Positions 1-64,000 of a stretch of 64,000 bases of DNA are shown here, in pieces. The translations under genes were made by a program, and so were the position numbers. The notes under the pieces are model-generated. The model searched no databases, was not told the DNA's origin, and worked only from the letters and a program-made list of their open reading frames with translations. Location of the stretch: positions 166,254-230,253 of the forward strand of contig CAJINV010000005.1 of the NCBI GenBank assembly GCA_905178155.1, read 5' to 3'. Numbering within the stretch: the stretch's first letter is position 1; every line of letters starts with the position of its first letter. The stretch is from Amoebophrya sp. A120 (taxonomy: Eukaryota; Protista; Dinoflagellata).

Positions 1-1778
1 CCGTTCGGGTGCACGCTCTTCACTTTGCAAACGCACAAACCGGCCGCGGACCTCTGGATCTCGAGCATCATGCCTAATAGGCACGGGGATACGGAAGTGT
101 CCGCTACGACGCTGATTTTCGTTTCGTGCACCGGGAGGTTGCCGTCCGAGAGACTCTCTGGCCCGTCCTCGTCCGCCCCCGCATCTATGCCGGGCGGTTT
201 TTGCTGGGACGAAAACATGGCTCCCTCGCCCTCCCCGCGCCGCGCCTTGCGGTCGTGCTCCTTGTTATAGAACGAACCCTCATCGCGGTAGAAGCTTTCG
301 CCCTCCCCGTCTCTCCTGGGCGGACTGCGATTCCCCTCTGCGCGGGAGCGTGGGAAGCCGGCTCCTGCCAACTTGTCGGCGAAGGACGCGTCCGCGTTGA
401 GAACATCGGACTCGAGCACGCTACCTACCTGGTCCCCGCGCCGCTCGGGGTGCATCTGCAGGTCGAGCGCGCGTCGCTCCCTTTCGTTTCGCAGCCTGAA
501 AAATTTTTCGTAGTGTGGTCGGGCCAAGGTGCTGTACAAACTGTGTGAAAACCGCAAGGAAAAAATTTCATATACATTCTGGGCGGATTTGTTGTACCTG
601 GTTCGACCTGTACGAAGGACATTTAGTACTGTGACCGAGCGTGATAAAAAAAGCGCTGTATACTTTTTTCTCTGCAGCCGCGCTGATTGTTCTGTCAGGG
701 GTAATTGGTGTCCTATCTTTGTCAACTCATCCTCCATCGCAGAAGTCATGCCGTCGTCGTCGTCCTCTATGCTTGCAAAATTGTGAGAAACAACGTCGAA
801 TTTTTCGCGCCTCATCACGCTTCAATGAAAAAATGCATCTTCTTCATTTTTTGCTGTAGAAACAAGGTAGACACAGACTGCGCTGCACGACTACTTCCAA
901 CATGTCGTCCGCTCTTCGAAAAGAAAAAAAAAGTATGGTCAACATGCAGAGTTCGTGTACTTAACTTGCTGGCTTCAACAAGAACGATAAATTTCGGACT
1001 TTGTTCTCACCCACCAGGAGTCCGCCTGGATATCCTCGAGGCTGCGCGGAAGCGCGCTGTCCGTGTCCCGGAGGAGCATGTAGTCCGGGTGCGTTTCTTC
1101 TGCCATGCGCTGTACCTGGCGAAACATCGTGTGCGACCCCTCGAAGAGAGCAGGTGAAGAGGTAACGGTTGCCGTCGCGTTCTCGTCTTGTGCGTTTTTC
1201 CCACCGTCGGGTGTTCTTTCCTGCTTCCGCGCTTCCATTTCCTCCTGCTCTGTGTCCGACATCGCCGAGGCTCTCTTCCGACTCTTTCGTTTTTTCTTCT
1301 CCTGCTTCATCTTTGTAGTTCTGCTGTCCGACACAGAGGAGCTGTCTTCTTCCCCATTTTCCCCTTCTTCAATGCAGGGGAGCCGCTCGCTAGTACTCAG
1401 GATGACGTGCGGCCTAGGGAGGTTGTCCTCGCGTGCTGAAGCGAAACTAACCACGTGTTGATCGCGGCTTACGGAAGTAGCAGAGAGCATGTCGACATCA
1501 TCTTCGTCAGGGACGTCATGTCCTTCCTCCACCTCGATATTACCGCCGCCGGCGTCAGGAGGATTCATCCTCTCGTGGTCGTCCACCTCGTGTTCAAAAC
1601 TGCTTGGAGTAGTAGTTGTTTCGTGACCAAATGTAGTTGTCCTCCCGTTTTCGACGCGCCCTGCCTGCATCCACTCCGTCTGCTGCTCCATTTCGGCCTC
1701 TTCGACCAGGGAAGCCAGCGAGGTATCTTCGGGGTCGTCGCGCCCTGCAACGACCATGGCTAGGTCGTCGTGAGACAC
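1..1778 (-). CDS. Multi-exon hypothetical protein running off the left window edge (acidic, low-complexity)
   Basis: ORF 975..1778 has a GT donor-like site (WW|gtgaga, ~1010). A second minus-strand frame is open from ~822 to position 1 (FASIEDDDDGMTSAMEDELTK...RALDLQMHPERRG...). A signal-peptide-like start (MAKKLLPHYLFASAIFIFVAG) may lie at ~1908. Exon structure is not fully resolved. Confidence 0.5.
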
Positions 1779-2857
1779 CGGAAGAAGAAATTATGCAACG
1801 AGGGGACAATAGTGCGGATCTGTTATCTGCGGTTGTCAACTACAACCCGCCACAAAAATGAAGATCGCGGAGGCAAATAAGTAGTGTGGCAGCAATTTCT
1901 TCGCCATGTGGTCGTACCTATCGTCAATATTTTTGCGCAGATGATACGGACACGATGAGTTCGTTTTGCTGACCCCCACGTCCTCCGCGGCGACGGCTAA
2001 TCCGCCGTGCTTTGAAAAAAAACTTTTTATTGGAAAAGAATTTTTCAATATGCAAATCAATGAAAAGACTACGACCTTTGCAAAAAGAAAGTGAAAAACA
2101 CCACGAATTTGTGACATCACAAATGAAATGCAGATTCGTTGCGATACGAATTTGGTAACTCGAAGAACGATGCTCATCTCGACACGAGAACGACAAGGAC
2201 AACGAGTGCGATTTGCCAAATCTGCGGTTAACGAGTGCTAGCGAAACACGACAAGGCAACGGGTCGGTGTGAAGATTCATCATTCTCCGCGAGTGCAACG
2301 CGCACGCGATTCATGAAAAGCAATCCACGACTTTTTTTCAAAACAGAAACCGTGAATCGCGCGGATGAAAAGGAATCTGTCGCAAAACAAAGAAAATCGA
2401 GATTACGGAACGCAAAAAGTTCATCTTTGCGTGAAGGCCACAAAAGGTAGACGACACGCGTCCCTTGCTTTTCGAAGTTGAAAACGTTCTTTGAAGTTTT
2501 TCTAACGTATTTGAGAGGTAAGGGAAGAACTGTGGTTAATTTTTTATTTAACACGGTTGAAACAATTGCACCGTGCCCACGGCGTGTGGGAGTCCTCGTT
2601 TGGACTTTTTTCTGAGAGAACTGAGAGCCGGGAATTTTTTGAAACTCCATCACAAAGCATGATGGTTGTCCAACTCCGCGTTCTCTCTTGGTCGTCTCCG
2701 TGTTGAAGTCCCTTCGGCACCAGTTTATTGCTGTCATCGGGTTTGCAGCATCCACCCGAACCCGCATCACCCACTGGCTTTGGACAGCTTCCGAGTGCAG
2801 CCATCTTCTTGGGATCCAGCCAGCAGCGCGACAAAAGGAAACAACCAGTGACCCAGA

Positions 2858-2906
2858 GCAGGCCGACATAGTCTGGGTAACCACAAGAAGGAAGCCCGGG
2901 GTCTGT
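2858..2906 (+). ncRNA. Bulged RNA hairpin, copy 1 (bulge GACAUAGU)
   Basis: gcaggcc(2858-64) pairs with ggtctgt(2900-06); bulge 2865-72; ctgggt pairs with gcccgg; an outer stem accagtg/tactggt is also present. Confidence 0.6.
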
Positions 2907-3162
2907 TACTGGTGATTTTGCTTTTTGCAGTTGTCGCGAGCGATCTGCTGCGTGGGAGGGTCGCCAGTTCTGGAAAGTGATACGACGGTGACACGACCAC
3001 CGTGCCACCGGAGGATAACTCGCTGCTCTAGCCCTCCGGCCGGGCCCTGGAAGTAGAGACTACCTGCTGCTGCCGACGAACGGCGTTTGCCGTCCCCCCC
3101 ACTGGCCGGAAGACGCTAAAAGACAATAAGGAACCGGCGTCCCGCGTAGCAAGTGAACCGAA

Positions 3163-3211
3163 CCCGACCGTCATAGTCCAGGGGTCCCCGACAAAGGCTC
3201 CTGGGGTCGGG
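3163..3211 (+). ncRNA. Bulged RNA hairpin, copy 2 (bulge GUCAUAGU)
   Basis: cccgacc pairs with ggtcggg; bulge 3170-77; ccagggg pairs with ctcctgg; loop contains CCCCGACAAAGG. It caps a longer nested stem spanning 3121-3254. Confidence 0.7.
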
Positions 3212-3618
3212 ATTCGGCGATTTAAGACTACGCAAGCCCGGTCCTTGTTCGTCTCCAGCCAGGAGCGGACAGTGGATTTATCCTCTTACAAAGAGGATTT
3301 TTACTAGCCCGGAACCGCGTGCCGTCGTGTCTGAAGACGAACAACCGTCCCGGAGGAGCGGAATCCGTGCAGGGCCAGCTCGTAGCTTAACCCTCTAGAT
3401 CCTGCAGTACTATCGTGCTGAACTGCCGGGCACCTGCGTCGCCACCGTGCCCCACATTTCCACCGGAGGCCCAAACCGGTGGCGAAGACGACACTTACCG
3501 TTCCCTCCGCTGTCCAGAAGACAATAAAACACAGCAACAGTTCCGAGGAAGGAGCAGCAGCGAAACGAAGAGGCGTGACCACCCGACGCACATCCACCCT
3601 TGCCGTCCTCCTGCCATA

Positions 3619-3667
3619 GCTGGTCGTCATAGTCCGTGCGGCCCCGACAAGGACGCTCGGGATCAGC
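3619..3667 (+). ncRNA. Bulged RNA hairpin, copy 3 (bulge GUCAUAGU)
   Basis: gctggtc pairs with gatcagc; bulge 3626-33; ccgtgcg pairs with cgctcgg (one mismatch); loop contains CCCCGACAAGG. Confidence 0.7.
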
Positions 3668-3935
3668 GGGCTGGAGTACGCGCTACTGTCTTGAAGATCG
3701 AGGTGGTGAGCCGTAGTCGTGTGTGCTCACACTTTCTAGTCTCGTGCAGAACCCCCAAACAAAAAGATCCCAAAAAAGTAAAAGACGGCATCAGGGACAG
3801 TATACAGCTAGCCGCAAAAACAAAAGACCTCAAAAAAGTAAAAGAGTGGCAAGAGGCAACACAGAAATAGCCACCGGGGGTTCTGCTTTCCTCCGTTTTT
3901 CCTTTGCCAATATTGTCGCTGCGTCTCGCGATGAT

Positions 3936-4628
3936 ATGCTGCGCCGCCGGAGCCCGACAGCGATAGAGGAGCTCCTGCGGACAGGTGTGATCACAGAACG
4001 CGAGGCGAAGGAATACCGCGAGAACACGGAGGAAACGAAGCAGCACCTAACCAGCCTGCACCACCTCCCGCTCCTCATCCCCTTCACAAGCAACTATACC
4101 GCGTTGATAAAGGTCGAACGCGACCACGACAACCTAGCGCAGGAAACAGAGGAGAGACGCGGGTGGCTCCGGTCCAAGGAGACATCACAGCAGCACTTCG
4201 CAGCGTCCCGAGGGGATTTCGCGCTCTTTGTCTACGAGTACTGCCCCTGCAACCTCATCGTGGAACTGACGAGGAACAGAGCGCCCGCTCAGGCCCTTGC
4301 CACGACAGAGTCACTACCGCTGACAGTGCGCGACCTCTTGTGCTCCACCCAGCACGACAGTAGCGCGTTTCTGCAGGTTGAGCGGGTTGCCTACGGCCAG
4401 TACAGCCTGGGCATCGTATACGACCCTTTCGGCGGCGACCCGGGCATTACGCTGCTCATCGAAAGGATCGAGGAGAAGGTCGCTCGGGACCTCGCTGAGA
4501 GGACACGAGCGGCGGAGGACCACAACGCGACGCTACTTCAGGAGCTCCACGCCTTGCGAAGGCTGAAGAGGGTGGGGGACACCGGGGGGACGCCGGACGT
4601 CGGGACTCCTGCAGGGGACGGCGAGTAA
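3936..4628 (+). CDS. Putative ORF1 of the LINE (230 aa, C-terminal coiled coil, no recognisable family)
   Basis: First ATG in ORF 3723..4628 is at 3936. Composition is GC-rich like ORF2, on the same strand, ending ~280 nt before ORF2. LLIERIEEKVARDLAERTRAAEDHNATLLQELHALRRLK looks like a coiled coil. Confidence 0.6.
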   Translation: MLRRRSPTAIEELLRTGVITEREAKEYRENTEETKQHLTSLHHLPLLIPFTSNYTALIKVERDHDNLAQETEERRGWLRSKETSQQHFAASRGDFALFVYEYCPCNLIVELTRNRAPAQALATTESLPLTVRDLLCSTQHDSSAFLQVERVAYGQYSLGIVYDPFGGDPGITLLIERIEEKVARDLAERTRAAEDHNATLLQELHALRRLKRVGDTGGTPDVGTPAGDGE

Positions 4629-4911
4629 AGTAGAGCTGTCGCGCACCCCGCAGAGCCGTTTCGCCCCGCCGCGAATTTAGTGTCCCAATCCCGCCGGGCT
4701 AAAACTGCGCTTTCGGAGAAACGGGGACCCGAGATTCCCAGAAACCGCGGCTACAGCTCGGCGGGTTAAGGACTTCTTTTCTCCAAAATCCAAACAACGA
4801 CGTGAATCGCTACTCGGAAGCGGCGACTTTTCCTCCTTAGAGTAGTGCAGCGCAGAGGTCCGCCAGAACCAACCGGAACCTGCTGTGAACAAGCGGCTGC
4901 AGAAACGCGGC

Positions 4912-7900
4912 ATGTTCGGCACGGGAGGCAATCCGGAAGGCCAGTTCCGGTACCAGCAGTGGCCAACAGGCCCACAACAGCGGACCAACAACGTCGTGCA
5001 GCAAAACCCCCCGCAGCAAGGATGGGCGCAGCAAAATACACTACAGCAAACAAACCATGTGCAGCCACAGAGCGTCCAACCTCCCGCGCCAAACTATGGG
5101 GGGCCGGCTTTGGGGCAGGGAGCCACTCCTCTTCCGACAGTAAACGACTACCTCGTATTACACTCGATGCAGGGAGCCGCAGGTGGAGGGCCGACAGGAT
5201 ACCAGACCGCATTCCCAGTCGGGCAGCAGGGCGGCCTCCCGCGATCGGGTGATAGTCTCGGGGCACAGTCAGGTAACTTCTCCGCGCCTGCGTTTGGCAG
5301 TGCCTTCAACCGGCAGCAAGGTGGCGGTGCACATACGATGCTGCCGCCGGCACAGCCGGCGCCAACGCAGCAGACGTCTTTTAGTTTCCAAGACGTGCAG
5401 AGACTACTCGCAGCACAACAGCAACAGCTGCAGCTCCAGCCGGCCGGAGCACAGACCGGGCAAGCGGTGACGCCGGCCACACAGGGTGTGAACCCAGCGG
5501 GAGATGCGACAGGACTCCTGGGGGCCATGACGCAGCACCACCAAGACGTGCGGCATCTGCTGGGGCAGCTGCAAGGGCGAGAGATCGCCGTTCCACTGAT
5601 AACGAGGAACGCTCTTACCGGAGAGCAGACCGGCACGGAGCAGCTCGTAGCTTTGTCAGAGGAGATGCGGGAGGTCCGCAAGGTACTGGAGTCCATGGCG
5701 CACAGCCAAAACGCGGCGGCCCACCAGCAACCCCCGAAGCCCGTCACGGAGGCAGAAGCCAGTGGTAGTACTGGTAAACAACAGCAGCAACTGCTGCAGC
5801 AACTGCAGCAGCAACTGCAAATGCAACAGCAACAGCAACTGCAGCAGCAACAGCAGACGCACCAGCAGCAGCAAACGCACCAGCAACAGCAACTGCAGCA
5901 GCAACAGCAGCAGCCTCATCACCAACACTCCGACCAGATTATCAGCACCCCGACAGCAACACCACCAACCCAAAGCACCTACAACGCGATCCCGCCGGGC
6001 GGTGGCATTGTCATCCCGCAAAGACCCCTCCCTGTTGGCGCCCCGGCAGAAGCGGCCCTGCCCAGGACAGGCGAGGTACGGGCGGGCACACAGCAGTCGC
6101 GAGCGACAGAACGCGGAGCTCGCGAGGAGGCCGCCTACACACGACCGGGGGCGCAAGGACCTGCGCCAAACGCCGGCGGCACCGGTACGATAGGGGTACA
6201 TCAGCAGGGTGCGTGCTACCCCCACCAGGAAATGGACCTCGTGACGGTCCTGACCCTCATCCTGGAAGAGCAGTTCCGCCGGGTCTTCCGGGCCCTACAG
6301 AACCACGGCCTGCTGGCGCTTGTCGTTGTCGCCGTCGGAATAGCGGTGCAAATAAACTCGCACTACATGGCCAACCCGGGAGCTTCGATGATGATTGGGG
6401 GACACGCGGGGGCGGAGCTGGAGGAAGAGACGGTCGTCTCGGGCCAGATCCCGGGGCACCTTTACCTCGACCGGGAGGGAGAATACGGAAGCCCAGCGCT
6501 GCGCCGGGTCTTCCCGGACCTAAGAACGGGACCGGAGCCCAGTGCTGCTGCTTTCCACCATGGGCGGTGGCACCCAGACCCGTCGGTGCTGTCGCCGCTA
6601 GGCGCCGTCGCGATAGTAGTGTGCACGGGCACGGCGCTGGGGGTGGTATACGTCGTCGCAGACGCATGCCGGCGCGCCTGCTCGAACAGAACGCCGCCTC
6701 CAGGATGGGGCGCCGATGTAGCAGCGACTCCGATCCAACACGCGTGTCCCCAGGCCCACGCAAATACCCCCGCCTCACACCAAGAATTGGTGACGCAGCG
6801 CGACCTGCTCCCTGGACACAGCAGCCGACAAGTAGGGGGCGCAATAACACAAATCCAGCAGGCCCCCCCTGCCCTTCCTGCACATGATGAAACAGCAGCG
6901 GCGAATCATCAGGATGGCAACACAGCAGCGGCGAGGGAGCCTGCTCTCCCGCGGGTCCGGCAGGAGCAGGAGGTCCAGCCAGAACAGACTCCTCCTGGCC
7001 TGGGGCGTGCTGCCGGGACGCAGGCCGCAAGCGGACCTGCGCAGGGGGAAGCCCTGCAACACATCTCCAACTCCGGAACAAGAGCAATGCTTGCAGCGGC
7101 GCACCCGACAGCAGAGCAACAGAGGCTCCTACGGCAGCCGCCCGGGCTGGAAGGCAGCGACGCCAGTGGCGTTGCAGCCCCTGTACTACAAGCGGAGCAA
7201 CTAAATCGCGTGCAAGGGGGTGGGAGTAGTAGCAGTAACACAGGGCGCGCCAGTGTTGGCCTTGACGGGGACGAAGACCCGGAAGAAGCTGCGCGTGCGG
7301 TCGAAGGCGTTGTGTCGGTCCAGGACCTCCCACACTACCAGAACACCGAGTTCTGCGTTGTAGTCGGCCTGGGGGACACGCTAAAACAAGCAGCAGCAAC
7401 ACGGCGCTACTACTGCTCGCACTGCACGTACAGCCGCGGGTACGCGGGTAGGGTCCAGGGCTTCAGCGAGCACATCGCAAAGGCGCACAAGAAGTGCACC
7501 ACCTTCCTCTTACCCGAGTGTAGCCGGGGGAAGGAGGTCAAGTACTACACCCGCCACGTGGTCGGGCCGGCCAAGGGCGCAGCGAAAAGCGAGGAAGAGC
7601 AGTACGGTGTCAAGCACCCAGTCGTGCAAGGGGCTGTGCGGGTCGCGCAGTGGAACTGCCAGTCGCTCAACCAAAGCGACGAAGCGGCGGCTTCTGTGAA
7701 GGGGGCGGCGCTGCGCCAGCTGCTTGAGGAGCACGAGGTGGACTTGTGCCACCTCCAGGAAACCTGGCGCGGTGAAGAGTTCCTCCGCGAGTTTCTCCAG
7801 CGCCACGTCCCGGGCTGGGAGGTGCTTGAAGTCTGTGAGTCCGAAGGCAGCGGGGGAGGGGCTGCCAGCATCGTACGAGAGGGGCGAGTAGGTGTCGTGA

Positions 7901-10900
7901 AGTCAGACCCGGACTTCCGCATTGTCGCGGAGGGCGGGAAGAACGTTGCCTCCACCTGCGCCACCCTGTTCAACCTCGACACGGGCAAGGAGTGGGGCGT
8001 AAGCGCGAACGTCTACACTCCTCCGGGAATCCCCGCCCTACCGGCAATCAACATGCCGCCGGGGAAGGAGATTGCAATTTCCTGGGACGCGAACCACACA
8101 CAGGAGCCGCGGGCGACCCAGGTGAAGACCTGGGCAACTGCGCAGGCGCTGGAGTTCTACACCACCCCGCTGCCGACCCGGCCTGCGTCGAAGACCTCGC
8201 CGGACGTAGTGTTGCTGACCGGAGGACTACTCGCCCGGGCTGCCGAACTACAGCCGCAGGGGCCAGCAGTGTGCCTCGTCGGCGGCGACCATGCGGCCCT
8301 GGTCTTCGACTTGGTGGAGCCACGTGCCGATCAGCGTCCGGGGAAGCAGAACTTCACCGCCAGCAACACAGCAAAAGACGACGCCGGGGGAGGAGGGGCG
8401 GGACGAGGCCGCGCTACTGGCTCGGGGCAGAAGGCTGACCAAGGCCTCCGGGGCACACAGGACGCCGGTTCCGAAACACAGGGAGCAGGAGGAGGGGGTG
8501 GGAAAGTAAATCTCACCGGGAGGCAAAAGAAGGTTCTTCGCAAGGAGAAGTTCGAGCGCCTTCGGGCCCAGCGCGCGAACAAGCACAGCGCGGACGCGCA
8601 GAGTAGCACAGGGGAGAAACGACTGCCGGTCTTGCCGGGGCTGGGTTTGCTAGTTGCCGCAGTCTCCGGGCTGGCACCGGTAGTCCCCTCATTTGGCGGC
8701 CCCACACCGGTCCCGACACCAAGCACAGAAACGCCATCTGCGCCGGCCCCCGGGGCGGTCGCGACCCTCCCGACGGACCCCACGGCAGCTCCGTGGAGCC
8801 CGGACTTCTGGCAGGAACCACTCCCCACAACGACGAGGCGCACGCGACTGAACTTCAACCGGGCGGACTGGGACTTGTACCGCGCAGACATGCGCACCTT
8901 CCTCCGGGACCACCCGGCACCACTGTCGGTCGAGGCCAAGTTCGCACACATCCGCGCTGCGATACAAGCCGCCGCGCACAGGTCCATCCCGCGCAGCAAT
9001 GTCACGAGAAAGAGACACAGGCAGCCGCGGTGGCAAACAGGCACGGAGCTAGACCTCGCACTGAAAGAGCGGGGAGAGTGCATGAAGCGCGTGGCCTTCG
9101 CACCGCCGGCGGAGCGACTGTTCTGGCGCACCGCGTTACGGCGCGCGACGGCGCGTGTAGCAAGCGCCGAGGCCAGCAGGAGGGACGACGAGTTCGGGCA
9201 AAAGCTCGAGCAAGCGGAGCAGACAACCAGTGGGGCCTTCCGGCTTTTGCGGGAACTAGAAGGGCGGCCGCCGCCGAAGCAGCAGACCACCGCGCTGCGA
9301 TACGCGGGGAAGCTGGTGTTCAAAAAGCTCGCATGTGTCTTGGCGCATTTCTATGGGTCCCACCCGGTGCTGGACCCCGGGGCCGAACGAGTGGCCTGGG
9401 ACCAATACCAGCACACACTAGCGGAAGAGCTAGCGCCGAGCACAGCGTTGAGCTTGGAGCTGGACGACGTGGAGTTCGCTTTGCGGGGACAGAAGCCGGG
9501 CGGGGCTCCCGGGCCAGACAGCATCCACGGGGTGCTGCTGAAAAACCTCCCGCAACAGGGCAAGCAGCTCTTGCGCGCAACCTTCGAGCAAGGGGTCACC
9601 GAAGGCGTGACGCCGGAGGTAATGCGGCTAGAAGTCTGTGTACCAGTACCAAAGCCCGGCCGTGCCGCGGACCTTCCCAAATCCCTCCGGCCGGTGGCCT
9701 TGACGTCGTGCTTGGGGAAAGTCTGGGAACGCACAGTACTGCGGCGCCTGCGGCTAACCTTCCAGGCGGAGGGGGCCCCGTTGTACAGCAAGAACCAGTA
9801 CGGGGACACACCCGCAAGAAGCGCGACGGACCACACGGCAACGCTGGGGGCCCTGGCCTCCGACACCCTGCGCAAGAACCGCCGCAGGGCGACGTGCTTC
9901 TTGGACCTGAGCTCGGCCTTTGAGCGCGTGTGCCCGCCGCTGTTCCTCAACGGACTACTGGAGCGGCGGCACGAGTTTAAAAACCCGGCACGAAAACAGG
10001 AGTTCCTGCTGCTCACGCGGTGGATCTGCTCCTTCGTCACCAACCGACGCCGGGTGGTGAGGTTCAACAACGAGACCTCCCAGGCCGTCCCGCTGCGCCA
10101 GGGGGTCCCGCAGGGCACGTGCCTCGGGCCGCTGGTCTGGTGCAGTTTCGCCGACGTACTGCTCCGAGAGCTGCAGAAGAAGTGCCCGAGGGTGCAAGTC
10201 CTCGCGTACGTGGACGACTTGGCGCTCACACTGGAGTACGGCCCCGGGGAAACAGGGGAAGCACAGAAACTCCTCCAGGCTGCCCTGGACGTGGTCGCCG
10301 ACTTCTGCAGCCGGAGCAATATGGAGCTTTCCCCCGGGAAGTGTTCGTATATCGTCTTCCAGAACGAGTTTGCATGCGACTTGGATGCGCTCGCCCTGCA
10401 CCACGACGGGGAGAGGCTCGTCTACGACCCCTACCCACGCTTTCTCGGTGTGTGGTTTGATCGCAAGTTGACATTCTGTCGGCACTTTGCAGTCATATCC
10501 GAAACCCTGACCAAGAGGATGGCGGCGGTGCGCATCCTCTCGCGTGCGTTGGGCGCCGGGTCGAAGTCCGTCCGGGCTTTTTACCAGTTATTCTGCGAAA
10601 GCGTCCTCACGTATGGGCTAACAACATACTGGAACGGGCTCGGGGCGAAGGAAGCGGCCGCCCTGAACAGTTTCCAGCTGGAGGGGGCCAAAGAAGTGCT
10701 GGGCTTTCCGAAGTTCAGACAGGTGAACCGCGCCTGCGCACTTATGACGGCCGGCCTGTTGTCGCTCCCAGAGCTCTACCAAGTGGAAAGCACGGCGCTC
10801 ACGGCCCGCGCTTTCTCACGCCCGCCCGGGGACGCGCTGCGGGAGGTCGCGAACACCTCGAGCGTAGACTGGCTAGAAACCGGCTTGCAAGTGATCGACG

Positions 10901-11958
10901 AATCAAACGTCGCGGCCTCGTCCGTTCTCCCCGAGATCGGCGCGAAGGCAGGGCGGGGGTGGTCCGTCCTCCACGAGGCTGAGGAGCAGGGCCGCTTCGA
11001 GGCGACGTGGAGAAACGAAGGCACGCCGGCGCTGGTAGACACCCTCCGGGAGTCCAGCCTGGTGCTGTATTGTGACGGGTCGGTCAAAGACTTTGCCGGG
11101 TCTTGTGGCGTCTTTCTGCATGGGTTCGGCATCCAGTGTGGGGCGGCGTGGCCCATCGGGCTCCACACGGATTCGTACGAAACCGAACGCATGGCGCTCA
11201 TCGCAGCCTTCCGAGCGGTGGCACGCCACGCGCTGAAAAGCGAGCAGGTGACGATCTGCACGGACAGCCAGTCCAACGTGCGGGCGTTGCTCAATCCGAG
11301 ACTGCGGGACGACCTGGACACCGAGGTCTACACGGCTGCAGCGGACGCGCTGCAAAGCTGTGCCAAGCTGGTCGTCCGATATGTGCCAGGGCACGCCGGC
11401 ATCGCGGGGAACGTGGTCGCCGACCACCTCGCGGGGTACGCCAACCGCAGCGACCTGCAGGAAGAGGGCGAGCCGATCACGCACAAGCAGTTCAAAACGG
11501 AGGCCCGCCGCTACGTGCGGAACGAAGCCCGCCGGAACCTGGCCGAACGGCAACGGGACGAAAAGACAAAGAGCAAAACAGCGCAAACGCTCCAGGAAAC
11601 AGGGGGCTGGGGGCGTGATCTGGTGACCGACGCCGGCGGCCGCGTTGGCCAGACCATGTATTACGCCCTGCGCTTTGGGTTGTTGGCGGCGCAACCGAGT
11701 GGGGAAGACCTCGACTGTGCTCTATGTGGACAGGGGAAGGCGACGACGGCGCACTTCGTGCACGAGTGTCCGATCACGCAGCCCTTCTTCCGCTCCTGGG
11801 ACCTCGGGCACATGGAAGAGTGCCGCGACAAACCGAACCAAGTCGCGAGGGCCCTGGCGGAAGCCAATGCAACCCTTGCACCACTCACCGGCCCCTTCCC
11901 AGCAATCCGGCACCAGTGGTGGTCTGACGCACGCGGCCGCAACGCGGTTGATGAGTGA
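4912..11958 (+). CDS. LINE ORF2 polyprotein: Q-rich N-terminus, C2H2 finger, AP endonuclease, reverse transcriptase, RNase H, CCHC finger
   Basis: APE motifs QWNCQSL, LQETW, NVYTPP, WDAN, SPD, GDH (~7636-8315). RT motifs APGPDSI, PVPKPG, LRPVALTS, FLDLSSAF, GVPQG, YVDD (10207-18), FLGV. RNase H motifs YCDGS, TDSQS, VPGHAGIAGN..AD. C-terminal CALC...HFVHEC and N-terminal CSHC...HIAKAH. First ATG at 4912. Confidence 0.95.
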   Translation: MFGTGGNPEGQFRYQQWPTGPQQRTNNVVQQNPPQQGWAQQNTLQQTNHVQPQSVQPPAPNYGGPALGQGATPLPTVNDYLVLHSMQGAAGGGPTGYQTAFPVGQQGGLPRSGDSLGAQSGNFSAPAFGSAFNRQQGGGAHTMLPPAQPAPTQQTSFSFQDVQRLLAAQQQQLQLQPAGAQTGQAVTPATQGVNPAGDATGLLGAMTQHHQDVRHLLGQLQGREIAVPLITRNALTGEQTGTEQLVALSEEMREVRKVLESMAHSQNAAAHQQPPKPVTEAEASGSTGKQQQQLLQQLQQQLQMQQQQQLQQQQQTHQQQQTHQQQQLQQQQQQPHHQHSDQIISTPTATPPTQSTYNAIPPGGGIVIPQRPLPVGAPAEAALPRTGEVRAGTQQSRATERGAREEAAYTRPGAQGPAPNAGGTGTIGVHQQGACYPHQEMDLVTVLTLILEEQFRRVFRALQNHGLLALVVVAVGIAVQINSHYMANPGASMMIGGHAGAELEEETVVSGQIPGHLYLDREGEYGSPALRRVFPDLRTGPEPSAAAFHHGRWHPDPSVLSPLGAVAIVVCTGTALGVVYVVADACRRACSNRTPPPGWGADVAATPIQHACPQAHANTPASHQELVTQRDLLPGHSSRQVGGAITQIQQAPPALPAHDETAAANHQDGNTAAAREPALPRVRQEQEVQPEQTPPGLGRAAGTQAASGPAQGEALQHISNSGTRAMLAAAHPTAEQQRLLRQPPGLEGSDASGVAAPVLQAEQLNRVQGGGSSSSNTGRASVGLDGDEDPEEAARAVEGVVSVQDLPHYQNTEFCVVVGLGDTLKQAAATRRYYCSHCTYSRGYAGRVQGFSEHIAKAHKKCTTFLLPECSRGKEVKYYTRHVVGPAKGAAKSEEEQYGVKHPVVQGAVRVAQWNCQSLNQSDEAAASVKGAALRQLLEEHEVDLCHLQETWRGEEFLREFLQRHVPGWEVLEVCESEGSGGGAASIVREGRVGVVKSDPDFRIVAEGGKNVASTCATLFNLDTGKEWGVSANVYTPPGIPALPAINMPPGKEIAISWDANHTQEPRATQVKTWATAQALEFYTTPLPTRPASKTSPDVVLLTGGLLARAAELQPQGPAVCLVGGDHAALVFDLVEPRADQRPGKQNFTASNTAKDDAGGGGAGRGRATGSGQKADQGLRGTQDAGSETQGAGGGGGKVNLTGRQKKVLRKEKFERLRAQRANKHSADAQSSTGEKRLPVLPGLGLLVAAVSGLAPVVPSFGGPTPVPTPSTETPSAPAPGAVATLPTDPTAAPWSPDFWQEPLPTTTRRTRLNFNRADWDLYRADMRTFLRDHPAPLSVEAKFAHIRAAIQAAAHRSIPRSNVTRKRHRQPRWQTGTELDLALKERGECMKRVAFAPPAERLFWRTALRRATARVASAEASRRDDEFGQKLEQAEQTTSGAFRLLRELEGRPPPKQQTTALRYAGKLVFKKLACVLAHFYGSHPVLDPGAERVAWDQYQHTLAEELAPSTALSLELDDVEFALRGQKPGGAPGPDSIHGVLLKNLPQQGKQLLRATFEQGVTEGVTPEVMRLEVCVPVPKPGRAADLPKSLRPVALTSCLGKVWERTVLRRLRLTFQAEGAPLYSKNQYGDTPARSATDHTATLGALASDTLRKNRRRATCFLDLSSAFERVCPPLFLNGLLERRHEFKNPARKQEFLLLTRWICSFVTNRRRVVRFNNETSQAVPLRQGVPQGTCLGPLVWCSFADVLLRELQKKCPRVQVLAYVDDLALTLEYGPGETGEAQKLLQAALDVVADFCSRSNMELSPGKCSYIVFQNEFACDLDALALHHDGERLVYDPYPRFLGVWFDRKLTFCRHFAVISETLTKRMAAVRILSRALGAGSKSVRAFYQLFCESVLTYGLTTYWNGLGAKEAAALNSFQLEGAKEVLGFPKFRQVNRACALMTAGLLSLPELYQVESTALTARAFSRPPGDALREVANTSSVDWLETGLQVIDESNVAASSVLPEIGAKAGRGWSVLHEAEEQGRFEATWRNEGTPALVDTLRESSLVLYCDGSVKDFAGSCGVFLHGFGIQCGAAWPIGLHTDSYETERMALIAAFRAVARHALKSEQVTICTDSQSNVRALLNPRLRDDLDTEVYTAAADALQSCAKLVVRYVPGHAGIAGNVVADHLAGYANRSDLQEEGEPITHKQFKTEARRYVRNEARRNLAERQRDEKTKSKTAQTLQETGGWGRDLVTDAGGRVGQTMYYALRFGLLAAQPSGEDLDCALCGQGKATTAHFVHECPITQPFFRSWDLGHMEECRDKPNQVARALAEANATLAPLTGPFPAIRHQWWSDARGRNAVDE
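5779..5913 (+). repeat. CAG/CAA polyglutamine tract within LINE ORF2
   Basis: Imperfect CAG/CAA repeat encoding QQQQLLQQLQQQLQMQQQ... Confidence 0.9.
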
Positions 11959-12418
11959 CGCTCTGCAAAAGACTCCAGACTAGTTGAAAAATTTTTCTCT
12001 CATAAACGCCTTCTTTTTCTCAAAGTCTCTGAACTTGACTTTACACACTTAGCAGAAAGCTTCGACTTCGCATTTAAATTTTTATAGTGATCAAAAGGTT
12101 AAAAAGCGACCAAAGTGTCGCGATCTCCCTAAGCACGGCAGGACTGGCTCAGCCTGCAGTCAGCTGTGCCTTTTTTCAGCGACAGATGGTTATGGGCAGT
12201 AGTATCTTTTTCCAACAGGCCGTTTTTAGTTTTAAAGCAGTTGCACACTAGCACTACCGGTAGCAGTCACTGAGTATTTTTTCAAGCTTCTCTGCGTAGA
12301 GGGATTTTTATTGAAATAGCGCTAAGGAAAAAAGGTGAGTAATCGCGTTTCCACCTTACCGCATTTCTACAAACAAACAAAGTTTTTCTATTTAATTTTC
12401 TTCTATGATCAATGTTTT

Positions 12419-15400
12419 TCAATTTCTTTTTTCAACGAAACTGGAGCGCCCGCCTGTTCTCTCTTGTCCCGCCGTCCCACCGTCGTTATTACCAAACTCA
12501 AGTTCCGCACGCGTACTACCTATTTTTGTTTTCTTCTCTTCCAAGCCAGCCCACGTGCTTGCGAGCAGCCTGTGCTGACAATTGTGCGCCAGTATCCCGG
12601 TTGCCAGCACTACGATGCCACAGCCGAGATAAGCCAGCCCTTGCCACAAAATTTGCATCGTCGGCTCGCTGTACCCTTTATCCACCTTCATATTTGCGAA
12701 GTCCGCCAAGTGCATGTTCACCCACAAAGGGCACATGTAGGTGGTGACCCGACGGGCAAAGAGGTCTTTCACGCGCGTGACGCGGGAACCTATAGTTGTC
12801 GCGAACTGCAGAGGAAGAAACTTCTTCTGTAATTTATCACCCTTGTTGTTTTTCGACGCACCCACGTGAGAGCTTTTCACCCGCTTGTCCCGGACTTGAT
12901 CGAAGTTTTTGAGAACGCGCGGATTTGTCACCCTCTCATCGAAGACTAGCTTTTGCAAACTGCTTTTCAGAAAGTCCACCGCCTGGGAGTCGATGTAGCC
13001 CTTAGTACTCGGTGCCAGTCGAGACTCGTCGAAAATAGCGGCGTGGGTTGTCGTGATTCCACTTGCAGCTTCCGCAGCAGTTTCTTCCTGTTCGTCTTCT
13101 TGCATTCGCATTGTTCCTTTCGAAGATATTGTTCCTGCAGGACGACCACAAGAACCGGATTTGTTATACACGACCTCATCCCGAACAACGGTGGTGGTGA
13201 TGCTGCCCAACCCCCCGAACCCCTCGGTATCTTTCTTCCGCCGATGCTCCACGGTACGTTCGTCCAGGTTCTCATTGAAGTGAAACTTGCTCAGCGCCTC
13301 CCCGAGCTTCCGAAAGTTATGTTCCTCCGCTAGGAAAATGTCTTCGTTCGTCGTGTTACGCACCTGGATTTGGTTTTCTTTACTCCGGCGGCTCTGGCTC
13401 GTGAAGAGTTGTGTTGCAAGGGAATAGAAGTTGCTGTTCCATATAGATTTATTTGTATTTGTTGAGATGTCCGATGGTGGTGGTGCTGTCTTCTCAAGCG
13501 ATATGGCATGCTCCTCGCCACCGGCCGAGGAACAAGACGATGTCACTGACGGAGAGCCCCCCGCGGTACTACTAGTAGAAGAACGATGGGACGCGGCCGC
13601 GTCATGATCTTCATCTTGTTTCGGAGTTGTACCAGTCGAAATCCTGCCGCGGGCTGCGACCTTTTCCTTGCTTGATATGATCCTAGTCTCGTCGTTCTTG
13701 GCATGAAGAAAATCATCTTTCCGCCCCCCTGGTCGTGAATCAAGATCAACGCTTGGACTTTGAAGCAGAGCCGCATGAGCACTGCACGCATGATCCCCGA
13801 ATGTAGTACTGCTTTTCGTTGGCGCGACGGAATCAGTACCAGCCTGGCGAGAAACAGGAGCCCCGTGATGGTGTACTTTTTGCCCTGATGCAATAGCTGC
13901 CCGCTCACCTGTATCCCGCGCAAAACAAATATCGCACTCGCATTCATTGCATCAGTGCATCATGACAGATATCGATCTCTAGTACCTTGTCCAGTATGAC
14001 AGACCCGCCCATTTTTACCATCGTTTCTTTTGAAAACACTTGTCATGCAACCAATACTGATACGATATTGGTTTTGCTTTTGCAATGCATAACACGCCGG
14101 ATGATCCTGCTCGACCATATCTTTTTCATCCTTGCCGGCGAAATCGTCGCTGCCCCAGGGTTGGAATTTCTGGTCCAGCAAAGCCACGATGGTCGGGTGG
14201 TCCCGGCTCAGCAGGAGGGCATTCGACTGCCAGTTTACCGCGCGCACATGCAGCCGCACACAGGGAAGGGCTTCGAACCTTTCCTCGGTTGTGTGTAAGT
14301 CTAAGTCTCCGAGCAGCTCGGAGTCCGGGTCAGCATCGTCGTCGTTGTGCAGAGCATTTGTTTTGCCGTTGCTTTCATCTTTTGTTTCTCGTCCTGAAGA
14401 AACCGAATCCATGAATCCACCGCTATTTTCCGCTCGACCTGCCTTCGTCTCCATGTCCTGGCGGCGGTATTTGCTATTATTCGCCTTCTCCTCTGCCCGA
14501 CAGTCTGCCGTCTCTTTGGCCGTCGCCGGCACAATCCGGATCCACTCCAGCTGGCGCATTGCGGTGACGCCGAAAACCCGACGCAGGGCCCGCCACAGGT
14601 AAAAGAAGTAGAAAGCCAATGAGGAGCCTATCCAGGGCGCGAGGGGGAGCAGGCCGGGGATGTTCAGAACGGACAACCCGACACCCGCAACCGTGAACAG
14701 GCCCACATATCAAAATGAAAAGCGCTCCTACGCCCGAAATATTTCTATTGCAAAAGCTCTAGGGGGAAACATTCGTTCCCCATCTTGCATATACATATTC
14801 CAACAAAACAAACTTTTCTGCCGAATTATAGCAAAAAATTGTGTTGCACAGCCGCAGAGTTTGTCATGTAGCAGATGCGTTCACCGCCTGTCTAAGCTGT
14901 GGATCAGGGAGGCCCGTACCCCTTGTATGAGAGACCACGGCTTTCCATTTGAAAGTTTTACATCAAAGATTTTCTACACTTCTGGGGGTGGGGCTTTTTC
15001 ATTTTAGTACCCCAGTAAAAAACTGCAGTGTCGCGACGAGAACCCGGCTTTCGAAAAGTTGCGTTTCATTATTGTGAAGAAAAATTCGCTCTCGCCATAC
15101 TCAAAAGAGGATTTCTAATGCGTGATTTGTGTCCACAAATGCCAGAAGGCAAAGAGACAAACTTGCGGCCACGTTCGCAAGTAATTTGCCATGCTTTTCC
15201 AGGACGCGGCGCAGTTGCTTCCTCTCATATTGAAGACGGAAGGACTTCCGACGCCAGCCAGCACTTCATTCAGCATTTCCTTCCTTCTAGCATGACAAGT
15301 AAATTTGTGATCACAAATGCAAATCATGGATCCTACACAAATATCCGCGTTCGTATGGCGAAAGGGAATCACTTCATTCTGATATTCGTCGGGGTTTGCG

Positions 15401-16450
15401 TACACCATAACCCCCTTCTTCGGGATCTGCAGTGCGGGTGCTGTGTTTTTTTCGTACGAGATGACGTCCTTCTTATCAGACAAAGTGTCGGGGAGCCAGT
15501 CATGCTGAATCGCGATCGCTTTTTCAAATAAAACGACCGCGGTGTGCTTTGTGCCGCTGATGTTCCCATCCTCGTACTGTGCGTAGTCGACGCTGTTGCC
15601 CGTACGAAGCCGCCGGACAACGCTGAAGTGACGCGGGTGCTGGTGCAGCCGAAAAAATCTGCTCTCGTGACTTGATGATGATGCTGATCTCGATTTACCA
15701 GATATCGCAGCCAAAAAGCCCTTTTTCCTCCGGCAAATTATATCGAGGCAGTGCCGAACTCCAGCTCTTCCGCCGATAAACGAATTCTCCGTCGCAGCAG
15801 TGGAGTGCAGCAAGCGCGAGCATGCTATCGTAAGGAAAATTCCCCCTGCTCCTAATACTGAAAAGGCATGACTCTGAATATTTGCGCTGCTGTTTCATGG
15901 CCACAAAATCGCTTCGGTTTTGCAAGCGAGCAAACCCAGAGTCGGCCACACTATGTAGGTAATTCATCCAATTTGTACTGGTACTAGGCCTACAGGGCAC
16001 GCGTCTACTATGGTAGGCGCCTACGCCAAAACATTCCTGCCCACAGACGCAATCTGCCTGCAGCTCCTCACTGCAAGACAGAGTTGACGGTGTAGACAAA
16101 TCGCCAACCAGAGATTTCCATTTGAATAAGGGGAGCAGGGATTTTTCATCCTGATACATGCCGTCATGATATCTGTCTTGGACAGTCTAGGAGTCTCGTT
16201 TTCGTTTCTGTTTCGCAGCCAAAAAAAACTACGCAGGGTCGTGGACGATCCGCAAATTGCAAGAGTCATAGCAGGGTCGTGAACAATCTTGGTCAGAATC
16301 ATGATGATAAAACTTCGCAAAAGAACAAATAATCCCTCTCCTCGTCGCATACGTATGCATTTTTCGAAGATGTACATGTCCTTGCTCTCCATGAAGATTC
16401 GTTTCAATCTCTCGAATGTGCGGAGCTGCTGGTCGTCATACATAACTTGA
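12419..16450 (-). CDS. Hypothetical membrane protein interrupted by four TIR-type introns (5' end unresolved)
   Basis: ORFs 16021..16551, 15115..15813, 13960..14706 and 12419..13546 join in frame once each element plus 5 nt is removed. Junctions read ...DIMTACSRLLH..., ...YANPDETQLFESRVLVATLQFFT(V/G)GLFTVAG.... Hydrophobic segments GLFTVAGVGLSVL, WIGSSLAFYFFYLW and LAYLGCGIVVLATGIL are present. Confidence 0.7.
13912..14091. mobile_element. Introner-like TIR element acting as a non-canonical intron
   Basis: Ends tatcccgcgcaaaa ... ttttgcaatgcata. Inner IR gcaaaacaaatatcg / cgatattggttttgc. Flanks acctg/acacg. Removing 180+5=185 nt restores the frame. Confidence 0.7.
14708..15009. mobile_element. 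Introner-like TIR element acting as a non-canonical intron
   Basis: Ends tatcaaaatgaaaagcgctcc ... ggggctttttcattttagta. 5-bp flanks ccaca/cccca. Removal length 302+5=307 nt. Confidence 0.75.
15070..15384. mobile_element. Introner-like TIR element acting as a non-canonical intron
   Basis: Ends tattgtgaagaaaaattcgctctcgccatac ... gtatggcgaaagggaatcacttcattctgata. Flanks ttcat/ttcgt. Removal length 320; 320+307=627 (a multiple of 3) restores the frame across the mini-exon, which is open. Confidence 0.75.
15826..16156. mobile_element. Introner-like TIR element acting as a non-canonical intron
   Basis: Ends tatcgtaaggaaaattccccctgctcc ... ggagcagggatttttcatcctgata. Perfect 5-bp TSD CATGC (15821-25, 16157-61). 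Removing 336 nt keeps the frame. Confidence 0.85.
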
Positions 16451-17106
16451 AATGGAAAAAACACATCACATCCTCGTGAGACGAACATACAACACAAACC
16501 AGACGCAACACGTACAAAAAGCAGGAGTTGCACAATATTAGAGGATTTCATCTAACAGCGTTCGAGCGGGTTCTTTCTGATCACCCCTGGGGAGGTGTCG
16601 GGTGCGGGAAATGGTTTGATTTCTACGGGGAGCAATGACGGTGCAGAAGGAGTAGAAGTTTGCATGATTTTGAAAATTTTCATTGGGAGATAGTTGTAAA
16701 CACTCTGCTGGTCCAGTTAAACTATTCTCATGGGGAGATCATAGTAGACACTCTGCTGGTCCAGTTTCAACGACGTAAATGGTCGAAAATTCTTTCCGAG
16801 CAGAGATCATCACAAACATCAGTGGAGGAAAAAAGAAATAAGTATAACAATGGAATATGAGACTCGATAGGTTTGCTCTTTCGAATTTCAACTGAAAACT
16901 GCTTCGACTACTGGTAAAAGATATTTCTAGACTCTAGAGCTGTGCTTCACGATAGTGATGAATCCGAATAATAACTAGCCCAGTTTCGCGGTCCAGCTGC
17001 ACGACCCGGGTTTGTTAGTTCTTCTTCTTTTTCTTGCTATGCGCCAAACCAAACAAAAACACAGTGAAACTGAAACTCCACGACAACCCCAGCAAGCGCT
17101 CGGCCG

Positions 17107-18606
17107 TTAATTCTGTTCCTCGATCGCCGGCACGGTGGTCTCCGCCGGCGCGGCGCCCTCCTCCGCGGCGCCTTTCTTTCCGCCCTTTTTGCCGCCCTTT
17201 TTTCCCCCACCCTGCTTCTCCATGTGGTCGGCGGAAAGCCCAGTGACCAGGCCCTCCTTGTCGAGCGAGGAAAAGATTTTCTGGTACATCTGCGTGGACA
17301 AATTTTTGCGCCACTCGTCCAGTTGCACTGTCTATGAACTGCAAATATGTCTGTCGTGTCTGGAAGATTGCAATACTTGTAATGCTCCGCTAGTAGCAAG
17401 AGCGCGAATTCTGTGATGCATGTTGCACAAAAGCATGGCTTCTTTCTCCGGCGAAGCGGCGCTTTGTCACGCCGAGTGGGGAACAACGCTACGGCCTATC
17501 AAAAATCTGTGATGCGTAAAAACTGTGTGGTGCACGTGCGCTTGTCATCCACGCACTAGCATGACAATGACGCCCTCCCAGACCCAGACATATTTTCAGT
17601 GCATAACTCACCGTCCTGATTGATGTCCAGACCCTGCACGGTCTCCACACACATCTCTTCCGACAGACCCATCGCCGCGTATCCTGAGCAAAAACGTCCC
17701 CAACAGGTTTCTTTTCATGCACATTGACATGCACGGGACCCCTTTCCCTACAGTGCGCATCTCCATGAGAGGCATTCCTAGTCGTGTTCTGCATCATATT
17801 GACTTTTTTGTACTAGAGAAAATGCTCTAAACAAGACGATACGTAGACGGCTTTGTTGAAGAAATCCTCTTTCATGGCTGTCGTTGCTAAGCTGCCCCTG
17901 CAGTGTGTTCATGCGCGACCACATCAGTCCTCCCGACTGGTTGATTTGTGCAACAAAGCTCCTGGGGACGTTTTCGCACAGGATACCGCGAAGGCGGCTT
18001 TCATTTCGTCCATGGACAGGGCGCCGGACTTGTCCGAATCAAACTGCTGAAACACCTTCGCGATGTTGAAAGCCGGCCGAAACGTGGTCACCATGCCTGT
18101 CAGTTTCAGATGTGGACAATGACTTCTGAATGGCTAAAAAGTTATTTGTGTCCTCGTCTAGTAGGTACGTACAGACTACAACAGCTGGGGTACTTATTTG
18201 ATGTCTTCGGATGACGATGACACAGCAATCAACAAATCTATAAATTCGTATTAACAGTTGTACTACCTTCCGCGTCCACCTTCTCGGCCAGCTTCTCCGA
18301 AATTTCCGGCATCATGTTGGCGTTCCATCCCTCGCAGGTGATCACCTTGCCATCACCCATCTCCGTCAGGCAACGGTTGACGTCCAGTTCATTCAGGTCG
18401 ATGGCTTTCAGCGCGCGCTTCAGCTCGTTTTTGTCCAGCTTGCCGTCCTTGTTCGTGTCAAATTGCTCAAACACCTTCGTCAAATCCACCGCTCCGCGGT
18501 GGCCGGCCGGAGCCGCGGCGGGGGCCGGGGCCGGCGCAGCCCCGGCCTCCACACCGGCACTGGTACCGTCACTGGCCTTGGCTGGAACACTGGCACCGCA
18601 ACCCAT
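17107..18606 (-). CDS. N-acylated EF-hand calcium-binding protein, 4 exons
   Basis: Starts MGCGAS (myristoylation/palmitoylation-type). EF loops DTNKDGKLDKNE, DSDKSGALSMDE and DINQDG(E/T)VQLDE. One GT-AG intron at 18097..18266 plus two TIR introns. Internal repeat EKVDAEGMVT / SLDKEGLVT supports a single gene. Confidence 0.85.
17333..17605. mobile_element. Introner-like TIR element, family A
   Basis: Ends tatgaactgcaaatatgtctg ... cagacatattttcagtgcata. Removing 273+5=278 nt gives an intact 12-residue EF loop. The flanking duplication is degenerate. Confidence 0.85.
17680..17985. mobile_element. Introner-like TIR element acting as a non-canonical intron
   Basis: 23-bp TIR tatcctgagcaaaaacgtcccca / tggggacgttttcgcacaggata (2 mismatches). 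Perfect TSD CCGCG (17675-79, 17986-90). Removing 311 nt gives ...MKAAFAAMGLSEE.... Confidence 0.9.
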
Positions 18607-19775
18607 TTTTGTAGCTTTTGTTTTGGGGCAATAAATAGATATAACAAATGGAAAAAGAGGGAAGAAAAGCGATGTTGATGCTTTTGTCTAGTCGCCCTTC
18701 GACACAGGGATAGAAGAAGTGGGAAAGATTTGAAAGCGTTGAATTTCACAACGGTAGTACTTTGCCTCGTACGAGAAAGGGTTGCTTCGTCTCTTCAGAG
18801 GCCGCGGCGAGAGTCGTGAGAAACTATGAACTGTGGTTGAGTTGTCTTCAAAAGCGAGGATTCAAATATGCTGATGTCCCACTACTTCATGATTCTACGA
18901 CATTGCGAAATCTTTCATCGCGTAGAGATCATCACAAACGGACGATAACAATGCTGAACGAAAGAGGAAACGCACGAAATAGACAAGCACGACAGCAACG
19001 ATCACGACGTAGTTCTACCGACAAGCAAAAGCTAAACACGACCACACGACAGAGACATCACACAGAAGGAGATTGCTTGCAGAAGCTGAAGCCTCAGGTA
19101 GCAACAACAAGGGCTACCGATTTATTTCATTCTCACAAGACCAAAACGACATCTTGCACACTTCCTTGCAAACAAGCTGATCTGTCATCACACAAGAGCC
19201 CATCGTCGCTGCAAGATGGTCTCAAAGTGTCCCTGATCTGCTCAATCGCTACAGAAAGAGAACAAGAACGGGGGCCGCGAGACAACAACAAAAAACGTCG
19301 CTCTACGGTTCAATACAGATCCGATCTTCTTGTTACGATTTTTCTCAGCCTAGGACGAACAACCTTTTACGAAGGAATATAGCGTACGAGTCATCTTTTG
19401 TCGTTTGAGGACGGCGCAAGATGGTGCCTCAGAGTCACAATAAACTTGATCGCGTTTGTGAGCATCACTTGTCAGTATTACGTTCGTTACCTCGAAGAGC
19501 ACAAAGCGATGCTCATCCATCTTCTCGCGATTTCGCTACAGCCGATTCACTTCAGCTGGTTGCTGATTTTCATTTTTGTTCCGTCTCCTAAGTACAACAT
19601 TAGTCGCAGCTCGGCTCATCTCATCATTGGGAAGTCCATCAACATCTTCGCCACCGCGTCAGTCTGTGGCCGCATTACTTCCTGCACCGTGCCTGGTGGG
19701 ATCTCATTCTGCTCTGTGCGGAATGACACGGAAGCTACCCACAAAACCTTCCGTTTGCCGCTCTCAGAGGTGTGG

Positions 19776-21821
19776 TCATGTATCGTGTCGCAAAATCAGG
19801 TTGTGTACACCTATCGTCGGGGGCGCCATTGGGTGGACGACCTGGTGTTGGCCTGACGCCGAAGACGTGGGCGGCCGATCTGCCATTGAAATTATGTTTC
19901 CTTGACCTATTATCGGAGGCGCGTCATCTGGGCGCTCCTGGTTGTTTGGTGGTGGGTCGTCGCTTGGTGAGTTAGTACCTGCAGGCGGTCGACCTATCAA
20001 CGGTGTATCGCCTGCCGGAGTGATGGTAGTGGTATTACCACTACCATCAGCTGGAACCGGGGCTGGTTCAGTACCTAAGGTAATGACCCAGCCCGATGGT
20101 GGTCCCAAGGTGAATGTACCGGGAAGACACCCCTGGCATGGTGGTCTGTTTTCCAGACTGTTCTCCTGGCTGGTGGTAGTATTAATGTCCCGCCTGCGCT
20201 CAGTAGGCTGCTGAGTAGGTGCCAAAGGAACTCCAGCACTGGGCTGCCGCATAGGCGCAGCGGGGCCAGTAGGCTCCTGAGTAGATCGCGCCACTGGAAC
20301 TACAGTAGGCTGCTGCGCAGGCGCAGCGGGGCCAGTAGGCTGAGTAGGTCGCACCAAAGGAACCACAGTAGGCTGCTGCGTAGGCGCAGCGGGGCCAGTA
20401 GCCTCCTGAGTAGGTCGCGCCACAGGAACTACAGTAGGCAGCTGCGCAGGCGCAGCGGGGCCAGTAGCCTGCTGAGTAGGATGTGCCACAGGAACTACAT
20501 TAGGCTGGTGCTGCGTAGGCGTTGCGGGGCCAGTAGGCTGAGTAGGTGGTCGTACCAAAGGAACTACGGTCGGCTGCTGCGTAGGCGCAGCGGGCCACGG
20601 GGGTTGCTCGGCAGGCGCAGCGGAAACCGCAGGTTGAGGGAGATCTGCAGGAGCGACAGGTTCTTGATGAGCAGTGGCAGTCGTAGAAGGAGGAGAGTCC
20701 TGTATCAAAGCTGCAGGATCTGGAACAGCTACAGGCTGAGGACGTGCCACTGGTGTTACATTCGGAGTAGATTTTCCCTGTGGCCGCTGTGGAATGATTT
20801 GCGGCGACGGACTCGCAACTGCGGCCGGCGGAGGTCGGTGCACCAGTCCTGCGGGTTTCGGCAACAAGACGTCGTCGACGCAGCAATTTTCCCACACGAG
20901 CCGTTCCGCCAGCCTGTGCGTCAACGGCAAAAAGGCGGCGAGCTCCAAATAAACGCGGTCCGCATCCGTCCGGTCGGCCTTTCCGACGCGCGCACACCGG
21001 CTGCTGTTGTTGTTTCCGTGGAGAGGAACGTCCTCCGATTTGAGTGTGACCGCCCGGTACAACGCCCGGCAGGGGATGGCAAGGCTTTCGCAGGTTTTCT
21101 CCGCGGAGTAGAACTCAGCGAGAGACGTCGACTCCAGGCACTCCTTCAGCTTTTCAGAGCCCTCGAACGGATTAGATTCGTCTAACAGGTCGGCTAAGAA
21201 ATTCCCCACCTCCCGCTCCGGGTCGTTCTGCGCGCGAGAGTCAAAATGCAGAAACGAATCCGGCCCTCGCGGCCGTTGCAGGCCTTCGGTCTTGGACCGG
21301 TGCACCACACTGGGCGGGTCCGGGAGCTGCCGACCGAGCTGCCAGGCGAGCAAAATACCCGCCGAAACCACTGCGACGGACAACAGACTCATCCACGCAA
21401 CATGAAAGGCCGTGGTGCGCCAGAGGTGCTTCCAAAACGTCTTGCGAAACTTCTGCGCCACCCGCTTCTTCGCCTCCCGGAGCCTCTGCCAAGCCAGGTA
21501 CTGCCGCCGCTCGACCTCCGCCAGCTGCTGCCACGCGGATTTGTTCTTGCTTTTCCTCGGTGTCTTCGCTGTTTCCTTAGGTTTCGCTCCCTCATCGTGT
21601 CCTTTGCTTTTCAACGAAGCGGGCGAACCTGCATCGCCACACGAGTCGTGTTCATCCTGGCCAGCAGTTGTCCTGATTTCCCCGGACGTCTGCCTCCGCC
21701 CCGAGGCGGCAGCCGGCGGCGCGGCCATCCCTGCGGAAGGACGCCGGGCTGCGGGGCTTTTCCAATCCGCGGCGGGCGGAACATCTCCGGCAGCATACCC
21801 CGCCATTCTTCGCGATGTCAT
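19776..21821 (-). CDS. Single-pass membrane protein with a Cys-containing domain and a Pro/Thr/Gln-rich repeat tail
   Basis: 681-aa ORF; TM-like segment AWMSLLSVAVVSAGILLAW after a basic stretch; repeats of QQPTVVPVARPTQxxTGPAAP. Confidence 0.7.
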   Translation of the reverse strand: MTSRRMAGYAAGDVPPAADWKSPAARRPSAGMAAPPAAASGRRQTSGEIRTTAGQDEHDSCGDAGSPASLKSKGHDEGAKPKETAKTPRKSKNKSAWQQLAEVERRQYLAWQRLREAKKRVAQKFRKTFWKHLWRTTAFHVAWMSLLSVAVVSAGILLAWQLGRQLPDPPSVVHRSKTEGLQRPRGPDSFLHFDSRAQNDPEREVGNFLADLLDESNPFEGSEKLKECLESTSLAEFYSAEKTCESLAIPCRALYRAVTLKSEDVPLHGNNNSSRCARVGKADRTDADRVYLELAAFLPLTHRLAERLVWENCCVDDVLLPKPAGLVHRPPPAAVASPSPQIIPQRPQGKSTPNVTPVARPQPVAVPDPAALIQDSPPSTTATAHQEPVAPADLPQPAVSAAPAEQPPWPAAPTQQPTVVPLVRPPTQPTGPATPTQHQPNVVPVAHPTQQATGPAAPAQLPTVVPVARPTQEATGPAAPTQQPTVVPLVRPTQPTGPAAPAQQPTVVPVARSTQEPTGPAAPMRQPSAGVPLAPTQQPTERRRDINTTTSQENSLENRPPCQGCLPGTFTLGPPSGWVITLGTEPAPVPADGSGNTTTITPAGDTPLIGRPPAGTNSPSDDPPPNNQERPDDAPPIIGQGNIISMADRPPTSSASGQHQVVHPMAPPTIGVHNLILRHDT
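20200..20600 (-). repeat. Coding minisatellite, ~57-63 bp unit, about 6-7 copies
   Basis: The plus strand repeats cagtaggctgctgcgyaggcgcagcggggccagtag...gagtagg. Confidence 0.85.
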
Positions 21822-23359
21822 GCCCTGTTGAGGCGATCCCGACGCGCTAGCACTAGCATCATAGAGGCAACTTCCAGCAGTTCCATTTTATTTCTATTTG
21901 GGGAAGCAATGAGTATTACTTTTTGAAGATCGGTCCGGGGAAGGCCTTGGCTGAAGTGTGGCGCTCTATATTCAGGAACAAAAAAAAACTAGTCTAAAGA
22001 ACAGTTCTTTTTTACAAATGACTACACAAAAATGGCAAAAAATCGCTGGCATTGGCGCAGGAAAATCAGAATGTAATCCTGAGAACTCCGCTCTTTTTGA
22101 TCTGGAACTAGGTGGACTGTTCGAGACTCCTACTTGCCTCTTTCGAATCGTGGCGAAGACCCTTTTGCTGAACTTTCGACACTGAGCTTTTTGCTTTGAT
22201 CGAAAATCTCGGAGGGAAGCACACTATAGAACTCGGGCTTGTATGCCAGGAGATACTTATCTCCAAGGAACATACAACATTAGCGCATGTGACGCTAAGA
22301 ATTTCTTTTCTGGTAGATGAACGTGAAAAAATTGTGTAGGATCGCATCAAGAACAAGAATCAATGTGTAAGTAATTCCATGCGGATGAGCAAGTTCCATC
22401 ACAACCCGGTAGGGTACGCAGCCGGCAGGACAAATATCCTTTTATCCAAGCCTGCTACAAAACGGCTGTCATGTTTTTCTGGGTTACGTGTGGCCTATGT
22501 TGCGTTTGCGTTTTATGTTGATGCAAGTTAAGCGGGTCAGTGTCTCCTTCACACGAGGAATGTAGCGAGACACAGAGCAGCCTTCCTACACCCTGAAACA
22601 CGTTTCATGCGATCGATACGCGCAAAGTACATTTGAAAAAGTCACGTTGAAAGGGCAAGGCTCGAGCTCCCTGATATTACGGTGTCGAAAAGATTAAAAG
22701 CTGAGAGTGATTCACAGACCGATCGGAAAGTTATTCACAGAATGCCACTCGTCTTGAATCGGAAAAACGAGTCTGGGAGAAACAACAAGAACGTCGTAAA
22801 AAATCGTTGAATAGCACAAACCATACTGCGAAAAGAAAATTTAGGAAGACTCGCGTACAGTGTTGCTTTGGACTCAGCTCAAATTGTTGTCAACTCCAGC
22901 TAGTACCAGCAGCACATACATGAGAGGAAAATGGAAATTCAAATTCGCAATGGTGCTCGAAAATGCGGATGCAGGTAGAAAGATCCCGAAAATTGTCGCT
23001 CGCTGAAAATTATTGAAATTCTACTGAACAAAAATTGAATGTTGGTTGCTGTAGTGCCACTTGTGCCCATGATCGAAATTACTAGTCGAAACTCGGAAAC
23101 GCGAACTTGGACTTGATTACTCATTTGCCAGCCTGCTGGGTTGTTTTGGCGCTAAATCTGGAAACGCGAAACGGTACGACAGCAGCAAAATTATGAATCA
23201 ACACATCATGCATGAAGAGAACGATGAATATTTCGCATCAACCTCTCCATCAAGAAAAATAAGATGAAGAGAGTCGACTTGAAAATTTGAAACGGAAACA
23301 GGAAATAAAATCAAGCCTTGTTATAAATACTAAAACCATCCCGCACTCCGAGCGCTCCT

Positions 23360-24890
23360 TTAAATGGTCGGCTTTCCCGAGCACACTTCGCAGCAGACGT
23401 TGCTGATTTTGCGCAGCATCGTTGCCAGCGTGTCCTCCTTGTTGCCACCCGCGGCGAAGGGGCAGCCGAGCTCGGTCAACTTTTTGTACTGCTCACCGAA
23501 GTCCTTCTTCAGGAGCACGTCGTCGGCCGCGTACATGTCGATGTACTTCTTGAACTCCGGGTCCCACACGAGCGCCATGTCGGTAAACAGCATCATCTTC
23601 TTGTTGAACTTGTCAACGTACTGCTTCTGTCCCGTCTTCGTCTTCTTGTCGAAGAACGGGCACACGCCCGTCACCTTGTCGCTGGAGTTGATCGGCGTCT
23701 TGCCGTCGACTATGCGCCACATGTTCTGCTCCTGCAAAAGCATGCAGTACCTGGAGAGAAGCGATTTTCACGTAGATGTGCTGTGTCCTTTAGTTTTCCT
23801 TTCCTTTCCTGCACCCTCTTGGAGGATGAATACCATTTTAAGTGCAACAGTCCAGAGCAGTTTTATTGGAAGTTCCACGCAATGTTTCAAGGAAATCCGT
23901 AGTACTAACATTTTTGCATCAAAAATTCACATCATGGATAATTGATGTACTCTCGCCCACCCCACTTGACTGGATTGCTGATCCACTTTCCGGCGTAGCC
24001 AGATCGGTCGGGGTGGCACCGCCCGTACGCGTGGCCCCCAATAATCAGGCACGTCATCTCGCGGTCCGTAAATCCCATGCGGCCGAAGATCTGTAGTAGT
24101 TTCGCAGTAGTAATTACTAGAGCATGCTTGCATACGATTGAACTTCCATCCTCTGCAACATGCATGCACTATGACAGACATGCGTGGCATTTCATCGAAC
24201 AAGATGGGAAAAAATCATGACGACCTTTCTGATGTGCGCGATGCAGGCGGTCTGTTCCTCGGCGAAATTTGACTTCAAGTCCTCGCCCAGCTTTCCCTGT
24301 TCCGCGTCCGGCAGGTTGCCGTCTGGCGGCAGCTTCTCGACCTCGGCCGGCAACGCGTCCACGCGGCCGGGGACGAAGGGAATCACGGGCCCGTTGCTGG
24401 ATTCCAGGTACACGTAACTCGCCAGGATCCACAGGTCCGAGGCAGAAACCCAGGGGTGCTTTGCATCGCGGAAGTCGCCAAGCACCTTCCGGGGGATGCC
24501 CAAGCCCGCATTGGCGCCGAAGCTCGCTTCCGGCTCGAAGCGCATAGTCGCGCCTGTGATAAATGTAATTGCAAAGCTGCTAGCTAGTAAGTTGTACCTG
24601 CAATGATCTTACTTCTCAAAACTACAGCAGGAGAAAATTGTTCTCACTTTTATAATATCTTTTCACGATAATGACCAACAAGTTTCTATGAGAAACAACT
24701 CAGTACCATTCGATCCTCCCTTCTTGGTGACCGGGTCGTAGGTTCCGCTAGAGTGCCAGGCCAAACGGATGAAAACCGGGCCGTAATTGCCATCGTCGTA
24801 GCTTGGGTTGCTGGTCAGAAGCACCTTCAGGTCGTCCGCCAGTTTGTGGTAGCGGGTATCCGCAATGTTGGCCACGCAGCCCAGCGGCAT
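23360..24890 (-). CDS. Class I heme peroxidase (cytochrome c / ascorbate peroxidase family), 4 exons
   Basis: Motifs [53 protein letters not shown] and [13 protein letters not shown]. Three GT-AG introns, the first at 24554..24706. Confidence 0.93.
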
Positions 24891-25679
24891 CTTTTTGAGC
24901 GGTGTGTTGAAAACTAGGTACGTACGTTCCACTTCTTAGATCGCTGCGCAATGCGATATCACGTAGAAAGTTTCTTTTAACTTTTGCGAAGAAAAGAGTT
25001 GTGCCGAATTAGAACTCTGGTAAGGGTTTTTGAGATTGAGGTGAGATTGAATTCATACCCTCACGCTCTGAAGCCTGTCGACGTTTTTTGAACCTCACAG
25101 TGTCATCCTGAAGGGAGATGAAGTGCAGGGGTTGTACTGTAAATGTACTTTCAGATTCAGGTGCCCCAGAACTCAGACTCGCACTAATCCACTGAAACCC
25201 TCTCATCTCTCTCATCCCTTCAGCCCACACAGATACAAAAACTGCTTGTACCGATAATGTATCTACAACCAAACGTGCTTTGGCTCTGCTCATACCTCAC
25301 AACTCAACTCTGTTTCTAATATTATGTTCGCACCTCTGTGCCCCGGAACTTCTGAACATAGCTCAGAATCTCGATAGCATTCTCTAATTCTGACCCGACG
25401 CGTAAAAAGTGCACACTCCAGCGGACCACTCTTGTGACGCCCCCTGGTGGTCACGACTATATTTATTGCAATGCAAACAAGTGCGTAGTTCACCTCGTTA
25501 ATGTGAAAAATGTCAAGTCAGGGTACTATCAGTCTCGCCCGTCGACCTCCAATCGGAGAAGCGATTTCAAAGGGTTCGTCCAGTAGCCGACGCACTTACT
25601 TTCATATCACGGGGTGAAGCTCAAGCTATTGTGGTCGTGTTACGGATTAAACAGAAGACGATTAGCTTTACAACGATCT

Positions 25680-28600
25680 TCAGTACAGCACGGCAAGCAC
25701 GTCGAACGCGTGCCACGGGACCTCCGGCACCTCAGCGAAGAAGGACAACTCCGTCCCCGTTTTTGTGGTCGACTGAATGTGGTACCCCGCGTCAAACAGA
25801 ACCCCGACGATTTCCTGCAGGCACGTGACCACGTCGTCGTACGTTCGACGAGGAGGACCCGGGAGTCGTTTATTTTCTCCTTGTCGTAGCTGTTCCGGCA
25901 CCGGCTTAAGAGGACTCCGGCGACCATCGTCTTCAAGTGCCCCTGCTACTCCATCCTTGCTGCGCATCAAATGTTGAGAGGGGGATGTTTTCGAAGATTT
26001 TTTATTCCGGGATAAATTGTTTCTCCTGTACCGCCTCAAGAACCGCTGGAAGGTGCAATATTTCGTCACGTTGATGTGAATGATGTGAAACAATTGTTGC
26101 TGTAGAATTCGGATCATGCCCTGACTCAGGATTTCGTCCTCGTTGCCGCTGACTTTGATCCGCAGCGCAAACTTCTCCCTGCTTCGGAAATCTCCGCGCC
26201 CGGTGTTGTAGCCCTCCGGGTCTGGGATGCGCGCGCGGAGCGCGGAGCCCGGTTTGGATGATGAGGTAGAGGGGGCGCCGTTCTGTTGTGCAGATGAACT
26301 GTTGTCCTTGTCAGCCGGTCTAGCGAAGAGTTGCTTCACCTCAGAAACGTCTAAAAGCAGCTCATCCAAAGTGATCGCGGGTATACACTCGTTTTCCTTG
26401 TTGATGTCCTCCAGCTCCTGTTCTTCTTGTTTTATTCTTGTTCGCTGGCTATAATCCCTTCCTTCCTCTCCGCAAGCGGCCAGCACGGCGCCTCGATACG
26501 CGTTGGGAATCTGGCTATGGAGAACGGCAAGCGGGTTGGTGGCACTGCGAAGCAGATTCTGTGACGGATCGAGGATCTTTCTCGGTACTACAACGTTCGT
26601 ATTTTTCCCTTCCGCAGCGCTCGCGGCGGTGGTCCCCGACCTACCGGTGACGTACGCGTGCTTGGTGCGAACCTGCAGCCTCGACTTCCTTTTGCTCCTC
26701 ACAAAGCCCTCGATCACGCTGTGCAACGTCTTCTCACCCGCTTGCAACGCCGGCAAGTTTCCGTCGATCTGCAGCACGGCCCGGTGCACGAGTTGTGTGG
26801 CCGCGAGCGCAATGCCACAGTCGCCGAGGTACCCGCCGACCTCCACGAAGACCGCGACCCCGTTCTTCCGCTCGACCTCGTCCAGGAGTTCCTGGGGACA
26901 CTGGATCGCCCGGTGCTGGCGGACGCTGTCGGAAAGCACGTCGCGAACTTGCGGCAGAAAAACCTGCTCGATCCGGCGGTCGGAAAGCATCATCGCCTCG
27001 GACATCCCGCTCAACGTCGAGGTGGTGGACACCGGGCTACTCGCGGGAAGCACTTTAACGGCCCCCGGTGAAGTTGTCGCGCCGTCCCCGGCACTGACGG
27101 CTTTCCGTGGCCGATTGCGGGGCAGGAGCCAGTTGGACTTCGAGGAGATATCGTTGATCGCCACCTCGGAGACCTCGGTGGGGAGGGACTGGGTGTCGAG
27201 AAAGGAGAAGATGTTTGAGGTAGGTAGTGTTTTTACAGATACCTTCGCGAGATGATCATTTTGAACTGGTTTCGTAAACATGCTCGTGAAGCTATGGTCA
27301 ATTATGGAAGTAGAATAGCTCGACGTTCTGTTCGTAGTTGCAACAACTTGCGGCACAGCTACTTCACGACTTGTTCCGGACAAAAAAAGCTCCTCCACCA
27401 GCTGCATCGTGGAAGCGGTTTTCCCGTCGCTGTAGTCCACCGGCGCGACCCCCGGTGTAGATGTTGAAGCAGGTGAACCCTTGCTCGGCACAGTAGTACT
27501 TCGAATAGTCTTCTGCAGCAACAGGTCTTCGCACGATGTGAAGCCTCTGGAAGTTGAACCAGACCCTGACTCATTCAAGTCTTTCCGCCCCCTCGCGTTG
27601 CTCCACCTAGTACGCAACAAGCGACTAATCTCCAGCCGCCTTCCTGCCGCCACCGCGTCGACCTCATTTAGCGCCCGGGCAAACACGTCGTCGTGGAGTC
27701 GGCGCAGACGGGACGGGCCGGACGAGAGGGAGTGGGCAACCAGGTTGTGCGCGAAATTTGTCTCTTCATCCTCCTCATTGCTGTCGTCATCATTTGTTTC
27801 AGGGTTGGATTTGCTTATTGACGAAGTGAGAAGAGGAGCGTCACTAGTCGGAGTTGTTCCACCAGAAGTAGCTTCTTGTGCTCCTGCTGTGGATAGCGTT
27901 GCAGTAGCCACTACATCCTGTTGCGATCCTGATCCCGCCGTTATACCAAGGCGCGCATTGTTATCAGCTCCTAACAGGCACTCGTAGTACCGATCCCGTT
28001 GATGAACCTTCGAAGCGTACTGCAGAATCGCGAAGGCCAACCGGACCGGGGCGGGGTAGGATTCTTGCGAGGAGCGAGAGGATGATTTTGCCGCACTAGC
28101 ACCCGCAACCAAACTACTCCGCACTGCGTTCTTAACTCCGGTCAGAGTCATGCCGAGCTGGGTGTTGAAATCGACTGCATGATTGTGCAGACTGCGAAAC
28201 TTCACGTACCAGTGCCGGAGCTCCTTACTCAGGATCAACGGTGCCGACTGTTGCTCCAGCTCTTTTTGCAGAGAGGACACCGAGTCACGCAACACGAGCA
28301 AAAAGTACTGCGGCATCAACAGCATCAGCAGCTCCATGAGCCTGGCGAGAAGGGTCCAACAAGGGAGTTGATCAACACCAGAGCTCTCCTTGGTACCTTG
28401 TTTTTCTACAGCGGAAGTCGCGGACACTAAATTTGAAGCAGCTTCCCTCCGCACCCTGGCTGCCTCTTCGGTGATGTAAAAAACGTCCTCCGGTAGGATT
28501 TTCAGCTGTCCCACGGTGGCCTGCTGCGTGAACGCGAAAATCTGGCTGACCACTTCCTTCGGGAGGGGACTCGTTTCATCTACTGGTGAAGCAGATGAAG

Positions 28601-29168
28601 TTGTTGCACCTCTGGGCGGTGAAGTAGAACTGCCGTCCTGCAACTCCTCTTCGCCGTGTTGCCCGATCGCAGTTTCTTGTAGTTCCATGCCGGTGTCGTC
28701 ATCGTCAAGCATGACGTTCTCGCCGCTTATATCGACCTCCGCAGCCAGCAACTCGTCCCACTCAGCGTGAATAGCTGCTTCTTGTTCTACTTCTTCTTCT
28801 CCTGTCATGGTATTTGCAGATGTTGTGGTTTCGTTCACCTTGATGGTTCCCGCACCTGTAGACATAACTGCAGTCTGCTCTTGTTGCACGAGCACGGCGT
28901 CCAGCATGATCTCGTGCTCCATAACCAGCTGATCGAACCTGTCGTCGGACACGTGCGCCCAGAGTGGCCGCTCCAACAAAAATTCGACATACTCGCCGCA
29001 CGTCGGAAGGCCGAAGGCGGACCGGAGGTTGCCGTCGGAGCAGGAAAATATAACCAATTTGAAACAGGCTAGAAGCAGCACTGAAGGTTGTGGCCGCTCT
29101 CTGCGTCCTCGTCGATGCGAGCAATATCTTGCCATGGCTGCATGAACTTCCGGACGGTAGTATGCCAA
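25680..29168 (-). CDS. Large intronless protein with a C-terminal FkbM-like SAM methyltransferase domain
   Basis: 1162-aa ORF with VFVEVGGYLGDC, AITLDELL and LRIKVSGNE, which resemble FkbM motifs. Hydrophobic N-terminal segment. Start codon uncertain. Confidence 0.6.
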   Translation of the reverse strand: MAYYRPEVHAAMARYCSHRRGRRERPQPSVLLLACFKLVIFSCSDGNLRSAFGLPTCGEYVEFLLERPLWAHVSDDRFDQLVMEHEIMLDAVLVQQEQTAVMSTGAGTIKVNETTTSANTMTGEEEVEQEAAIHAEWDELLAAEVDISGENVMLDDDDTGMELQETAIGQHGEEELQDGSSTSPPRGATTSSASPVDETSPLPKEVVSQIFAFTQQATVGQLKILPEDVFYITEEAARVRREAASNLVSATSAVEKQGTKESSGVDQLPCWTLLARLMELLMLLMPQYFLLVLRDSVSSLQKELEQQSAPLILSKELRHWYVKFRSLHNHAVDFNTQLGMTLTGVKNAVRSSLVAGASAAKSSSRSSQESYPAPVRLAFAILQYASKVHQRDRYYECLLGADNNARLGITAGSGSQQDVVATATLSTAGAQEATSGGTTPTSDAPLLTSSISKSNPETNDDDSNEEDEETNFAHNLVAHSLSSGPSRLRRLHDDVFARALNEVDAVAAGRRLEISRLLRTRWSNARGRKDLNESGSGSTSRGFTSCEDLLLQKTIRSTTVPSKGSPASTSTPGVAPVDYSDGKTASTMQLVEELFLSGTSREVAVPQVVATTNRTSSYSTSIIDHSFTSMFTKPVQNDHLAKVSVKTLPTSNIFSFLDTQSLPTEVSEVAINDISSKSNWLLPRNRPRKAVSAGDGATTSPGAVKVLPASSPVSTTSTLSGMSEAMMLSDRRIEQVFLPQVRDVLSDSVRQHRAIQCPQELLDEVERKNGVAVFVEVGGYLGDCGIALAATQLVHRAVLQIDGNLPALQAGEKTLHSVIEGFVRSKRKSRLQVRTKHAYVTGRSGTTAASAAEGKNTNVVVPRKILDPSQNLLRSATNPLAVLHSQIPNAYRGAVLAACGEEGRDYSQRTRIKQEEQELEDINKENECIPAITLDELLLDVSEVKQLFARPADKDNSSSAQQNGAPSTSSSKPGSALRARIPDPEGYNTGRGDFRSREKFALRIKVSGNEDEILSQGMIRILQQQLFHIIHINVTKYCTFQRFLRRYRRNNLSRNKKSSKTSPSQHLMRSKDGVAGALEDDGRRSPLKPVPEQLRQGENKRLPGPPRRTYDDVVTCLQEIVGVLFDAGYHIQSTTKTGTELSFFAEVPEVPWHAFDVLAVLY

Positions 29169-29708
29169 GGACTTACATCATTTTCATTTTTCCCGACTTT
29201 TATTTTTTTAGCAGACAAAACTGTAGGCTGCACCACAAGTTCGTTACGGAGGACAAGTGAGGACTCATTACACCGACGACCAGGACGAACACGACAGGTT
29301 CTCAAACCAGCAACCAGGGCCTTTTAAAGGACTTCTTGCTCATCAAGATCAAAAGAAAATTTTGTAGGGTAACATTCAAACTTTTGCACATCAAGTGCAA
29401 GTGTTAATATTCTTGTACGTACTTCTATCAGTCGCCGACAAAAATCGACAACTTTTTTGCTTGCGGGATTGATAATTTGAAAAACAACCTTACAAACGAG
29501 CAAAGGGGTAATTTGCCTAGAAACTTAGTGCAAACTGAAAAATATCATCACGGGTAGTGATGTGAAAATCGCAAGGGGTAAAAAGTGGAAAATTATGCTG
29601 AGGTCATCTACGGATGTGGATCTTCTCAGGGCTAAGTACACTTTCTTGTGCTTAGGGTAAAATTGCATAATTCGACCTTCAAAAAAATCCTCTTCCTCAC
29701 CCCGTTGT

Positions 29709-31949
29709 CTACTCCGTCGCGAACTGCACTCGCCCGCCGTCCTCCACCAGAAATTCGCCGACACGGACGACCTTTTGGTCCAGCGCGGCCGGGCGCATGG
29801 GTTTCAGGAAGTGCTTGTCGCACACCGTGATGCCCTGGTGTTCCCACAATCGGTCGTTTTCGATGCGGAGTTTGTTCACCTTGTCCTCCAATTCCGTGAT
29901 CTTGTTGATGCGGGCCGCAAAGACTAAATTCAGGTCGTGCAGCTGCTTTTCCGTCTCCTCCAGTTGGTCGCAGGTCTGGTTCAACCGGAACTGGAAGTCT
30001 TCCTTCTGCTTCTCCGCCTCGAGCGCCTTCTGTCGCAGCTCCTCGGACAGCACCCGCTCGTCCGCGAGCTCCTGCACGGTCTGCGCGTGGTTTTCCTCCA
30101 GCGCGAGGTGGTTCTGCTCCAGCAGCGCGTGTTCTTCCCGCAAGTTCGCAAACTTCTCCATCTCGGTGGCGTGCACGTCTTGCAGGTCTGTGTGCGAGGT
30201 TGATGTGGTTTTTTTGGTGATAGGGTTTTGATTTTGTCCTTGCGTTTGACGGTGGAAAAATCAGCGCACCAGAGCATCGGGTACTACTACTAGAAGACCA
30301 TTCTTATAGCGTGTTTGACGACTTCATGCTTGCAGCAGAGAAAGACAATTATACAATTTTTCAGTTGTGGATGAATGTCCATGACAAGCCAAAAGCAAAA
30401 TAGCATGAATAGAATTACCTGCGTGATCCTTCTGCAGTTGTTCGTGGTCGTTTTCCAATCGCCAGATTCGGTTGTCTTCCCTCAATTCCGGCAAATGGTC
30501 CCGCCACACCTGGACAATCAACCGCGGCATTTCCATCGGGTCGTCGTTCACCAGCCACCCCTTCAACACGTTCCGCAACAGCGACGATTTCGCTTGCTGC
30601 AGCTTCTCGACCGTTTTCGCGAGCAGGTTCTGGCTGTTCGCGAGTTCCTCCTGCGTCTGGTGCAAATCGATGGTCAATTGGTCCCGCTCCGCGGTCAACT
30701 CGCTCTTCTGTTCTTCCAAAACCGCCACGTAGTCGCAGCTGTTCTGGTAGTCGACTTGCAGCTGCGCGTGCACCGGCTTTAACTGTTCGTATTGCTCTAA
30801 TTGCGGCTCCACTTCGGAGCTGTACTGCAGGAATCTCTTCCTTTCCGACGCTAGACCGGACTCCAGCTCCGAAATTTTGGTTTTCATCCCGTCCACCAAT
30901 TTGATCTCTTCGTCTAATTTCTCCAGCGTTTTCCGGAAGTGGCGGCAGCTGTGCTCCATCGCCTTGTACTTGACCTCCATCAATTCATTCTGCTTCCGCT
31001 GCTCCAGAATCTTGTCCGCCTGTTTGTTGTTGATCTGCAGCAGCTTTGTCATCTGCTCGTTCAATTCTTCGTTTTTCGACTCGTACCCGGTCAAAATGTC
31101 CTCGCTGTGCTTCAAGTACGCGCACACCGCGCAGGTGGCCTTCCGCCCGACGAAGGCTTTCAGCGACTTCTCGAAGTGGTCTTTCTTCATCGTCATCTCC
31201 TGCAAGTCCTGCTGCAGCTGCTGGTTCGTGGCGTACAGTAATTCCTTGCGCTGCAGCCGGTCCTCGGCGACCACCTCTAATTGCTGGTATTGTTCGAGCA
31301 TCTCCTTCACGACGGTCTCCCACTTCTCCTCTTTCTCCGCGATCTCCGACAGTAATCGGGCCTCTTTCATGGACGCCTGGCGCTGCAGCCGCTGCAGCTC
31401 GTGGTAGCTGTTGGTGAGCTTTTTCGACTCGGTTTCCAGCTGTTTCAAAATGTCCTCCCCGCCCAACTGCTCGATGCGGGTCAGGGCCTGCATCTTCTTG
31501 TCGTTGATCTGCTTCTGCTCGGACGCGACCGAGGCACTGGTGGAAGTCCGTAATTCGTACACCTGTCGCTTCAGAGTGTCCACCATCTCGCTCGTGACCC
31601 GCGGGACCGGCGCGCGGTCCGTCTTCAGCAACGCCATCCAGCGTTCGGGGCTCGCGGACGGCGGCCGCGGCCCGGGGAGCCGCTTCGGGGAGGGGAGGGG
31701 GGTGGAAACAGAAACTTTTTCCAGCTCCGCGTCGGGGGATTCTAGTGCCTGTAGTTCTTCTGTTTGGAGGGGACTGGTGACATCTTGCCCTGCCATATTT
31801 GTCGCTTCCGCGCCGGCACCAGCTTCCCCGGCTTCCTGCTGCTCAAGCAGAGCGGCAGGGTCCTGCTCTGCGGAAGCCGAAAACTGGTGCTCCGGCTCCG
31901 CGCCGTTTTCGGCTGGTGGCATAGCTGAAACGTCTTGCTCAGCGGACAT
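29709..31949 (-). CDS. Long coiled-coil protein, 2 exons
   Basis: E/Q/K/L-rich heptads. A GT-AG intron at ~30189..30419 joins ...QKDHA to DLQDVHATEM.... Confidence 0.75.
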
Positions 31950-33396
31950 GAGAATAGTAACAGATGGTGTTTTTTATGATTTGAATAAGGAAGCAGTTAC
32001 AGTTTACGTTAATTTCCGTGAGTAACTACTTGTAGAGTTCAAATTAGTTTAGATAGGGTTAGGTGGGTGAAGGTGGATTGCGTTGGGTAAAGTGAACTAG
32101 CTGCTTTCTCATTTCTTAGAAAACTGGTGAATTTAGAGCCTCAATCTTATCCTTTTTTCTGGATTTTCTGGCTTGCGCTTGTCGTGTAGAAGGTACTAGT
32201 ATGTTTACTTACTTTCTTCTGGCGGTACGCGTGTGAGAACGAAAAGAGAACGATGGAAGATGAGGAGAGTGGACGGAAGCACGACAGTGATCTTGCACGA
32301 CAAAAAGAGCAGAAGATAACTTTGAAAAGCACAAGTCACGAGATCTTGACCTGCCAGCGAACGATAAAAAACGAACATTATGACGAACGCGAATAGAGCG
32401 AAGCAGAAAAGCTCTGTCACAACAAAACGAGATGGAACCAAAGTTCAATTTCCTGAGGAGGACGGCAACAGTGCCACAACAAAACGAGGACGCAAAAGAA
32501 AAATTGCGTTTGCAGGAAGCCTTGCACGAGTGACAGTTTACCGACACTAGGACGATCACGACAATATATCAGCATTTCCCAGCAGATGCGGATCTGTCTT
32601 TTCTTTGTCTAGACGAAGTCGGACTATTCTCACGGAAGAAAGAAAAAGACGCTGAGTCCGATTTCAATGCTTCGCGAACAGCGGCAAACTTTCCTCGTAC
32701 AAGCAACTTGTTTCCAGTTGCTCCAGCAACCAAACGAGTGCGGCTACAACGACAGACGGAACTCGATACTTAAAAGCGCTGGGGGATGCTCCTATGAATA
32801 TTCTTGAGTTGTTCCTCGGTCCGCACGATGATAGAATGGGGTTACATCGATTGGATTTCGATTCGTCTTTGTGCCCGGCGAATGTTTTCTTTCACTCCTT
32901 GCATCTGAATGTACAACTTGGGGACGGACACGGACAAAAAAGAAGAGGCGCAAGCTTTATTGAAGGTTCTCGTGCCGCCTTGCGGTCTGGCTTGATGCAA
33001 GTACTCCGCGCAAAGCTTCTGGCGGTTTCTATGTGATGACTGCGCTAGTAATTGTACTAGCGCACTAGAGAGTGGTGCACGACCGCCCTGTCCTCTTTAG
33101 GGGTGGGGGTACAACTACTGAAGAGTGAAAGGAAAAAACGCACTACTTGCTAGAAGATTAGCTTACTGCAGTTCTTGTGCGATACGCGAAATACAAACTC
33201 TGAGATGATCGCACGTTGGTAACGGCGGTTTGTTGATGCGCAAACACACAACTCTACGTAACAACAGAATAAATAACCGTGCTCATCTTCTCTTTTGCGC
33301 AAGCATAATGAAGCACACAGCGTAGCGGCCACTTGCTTCGTACTTCGCTTCGCGGATAATGCAAAAACTACATTCTAGCTCAATCCTATTTGTAGC

Positions 33397-33570
33397 CATG
33401 GGATACATGCGGGCACCCCAAGGGGGCGGGTGTGATTAATTCTGGTGAAACTTTTGAAATTCAATACGCCAAGATCTTACATTACCTTCTTTTCTGGCAT
33501 TGGGATACATGCTGACACCCCGAGGGTGCGGGTGTGATTTCTGGTGAAAGTGCTCTAGAAATTGAATACG
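33397..33570. repeat. Imperfect ~101-bp tandem duplication
   Basis: gggatacatgc...cacccc.aggg.gcgggtgtgatt...ctggtgaaa...gaaatt.aatacg occurs at 33397 and 33498. Confidence 0.8.
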
Positions 33571-34158
33571 ACGCAATGCTTTGTCCTGAACTACTCTCTA
33601 CTTCAGCGATAAAAATTTCTCGAAAGTTCAGGGCTGCGATTGCCCGATAGCGCTACCGCGCCGCAGGTGTCGACAACCGTTGTTGCATCTTTCGCCGTTG
33701 GGAATTACGATACTGGTTTGAAAGCAAGTACCTAAAACTGAAAATCAAAATCTGAAAATTGTGTCGGTAAAGAAAACAAATGAGAAAGAGAACGGAACAA
33801 AAAGTAGATAGAGAACAAAAACTCAAAATGCGAAACAAAGAAAAAAGTAAGAGTACGGAATGAAAGGAAATGATATATGAAAAAAGACGCAAATAAAAAA
33901 ATTGAAAGCAATGTTCAAAACGCGCTTCTACTGCAACATGCTAGGGACATTCCTCAATGGAGGCCCGGTGGTATTGATGATCTGAAACGAAAAGCAAAAA
34001 GCTTCAGTTTACCTCTTTCTCCCTTTTACAGTTTACAGTTTACAGTGTTCGCGTTGTACGCGAGACTTCTACTCAAAATGAGGAGTCTATTTGAGGAACT
34101 TCAACGTGAAGAACCTCTTGATTTCCATTTCAGAACAGATTCTTTCCTTTCTTCGACT

Positions 34159-36045
34159 TCACTGTGCGAGACCCCCGAACGGCGGGGTGGGGGCCTCAGC
34201 TCGCTGCGCACGTTGCGCCCGGATGACGTCGACCCGCTCGCGGTAGTTCGCAAGCACGTCCGCGCGGGCTTGCTGTGCGGCCTCCAGCGCCTCCTCGGCA
34301 GTGGCGGACAGTTCCGGGTCGACCACTTTGCTTAGTGGGTAGGTCTCCCCATCGTCGTCCATTTTCACCCGGACCGTCACGAGCAGTTTCTGTGTTTTCT
34401 TGTTGTAAGTGACCCCCGGCGGGAGGGCCTTACTCGCCCCCCGCAGCTCGAGTGCCTGCTTGACCCGCGGCGGGGGGTCGTTGTGCTTGCGCCCTGGGAG
34501 CGGTCTTTGTGGCTGCTGTGGCGGGGGCGGGGGCGCGAACGCCGCCGCAAACTTTTCCTCAGTGGCTTGCTGCTGGTTGGCGCGCATGTGGATGAACGCC
34601 AGGCGGAGTGAGCCAAGCTTCTTCGGCCTCAGCGAGTTTGATCGAAGACAGGGGATGCACGCACACCGAATCTCGCGGATCCGCCAGCTACGCGGGCGGG
34701 GCAGTGTCGAGTCCGCGTACAGCTCGGGCAGGTTCGGGAGGTCTGGCGTGATGTCGAAGTCCGGCCAGTTACAGACTTCCTTAACAATATCGCAGTACTC
34801 AGCCTGAAGGTCCTGCACAGGCTGCTCCGGCGTCTCGATCTCGCGCAGGATGTTCGCCTGTCCGGTGAAGTCGATCAGTTTCGCAATCTCGGTGGGCTTC
34901 CCCTTCTTATCGAGCTCCCCTGTGCACGCCTCTACTGCGCGGCGCACTTCCCCCGTGACGTTTAGGTCAGTGTCTGCCAACGCGGTGGCCGGCCACCTTT
35001 TCGAACTGACCTGTTGCGCGAGGGGGCAGGCGTTCTCGTGGTGTCGGACCTCGTACATGCGGTAGTCCGCGGTCGTGGAAGTCGGTCGCGAGTCGTAGTC
35101 CCGTACGTAGTTTACGCTCTCGCCGGCGCGCTTCCCCGGTACAGAGAACTTGCACTCGGGCGCAGCGCAGCAGCGGTTCGGCGTCAAAAAATCCGCATTA
35201 ACCACACTGAGAGCCTCGGCTAGTTCTCGGCCTGCCGCGGTCCAGGGGATGGCGGACCCCGCTGCCCTGTCGAACCACGTAGACAGAGAGTCGAGCCCGG
35301 GCCTGGGGTTGACGTCAGCTTCCTTGCGTGCGAAGTGCGAGACCCAATGGTCGAGGGCCGTTCGCTTTTCCTCCGCTGTTGCCTGCGTGTCGGATTCGTA
35401 GTCCTGCATGATCAAGGCGATGCGGGCTTCGAAGGCTACTGTTCGCCACAGTTCCCGGCAAGACGCCAGGGCAAGCGCCAAGGCGTCTGACACCGCTCCC
35501 CCACAAACTAGCGAGAGCGACTTTTTGCTTTGCTCCCACACGGAGTCCGGCAAGGACCCCGGCCTGGCCGCCGATAGCCACTCGTACTCCAGACGCGGCA
35601 CGCCCCCGATCGCAAAGGAGCCGAAGAGAGCACGGCGAGACAGCCGCCAATGTGGGAGTCTCACTAGGTGCCCGACAAAACTCAACTGCATGAACCGCAC
35701 AAACGGGGCGAAGGGCTCCACGCGGTGGATGCGGCGTAGGCGGGCCAGGGGGAGGTGGAGGGACTTCAACTGCCAGCGCCGGTAGCCCGTCAGCATGAGA
35801 AGCGCATCATTTTCAAACTTCTGCAGCGCAGCAAGCTCGGCGGCCGACCAGGTCCGGGTCTCGCAGGCAAATGTTCCGCGCGACCTGATGCGGCACATCA
35901 AATTTACGATGATGTCGGTCCCGCTCTCCGCCGCTCCGCCTATGGCGGCGAGCTCGGAGATTGCCCAACCCATCCGCTGCTTGCGCACCTCTAGGTCATG
36001 GGTGTCGTCGAACCAATTTCCTAGGTATCTGCAGGCTGCTGTTAG
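34159..36045 (-). mobile_element. 5'-truncated RTE-like non-LTR retrotransposon with a long C-terminal extension ending in an AP2-like domain
   Basis: The frame opens at ...CRYLGNW, followed by FACETRTW, LQKFEN..L..L.G, LSFVGHLVRL...RRALFG and RELWR, typical of the region after RT in RTE elements. The RT core and endonuclease are absent. Confidence 0.78.
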
Positions 36046-36363
36046 CTAAGATAAGATGCAGAAGCTTCGCTTCTTAGTGCACGTCTCTTCCGTGGCACAT
36101 GAAGCCCATTGTACAGCAGAAAAACAAGCGATAAAAAAATGTAAAAACAATGGCAATGCAACGGCAGTGAAATAACAGAAGAAAAAAAATGTCATGAGCA
36201 GTAAACAAACTTTGCTGAAATTTGGGCCTGTGTGTATATTTGTTCGAAAAAACTATCGATTCCTTGAGATTGGAGTGATGAGAAAGAGAACAAGAAACAA
36301 AGGAAAATAAATTGTGAAAACTGGAGTAGAAGCTTCCACTTACCAGTAACTCCTTGCATAAAG

Positions 36364-37005
36364 TCACTCATGCAGGAGCGGCTGCTTCTCGCTGCTCCCA
36401 TCGTCCTCCGTTCCCGACGAGGAGGGGCATTCCTGCTGCTTCTCAAACTCGTACACGATCGCACGGGTTTCCAGAGCCTGTTTCAGATTTTCATTGGCTT
36501 TGCTTGTGCACACGTGCTTGGCTGCCGGGGTCGATTTGGCTTTGCAGCCGCCAACGTCCTCTGTAGGCCCGGATTGTGGTTTTTCTTTGTTCGCAGGAGC
36601 CACACTTTCTTCCGACTCCGAGCCCTTCGTCGCCCCGGTTTCCTCGTTCTTCGTCTTCTTGATCCAACGCGGAGGACAGGACAGGACCGTGACCACCAGC
36701 GTTGCGAGGAACGCGAGTAACAGAACAAACGACAACAGAGTGACAGCCAAATCCAGTTGGTCTCCAAAACGAGCGTCAGTCACGTCGGAAGAGCGTTCTT
36801 CATCCGCTTTCAGTACGCCCGCATGGGACTGCGAAACCTCAGTGTGCCGAGCGCAGAATGGCGTCTCCGCCAGTTTTCCGCCTCGTTCGCATTCGGCTAG
36901 AGCGGTGGTTGATCCGTGTGGTGGCTTGCTCATCGAGACTGCTTCATGTGGCAACTCCTCAACTCCTCCCAGCGATTTCGCCTCTAACATCGAAGAGGAA
37001 GACAC
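36364..37005 (-). CDS. Hypothetical single-pass membrane protein
   Basis: 213-aa ORF with TM segment LAVTLLSFVLLLAFLATLVVTVL; start uncertain. Confidence 0.55.
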   Translation of the reverse strand: MSSSSMLEAKSLGGVEELPHEAVSMSKPPHGSTTALAECERGGKLAETPFCARHTEVSQSHAGVLKADEERSSDVTDARFGDQLDLAVTLLSFVLLLAFLATLVVTVLSCPPRWIKKTKNEETGATKGSESEESVAPANKEKPQSGPTEDVGGCKAKSTPAAKHVCTSKANENLKQALETRAIVYEFEKQQECPSSSGTEDDGSSEKQPLLHE

Positions 37006-37237
37006 CTGGGCTACAACCGGGACTACAGGTCGTGGAAGTCGCCTGTGTTATCCAGATTCCTTGATTTGATTTTCAAGGATGTGTGGATGCCGGCACGACT
37101 CCCGAGAAAGACGCGTGAACGCCTACAATCAAGTCAGGCCTGCAAACGACCACTACTCACAAGCCACGCGGCTAGCTCTCTTGCTGAAATAGAAGGAAAG
37201 CACTTATTAGTAATGCGTGGGCTCACACCGCTTCCTC

Positions 37238-37371
37238 TGTCTCACGCGTGAGACCGGCGGGGGGCCGCCCATCGGTCTCACGCAAAGCTAGCAGCTATCG
37301 GGAGATCCCCAGCCGGGTCATAGCGGGGCAAAAAGCCCTGCACATCCCCAGCCGGTCTCACGAGTGAGACA
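37238..37371. repeat. MITE-like 134-bp element with palindromic terminal inverted repeats
   Basis: tgtctcacgcgtgagaccggcggggg ... ccccagccggtctcacgagtgagaca. Each end is itself a palindrome, with a further ggtctcacgc internally. Confidence 0.65.
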
Positions 37372-38171
37372 CATGAAGAGACGTGACCCTACCCCGAAAT
37401 TATTTCAAGCTTCCTCGCCTGTACTGTATTAGCTGCCAGGGCGAGCCAGCAACTACCAACGAACTGCTCGAGTTTGCTAAAAGTAAGTTGCCTGCACTGC
37501 ACTGCATTCATTCCGAGCCAGGCATCACGACGACGCAACGCCAGCCATTTTGGCGGCGAAGGAAAATTAAACTCTTGTGGCCCGTCGAACGCTACCACCC
37601 GCACGAACAGTGTTCAGCGGATCCGACAATAAGTGCGGCCAGCCTTTGTGTGGGGCGTCTTTTTCTTTTTACTGTGAGCCCACTGTGGACGGCGTCTCTT
37701 CAGCCGGACTGGCTCTCTTTTTACTTTCTTTGTGGGCGCTCGATGTTTCTGGTGGGGCGTCTTTTTCTTCTGTTGCGCGGCTCTGCGCCCTCTGTACCTG
37801 TTGCCCTCGCTCTTTCTCCTTTTTCTCGTAATCGACGTAAAAACTAAAATAAACAAAATTATTTAACTTAGTACGAGATCTTCTCAAGCCGTGCAAAAAT
37901 AACTCAATTTGTTTCATCTAGGGCGTTCAGCTCGAGCGCCGTACGACTCAATGACTCGGCCTAGTAACGTATGCTCTGCGTGATTTCCCGCGGTGCGGTT
38001 GGGTTGTTCCTGGCGCAACGGCGAGCAATGCTGGCGCGCGCATTTCACCAGAGCAGGGGGGGAGGTTAAAATCCGTCGCCAACTGCGACCGATTTCACCG
38101 ATTTTTCAGGTGTTTTTGAAGCAAAATCGGGCCAGCTTTCTTTTAGCCTGAAGGTGGATGCTTTGTGGAAA

Positions 38172-39041
38172 CTAAAATGCGCCATTTCCGACTAGGTCTA
38201 TGTATACATAGTGAAAGTTTTGCAGGTACCCATTCAGAGATTCCGGGACGTTTGCAGCTTTTGCATCGTTCACCATGCTTCCGATGTCGAAATCTGCTTC
38301 CTCCTCTGCTGCGTCTTTCCACATGATCTTTTGCCAGGGAGCTCCGCCTGGCGCTTTTGCCGTTGTTCCTGTTTTTTCTTGCTTGTTTGCATATTCCTGC
38401 AGGTATGCGTCCGGCCCTTGACCATACAAGTATACTGTGGCCCCCAAACCTGCTGCCTCCCCAAATGCCTCGCTCAACTGCTCTTCGACATGATCTTTGA
38501 CGGCACCAAACTCGTACGCATCTGCTGCCACATGCAACATGGGAAGTAGATCATGAAGGTGAAGCTCCACATCTGCGCCTCCGTTTTCCTTCTCCGCCCG
38601 GGTGGTGTCCAGCTTTTCGCTGTATTGGGAAAGCTTTTTCCTGCAGGCCTCTGATCCTTCTTGTAGTTGCTCCCACCCTTCCGGTTTCAGAGACTCCCGC
38701 CTGGCGCTTTCTGAGCCCGAGGCGGAACTCGGCTCCGCACCAGGCTGACTCATGATATCATCAAACGTTGTCTTCTTGACTTGCGCTTCCATTTTCAGCA
38801 GGGCGTCCACACATTCTCTGCATTCCCGGAGTTCATCATCCTGGACCTGAGGTGCATCTTGCGCTTTCGCTAAGTCTTTGGCGGCGGCGGGCATGGTCGA
38901 GGAAAGAATTGCCTTTGTTTTCTGCAATTTTTCGACTCGCAGCGTCTGCCTGAGCTGGTGCGCAGGCCCATCAAACTGTCTCCAGTCTGGCAAATTTAAA
39001 GGAATTGTACGTGTCGGCTGACCTCTTGTTTTCAGTAGCAT
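38172..39041 (-). CDS. Copy of the non-catalytic domain of the adjacent phosphatase (last exon or truncated paralog)
   Basis: DHVEEQLSEAFGEAAGLGATVYLYGQGP matches DYMETQLADSFGQIEGLRATVYLYGQGP in ORF 40457..42475. Confidence 0.65.
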   Translation of the reverse strand: MLLKTRGQPTRTIPLNLPDWRQFDGPAHQLRQTLRVEKLQKTKAILSSTMPAAAKDLAKAQDAPQVQDDELRECRECVDALLKMEAQVKKTTFDDIMSQPGAEPSSASGSESARRESLKPEGWEQLQEGSEACRKKLSQYSEKLDTTRAEKENGGADVELHLHDLLPMLHVAADAYEFGAVKDHVEEQLSEAFGEAAGLGATVYLYGQGPDAYLQEYANKQEKTGTTAKAPGGAPWQKIMWKDAAEEEADFDIGSMVNDAKAANVPESLNGYLQNFHYVYIDLVGNGAF

Positions 39042-39191
39042 TCAATCTTTCCGCACCAATAATATTCGTATCCATATCAACATTTTTTTCCGCGAAAATT
39101 ACTGTCATCTTCTCCTCCTCCAGCCACAGTCTCTTCATATACTTTATTTCAGGCAAGCAACAAGTACGCAATCAGCTATCATTTGAATACG

Positions 39192-42100
39192 TTAGTTGAC
39201 AAGCACAAGATGTCTAAAGCTGAACATGAACATCAACATCATAAAGCAGGAGTCTAAATAATCAATATCCCGTCTGATCGGGGAAGACCGCAGCGATCCA
39301 ATGATTTCAAATATACCGGGAACGCGCATCGGCAGCAGCCGTGGGACCACTCCGAGGGCCCGTTGAATTCGCGCGCCTTTGTCATATTGCCACGAGATGT
39401 TTCCGACCTTGCGGGCACCGGCTCCCTCCTCACCTACTGCCGCGTTCAGGCGCAAGAACGAACCCCAGTTTCTCGTGACCTCGTAATAGGGCGAAGAAAA
39501 AACGAAAAATGCCGGCGGCTGCCCCTCCTTCTGTGGAGCTTTTTCATTCTGGTCGGTAAACAATTCTCGGCATGCATTGCAAAGATGCCGAGGTTTGGGC
39601 GAATGCACGTGTTTCGGCCACGCAGGCTGTCCGAAATGCACGCCAGGGCATGACAGGATTTGCGAGTGGGCTGCTTACTCTTTTATGCCTATCCCGCATG
39701 AGAGATTCCCCCATTGCGTAGCAAGAGAGCGGCGGCTTTTGGCGCTCACCATCGTCATCATGCGGGCCGGCGGTATGTCTTTTGCCTACGGGGTGTCCCG
39801 TGCACAGTGTCCCTGTTATAGGGCATTGAAACACTGAGGGCCGGGCGGAAGAGTCGTCCTGCGCTACTCTCATGCATACGCAGTCCGACTAAGGGCCCCA
39901 AACACCGGGGCGGACTTTCGTCTACGCTTCTTTTGGGGGTCTATGGTCCGCCTGGCCGGCTAAATAAGGGTGGGCCAGATCACCGTCATCAGTGGGATCG
40001 GCGGTAGTGCTTTTGCCGACCGGGCAGCCCACGCCTATACATGTCGGCGCCTCCCGTTGTATGTGGGGCTATCTACTTACGGGCCGAACGGATGCGCCCC
40101 GCCCCCGCACTATTTCTGCAAAGAAGGACCTACCACATCGGGGTGGGCATTGGTCTACGCTTCTCCTGGGGGTCTCAGGTCCGCCAGCGTGGCTGGCAAC
40201 GCAGCGTGCGGGGTCTTAGATAAAAATCGCAACTCCTCATTAGGCAGGCCGCCCATCTTCTAAGATTTGCAAAACGGGCGCGGGGCGTTCCGAACGGATG
40301 GGAGCCTATACAGATTTTTGGGTGCGCCACCCAGAGTCAGCATCACAGTTTTGCATCCTTCGCGCCCAGACCAAGACATATTTACAGCTAATACTCGGCG
40401 AAATTCTGCAACTTCCGAACCACGGAACCCAGGTTCGTGTCCTCGGATGAAGACTGTCATCCCATTGCCTTCGAGAAAATTTGACGCCGCCTTTTTACTA
40501 AACGCGCCGTTGCACCTCCGCTTTGGACCTTCGTTAACATCTGCCCACAACAGCTCAGTTGGGCAGGTTTTCCGACTTTTGTGCGGGATGGTTCTTCCCC
40601 ATTTTTCCATGTCGTAGCGAAACTTCCAGTATCCACGGCCCCCGAAACAGAGGGAAACTCTCTTTTTAGCCGCACTCCCCTCTTATTCTGGTTGTTCGGG
40701 CCTCTAAGCAAATTTACCTTTCGCAACTCCTCAAGCGGTCTCACATCCTCGCTGATGCCAGCGTGCACAACCAGAGCTTTGTCGTACGCCGTCGCGAAAA
40801 AAGGTAGAAGAGGAAACATGGTGCTCTTCAAAAATTTCTCAAAATCCCCTGCACTCGTCGCGTCCTTTCCCGCCGCCTCGACAGCATTGGTGAAAGTCTT
40901 TAGCTCCTCCTGCCGCGGCCTCCCACGGGCAACTCTTGCACTTTCGTGATTTCCGCGCAGGAGAACCACTCGGTCGGGAAACATTGTTTGCAGCCACATC
41001 AGGAAAAGAATCGTGTAGAAACTATCACCCAGAACCCGCGCTCGATCCATGAAATCTCCGTTGAACACGATTTTTCCACCTCTCGCTCTTCCTTGCCCGG
41101 CGTCTTCCCAAAAGTTGTACGACGTTTGTCCTTCTTTCGGTGCTTCAGCTCCGGATAGGCTCTGCAGCACTCTCACCAGATCGTCAAATGCTCCGTGAAC
41201 GTCACCGTATACGAAAACGTCATCGCAAAATGTCGCCTCCAGGCGGGACGGAGTCTTCGAGTCCTTGTAAATTCCAGCGGTACCAGAGCAAATGTCGACC
41301 ACCATGGGATGGAACGTAGTCTCCTTATCTTTAGGAACACCCGTCCGACGTGTTACTTTTCTGCTACCGTCACCATCAGTCCCGAACTCGATCTCGTGGT
41401 CTAGATCCACGGCAATATCCGTCTCTTTCGGTTGTTTCTTCAAATACTCCTCGTAGCTTTTACGAATCGTCTCAATGTTTCTCACAAGTCTCTTCTTGAC
41501 GGATTGACTTGGAAACGAAGCGGAAGGGTACTTGTCTGGATTTTGTAAAAAGCCGAGCAGTTCGGCGTCCAATAAATGTTTTTCTGCTGCCTCCCCTATT
41601 CTCTTTTCGATAGATGCGCTCACTTCGCCTTGCGCAGAGGCCGTGTCGACCCACTCGATCGGTTCCGGAGCTGCAACTCCCTTTTTGTTATCCGTTCTTG
41701 GTTCCGGTCCCTGGCCATACAAGTACACCGTCGCTCTGAGACCTTCAATTTGCCCAAACGAGTCCGCTAACTGCGTCTCCATGTAGTCACTTAGACGCTT
41801 GAAGTGCATCTGCTCTAGGCTCTGCAGCAACTTTAGTCTTTCGGATTGATCAGTGAGGCCGGAAATAGCCTCGTTGACTGTATTCCCAAACGCAGGCTCT
41901 TTTTCTTGAACAAGCTTTTTGAAAGTATTATCCAATTTGTCGCGGACGAGTTTTCCGAGTGCGATGATAATCCGTTCGCATGCATCGTCTTTGGTCCATA
42001 TTTCTGACTTTTCAACACAAATGTCAGGAAGCTGTTGGCCTTCTTTCTGTTCATCCATACTTTTTGTCGTCCCGCACAGTTCACTAAGCTGAAAAATGGT

Positions 42101-42475
42101 GCCCTCTGTCACCACTTCTTCTCCTTTTGCGCCAGCCCGGGGATTGATCATCTGCAGGAGGTTCGTTTTCGCCTGATTTTTGCGGAACCCACTAGTGTAC
42201 TGGTTTGGGACGCAGAGTTCTTCTACTTGGTGCACCAACCCTTCTGGTCCTGGCGCAGTCATTGTGTCCAGAAGACTTGAGACTTGACGGTACGCTCTCT
42301 CTGCATCAGTCACATAAGCTCGCGCCGAAGTTATCTCGCTACCTTCGGCCTCTTCATCTTTCACTGGGTCTGCGCTTGGCTTCGCAAAAACCGTGTCAAC
42401 AATGGCACGGGCCTCCCAAGCATGTTCTCTGAGCCTCTTGAGGTCATCCCCGTATATGTCCTGCATATATTCCAA
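39192..42475 (-). CDS. PPP-family Ser/Thr metallophosphatase, copy 2 (one apparent frameshift, one TIR intron)
   Basis: GDVHG, GDFMDR, RGNHE and VHAG in ORF 40457..42475; LLWAD and IRGHE in 40260..40610; FSSPYY..NWGSFLRL in 39192..39641. All are collinear with copy 1. Confidence 0.85.
39571..40393. mobile_element. Long (823 bp) introner-like TIR element, family A
   Basis: Ends catgcattgcaaagatgccgaggtttggg ... cccagaccaagacatatttacagctaata. TSD CTCGG (39566-70, 40394-98). Removing 828 nt gives AEFRRELFTDQ, aligning with VEFRTEKL in the paralog. Confidence 0.85.
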
Positions 42476-42736
42476 ATAAGCGCTTTCCTTGTTGTTTTTC
42501 TTCGCTGAAGCCCCCGAGGCAAGATCGTATCCGGATTTTCCTGTTGTTCAAGGGTATTTTAAAATTCTATCTCTCGATACATAGCCGCACCTTTTCAAAA
42601 TCGACACGGTTCTGATCGGCAAAGGTACATAAAAATGATCAAACTCAAAGCTCAATGCCGGCTTTTTCCCGTGAAGGACTTCCTCTCCAGTATTCACGGT
42701 CGAAGACGTAGACAATTCCTTTTCCAAGTCTCAAGA

Positions 42737-44530
42737 CTAAGACATCAAACGAGACAAATGAAGTTTTTCGTATGTCCGGCTCCACAGAAATTGAAGCAAG
42801 AAATCGGATTCGCATTCACTAGCACCTGTACCTCGTGATATCAGCTCAACTCTCCGCAACCCACGACCACCTGGTTCCAGTTTCGTCCTCCAAATCATCT
42901 TCCCCCGCTGAAGACGCGCTCCGAGATCATAAGACCAAGCGATCGGCTTCGGCTGCAGCTTCGGGTCATCGACTTCGTTGAGGGCTGGGAGTTTCAGCTT
43001 TAAAAACGATCCCCAATTTTTCATGTTTGCAACTGGTGTGAAGAACGGGCAAGAGTAAGCGAAGAGCACGAGCGGTTGTTTTTCTTCGTTTTCTATTTTT
43101 TGTTCTTTCCAGCCGACAAGCTTTTCCGTTCGAAATTCCACATCAAGGCTACTTTGAATACCAACCTCGTTCATCTTAGACGGCTCATGACCGCGGATGA
43201 TAACTTCCAGGCCTTCCTTTTGTAGAAACTCTATCGCAACATTAGCATCAAACGCATTTCCGCAGCGACGCTTCCCAGCCAAAGTTTTGCCCTGCCTCTC
43301 CAGAGCATCAGCCCACTCAAGCTCATTCGGACAGCTTGGGCTGTAGCCTTCCTTGCTCGAAAAAAAACGCGGATCAGCACCACTTAAAAGCGCCTTCTTT
43401 CCTTCGGGAGACGTAGAGTACACCACACAATTTTCTTTGTTTTTCTTTGCATTATCCCCCTTTGGCCCGCTGAGCAAATTGATCTGTCTCAAGGCCTCGA
43501 GTGGCTTGACACGGTTACTCACCCCGGCGTGCACAGCGAGGGCTTTTCCGTACACTGTTGCTGCCACAGGAAGTAGAGGAAAGACGGCGTGATAGAGAAA
43601 TGTCTTCAACTTTGAAACAGGCGATTCCGGGCTTTCCAACACATCCGACTCCGATTGCGGCTCGTTTATGAGCTTCTTCTCCGTTAGATCGCCTATAAAT
43701 TTTTTCATCTCGCCTGACACAACCTGACGCTTTTCTTTTGTTTTAGCGTCCACCTCCTCCCTAACACTATATGAGTGCTGCTCGATCACATCCGTCTCGT
43801 GGTTACCGCGAAGTAGAACAACGCGGTCTGGATACGCCGCTTGGAGCCACGTGAGAAAGAGCATGGTGTAAAAGCTATCGCCAGCTACCGGCGCGCGATC
43901 CATGTAGTCTCCGAGGAAAACGATAGCACCGCGTTGGGCTTGAGGGGTTGAATTATCACGTTCGGAATCAACTTCTTCCCGCCCTTCAGGTTCGGTATCA
44001 CCTTCTTCCCAAAAATTCATCCAAAAATTATACCCCCCGCTTGTCGGTAACTTTGCAAGCAACCTGAGGAGATCGTCAAACGTTCCGTGCACATCGCCGA
44101 GTACGAAAACGTCTTTGCAGAAATCTGGAGCAATCGGAGAAGTCGGGGGAAGCTTCATTTCCGCAGTTTCATCGGGTTTACAAACGTCGATGGCAGCAGG
44201 ACGGAATTTTTTTTGTTTAGATCCTTTGATTCCAAACCATACTTTCTTCGTTCTCTCTTTCCCAGCTAAATAATCTTTGTAATCATCCTGGATGATGTCC
44301 ATGTGCTGCAGCAAGAATGTTTGCAGTGCGTCGCGATCATAAGTAGTTCCTTCACGTCCTTCCAAGTACGCACGCAGCTCATCATCCCAAGGAGGAAGGA
44401 TTGCTGACCGCGTGCGCACCAGCGGCCCCGCTTGATCTGCCTCCGTTGCGCCTCTTGCCGTCTTCGTCCACACACCGACCAATCCTAAGACTCGCATCGG
44501 CCTGGAACAAGCGCTAATTCTCGCAGCCAT
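42737..44530 (-). CDS. PPP-family Ser/Thr metallophosphatase, copy 1, possible signal peptide
   Basis: GDVHG, GDYMDR, RGNHE, VHAG, LEWAD and IRGHE motifs; N-terminal MRVLGLVGVW...ARG|A. Confidence 0.9.
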   Translation of the reverse strand: MAARISACSRPMRVLGLVGVWTKTARGATEADQAGPLVRTRSAILPPWDDELRAYLEGREGTTYDRDALQTFLLQHMDIIQDDYKDYLAGKERTKKVWFGIKGSKQKKFRPAAIDVCKPDETAEMKLPPTSPIAPDFCKDVFVLGDVHGTFDDLLRLLAKLPTSGGYNFWMNFWEEGDTEPEGREEVDSERDNSTPQAQRGAIVFLGDYMDRAPVAGDSFYTMLFLTWLQAAYPDRVVLLRGNHETDVIEQHSYSVREEVDAKTKEKRQVVSGEMKKFIGDLTEKKLINEPQSESDVLESPESPVSKLKTFLYHAVFPLLPVAATVYGKALAVHAGVSNRVKPLEALRQINLLSGPKGDNAKKNKENCVVYSTSPEGKKALLSGADPRFFSSKEGYSPSCPNELEWADALERQGKTLAGKRRCGNAFDANVAIEFLQKEGLEVIIRGHEPSKMNEVGIQSSLDVEFRTEKLVGWKEQKIENEEKQPLVLFAYSCPFFTPVANMKNWGSFLKLKLPALNEVDDPKLQPKPIAWSYDLGARLQRGKMIWRTKLEPGGRGLRRVELISRGTGASECESDFLLQFLWSRTYEKLHLSRLMS

Positions 44531-45276
44531 CGTCTTGGTTTGTTGATGTCTTCACTTCTAGTAGATAAGAGGGATGGAACTCGAAAAGGTTCGCGCTTTT
44601 CGATTGACAATTGGGCGAAGACCTTTGATGTTGGTTTTCGCTAGCAGATTTGGGTAGTTTATTTGGGGTTTCTCCTGTTCTAGGGATCGATGCTCCTTGT
44701 CAATTTGATCTACTGTACTAAAGCCAACTTTTTTGCGATGGGCGAGCTTCGCTGGAAAACGACAAGGACGCAGCAACGTAGGTGACGAAATGTGAGACGC
44801 AGCACGAAACCGACCACAACAGTTTGATACGGAACTGAGCTATCGTGCTGACATGTACGACAATACGCCCGGTGATACGACAGCAAGGCGTTGCACGAAC
44901 GAAAGCACGCCGATAATCCATCAAGAAATAAACTCCTCAAGTACTCCTGTGCACGAGACCGACGCTTTCACTGAAAATAGCCTTCGACGAAAGCAACGAA
45001 AAACAAGGGCGAGACAAGCATGCAGACCCGCAGCCGACGTTTCCATAGCTCACAACCAATAGCAAGCGGCAGCTCACTGAAGGAGGAACACGAACAGGAC
45101 CAATGCTGCAGCTGAACGAAAGACACTTATTTTGTATAAGCAAGTTTCAGTTTGAGGCTTTGCTATATTTCACAAAAAATCCACAAACAGCCTGATGACA
45201 AACAACTTCCACTGCTATGTTTGTTTCTGTCAGTATCAAAGAGCATACTACAACTCAAGAACATGCTCACTGCCTT

Positions 45277-48200
45277 CTACTCCATCGACACCGCCGCGCC
45301 GGCGAGTTCGATGGCTTGCACGAGTTTCGCCTTCATTTGTTCCTTTGAGTCGTACACCGGCAGGTCGAGCTTGTGGAAGCAGATGTGCGTCTGCGGCAGG
45401 TTCTCTTTCAACAGGCTGGTGGTTAGGGAAAGGTTGATCACGGGGTGGAGGCCGCGGAACCCGACCGCAGGGACCCGTGTGGTCCCGATCCAAAAGTTGA
45501 GGAGTTGCTGTCGCGCCTTGGGCTCCAATTCGTACAGAATGGAAAAGAACCAGTTGCTGATCAGCGTTTCCTTCAGCTCGGCGGCCTTGCCGCTGTCCTG
45601 CATCAGCGTGCCCTCCAGGGACACCACCACGCAATCCCGAAGTTCCGCCCAGTCGCGGTCGCGCACGTCGCTCTGCCCGCACAGAAGACCTAGTGTTTAG
45701 TATGGAGAGGGGATAAAATGATTGATGGAAATTACCATAGGAACCGGAATCATAAATCTGTCAAAACAGCCTAAAGGTATTCCAGGGAAGCACTTTTAGC
45801 GGAAGAGCGACGAAACGCAATCAATTCCATTATCATACCACATTCACTTACCTTCCAGCAACTTGGGGCTGAGCATTCTTATGCACTTCCTTGGCAGCAC
45901 CGACCGGAACCCCCGCACGAAGCTGGACAAGGCGAAGTGGCAGGACGCCTTCAACAGGAATTGGCACAGCAGAAACACGTACTCCTGCCGGTTCTCGCCC
46001 GTGACCGGGCGGTCGTCGCCCGCGGGGCAGAGGAGAAATAGAATTTCCTCGCCCATGAACTTGTAGGACACGGAAAAATCGAGGCAAAACACCAGCTCCA
46101 CGTCGTCCGCGTCGGGGTACTCCAGCAAGTCCATCAAGCCCTTGGCCTTCACCGGGTCCAGGGTGCGCAAGTCGTCCACGCAATCGTACACACTCTTCCA
46201 CACCGGGCCGAACAGCTGCTGCTTGTTGCTACCACTTCCAGCAGGAAGCACCATCTCGTACCTCGTTGGGGCAGAAAAAAAGTTCGTCGTTGGTATTCTC
46301 CTGGACGGCGCGGAACTTCGCCGGTTCTTTTGCGCGACATTAAACGCAGTGGGTTCTTTCACGGGGCGGATGATAGCGTCCGGACGAAGTTGCTGTTGCT
46401 GCTGTGGTACTCCTTTCTTGTTTCCCGCAGAAGGATTCAAAGCATTAGCATGTGCGGCGTTGCTAGTACAACTTTCGTCCACTTCCATGTCGCAGAGCAG
46501 GCAGCTGTACACATAGCCGCCGAGCACCGCTTCCACGCGGCAGTTCATGTACAGGCAGTAGGCCAAAAACCTGCCCAAAAACTCGTACCACACCTTGGTC
46601 ATGCCCGGCTCCCGGCCGAGTCGGAGTGCCGCCCAGTCCGGCAGGAAGAAGCCGCTGCACTTGAGGTCCTCCGTGGAGTTTTCCACCGAGGGCGAGAGTC
46701 CGCTGGTGAGCAGCCCGGAATCCGGGTGGAAGATCTGGGCGCAGAGCAGGTTGGCCCAGGACTTGGTGACCGCGCCCCAGTCGATACCCCGGTCCTGGCG
46801 AAATTTGATGGTGAACCCGCGGGTCCAGAACTCACCACTGCGCGTGCCGATCCGCGCGAACGTGTCCAGCAGCAGACTCATGGTGGAGTCAAAGTCCCCG
46901 GTCTCCGGCCGCGAGAACACCAGCTCCGGGCACCCCTCGGCCGGTTTCGGCCGGTCCTTCAGCAGCGGCCAGCCGAACCGCTTGCGAATCTTGTCGATCT
47001 CGTCGATGGCCTCCTGCACGCAGACGCGCTCGAAGTGCGTGACCTCCTCCTCCCCATCGACGAATGCGAACTGGTTTATGCCCGCGCCGCCGTCTCCGAC
47101 GTCTGCTCGGAGGTCCCTTGAAGGTGACGTAGTTCCGTCTGCTATTACACCAGCTGCGACGTCGCCTGCGGCTAATAAGTCCTCCTCCGTTTTTTCGCTG
47201 ACCACCGACCCGACTCGTCGCGTTTTGCCGTTATCTAGTACTTTTGTCCGGGACACTGTCGTTTCGATCGCGGTCAGCCCCGCGTCGTTTGCGTTTTCGA
47301 GACCAGTGGTCTTGTTTTCGTCTTCAACCAAAACAAAGGTCGTAAAGTTGTCGATGACCCAGGCGATGAAGGTTTCGCGCGTCCCGCCGGCGAAATTGCG
47401 CGCGAGCATCTCGCTGTGCGTCATGCCCTCCAGGTGGTGCACGGCCTCCGGGCTGTGCCAGGCGGACAGGCCGGTTTGCAAATTCCGAACCAGCAGCCGG
47501 TCGTCCTCGTCCCGCCGCACGACCTCGCCGACGGAGGACTCCGTCAGGACCGGCGACACGGCAACGATCTTCGTGTTCACGCTGGACGTGACCGACTCGC
47601 GCTCCGTCACGGCGAGCACGCAGCGGTTGCCGACCTGGAGCTTCTCGGTGGGCCGCGGGAAGGGGAGGTTCCCGCGGGACAGGAAGGGGCAGGGGAACGC
47701 GCGCCGGCCGTTGTAGCCGTAGTTGGACCACTGGCCCTCCGGGGGCGTGGCCATACCGTGGGACTTGTCGTGGGCGTAGTACCACCCGGTCACCTGGTCC
47801 GTGTAGTTCATCTTCCAGAACCCCGCCCAGTAGATGATCGCGCCGCTCTCGTTCTTGTACATGGGGTGGTCGCGGTAGCTGCCGCTGGGCTGGTAGTCCC
47901 CGTTGCAGGGGATCCCCGCGCCGCCCGCGCCCTTGACGCGGATCTGGCCCGGCGGCGGGGTCTCGGCCAGGGCGAGCACCCGGGTGGTGTCCAGGTTCTC
48001 GCGCTTCACCAGGATCAGCGGACTGCCCACCTCCAGCTCGATGGCGTACTTGTCGTCCACGCGGCCCAGGATCTTCACCTGCTGGCCCTCGTGCGTCAGC
48101 ACTTTCTCGTCGAGGGTGACCTCCAGCGTGTGTACGTTGATCAAGCAGGCTTGGTCCCCCTCGGCGAGCTGGCCGTGGGTCAGTAGATCTTGCTTGCTCA

Positions 48201-51200
48201 GCGGCCACACCCACCGTCGGGTCAGCAGCCGCTTCAGCGCGCTGCGCTGAAACTTCTCCACGTGGAAGGTCTTCAGGATGGCGGACCGCGCCTCCTCGAG
48301 GGACAGCTGCTTTTCCTCGCCGTCCGGAGCGGCGAATTTGTTGTGCCCCGATCGCGGCTTGGTCATCCAGAACTGCGCGCACCACTTCTCGGGGTCGGAC
48401 CGAATCAAGTCGCGGTTCGTGGCCCGCGCGTCGTTCAGCTTCTTCACACTCCGATGCGACCGGGGGTTGACCGTCGCGCGGTTGCTCGCGGACGCGCCGG
48501 CATTTTGGCTTCCGGAGACGACCACGCTGGACGGCGCCCGCGCCAGCCGCTCCCCCTGCTCCGCTTTCTGCGCGATCTGCATCTTCTTCGCGAACCGCTC
48601 CTCCTCCGTGGCCGGGAAGCTGGGTGTGCGCAGCGAGGCGCGCGACCGCCGCGACGCGACGCGGCGCAAGTCGCCGTCCTCGACGGAGACGCGACCCAGA
48701 AACTCCGCAGACGAAGGATGTATCATCTGCTGCGCTGGGTTTGCCGGTTCTATCTCTGCACGGGCGAACATTATATGATCCCTATTTGCTGCACTACTAC
48801 TCGCCGCCGCCCCGCCGTTGGTTGAGCCGTCCGTCATGCTGCTCATCGGGCGCGGCACCGCCACGCCGTCCTCGAACGACTCGCGCCGGCGCTTGTTGTT
48901 CTCGTGAGTTGCAGCTGCGCCGCCCAAATAACCGCTTTGCTGCCCGGTCACCGACGCGGTGCGGTACATCTCCTGGAAATAGCCGCCGCTGTAGTCCAGC
49001 CCGCCGCCCCCGGAGCTGAGCATCGAGTAAGGCGGCGATTCCTGCAGCGCCCGCTGCCGCAGGTCCTCGCGGGTGGCGAGTTCCAGCGGATCTACGAGGA
49101 TGGAGCTCCGCCGCGGCTCCACCATCTTCACGTACAGCGTTCCTTCGTCCTCTGTGGATACCGTGAGCACCTGGCCCTCGAGCTCCTCGACCCCGCTGTC
49201 GCACACCATCGCGAGCAGCTCCACGAACGGCGGCTCGGCGTTCGGCTGTGGGTGCCGCGACACCACTCCCGCTTGCGCGCCCCGCGGGATGGTGATGCCG
49301 CGGTTGTTTTGCAGCTCCCGCAGACAAATGATCTTCGCCACCTCCACGCATTCCAGCTCGTCGACGAACGCGCGCCACATGCGCTGGTGCGCAAACGTCA
49401 CGGTCGCGAGCCTGGCGCGTAACTGCACGCACAGCCCGATGTCGTTCACGCTCACGCTGCCCCACCCCCGCATCGGCCGAACGCCCTTGCGGACACGGAC
49501 GAAACGGCCGATGGCCACGGCGTTCTCCCCCTGCGGCAGTAGCGGGTACGCGGTCGGCGAATTTGTTCTGGTTATCGGAGACGCGCTGGAGGTTCCTCCG
49601 GTGTTGGGGCTCCTTTGCTGAGGAACTTCTACTCCGGTAGAAGTAGCCGGGTATTGCGTGACTTCCTCCGCGAGCTCGTCTTCTTCTCCACCAGAAAATC
49701 GCGACTCCACCGGAACTCGCTTCACATCTAGGACATTGGCAGATGTTGAAAACGGCCCTTGCTGCTCCGCCGACTTCTCGTCCTTATTGTTCGTCCCGAA
49801 AACAACCGCCCCTTGCTTCCCGTTCGAGCCATACTCGTCCGCGGCGGAGGAGGACGCGTAGGACATGAGCACGCCGTTCCCCGAATTTTTCGAGAACCGG
49901 TCTGACGTGGACGACTCCATCGCTGTTGTGGTCCCATACTGTTGTATTCCACCATCTAACATCTCCTCATTTAAGTCGTTGACGTGTTCGCCTTGAACAT
50001 GATCATACTCCGCACCATTTCCAGCTCGTCCGTTCGCGAGTACTTCTTGTTGATCCTGGTCAGCGCCCCGCTCGTTGTTCGTTTGTTCCGGCACCATCAG
50101 ATCTTGGGACTTCTTGCCGCTGGAAGTTGCCGTGTCCTCCGCGGAATTCGATCGGAACATCTCGTCCCCACCCTGGAGGTGGGGCAACTCCCATTTCAGC
50201 GTGTTGATTTTCACGTTTGCGATCATGTCCCGGTGGTAGGCCTCGTTGTCGAACGCCACGCGCACGTAGCCCGGCGCGACGTAGAGAAAGGTCTCTTCGC
50301 TGCACAAGCCTCGGACCACCTCGTTGTTCTCGGTGACCCACCCGAGCACGATCCCAACCCCGTCGAGGTCCGACCGCACGCGCAGCCGGGGCTCGAGGAC
50401 GCCGCAGTGCGGGATGGTGTGGCCGTGCTGCGGCTTGATTTTGTTTCGCTTTGCTGGGATGAACTGGCGGAAGCTGCGCCGCGCCTCCGCTTCCTCCTGA
50501 TTGAACACCCGGCTGGACATGCGCGCCGCACGCTCCTCGTGCCCGATTTGGTAGGTCCCGGCGCTGTTGAAATTCTGCTCCAGCGCCGCCCAAAACTGCT
50601 CCTTGGTCAAAATGTCGTCCTCTTTCTCCAGAAATTCGATCGTGACGCGCAGAAACCCCTCGTTGTTGGCGAAATCCATATTGTCGCGGTTGAATAACAC
50701 CTGGTGCTGGCTGTTTGTGCGCCGCATCGTTGCACTACTCGTAGCTGCTCCGTGATTGCTGCCGCCCCCGGTGCTCGTCCGGCGCAGCAAGGTATTATTT
50801 GTAGCAGCTCCGCCGCTCGCCAGACTGTCGTTGCTCCTCCTCCCCAGCGGGAGGGCAAGTTGTTTACGCACCTGCTCGGGCTGCGAGGACCGGGAGGAGG
50901 CTGCGCTGAGTGGCGCCTGTAGCAATACCTCTTGCTCTGGTAGATCCGGGAGAAAATCGTCAAAATTGGAGGTTGGCTGTTGTTGTACTATCTCCGATTG
51001 AACAAAATCGTCATCCTGATCGCCTCTACTACTGAGCCCCCGATCGGGCAGGCGCTGCGCAGGAGACAAGGACGTCGCTGCACCTGCTGCTCCGGTGCCC
51101 ATCTCCCCCGGCAGGTCCGTCGGCGGCGCGACCGTGGCGTCGTGCGTGACCACCCGCACGACGTGGTCCGAGATCCGGCTGCTTGTGCTGTTGTGGCTGC

Positions 51201-51789
51201 CCCCGCTCCCGAGCACGCGACTGAAGGAGGTGTTGGTGGTTTTGTTGTTCCCACCTCCCCCACCTAAAGAGCCCCCTACGGTCGGGTCTTTTTGAAGCGC
51301 GAAGTCGATCGTGGTGCTGATACCCGCTCTGGTGCGCTGCAGCACGTGATACACCGCGGACCCGATCACCGGGTTGCGCGCGCTCTCCGTGTCGGTGCGC
51401 ACCACGCAGCGCAAGTCGATCGGTTCCTGCAAATACTCCAGTACGAACCGTTCGCCGAACCGGACCACCACCGACCGAGGCTTGAGTTCCTCCGAGCTCG
51501 GGTTGCTGCCCCGGGACTTGGGCATTAGATGCCCGAACAACCGCCCCATCAGCGTGGCGGACCGGGGACTAGGGTCTACCGTGTTGATGGTCACACACCG
51601 CACCTTGCTCGCCACCTGCGTCTCGACCTGGCGGTGGCCGAAGTAGAGCTCCACGTAGGGGTTGAAGGCCTGCTCATCGGCCATACTGTGCTCCGGCGCC
51701 TTCAGATCCCAGGCCGAGTCCACCGTCACAGCCAGCCGCTTGATCGGCCGATCGTACGTCAGCCGGGTGGGCGGCGCCACTTGCCTCAT
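45277..51789 (-). CDS. C2-domain HECT E3 ubiquitin ligase, 2 exons
   Basis: N-terminal C2-like region (AWDLKA...NPYVELYF...VRFGERF). HECT motifs IKFRQDRGIDWG, FLGRFLA, VTGENRQEYV, LLNFWIG and LPQTHICFHKLDLP (catalytic Cys). GT-AG intron ~45689..45850. Confidence 0.92.
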
Positions 51790-53414
51790 TTTCGGTGGTT
51801 CTTGTTTTTCTCCGGTGCTGGTTTCTTCAGTTCCTCTTCTGTACTGCGTGTGTCGTGCTTCCGCTTACTTGTTTGAAAATAACTGCCGGTGGTTGATGAT
51901 TGTTGCTTTTCCGCTTGTGCCCCTCCCGCTCTTTTTCCGCAACAAGTCTATTTCGTCGAACCTGCTCGTACTGAGGGTGACTTCCTGAGACGATGAAGTT
52001 GTAAAGACGAGATGAACCACGAAGCAGAAAGTCTGGGCTCGACCGATGAAAGGTGTGTCGGGGTAGAAATGTTGATAACTCTGGTCGTCCAGCGCAAACA
52101 CGGCGCGAGTGGAGGATTGTCGCGTATAATTGATTCAAGGACTTTGCTCTTCGCTTACGTCCAGCAAGACCACGATTGTTGTATACTTAGAATTGTAATT
52201 TGTGAAGTACTACTTCTTCCTGGCAGAAATTCGTATAAAGAAGTTCATGGTGAAAAAACAAACACCAGTATATTAACGCCACTTCTGCAGCTACTTGCTA
52301 GATGAAATATGGTTCCATTCTTGATGGCTCTATCCAGCCTGAAAAGTTACTTATGTGCGCAGGTGTTCCCTGCTCCTCAAGAAGAGATTTGTTCTGAGTT
52401 TTTTGACTACCTTAACCTTTGTGAATTTCTATAGTCGTGTCTCTTGGCCAGACTGGAATAGTCAAAGAAAAATGCGCACCATTTCTATGACCGCACTAAC
52501 GCAATGAAATTGGGAGATGTTAAGATGAAAGAACCAGCCAGGAAAAAGATCCTTGCCGATAGCAGTGCTGTCGCTTGCGGGAGATCAAGTCGACACCGTG
52601 CGAGATGAGACATCCATTCCAGAGAACGAGATCCAATCAAGCACAGACCCGGCCATGATATTACCGAAAAACAAGCACTAACGAGCGGAAAGGATTCAAG
52701 AAAGCTCGTGACAGTGCAGGTAAAAGCAGAGCTGCCCTATTGGATTAAACTGAACCTGAGGATAAAAATCTTACACTATCATCGATACGGGCGGGGGGCA
52801 GGCATGATCAAGATACCTCATACGCTACTAGCGAAGTCTGGGAAAGGAACTGTAAGAAAATTGCTACTTTGGTCTTGGTTTTCACGTCGATCTTTTGCTT
52901 CACGCGCTACGTTGTAGCTGCATGTTTCTGAAGTGTTGCTGATTCTTGACATAAGCCTCTTACTGCACGATACGAACGAAACATGGGAACTGAACGACAA
53001 CGATGACACAGCACGAACGGACGGACAGCACGAGAGTACGAGTTGTGAAACGCATGAACAGAAAAACGAAAAGCGACGATCAACAATACCTGTCGACACG
53101 GCAAACTTGTTTTACTCATCGTCTTTCTGTTGTGAACGAAGAGCGACGAGCAGCTCTGCTCGTACTAATTGTAATTCGTTTTTTCTTGAGCAGCGAAATT
53201 TTCATACCTTTCTCTGAAATCAGTTCCACGAAGGTCTGGTTGAGCTTCGCTTACTTCCTGCTCTAAAAACATACGCAATCATTTGACAGGTCGACCGGAC
53301 CGACGTTCAGCTCGTTCTGCAGATATTCAGAATAGGAGGACAAATCAAACGCGCCGTTCCTAGTGACGCGATTTCAGTCGGTGTTGGAACCACTGGGAGC
53401 AGCGTTCCACACCA

Positions 53415-56400
53415 TTAATCCAATAGCTCGGCGGCGTCGCGCTCTTCCTGCCAGGATCTTTTTTTCAACCCCGTAGCTTCTGTTCCTCGCCTTTCCCGCC
53501 CGTTTAGAAGGCCGCTGCGATGTTGTTCTTGACCCCTACCCGCACCGTTCTTGATGACATCTTGTTCTTCTTGTCCTCTTAGCCTTTTCGCTGCCGGCTC
53601 CCAACTCGAACCGCTGCTCTTCACTACAGGCAAATCGTCTTCCTCGCTTTCCGTTTCCTCGCTGCTTGAAATGAAGTCGTTCTCCGACACGATACCCCCT
53701 TCTCCTGCCTCCCCCTCCTCCGAGTCGGAAACCAAATCGATCACATTCTGCGACGTCTCCCGTAAAGGCAAGATTCTCCGGCTGCTCTCGTAGATGTCGT
53801 GCGGGGGCACTTGAAAACCGACCAAGTCCAATTTTTCCAAGAGCTCACTCTGCCCCTGTTCGCCCTGACCGTTTTTCCGTTTCCGCAGGCGTTCCACCGA
53901 TTTGTGGTAGTAGTACACGAGAGTAATCCGGTTTCCGGAGAAGGGCATGGTGCAGTGGGGTATGCGGCCGTCGAACAGGACGAACTCCTGTTTGCAGTTG
54001 TACACCCTGCCGAGGAAAAGGTTTTGGTTACTTACTTCCGATGCTAGTCCGGCAGTGTCCGTTTCGTTTCCGCCGTGGAGGTCCTGCATGTGCATCTCCC
54101 CCGCGGATGAACTACTGCTATTTCCTTCCTCCGCCTGCGCTCGCCACTTGCGAAATAAGCAAATTTGCTTCTGCTCTTTCGGATCGGTGATTCTGAGGGC
54201 GACCAGAGCTCCGTCCGGGTAGTCGTGGACTTGTGCGCTTGCTGCATTTACTGCTGTTGCGACGAAATACCGCTCCTGTTGACCCGCGACGGTGAGGAAG
54301 CCATGTTCCTGTTTCGTGCTTCCCGGCGGGCTAGGGAAACGAGCAGATGAACCGGCAGACGATGATGACGATGATGAGGAGGAGCCCGATGAACAGGAGC
54401 CAGAAAGCGACCCAACTACCGCCGCCCCACCTCTTCGAAACGCGTCATCCGCCTGCAAATCGAAGATCCAGGTCGCGCCACCGGTGTACTTCCCGACGGA
54501 AAAAACGGCGGATCTGCCGCAGTTGTTTTTGTCCCGGTGGACCGGAGTCACAACGTTCCGGTTCACGCTAACCGAACTGTACAGGAACTGGCACGACTCC
54601 AGCGCCTGCCGCTTCTCGATCAGCGTCTCATCCACTTGCGTGGTCGAAAAGTTCGGCGGATTGTTGAACACTCGGCAGTCGGACAAAAGTTGTCCTTCCT
54701 TGACCGTTTCCAAGCTGAAATTGCGGCGGAAAAACGTCGTGATGGTGGTAACCAGCCCAGTTCCATCCAGCGTTTTCGAAATCTTGCTTAAGGCCGCGCC
54801 CCTGCAGTGATCGGGAACCACGCCAATTGAAAAGGAGTAGGCCGGGTTGTGCTCCGTGCTAAACCGAGATTTCGTCAGGCGCTTTTGGTTTTTCTCGAAA
54901 AAATTTTCCAAGTGTCTTGCCAGGCGGGACGCGGGAAAGGCCCAGGTAGGGTGTTGGTTCTTATCTTCATTTCGCGGAGTCCTGCTGCTCCCGAGCGATG
55001 GCCCTGCGCCTGGTAGTCGCTCTGGGATAACGACTTGCGAACCCTGACTGCCTGTCGCCAGAAACACTGAGTCTTGCGAGGTGATTTGCGTCAGGCCAGT
55101 TGCTGCAGTTGGCGCTGCTAAAAATGGTCCCGCGCGGTCTTGAGAAGATGCCGGCAACGGTTCGACTGCAATCAATGCAGGTTGTGAGAACAGTGCTGGT
55201 CGAACATCACCTCGCTCATCCTCTGGTAGCGGGATTTCTACTGCCGAAATATTTGCCACCTGTGCCGCCTCGCCGTGTCCCACAGCGGCAGCGTCGACGC
55301 TTGAAAAAGCACGGGGAGAGCAAGAAAATGCGTTGAAGTGCTCTCTGGTGAGCTGTCCCTTGCTGCGCCGTTTGTCGTCCACCGTTGCATCCGCTTCTGT
55401 CGCACTTGAGGAGCCGCCTCCGTTGTTCTGTAGGCCACTTTCACCCCAGTTATGTAGAGTCGAAACCGGCCTCGCCGCAAGTAACAGTAGCTGCCCTTTA
55501 CTGTCACTATTCCCTCCAACTGGAGCACCATTCGTCGTTTTCACTTGTGTGAAGAAACCCCGTACTTCGAACAGGCTCTGTTGGTGCACCAGGTCCCAGA
55601 ACTTCCCGTGCGAATCTCTGGAAATCTCCAAAACACCGCCACCCAGCATACGCCCGGGAAAGGTCAACTTATGCTCCCGCTGCTCCTTCAGAAGTCTTTT
55701 TGCCGGCATCCAGTTTGCGAACTTCTCGTCTAGGTTTCGTTTCACGAGGCAGCGCTTCGCCAGAATTGTTGAAAATGGCAGAGTGGAAGTAGTTCCATCC
55801 TCAGTGCCCAATACGTAGACCAAATCGTCTACGACCTCCAAAACCCTTGCCACGTGCTCGCCCGAGTCGGGAAAGAACTGCATAACCAGCCATTTCGCGC
55901 CTTTCCCCTGGCACGCCTCCAGCACGAGAGCATGCGCTTGGCCGTCTGTTAGATTCGAACTCTGCGAGGGTTGCTGGCTTGGTATAATCATTCCGGTCGT
56001 GGCTCCCCCCGTCGCACTGCTTTGCTCCGGCTGAGTCCCACTGCTCCCCTGAAGCTGCAGCGCGGCTCGTTGCACAAGTTTTTTCTGCGAGGATGAGCCG
56101 GCTGCTTTCGCACTACCATTTCGCGTCGACCGATGTTGCAGGGCGGCAGATGCTGCTGAATCTTTCCCAGTTCCGGAAATTTCTTTCCACGCTTGGGCGA
56201 CTCGGGCAGCAACCTTAGAGACTTCCGTTTTTGTGTCTGGCGCGAACGTGGATGTAAAAATTATTTTGCCCTCCCGTTCTTTCCGTACCTGTGCGCACAT
56301 AGCACTAACTCCATTGCCTCCCGCGGGCGCCAGTTCTACTTCCTGCTGCCGCGCAATTCCTTTACCGCTTGTCCGTGACATCTCCGCTGAGTTTTGCTGC

Positions 56401-56615
56401 GGCTCAAGAGCGGCTTTCAATGGCGCGTGCTGGAGGAAAATGGAGCCGTACTGCAAAGGCACGAAAACTTCGCTGTTGAGTTCCCAGGTCCCCGGTGACG
56501 GGTAGTACCGTAGAGCATCGCCATCCCAACTTGTGACCAACATTCTGTGCTTAGTATTGCATGCAGTGCGTAGAAGTAGTAGATGAAGCAGACTAGGTTT
56601 AGAAACAAGTACCAA
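53415..56615 (-). CDS. Protein with a TET/JBP-like 2-oxoglutarate/Fe(II) dioxygenase domain
   Basis: SSVSVNRN..TPVHRDKNN (HxD at 54531-39), SVGKYTGG, then VLFDGRIPHCT...GNRITLVYY (distal His and Arg). Start uncertain. Confidence 0.75.
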   Translation of the reverse strand: MVLVSKPSLLHLLLLRTACNTKHRMLVTSWDGDALRYYPSPGTWELNSEVFVPLQYGSIFLQHAPLKAALEPQQNSAEMSRTSGKGIARQQEVELAPAGGNGVSAMCAQVRKEREGKIIFTSTFAPDTKTEVSKVAARVAQAWKEISGTGKDSAASAALQHRSTRNGSAKAAGSSSQKKLVQRAALQLQGSSGTQPEQSSATGGATTGMIIPSQQPSQSSNLTDGQAHALVLEACQGKGAKWLVMQFFPDSGEHVARVLEVVDDLVYVLGTEDGTTSTLPFSTILAKRCLVKRNLDEKFANWMPAKRLLKEQREHKLTFPGRMLGGGVLEISRDSHGKFWDLVHQQSLFEVRGFFTQVKTTNGAPVGGNSDSKGQLLLLAARPVSTLHNWGESGLQNNGGGSSSATEADATVDDKRRSKGQLTREHFNAFSCSPRAFSSVDAAAVGHGEAAQVANISAVEIPLPEDERGDVRPALFSQPALIAVEPLPASSQDRAGPFLAAPTAATGLTQITSQDSVFLATGSQGSQVVIPERLPGAGPSLGSSRTPRNEDKNQHPTWAFPASRLARHLENFFEKNQKRLTKSRFSTEHNPAYSFSIGVVPDHCRGAALSKISKTLDGTGLVTTITTFFRRNFSLETVKEGQLLSDCRVFNNPPNFSTTQVDETLIEKRQALESCQFLYSSVSVNRNVVTPVHRDKNNCGRSAVFSVGKYTGGATWIFDLQADDAFRRGGAAVVGSLSGSCSSGSSSSSSSSSAGSSARFPSPPGSTKQEHGFLTVAGQQERYFVATAVNAASAQVHDYPDGALVALRITDPKEQKQICLFRKWRAQAEEGNSSSSSAGEMHMQDLHGGNETDTAGLASEVSNQNLFLGRVYNCKQEFVLFDGRIPHCTMPFSGNRITLVYYYHKSVERLRKRKNGQGEQGQSELLEKLDLVGFQVPPHDIYESSRRILPLRETSQNVIDLVSDSEEGEAGEGGIVSENDFISSSEETESEEDDLPVVKSSGSSWEPAAKRLRGQEEQDVIKNGAGRGQEQHRSGLLNGRERRGTEATGLKKRSWQEERDAAELLD

Positions 56616-57050
56616 TCACATCACAGCTGCTACATCAGACACCGCCTGTGAGTCTTTCTACTTCTTCCTGCCGACACTTAAAACTCTAAAACAAATGCTT
56701 CTTGAAATTTCGATGATCGACAAATCCCACCCGGCGCACCATCCTGAGTACTACATACAATAGCTCTCCGCAACCGTCACGCACCGACGAGTCCTGTTTC
56801 ATGCTCGACGAAGAGATCTATGATTACTTAGCAAGAAAAAGGCTTTCAATTTTTATTGCACCACACACGACATGAGCTGCGAGCTTCGTCGATATTTTTC
56901 ATTCCAGCTGCACAAAGCAAAATCGATTCGACTCTTGCGTGCACACACAACAGCATGTTTTGTTTAAAGCTTCGTTATTGTCCTTCTCTGCAACGAGGTT
57001 TCTACTTGACGGCTACATTTTTCGAGTATGGTGCCTTCACATCAACGCCT

Positions 57051-57983
57051 TTATACCCGATAAAAAAACTCTTCCACCTCAAACTCGAGCAACCCCTTTG
57101 ACCCCAGCACCAGGTCCGCTTCGAAATTTGCCGCGACAAAATCGCTCGGCGTCGCGGGGTCCGGGACGGCGACCACGAAGCAGCCCGCGCGCTTGGCCGC
57201 CAGACACCCGAGCGCAGAGTCTTCGAACACCAGACACTCCCGGGCGGGGAAGCCGAGCTTTTCCGCCGTCTTCAGGTAGTGTTCCGGGTCGGGCTTGCCC
57301 TTCGTCACCTCGTCGCCGGTCACCACCAGGTCGATCTTGGAAAAAATCGCGTCGTGGTAAAACTTCTTCTTTTTCCCGACCGAATTCGCACTGCTGCTCG
57401 TGGCGATCGCGAGGGGAATCGACTTTTTTTTCAAAACGTCCACGAGCTCCGCCGCACCGGGAAGAATACCGGGGATCTGCGGCTGGAATGAAGTTTTCGC
57501 AGAACTCGTCTCGTCTTTCGTCTCACTGGCAGCGGCTTTTGTCGTAACCTCGTCCAGTTCATCCCCCACGGGTAGTTTTTCTTGTACCGCGAAGACGCTT
57601 CCCATCATAATTTCCCAATCTTTCACCACCCTTGTCCACGACACCTTCTCCTCACTGATACCCACCTTCTGCAGCAGCTGCGGTGCCCACCGGTCCCCCT
57701 TCTGCCCCAGAATCCGGTAGTGGTCCGCTTTCGACCAGAAGGTCTGGGTGGGCCCGGATGTTAGGGTGCTGTTCTGCCGCTCTGCGCTATTTGTATTGGA
57801 CGCTTCTTCAACTGCAGAAGTTGCTGTTTCTTGCTGTTCCTTTGCGTACTTCTTCACCAACTCGTTCAAAACATGGCATGCGGTCGTTTCGCTGTCAATC
57901 AGAGTTCCGTCGAGGTCGAAGATAACGGCGGAGAATCGGCGGTTGGTCACGGCGTCTTGCAATTTGTCGTGGGAGGCGGTCAT
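57051..57983 (-). CDS. HAD-superfamily hydrolase (subfamily IA; pseudouridine-5'-phosphatase/CbbY-like)
   Basis: FDLDGTLIDSE, AIATSS, GKPDPE.Y and VFEDSALG..AA..AG motifs. Confidence 0.92.
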   Translation of the reverse strand: MTASHDKLQDAVTNRRFSAVIFDLDGTLIDSETTACHVLNELVKKYAKEQQETATSAVEEASNTNSAERQNSTLTSGPTQTFWSKADHYRILGQKGDRWAPQLLQKVGISEEKVSWTRVVKDWEIMMGSVFAVQEKLPVGDELDEVTTKAAASETKDETSSAKTSFQPQIPGILPGAAELVDVLKKKSIPLAIATSSSANSVGKKKKFYHDAIFSKIDLVVTGDEVTKGKPDPEHYLKTAEKLGFPARECLVFEDSALGCLAAKRAGCFVVAVPDPATPSDFVAANFEADLVLGSKGLLEFEVEEFFYRV

Positions 57984-58406
57984 TTTTGTCTTTCTTTTGC
58001 GTATCTTTCAGGTTTTAATCGACGAGGGGCGGTGTACCACAAGGTGATCCTCTATTGTCAACAAGTGAATATCAAGAATATGTTATATCCTCACGAAGTG
58101 TTGAAAATGAAGCCACTTCTAGCAAAGAAAGCACTGATGAACAAAAAGGACGACGTGATCTGCCTGTACAATGAATTTAGCAGATGATCGCTATCATAAA
58201 TCGTTCCGAGGACTTAACTGCTGCAGTGCAAGTTTCGAAAACAAAACCATACCGAACCAGGAAATAAATCTCTGCCCCCAGCAACTTCAAGACTTTGGGG
58301 AAGGGTTCGACACTGTTGTTCCAAGGTGACAGCGCATGCACACGCTACAGCACTACCGCCGAAACCAAGCGAAAAGCAAAGCGGCACAAGATGAAAACCG
58401 GTCCTC

Positions 58407-61400
58407 TCACTCCCCCCACCCAAACAGCCGCGCCCACCTTCTCGCACTGTGCACGACCGCGCGCTCGTTGAAGACCTTCATGTGGGAGGCCGTGGCGTGC
58501 AGATCCGTTTCCAACAGTAGACGCATCAGGTGCGGAATGGACTCGAAGTGGCCGAGGAAGGGGTAGAAACTCCAGTCCGCGAACTGGCTCCAGTACATCA
58601 TGGCATCTGGATCCATTTTCCCGTAGGGCGTGAAGTGCGGCGAGGGACGGGCGTCCGGCTCCGAGTACAAGAACGGGGCCTGCGCCGCGGAGAAGGATGC
58701 GGATAGAAGTTTTGCTGCTGATCTTCCGGTAGTTGTAGCGACGTTCTCGTCGGGGTATGTTCTTCTTCTAGTCGCTTTACACCAGTACGCGCGATGAGAG
58801 CCGTTCGGAGCTCGTCCTGCAGCTCGCTGCTTTCCTACCGCGGAACTCGTCCTCCTAGCAAAATCATCTCGAAGCGAAACGTCCTTTCCTGTGTAGGTCT
58901 CGCACCGGGGAGGGCTTGCTTTGGCAGCGTCGCCGTAACTGTAGGCAAACGCGAAACACTTCGGCTCCCCTGCTTCTCTGCAGCTCTCTGCGCAGCTTGT
59001 GAACGATGAAGCTGCAGCAACGGTGCTTGCTTCTGAGAGTTCGTAAGCCCGCACCTCGCTCTCCTCTTTGCGCCCGCTGATAACCACCGTCTTCCCTGCC
59101 TCTTCCCGTTCGTCCTCCCCAGCAGTACTTAAACTTTCCGCTTCTAAACAGGGCCGAAAGCCGAAGAAGTCGGCTGGCGTTACCGCCCCTGATTCGGCCG
59201 CAACTTGCACGTTTGGGTTCAAGTTTTCTGGTACCTCGTCTTCTTGTCGCGCGTTTGCTTCCCCCGACGCTGTGCCACTGTTGTGAGTGTACAGTAACGC
59301 ACTCGCTTCGTCCTGGTACAGGTTCCACTCCGCGAGATCGAACCGGGTGTGCTGCCCCCACATCCAGCGCAGCAGGTGCGACTCCCGGTGCGGCACGAAG
59401 ATCGGCAGGTTTGCGGAGTACAGCTCCCAAAACAGCATCAGCGACGTGTCGTAGGGGAACCACACAGCCGACCGAAACTGCTGGAGCAACTCGTAGGGGA
59501 GGCGCTTCTCGATGTAAATCTGCTTCGCGTTGTCCGGATCCGGGTGAAATTGGCGGAGAAACTGCTCGAGAAAGAGAAACCGCAGCGGGTACTCCGGATT
59601 CGCAAACCGAAAATGGTCGAACACGCACTCCGCCAGACCACCGGACGTGCCGACGCGCGCGACCAGAACCGTTTCCATCGGGTCGTGGTGTGTTTTAGAA
59701 GATGCGTGGTTCTTAGCAACAGCGGGAACAACAATAGTGTCTTCCGCAGCCACGGCGGTACTATGCTTCTGTCTGGTCGGGAACCAAACCGTGTTCGTGT
59801 GCAGTCCGTGGATGCGCATGACGGCCGGCCGGAGCCACCCATTCGTCTTCCAGTTGACCAGCTCCGCGAGGTAGAGGTTATTCGCGAGAAACGTCACGTC
59901 CGGGCGAAGGGCCAGGTCGAAAATCTCCATCAGATTAGTCATGCGGTCCACGGCAGGAACGTCCTGGTGCAACGGGAGACCGAGGTACATGATCAGCTTC
60001 TTCCCCTTCGTGCCCTTATTTGCATCATCTTCTGCAGCTACTTCTCCGGGGCCACCGGACCTACTTTTTTCCGTTCCCCTGCTGCTTGTCCCTAAAAACT
60101 TTTTAAACAACCGGCAGAAGTAGAACGGAATCGTGCACAGAACCGCACTGGCGCTCCGAAAGTTCACCGCCTCGGCCTCGTCCGAGTGCTCCAGGAACTC
60201 GACCATCTGATTTTCCATCTTGCTGTATCAAATGCAAACATGTCTGGGTCTGGATGGGTGCAACTTGTGATGCTGCATTTGGATACTACAAAAACCTGTG
60301 TTGCATGAACAGCAAAAGAGGTCCAGCTTTTGCCTCGGCGAGAAAGCATTTCCAATGCGGTATAGGCATCAGGAAGCCCTCACAAAATCTGTGATGCTAG
60401 GGCATGCATCCCAGACGTCAGGAGTCATGCAAACTGTGCATGACAAACCTTGGATCCTTCCAGACCCAGACATTTTTGCATTTGATATGCTCAACCGTTC
60501 CCCGACGGGCAAATTTCGCACGCTGTCCTCGTTCGACCGGTATAATTCGATCAGGTCGAAGAGGCGAGAGCCGAATTTATCAAAAGGAAAAATCCCGCCT
60601 CCCCATATCGAAAACGAAACTTGTGAAGCTGGATCTGAGTACACAAATCAGACTTGTCTTGCTGAAGAGGACTGCGGGCCCACATCAAGCCGGAGTAGAG
60701 AGGCTTTGGCCTAGGCGCTTAGCATGAGAAACGTCCGCGCTGTAGGCCAAACAGCATTACAAACCGCCCGCATAATGCGGCGGAGCCTGTGGAGTTGCCT
60801 TCTTGCAAGACAGAGATCATTTGTCGTCGCAAATCAGCATTGCAAATTTTCTGCGACGTACCTTTTCGATATGGGGAGGGGGGATTTTTCCCCGCGATAG
60901 AATTGCTCCCCGTTCGGGGGACAGAGGTTGTAGTTCCGGCAAAAGTCGGTCGCCAGCGAATTTCCGTAAAACGGGATCCGCCGCACAAAGCGGTTGACAA
61001 AGTTGTACATTTCCCCGGCGGTCGCGGTGTGAAAGCAGAGCTGCCACACGGTGTGGATCGTGTCGAAAGCAGAAGACTTCGTGTCGAGGAAATACTGGTC
61101 CCATTTCTTGTGCTGCAGTTTGTTCGTGTAGTAGCTCCAGGCGCGTTCCATGGTAGGGTTGTTGATCGGGTCGATTTTTTATAGAATGCAAATATGTCTG
61201 GGTCTGGACAGCTGTGATGCTGGATTGCGCATGACTGCAACGCTTGCAATGGCCTCCAAGCATGACAAACTTTCGGAACGCTTTCTGCTGCGTAACGCGC
61301 ATGACAAATTGCCTCTTTGCATAACCAGGAAAGCTGCTCATTTGCTGCTCATGCAGCACAGATTTTCCAGGAATGCAAGATACGCATTACAAGTTGCAAC

Positions 61401-62686
61401 CTTCCAGACCCAGACATATTTGCAATGCATATTTTCTCCTCCACCTGCTGCTTGCCCGTTTTCGGAACAAGCGACATCGTGTTCACGGCAGGAGTGTCGG
61501 AGGAACGATAACGAAAAAACGATTCGTCCACGACTCCTTTGTTCGCTTCGACCTTTGTTGTTATTCCACTTTTTGTTTTTTCGTCTTTGTTCTTTTCTCT
61601 GTTTGGTCCTCTCAATGCCGCCGCCGCCTCCTCGACTTGGAGATTAATCGCCGTGATGTTGGGGAGCAACTTGTCGTAGAACCAGCTTTCCCCGGCCACC
61701 GTCCGCCCGGCGAGGTTTTTCAAGATCAGATACGTGCTGAGCGGCCACCCGCTTTCCGGGAACCAGGCGAACGGCAAGTAGTCTCCCATGAGGTACTGCG
61801 TCATCTGCAGGTAAACCCGTGCGTGCCCCACGTCCAGCTGCCGGCTCTCCGCGTTGACGGCGAGAATTAACGCGGCCGTGGCGTAGCCCAGCACGCAGAA
61901 CAGCTCCTTGTTTTCTGGTGGACCAGAGGAAGAAGGACTTGTCGTTCTAGAGGAGCCTTGTTTATCAGATGCCTTTCCACCTGCCAGAACGGCGCTATTC
62001 AAATCGTAAAACTTCTTTGCCAGCTTTACGTAGCGGAGGTCCTGCTGGCGCTTTTTTGGTTTAATATTCCCCTCTGTAGTACCGCCAGAACTTCTTGTAT
62101 CCTCTTCGTACGGAATTTCCCTGTTTCTGAAGTAGTGTTGCACGAGATACTTGTCAAAGGTCGGGTCAACACACAGCTTCCCCAACGCCCGCACGTAGTC
62201 CAGGTTCGCGTTCATTTGCACCTGCCCTTCGTCCGTGACCGAAAACATCACGTGCTGGTATTTAAACACGATGTGTTCCGCGAGTTCAACAACCTCTTGA
62301 TCGCGGAACAATTTGGCGACGCCCTCTTCCTTCATTCTGCGGTCAAGTGCATTTGGTCTGAGGCCGTCATTGTTGTAGTTGGTGGGGTTCTCTTTCTGAT
62401 ACAGGAATATTACTTCCATCTTCTCCCGTACCAGTTTTCGCCAGGCCGCGAAGTCGGAGCCGAAAATGTTCGGGTCTTCACAGGTGAGCAGAACCGGAAG
62501 CTGGTAAAAAGAGCTGCTTGACGTTGTTCCCTCTACTGCAGGACCAGCCTCAGCGCAAGTGCCACTGAATTGGTCGTGCACCACCGTTGTAAAAAAGAGC
62601 AGCGCGGCTGCAAAACGACAGAAACGAAGAGAACAAACAGACACAGGGGCTAACATCGTTATATTTTGCAAATATCTGTGATTCAT
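58407..62686 (-). CDS. Secretory glycosyltransferase-like protein split by three TIR introns
   Basis: Signal-like N-terminus. ORFs join in frame as ...VEEKIDPINNPTMERAW..., ...NGEQFGSRLF... and ...GERLSKMENQM.... FRSAVWFPYDTSLMLFWELYSANLPIFVP resembles a GT-B C-terminal motif; function is tentative. Confidence 0.7.
60226..60487. mobile_element. Introner-like TIR element, family A
   Basis: 29-bp TIR tatcaaatgcaaacatgtctgggtctgga / tccagacccagacatttttgcatttgata. Flanks tgctg/tgctc. Removing 267 nt keeps the frame and removes a stop. Confidence 0.92.
60578..60899. mobile_element. Introner-like TIR element acting as a non-canonical intron
   Basis: Ends tatcaaaaggaaaaatcccgcctccccatatcgaaaa ... 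ttttcgatatggggagggggga-tttttccccgcgata. Perfect TSD GAATT (60573-77, 60900-04). Removing 327 nt keeps the frame. Confidence 0.9.
61180..61431. mobile_element. Introner-like TIR element, family A
   Basis: Ends tatagaatgcaaatatgtctgggtctgga ... tccagacccagacatatttgcaatgcata. Flanks ttttt/ttttc. Removing 257 nt corrects the frame offset between the flanking ORFs. Confidence 0.92.
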
Positions 62687-64000
62687 CCGGGTTAATCAGA
62701 GTACGAAGAAGAAACCCAAGCTCACCCAACGGTGGTACTACGCGTCACTTGATGACCTCTCTTGAAAGGCAAAAAAACCCGTAGAGTTTCCAATCAGGAA
62801 AGTTGTAAGATGCGAAAGCCAAGAGAGTCGAAGCATTGTCGGTTGGGATGGACGATGGGATGGCACGAATGAGTTCTTCCTTTGTTTTGTGTCGATAAAA
62901 ACACGTCACCGCCGTGGTGGGTCCCAAACTTCACGAAAAAAAAAATGTACCTGCAAGTCAGACCGATCGAGATCGCGAAAGGCTGCGGCTGTAAGTAAGT
63001 GCTAGGATCCTGCATGCTCTGACCTGACAAACTTGCAAAGAAGTACTTAAACGGATGACTTTACTGACCCTGCTTTTTTTCGTGCCGTACGACACGTTCG
63101 GCTGCGATAAAGAACGCACAAAAATGGCCGCCGCAGGACCCTGGTAGCCGCGAGGAGACGACTCTTACCCCACGTGGTTTTTTCTCATATTTTTGTTCCA
63201 TTACAGCAGCACAGGGAATAATAGCTCACGAAAAAATGGTTTGAAATCCCCTTGTACAAGAAAAACAAGAAATTCGTGTTTGCGTCGTGTTCTCAAAAGT
63301 GCGCGGCAGTTCACTACCTACGGGTTTTTTTGTCCAGTGGCCTCATCACAAGTGTAGAGAAAAGCCACGCAAGATTAGTTTACGTCACCTTTACTACACT
63401 TAGATAGCAAGGTCGTCGCTTTCTTCGTAAAAATCCTGATAGATGGCAAAAGACCCCACCCTTATGTCTGAATTCAATCTTCTACCGCCGCGTGCGAAAG
63501 AGTTTCCAAAGCAAGAAGCGTTTTGCTCCGAAATCTTGCGCTGCGGTTCGACGTAATCTTCACTGCCCTAAGGACATGTAGAAAGTAGATAGTAGACACC
63601 TATCGCAGTATCCTATCTATGAATTCTGTGTTTCTCTTTCTGCTCCCGCGAGCTACGTATGAAATACCAATTCCAAGCCTTCGCTGGGCCATTCTCTCTG
63701 CGTGCTGCTGCTATCCTATTTTTGTTCGTTTTTCATCCACCACCAGGGGCAAAGAAAGCACACGCACAATTGCACCCGAGTTGATGACATTTTGCTTTTA
63801 TAATTTGGTACACACAAGCAATTAGTGTTTTGGTTAAAAGAAATGACCTGAGAAGGTAGAACCTTCAATTTGTGGTGTAGTCCTGATTGGGGGGCAACGC
63901 AGTACTGGTTAATATTCTGGTAAGCACGTATTGAATAATTCGGTTACAGATCGAAGTTGAGTGGAGTAATTACTTAAATCGCAATAAATCGGTTCACATT

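What the first reader, a model, noticed from the sequence alone, without database searches (positions are those of the whole stretch)
2858..3667. Three covarying bulged hairpins with a conserved G(U/A)CAUAGU bulge in the LINE leader: candidate new RNA motif
Seen: 2858-2906, 3163-3211 and 3619-3667 are each 49 nt and share one fold: a 7-bp lower stem, an 8-nt 5' bulge, a 6-7-bp upper stem and a CC...GG loop. The stems differ in sequence (gcaggcc/ggtctgt, cccgacc/ggtcggg, gctggtc/gatcagc) yet still pair. The bulge is nearly invariant (GACAUAGU, GUCAUAGU, GUCAUAGU), and copies 2 and 3 share loop CCCCGACAA. G-U wobbles indicate the plus (retrotransposon sense) strand. Divergent stems around conserved unpaired bases point to selection on RNA structure. 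Known: some LINE 5' ends carry HDV-like or hammerhead ribozymes, and the hepadnaviral epsilon RNA is a bulged hairpin bound by RT; this motif matches neither as far as I can see. Inference: it could be a protein-binding or packaging signal, a translation element or an unknown ribozyme. Bulge GUC could pair with loop GAC in copies 2 and 3.
Basis: partly seen in the sequence, partly recalled or inferred. Interest (0 to 1): 0.88.

Follow-up and report, generated by a model that had tools for sequence, protein, structure and literature searches.

The report
Conserved bulged RNA hairpins in LINE leader
The three hairpins are real: they belong to a previously undescribed, covariation-supported RNA structure that sits in two or three copies in the 5' leader of one group of jumping genes (LINEs) in a parasitic dinoflagellate genome; its base resembles the protein-binding core of selenocysteine-insertion (SECIS) elements, and its function is still unknown.

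Summary
Observation confirmed and enlarged. The hairpins lie in the 1.4-kb 5' UTR of a full-length non-LTR retrotransposon (window 2541-12381: ORF1, then ORF2 with a weak APE hit, RT and RNase H). The genome fits Amoebophrya sp. A120.

A covariance model finds the motif only in leaders upstream of homologous ORF1/ORF2 pairs, in at least five diverged element lineages. ORF1 identity between lineages is 26-35%. Each leader carries 2-3 copies.

Hairpins 1 and 2 read: AGUGA-N, a 12-bp helix, the 8-nt bulge GWCAUAGU, a 6-7-bp helix, a variable loop, then N-GAUUU. RNAalifold on a MAFFT alignment of 17 copies gives 14 of 18 pairs with compensatory changes. In my 20-pair structure 90.6% of cells pair, against 27-52% in slid controls. 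G.U outnumbers A.C 21 to 7, which points to the sense strand.

The invariant UGAN/NGAU flanks match the SECIS quartet (UGAN/KGAW), and the helix length fits too. The A-run, the 3'-UTR setting and the Rfam model do not, so it is not a SECIS. No Rfam family matches.

A ribozyme, the bulge-loop pseudoknot and an epsilon-like primer template are disfavoured. My best guess is a protein-binding platform on the sense RNA.

I had no RNA data and no other genome to test. Earlier notes of this scan on other DNA gave only the organism's name and reports of structures in LINE 3' UTRs, not this motif.

The parts
2541..12381 (+). Full-length non-LTR retrotransposon (family A) that carries the hairpins
   Evidence: Homology to three other copies (C3, C8, C4; 95-99%) begins at 2537-2542 and ends at 12381. 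Target-site duplications of about 9-11 bp are seen for three copies. A contig of run X1 has a different flank up to 2541.
2541..3935 (+). 5' UTR (leader), 1395 nt, depleted in AUG
   Evidence: It has 3 ATG against 11.8 +/- 2.8 in dinucleotide shuffles (1 of 500 shuffles as low), while CAT occurs 13 times.
2827..2938 (+). Module 1 with its outer closing helix H1 (arms 2827-2841 and 2924-2938)
   Evidence: Inverted repeat I2; it forms in the minimum-energy fold of the 152-nt stretch.
2847..2918 (+). Module 1 core: AGUGA-N, 12-bp helix, bulge GACAUAGU (2865-2872), upper helix, loop, N-GAUUU
   Evidence: model R3 scores 85 bits.
3144..3233 (+). Module 2 with outer helix GCGUAG (3144-3149) / CUACGC (3228-3233)
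   Evidence: Sequence; minimum-energy fold.
3152..3223 (+). Module 2 core: AGUGA-N, helix, bulge GUCAUAGU (3170-3177), upper helix, loop, N-GAUUU
   Evidence: model R3 scores 86.4 bits.
3619..3667 (+). Hairpin 3: second subtype, same bulge (3626-3633) and stems but no AGUGA/GAUUU core
   Evidence: R3 scores only 43.5 bits. The same subtype is the third hairpin in family B (L007:2047-2095, L029:803-851).
3752..3845 (+). Two A-rich 34-nt direct repeats between hairpin 3 and the ORF1 start
   Evidence: Repeat family D2.
3936..4628 (+). ORF1 (230 aa): orphan protein with an alpha/beta domain and a C-terminal long helix
   Evidence: No homologue in two large protein searches. Only the C-terminal helix matches PDB chains.
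4885..11958 (+). ORF2 (open frame 2357 aa, first Met at residue 10): weak APE hit, RT, RNase H
   Evidence: RVT_1 E 7.8e-24 and RNase_H E 1.5e-09; Exo_endo_phos E 0.0015, below Pfam's cut-off; LINE-1 ORF2p is the best PDB sequence match.
12300..12381 (+). 3' tail with a small hairpin (AAGGUG/CACCUU) and an (ACAA)n end
   Evidence: At least 30 short matches to just this tail occur elsewhere in the genome.

Best explanation
The hairpins are copies of a modular, sense-strand RNA structure that is a cis-acting part of one clade of LINE retrotransposons in this dinoflagellate genome.

Shown. Each full module is a long irregular hairpin. From the base upward it has an outer helix; an internal loop with invariant G.A/A.G next to U.U (5' UGAN, 3' NGAU); a 12-bp covarying helix with one bulged base; an invariant 8-nt 5' bulge GWCAUAGU; a 6-7-bp covarying helix; and a variable loop. 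Two such modules lie about 180-305 nt apart. Families A and B add a third, simpler bulged hairpin. All precede ORF1 in leaders that are otherwise unalignable between families.

Inferred mechanism. The two invariant unpaired patches, held at a fixed distance by helices whose sequence is free to change, form a docking surface for protein. The protein is most likely the element's own ORF1p and/or ORF2p. Alternatively it is a host L7Ae-type protein that reads G.A quartets. Binding would mark the full-length sense RNA for RNP assembly and retrotransposition. Because the leader appears to be scanned (AUG depletion), binding would probably also damp ORF1 translation. Repetition would add avidity.
For: Structure. 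RNAalifold on a MAFFT alignment that was not fitted to any structure predicts the fold, with 14 of 18 pairs showing compensatory changes. In my 20-pair structure 90.6% of cells pair against 27-52% in slid controls, and 13 pairs have double changes, reached by 0 of 500 shuffles. The same holds for the 49-nt core over 19 distinct copies.

Strand. G.U 21 against A.C 7, plus an invariant G.U. AUG is depleted on the + strand only.

Invariant unpaired bases. The bulge reads G-W-C-A-U-A-G-U in 17 of 17 copies (the second base is U in 10, A in 6, C in 1); G.A and A.G are present in 17 of 17, U.U in 15 of 17.

Specific association. Every strong genome-wide hit that I could read lies upstream of ORF1/ORF2 homologues. 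ORF1 is 26-35% identical between lineages in the alignment and ORF2 is 32-57% identical by tblastn; hit lists are. There are no other hits in the 64-kb window.

The template RNA keeps the leader. Four copies share the same 5' terminus. The core matches the published SECIS quartet UGAN/KGAW, a known site for L7Ae-family proteins, and helix 2 of 11-16 bp (PMC2647825; PMC1874613 abstract). Outer flanks are more complementary within a copy than between copies (-21.1 against -16.6 kcal/mol).
Against: No binding, probing or expression data exist. The three raw RNA-seq runs under the same species label gave zero reads on this stretch, which is no test. ORF1p has no recognisable RNA-binding fold, and Pfam finds no L7Ae-like domain in ORF1 or ORF2. 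The G.A/A.G pairs are invariant, so their pairing is inferred from analogy, not from covariation. The motif was seen in one genome only, and the sequences are paralogous element copies, so the shuffle statistics overstate independence. Stable hairpins in a scanned leader could equally be translational elements in their own right.
Confidence: 0.45

Rival explanations
1. Translation-control element. The modules recruit ribosomes or initiation factors, or allow shunting, so that an RNA without the spliced-leader cap can be translated in an organism where normal mRNAs carry the trans-spliced leader. Alternatively they act as roadblocks that tune ORF1 synthesis.
For: The modules lie in the 5' UTR, with the last hairpin about 120-270 nt before the ORF1 AUG in families A, C, D and E. 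An A-rich repeat lies just before the AUG. The copies do not begin with a spliced leader. SECIS-type cores are known to contact ribosomal protein L30 (PMC3706390 abstract).
Against: Strong AUG depletion over 1.4-2.3 kb of leader is what scanning from the 5' end predicts, not internal entry. In family B1 the last hairpin is about 730 nt from the AUG. No similarity to any Rfam IRES.
Confidence: 0.2
2. Nuclear export, stability or localisation element, working like the constitutive transport element of simple retroviruses. A long hairpin with conserved internal loops would bind a host export or protective factor for an RNA that bypasses trans-splicing.
For: The architecture is an extended helix with two conserved unpaired patches, present in duplicate. 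The template RNA must stay un-trans-spliced to keep its leader. The comparison with the transport element is from my own knowledge.
Against: No sequence similarity to known transport elements, no data on export in this organism, and nothing separates this reading from general protein binding.
Confidence: 0.1
3. DNA-level element. The repeated units are promoter 'monomers', as in mouse L1 leaders, and the invariant blocks (AGTGA, CGWCATAGTC, GATTT) are transcription-factor sites. On this reading the hairpin potential is secondary.
For: LINEs need an internal promoter. The units are repeated at about 200-300-bp spacing, and leader segments repeat with a period of about 440-455 bp.
Against: Compensatory changes in 13-14 base pairs are not explained by double-stranded DNA sites. 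The G.U over A.C bias (21:7) is strand-specific. The first unit is 306 nt downstream of the start of the element.
Confidence: 0.1
4. A new self-cleaving ribozyme that processes the element RNA.
For: Several LINE groups carry ribozymes in their 5' regions (HDV-like; twister-sister-like in human L1, PMC11620745). The motif has invariant unpaired nucleotides, including a CA step, in a bulge between covarying helices.
Against: No Rfam ribozyme model matches. The bulge has no opposing strand, unlike twister-sister or hairpin-ribozyme loops. The first motif lies 306 nt inside the element, and retrotransposed copies keep everything upstream, so the mobilised RNAs were not cut there. Three cutting sites in one leader would destroy the template.
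Confidence: 0.05

Closest known systems
Eukaryotic SECIS element, type II (binds SBP2 and L30, L7Ae-family proteins)
   Same: The order of parts is the same: outer helix, internal loop, non-Watson-Crick quartet, helix 2, second unpaired patch on the 5' strand, helix 3, apical loop. The quartet here reads UGAN on the 5' strand and NGAU on the 3' strand (N is U in 12 of 17), which fits the published UGAN/KGAW. A purine precedes UGA. Helix 2 is 12 bp, within the published 11-16 bp.
   Different: The second unpaired patch is GWCAUAGU, not a run of A's. The element sits in a 5' UTR in 2-3 copies. ORF1 ends in UAA and ORF2 has no in-frame stop. Rfam's SECIS models give no match even at E up to 10. 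The base before UGA is G in all copies, not the usual A.
Kink-turn (box C/D, U4 snRNA type)
   Same: Tandem sheared-type G.A/A.G followed by U.U, as in the non-canonical stem of box C/D K-turns. The 3' strand GUGAUUU resembles box C (RUGAUGA) and the 5' strand GUGA resembles box D (CUGA). The box sequences are from my own knowledge.
   Different: A K-turn needs a 3-nt bulge on one strand directly next to the G.A pairs. Here the covarying helix register leaves a 1 x 1 mismatch, and the K-turn register does not pair.
Hepadnaviral epsilon
   Same: A bulged hairpin near the 5' end of an RNA that is copied by a reverse transcriptase: lower stem, 5' bulge, upper stem, loop.
   Different: Epsilon's bulge templates a short primer that moves to a matching acceptor near the 3' end (my own knowledge). 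Here CATAGT occurs only in the three bulges, and there is no acceptor copy in the element. LINEs prime on nicked target DNA. This motif has an added G.A core and comes in several copies.
R2 and other LINE UTR structures bound by the element's protein
   Same: Structured UTR RNA of a non-LTR retrotransposon that the element's own protein recognises, with determinants defined by stem-loops (PMC11194090, listed; title and abstract only were seen).
   Different: No sequence or structural similarity. R2's 5' structure includes an HDV-like ribozyme at the exact 5' end (my own knowledge), and this one does not.

Membership tests
Eukaryotic SECIS element | Non-Watson-Crick quartet UGAN/KGAW with invariant UGA/GA | tested here: met
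   Columns 6-9 and 83-86 of A3: G.A 17/17, A.G 17/17, U.U 15/17; the 3' N is U in 12 of 17. Consensus taken from PMC2647825.
Eukaryotic SECIS element | Helix 2 of 11-16 bp between the quartet and the second unpaired patch | tested here: met
   12 pairs with one bulged base on the 3' strand.
Eukaryotic SECIS element | Run of unpaired A's (AAR) in the apical loop or internal loop 2 | tested here: not met
   The patch is invariant G-W-C-A-U-A-G-U, with no AA.
Eukaryotic SECIS element | Located in the 3' UTR of an mRNA with an in-frame UGA read as selenocysteine | tested here: not met
   5' UTR. The family A ORF1 ends in TAA. ORF2 is an uninterrupted 2357-codon frame.
Eukaryotic SECIS element | Match to Rfam's SECIS covariance models | tested here: not met
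   No SECIS hit at E up to 1 over 14 kb or E up to 10 over 921 nt.
Canonical kink-turn | 3-nt asymmetric bulge immediately 5' of tandem G.A/A.G, flanked by a Watson-Crick helix | tested here: not met
   The tandem G.A is present, but the covarying helix (pairs 10-82 to 13-79) leaves one unpaired base on each strand.
Known self-cleaving ribozymes of retrotransposons (HDV-like, hammerhead, twister-sister-like) | Match to the class's structure model, and position that defines the element's 5' end | tested here: not met
   No Rfam ribozyme match. The first motif is 306 nt inside the element and the upstream part is retained in all copies. Cleavage itself is not testable with these tools.
Hepadnavirus epsilon-like priming signal | Bulge sequence repeated at an acceptor site near the 3' end | tested here: not met
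   CATAGT is found only at 2867, 3172 and 3628 in the 9.8-kb element.
Non-LTR (LINE) retrotransposon (the host element) | Reverse transcriptase ORF, endonuclease, target-site duplications, defined 3' tail, 5'-truncated copies | tested here: met
   RVT_1 and RNase_H; weak Exo_endo_phos hit; L1 ORF2p is the best PDB match; TSDs of about 9-11 bp; many tail-only copies.

The most novel reading that the evidence does not exclude
A LINE clade has evolved, or captured, a SECIS-core-like G.A-quartet RNA module and uses it in its 5' leader to recruit a host L7Ae-family protein (an SBP2, L30 or Snu13 homologue) or the ribosome itself. This would give an RNA without a spliced leader a private route to export, translation or RNP assembly in an organism whose normal mRNAs are trans-spliced. 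The invariant GWCAUAGU bulge would be a second, new specificity determinant in place of the SECIS A-run.
Probability: 0.15. Interest if true: 0.8.

Novelty: new variant of a known kind. Interest (0 to 1): 0.6.

Why it matters
Structured cis-elements that let a retrotransposon's proteins pick out their own RNA are known for very few LINEs, and none is described for dinoflagellates or their parasitic relatives. Here the comparative signal is unusually clean. The helices change freely, while two unpaired patches stay invariant across lineages whose ORF1 proteins are only 26-35% identical. That gives a defined, small RNA (about 72 nt) for binding, probing and cleavage tests.

If the G.A core is read by an L7Ae-type protein, this would be a new use of the SECIS / K-turn recognition mode by a mobile element. 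It would also bear on how RNAs without the spliced leader are handled in a trans-splicing organism. If the partner is the orphan ORF1p, the module gives a handle on a new kind of LINE ORF1 protein.

Tried and rejected
- **Rfam:** scans at lenient thresholds gave nothing on the hairpins. The isrG and miRNA hits at 5758-5872 lie on the minus strand inside ORF2, far below gathering scores, and I take them for chance.
- **Bulge-loop pseudoknot (GUC with GAC):** the loops of other families lack the partner and do not follow the A/U change in the bulge.
- **Box C/D K-turn register:** it is incompatible with the covarying helix.
- **Epsilon-like acceptor, or a site complementary to the bulge:** within the element ACTATG occurs once (5093, inside ORF2), and CATAGT occurs only in the bulges.
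- **Metagenome scan with a motif pattern:** 7 matches, about the number I had estimated by hand for chance. None folds like the motif; the best R2 scores are 15 and 13 bits.
- **ORF1 relatives in other organisms**, sought in order to fetch their leaders: none. ORF2's RT region finds only distant LINEs at 30% identity or less.
- **ORF1p fold:** pLDDT 70. No PDB match beyond the C-terminal helix, and the weak eIF4E rows (TM about 0.19) are not meaningful.
- **RNA evidence:** three raw RNA-seq runs under the same species label gave zero reads, which is no test. Run X1's contigs only confirm the 5' boundary at 2541.
- **Extra genome DNA:** I could not read the 3' halves of some elements or the new R3 hits.

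Full report
**1. What is in the sequence**

The three 49-nt segments are as described: a 7-bp lower stem, an 8-nt 5' bulge (GACAUAGU, GUCAUAGU, GUCAUAGU), a 6-7-bp upper stem and a 13-15-nt loop. GWCATAGT occurs four times in the window, three of them here, against 1.29 expected.

On the + strand RNAfold returns the bulged hairpin for copies 1 and 2, with z about -2.3. Copy 3 keeps the lower stem but has a U.U mismatch in the upper stem. The complementary strand of copies 1 and 3 folds no better than shuffles.

**2. The host element**

The window holds one full-length non-LTR retrotransposon at 2541-12381.

- Three other copies (95-99% identical) begin to align at 2537-2542 and stop at 12381.
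- Target-site duplications of about 9-11 bp are visible. In two copies about 30-36 extra bases lie between the duplication and the shared 5' terminus.
- ORF1 (3936-4628, 230 aa) has no Pfam family.
- ORF2 (4885-11958) has RVT_1, RNase_H and a weak Exo_endo_phos hit. Human L1 ORF2p is its best PDB sequence match.
- The last 80 nt form a small hairpin plus an (ACAA)n end. At least 30 short matches to this tail alone occur elsewhere in the genome.

The genome has 115,520,608 bases. Its long ORFs at 12.4-62.7 kb all lie on one strand. Earlier notes of this scan call it Amoebophrya sp. A120, and the published A120 assembly is 115.5 Mb (PMC7789003). I take the identification as likely but did not test it further.

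**3. The motif in other elements**

A covariance model built from the three copies (R1) was searched over the whole genome. It hit the three sites in each of the four family A copies. It also hit 2-3 sites each in further loci on C5, C2, C8 and C17.

tblastn with the window's proteins shows ORF1 and ORF2 homologues directly downstream of these arrays in four further lineages, B, C, D and E. ORF2 is 32-57% identical; ORF1 is 26-35% identical to the window's ORF1 in the alignment. One locus (C2) is a fragment broken inside its third hairpin.

Outside the motifs the leaders of different lineages do not align. No other site in the 64-kb window reaches significance with the extended model.

**4. 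The motif is larger than reported**

With flanks added, hairpins 1 and 2 of every lineage share this layout:

- 5' AGUGA-N
- a 4-bp helix: CCAG/CUGG, CCGA/UCGG, CCAC/GUGG, CCAA/UUGG, UCAC/GUGA or CCGC/GUGG
- the 49-nt bulged hairpin
- N-GAUUU 3'

A MAFFT alignment of 17 copies (A3) was not fitted to any structure. RNAalifold on it predicts one continuous 12-bp helix with a single bulged base on the 3' strand, then the 8-nt bulge, then a 6-bp upper helix. Fourteen of the 18 pairs show compensatory double changes.

Counting on my own 20-pair structure gives 90.6% of cells paired, against 27-52% when the partners are slid by 1-3 columns. Thirteen pairs have double changes, a value reached by none of 500 shuffles. 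The 49-nt core over 19 distinct sequences behaves the same way.

In most copies an outer helix of 5-8 bp closes the module, for example 2827-2841 with 2924-2938 and 3144-3149 with 3228-3233. Flanks of the same copy are more complementary than flanks of different copies (-21.1 against -16.6 kcal/mol, sd 5.8, n = 12).

Hairpin 3 of families A and B has the same bulge and stems but lacks the AGUGA/GAUUU flanks. It scores 43.5 bits with R3, against 85-86 bits for hairpins 1 and 2.

**5. Strand and state**

- In the helices G.U occurs 21 times and A.C 7 times.
- One G.U next to the core is invariant.
- The leaders of families A, B1 and B2 are depleted in AUG but not in CAU. Family A has 3 ATG against 11.8 expected, and 1 of 500 shuffles is as low in each of the three families. 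Family D reaches 12 of 500.

Both results point to a sense-strand RNA. The AUG depletion also suggests that ribosomes scan the leader.

**6. The invariant unpaired bases**

The bulge is G-W-C-A-U-A-G-U in 17 of 17 copies, closed on both sides by C-G pairs. At the base, the opposed columns give G.A 17/17, A.G 17/17, U.U 15/17, then G.U 17/17 and A-U 15/17. A variable 1 x 1 mismatch lies between the A.G pair and the helix.

This is the published SECIS quartet UGAN/KGAW. A purine lies 5' of it, and the 12-bp helix falls in the published range for helix 2 of 11-16 bp (PMC2647825). The whole order of parts parallels a type II SECIS.

It fails the other defining features:

- no A-run in the second unpaired patch;
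- a 5' UTR position;
- ORF1 ends in UAA;
- ORF2 has no in-frame stop;
- no Rfam SECIS match.

A box C/D-type K-turn register is excluded by the covarying helix. So the motif works like a G.A-quartet protein-binding site but is not a member of either family.

**7. What it probably does**

Direct evidence is lacking.

- The three raw RNA-seq runs with the same species label gave no reads.
- No related genome could be searched.
- The metagenome pattern scan gave only chance-level hits.
- ORF1 has no relatives in two very large protein collections, so leaders from other organisms could not be fetched.

From the anatomy I favour a protein-docking module on the full-length sense RNA. Two invariant single-stranded patches are held a fixed 12 bp apart by helices that are free to vary. 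The apical part varies in length (11-25 nt). The module is repeated. It is conserved across lineages whose proteins have diverged strongly. And the RNAs that actually retrotransposed kept it.

The partner could be ORF1p. Its model has an alpha/beta domain of unknown fold plus a long C-terminal helix. It could also be ORF2p, or a host L7Ae-type protein. Because the leader looks scanned, binding should also reduce ORF1 translation.

Rivals:

- **Translation element.** This is less likely as an IRES because of the AUG depletion.
- **Export or stability element.** Nothing separates it from general protein binding.
- **DNA-level promoter monomer.** It does not explain the compensatory changes or the G.U bias.
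- **Ribozyme.** No model matches, the position is internal, and the upstream sequence is retained in all copies.

**8. Limits**

- The copies are paralogues within one genome, so the shuffle controls overstate independence. The slid controls and the number of different pair types per position are the sturdier evidence.
- R3 found further pairs about 190-215 nt apart (C4:1250328/1250544 and C16:1815802/1815991) and several single hits.
- I built covariance models of the 49-77-nt RNA motif only.

Noticed in passing
L042:2984-3031 (-), i.e. G000:C5 about 1583483-1583530, just after the end of ORF2 in the family B2 element: A 49-nt 'mini' version of the module: AGUGA-C, CCAC, a plain hairpin, GUGG, U-GAUUU, with no bulged upper part. 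AUAGUC lies directly upstream of it. The G.A core may therefore be a reusable building block in these elements.
   Followed up: partly
window 2541-3935; also L041, L006, L036: The long leaders are strongly depleted in AUG on the sense strand (family A: 3 against 11.8 expected) while CAU is not. This suggests ribosome scanning through 1.4-2.3 kb of structured leader.
   Followed up: yes
window 12300-12381: The last 80 nt of the element (small hairpin AAGGUG/CACCUU plus an (ACAA)n end) occur in at least 30 further short matches of 81-95% identity across the genome. They are either many 5'-truncated copies or tail-sharing non-autonomous elements.
   Followed up: partly
window 2496-2540; L003 (C8 copy): About 30-36 non-homologous bases lie between the 5' target-site duplication and the shared element terminus in two copies. 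These are extra nucleotides at the 5' junction.
   Followed up: partly
window 3936-4628: ORF1p is an orphan. It has no Pfam family and no relative among 5.8 billion clustered proteins or 1.84 billion representatives. The AlphaFold model (pLDDT 70) shows an alpha/beta domain with no PDB match, a 44-residue C-terminal helix, and a conserved tail motif R-V-G-D-T-G-G.
   Followed up: yes
window 3752-3845: Two 34-nt A-rich direct repeats (82% identical, 60 nt apart) lie about 90 nt upstream of the ORF1 AUG. The stretch 3613-3881 is about 71% identical to family B, the only leader segment outside the hairpins that aligns between families.
   Followed up: no
window 4912-7400: The first 800 or so residues of ORF2 are Gln/Pro/Gly-rich low-complexity sequence that is not conserved in families C-E, where homology starts near residue 840.
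   Followed up: no
L035, just downstream of the first module of family E (G000:C5 about 4564130): The 11-mer GCCATTTTGGC follows the module. From memory it equals the central part of the dinoflagellate spliced leader. It could be a relic of a trans-spliced ancestor RNA or chance.
   Followed up: no
window 12419-62686: All 13 ORFs of 300 aa or more in this stretch lie on the minus strand (one-directional gene array), among them two Metallophos proteins and a HECT ligase. The LINE is inserted in the opposite orientation.
   Followed up: partly
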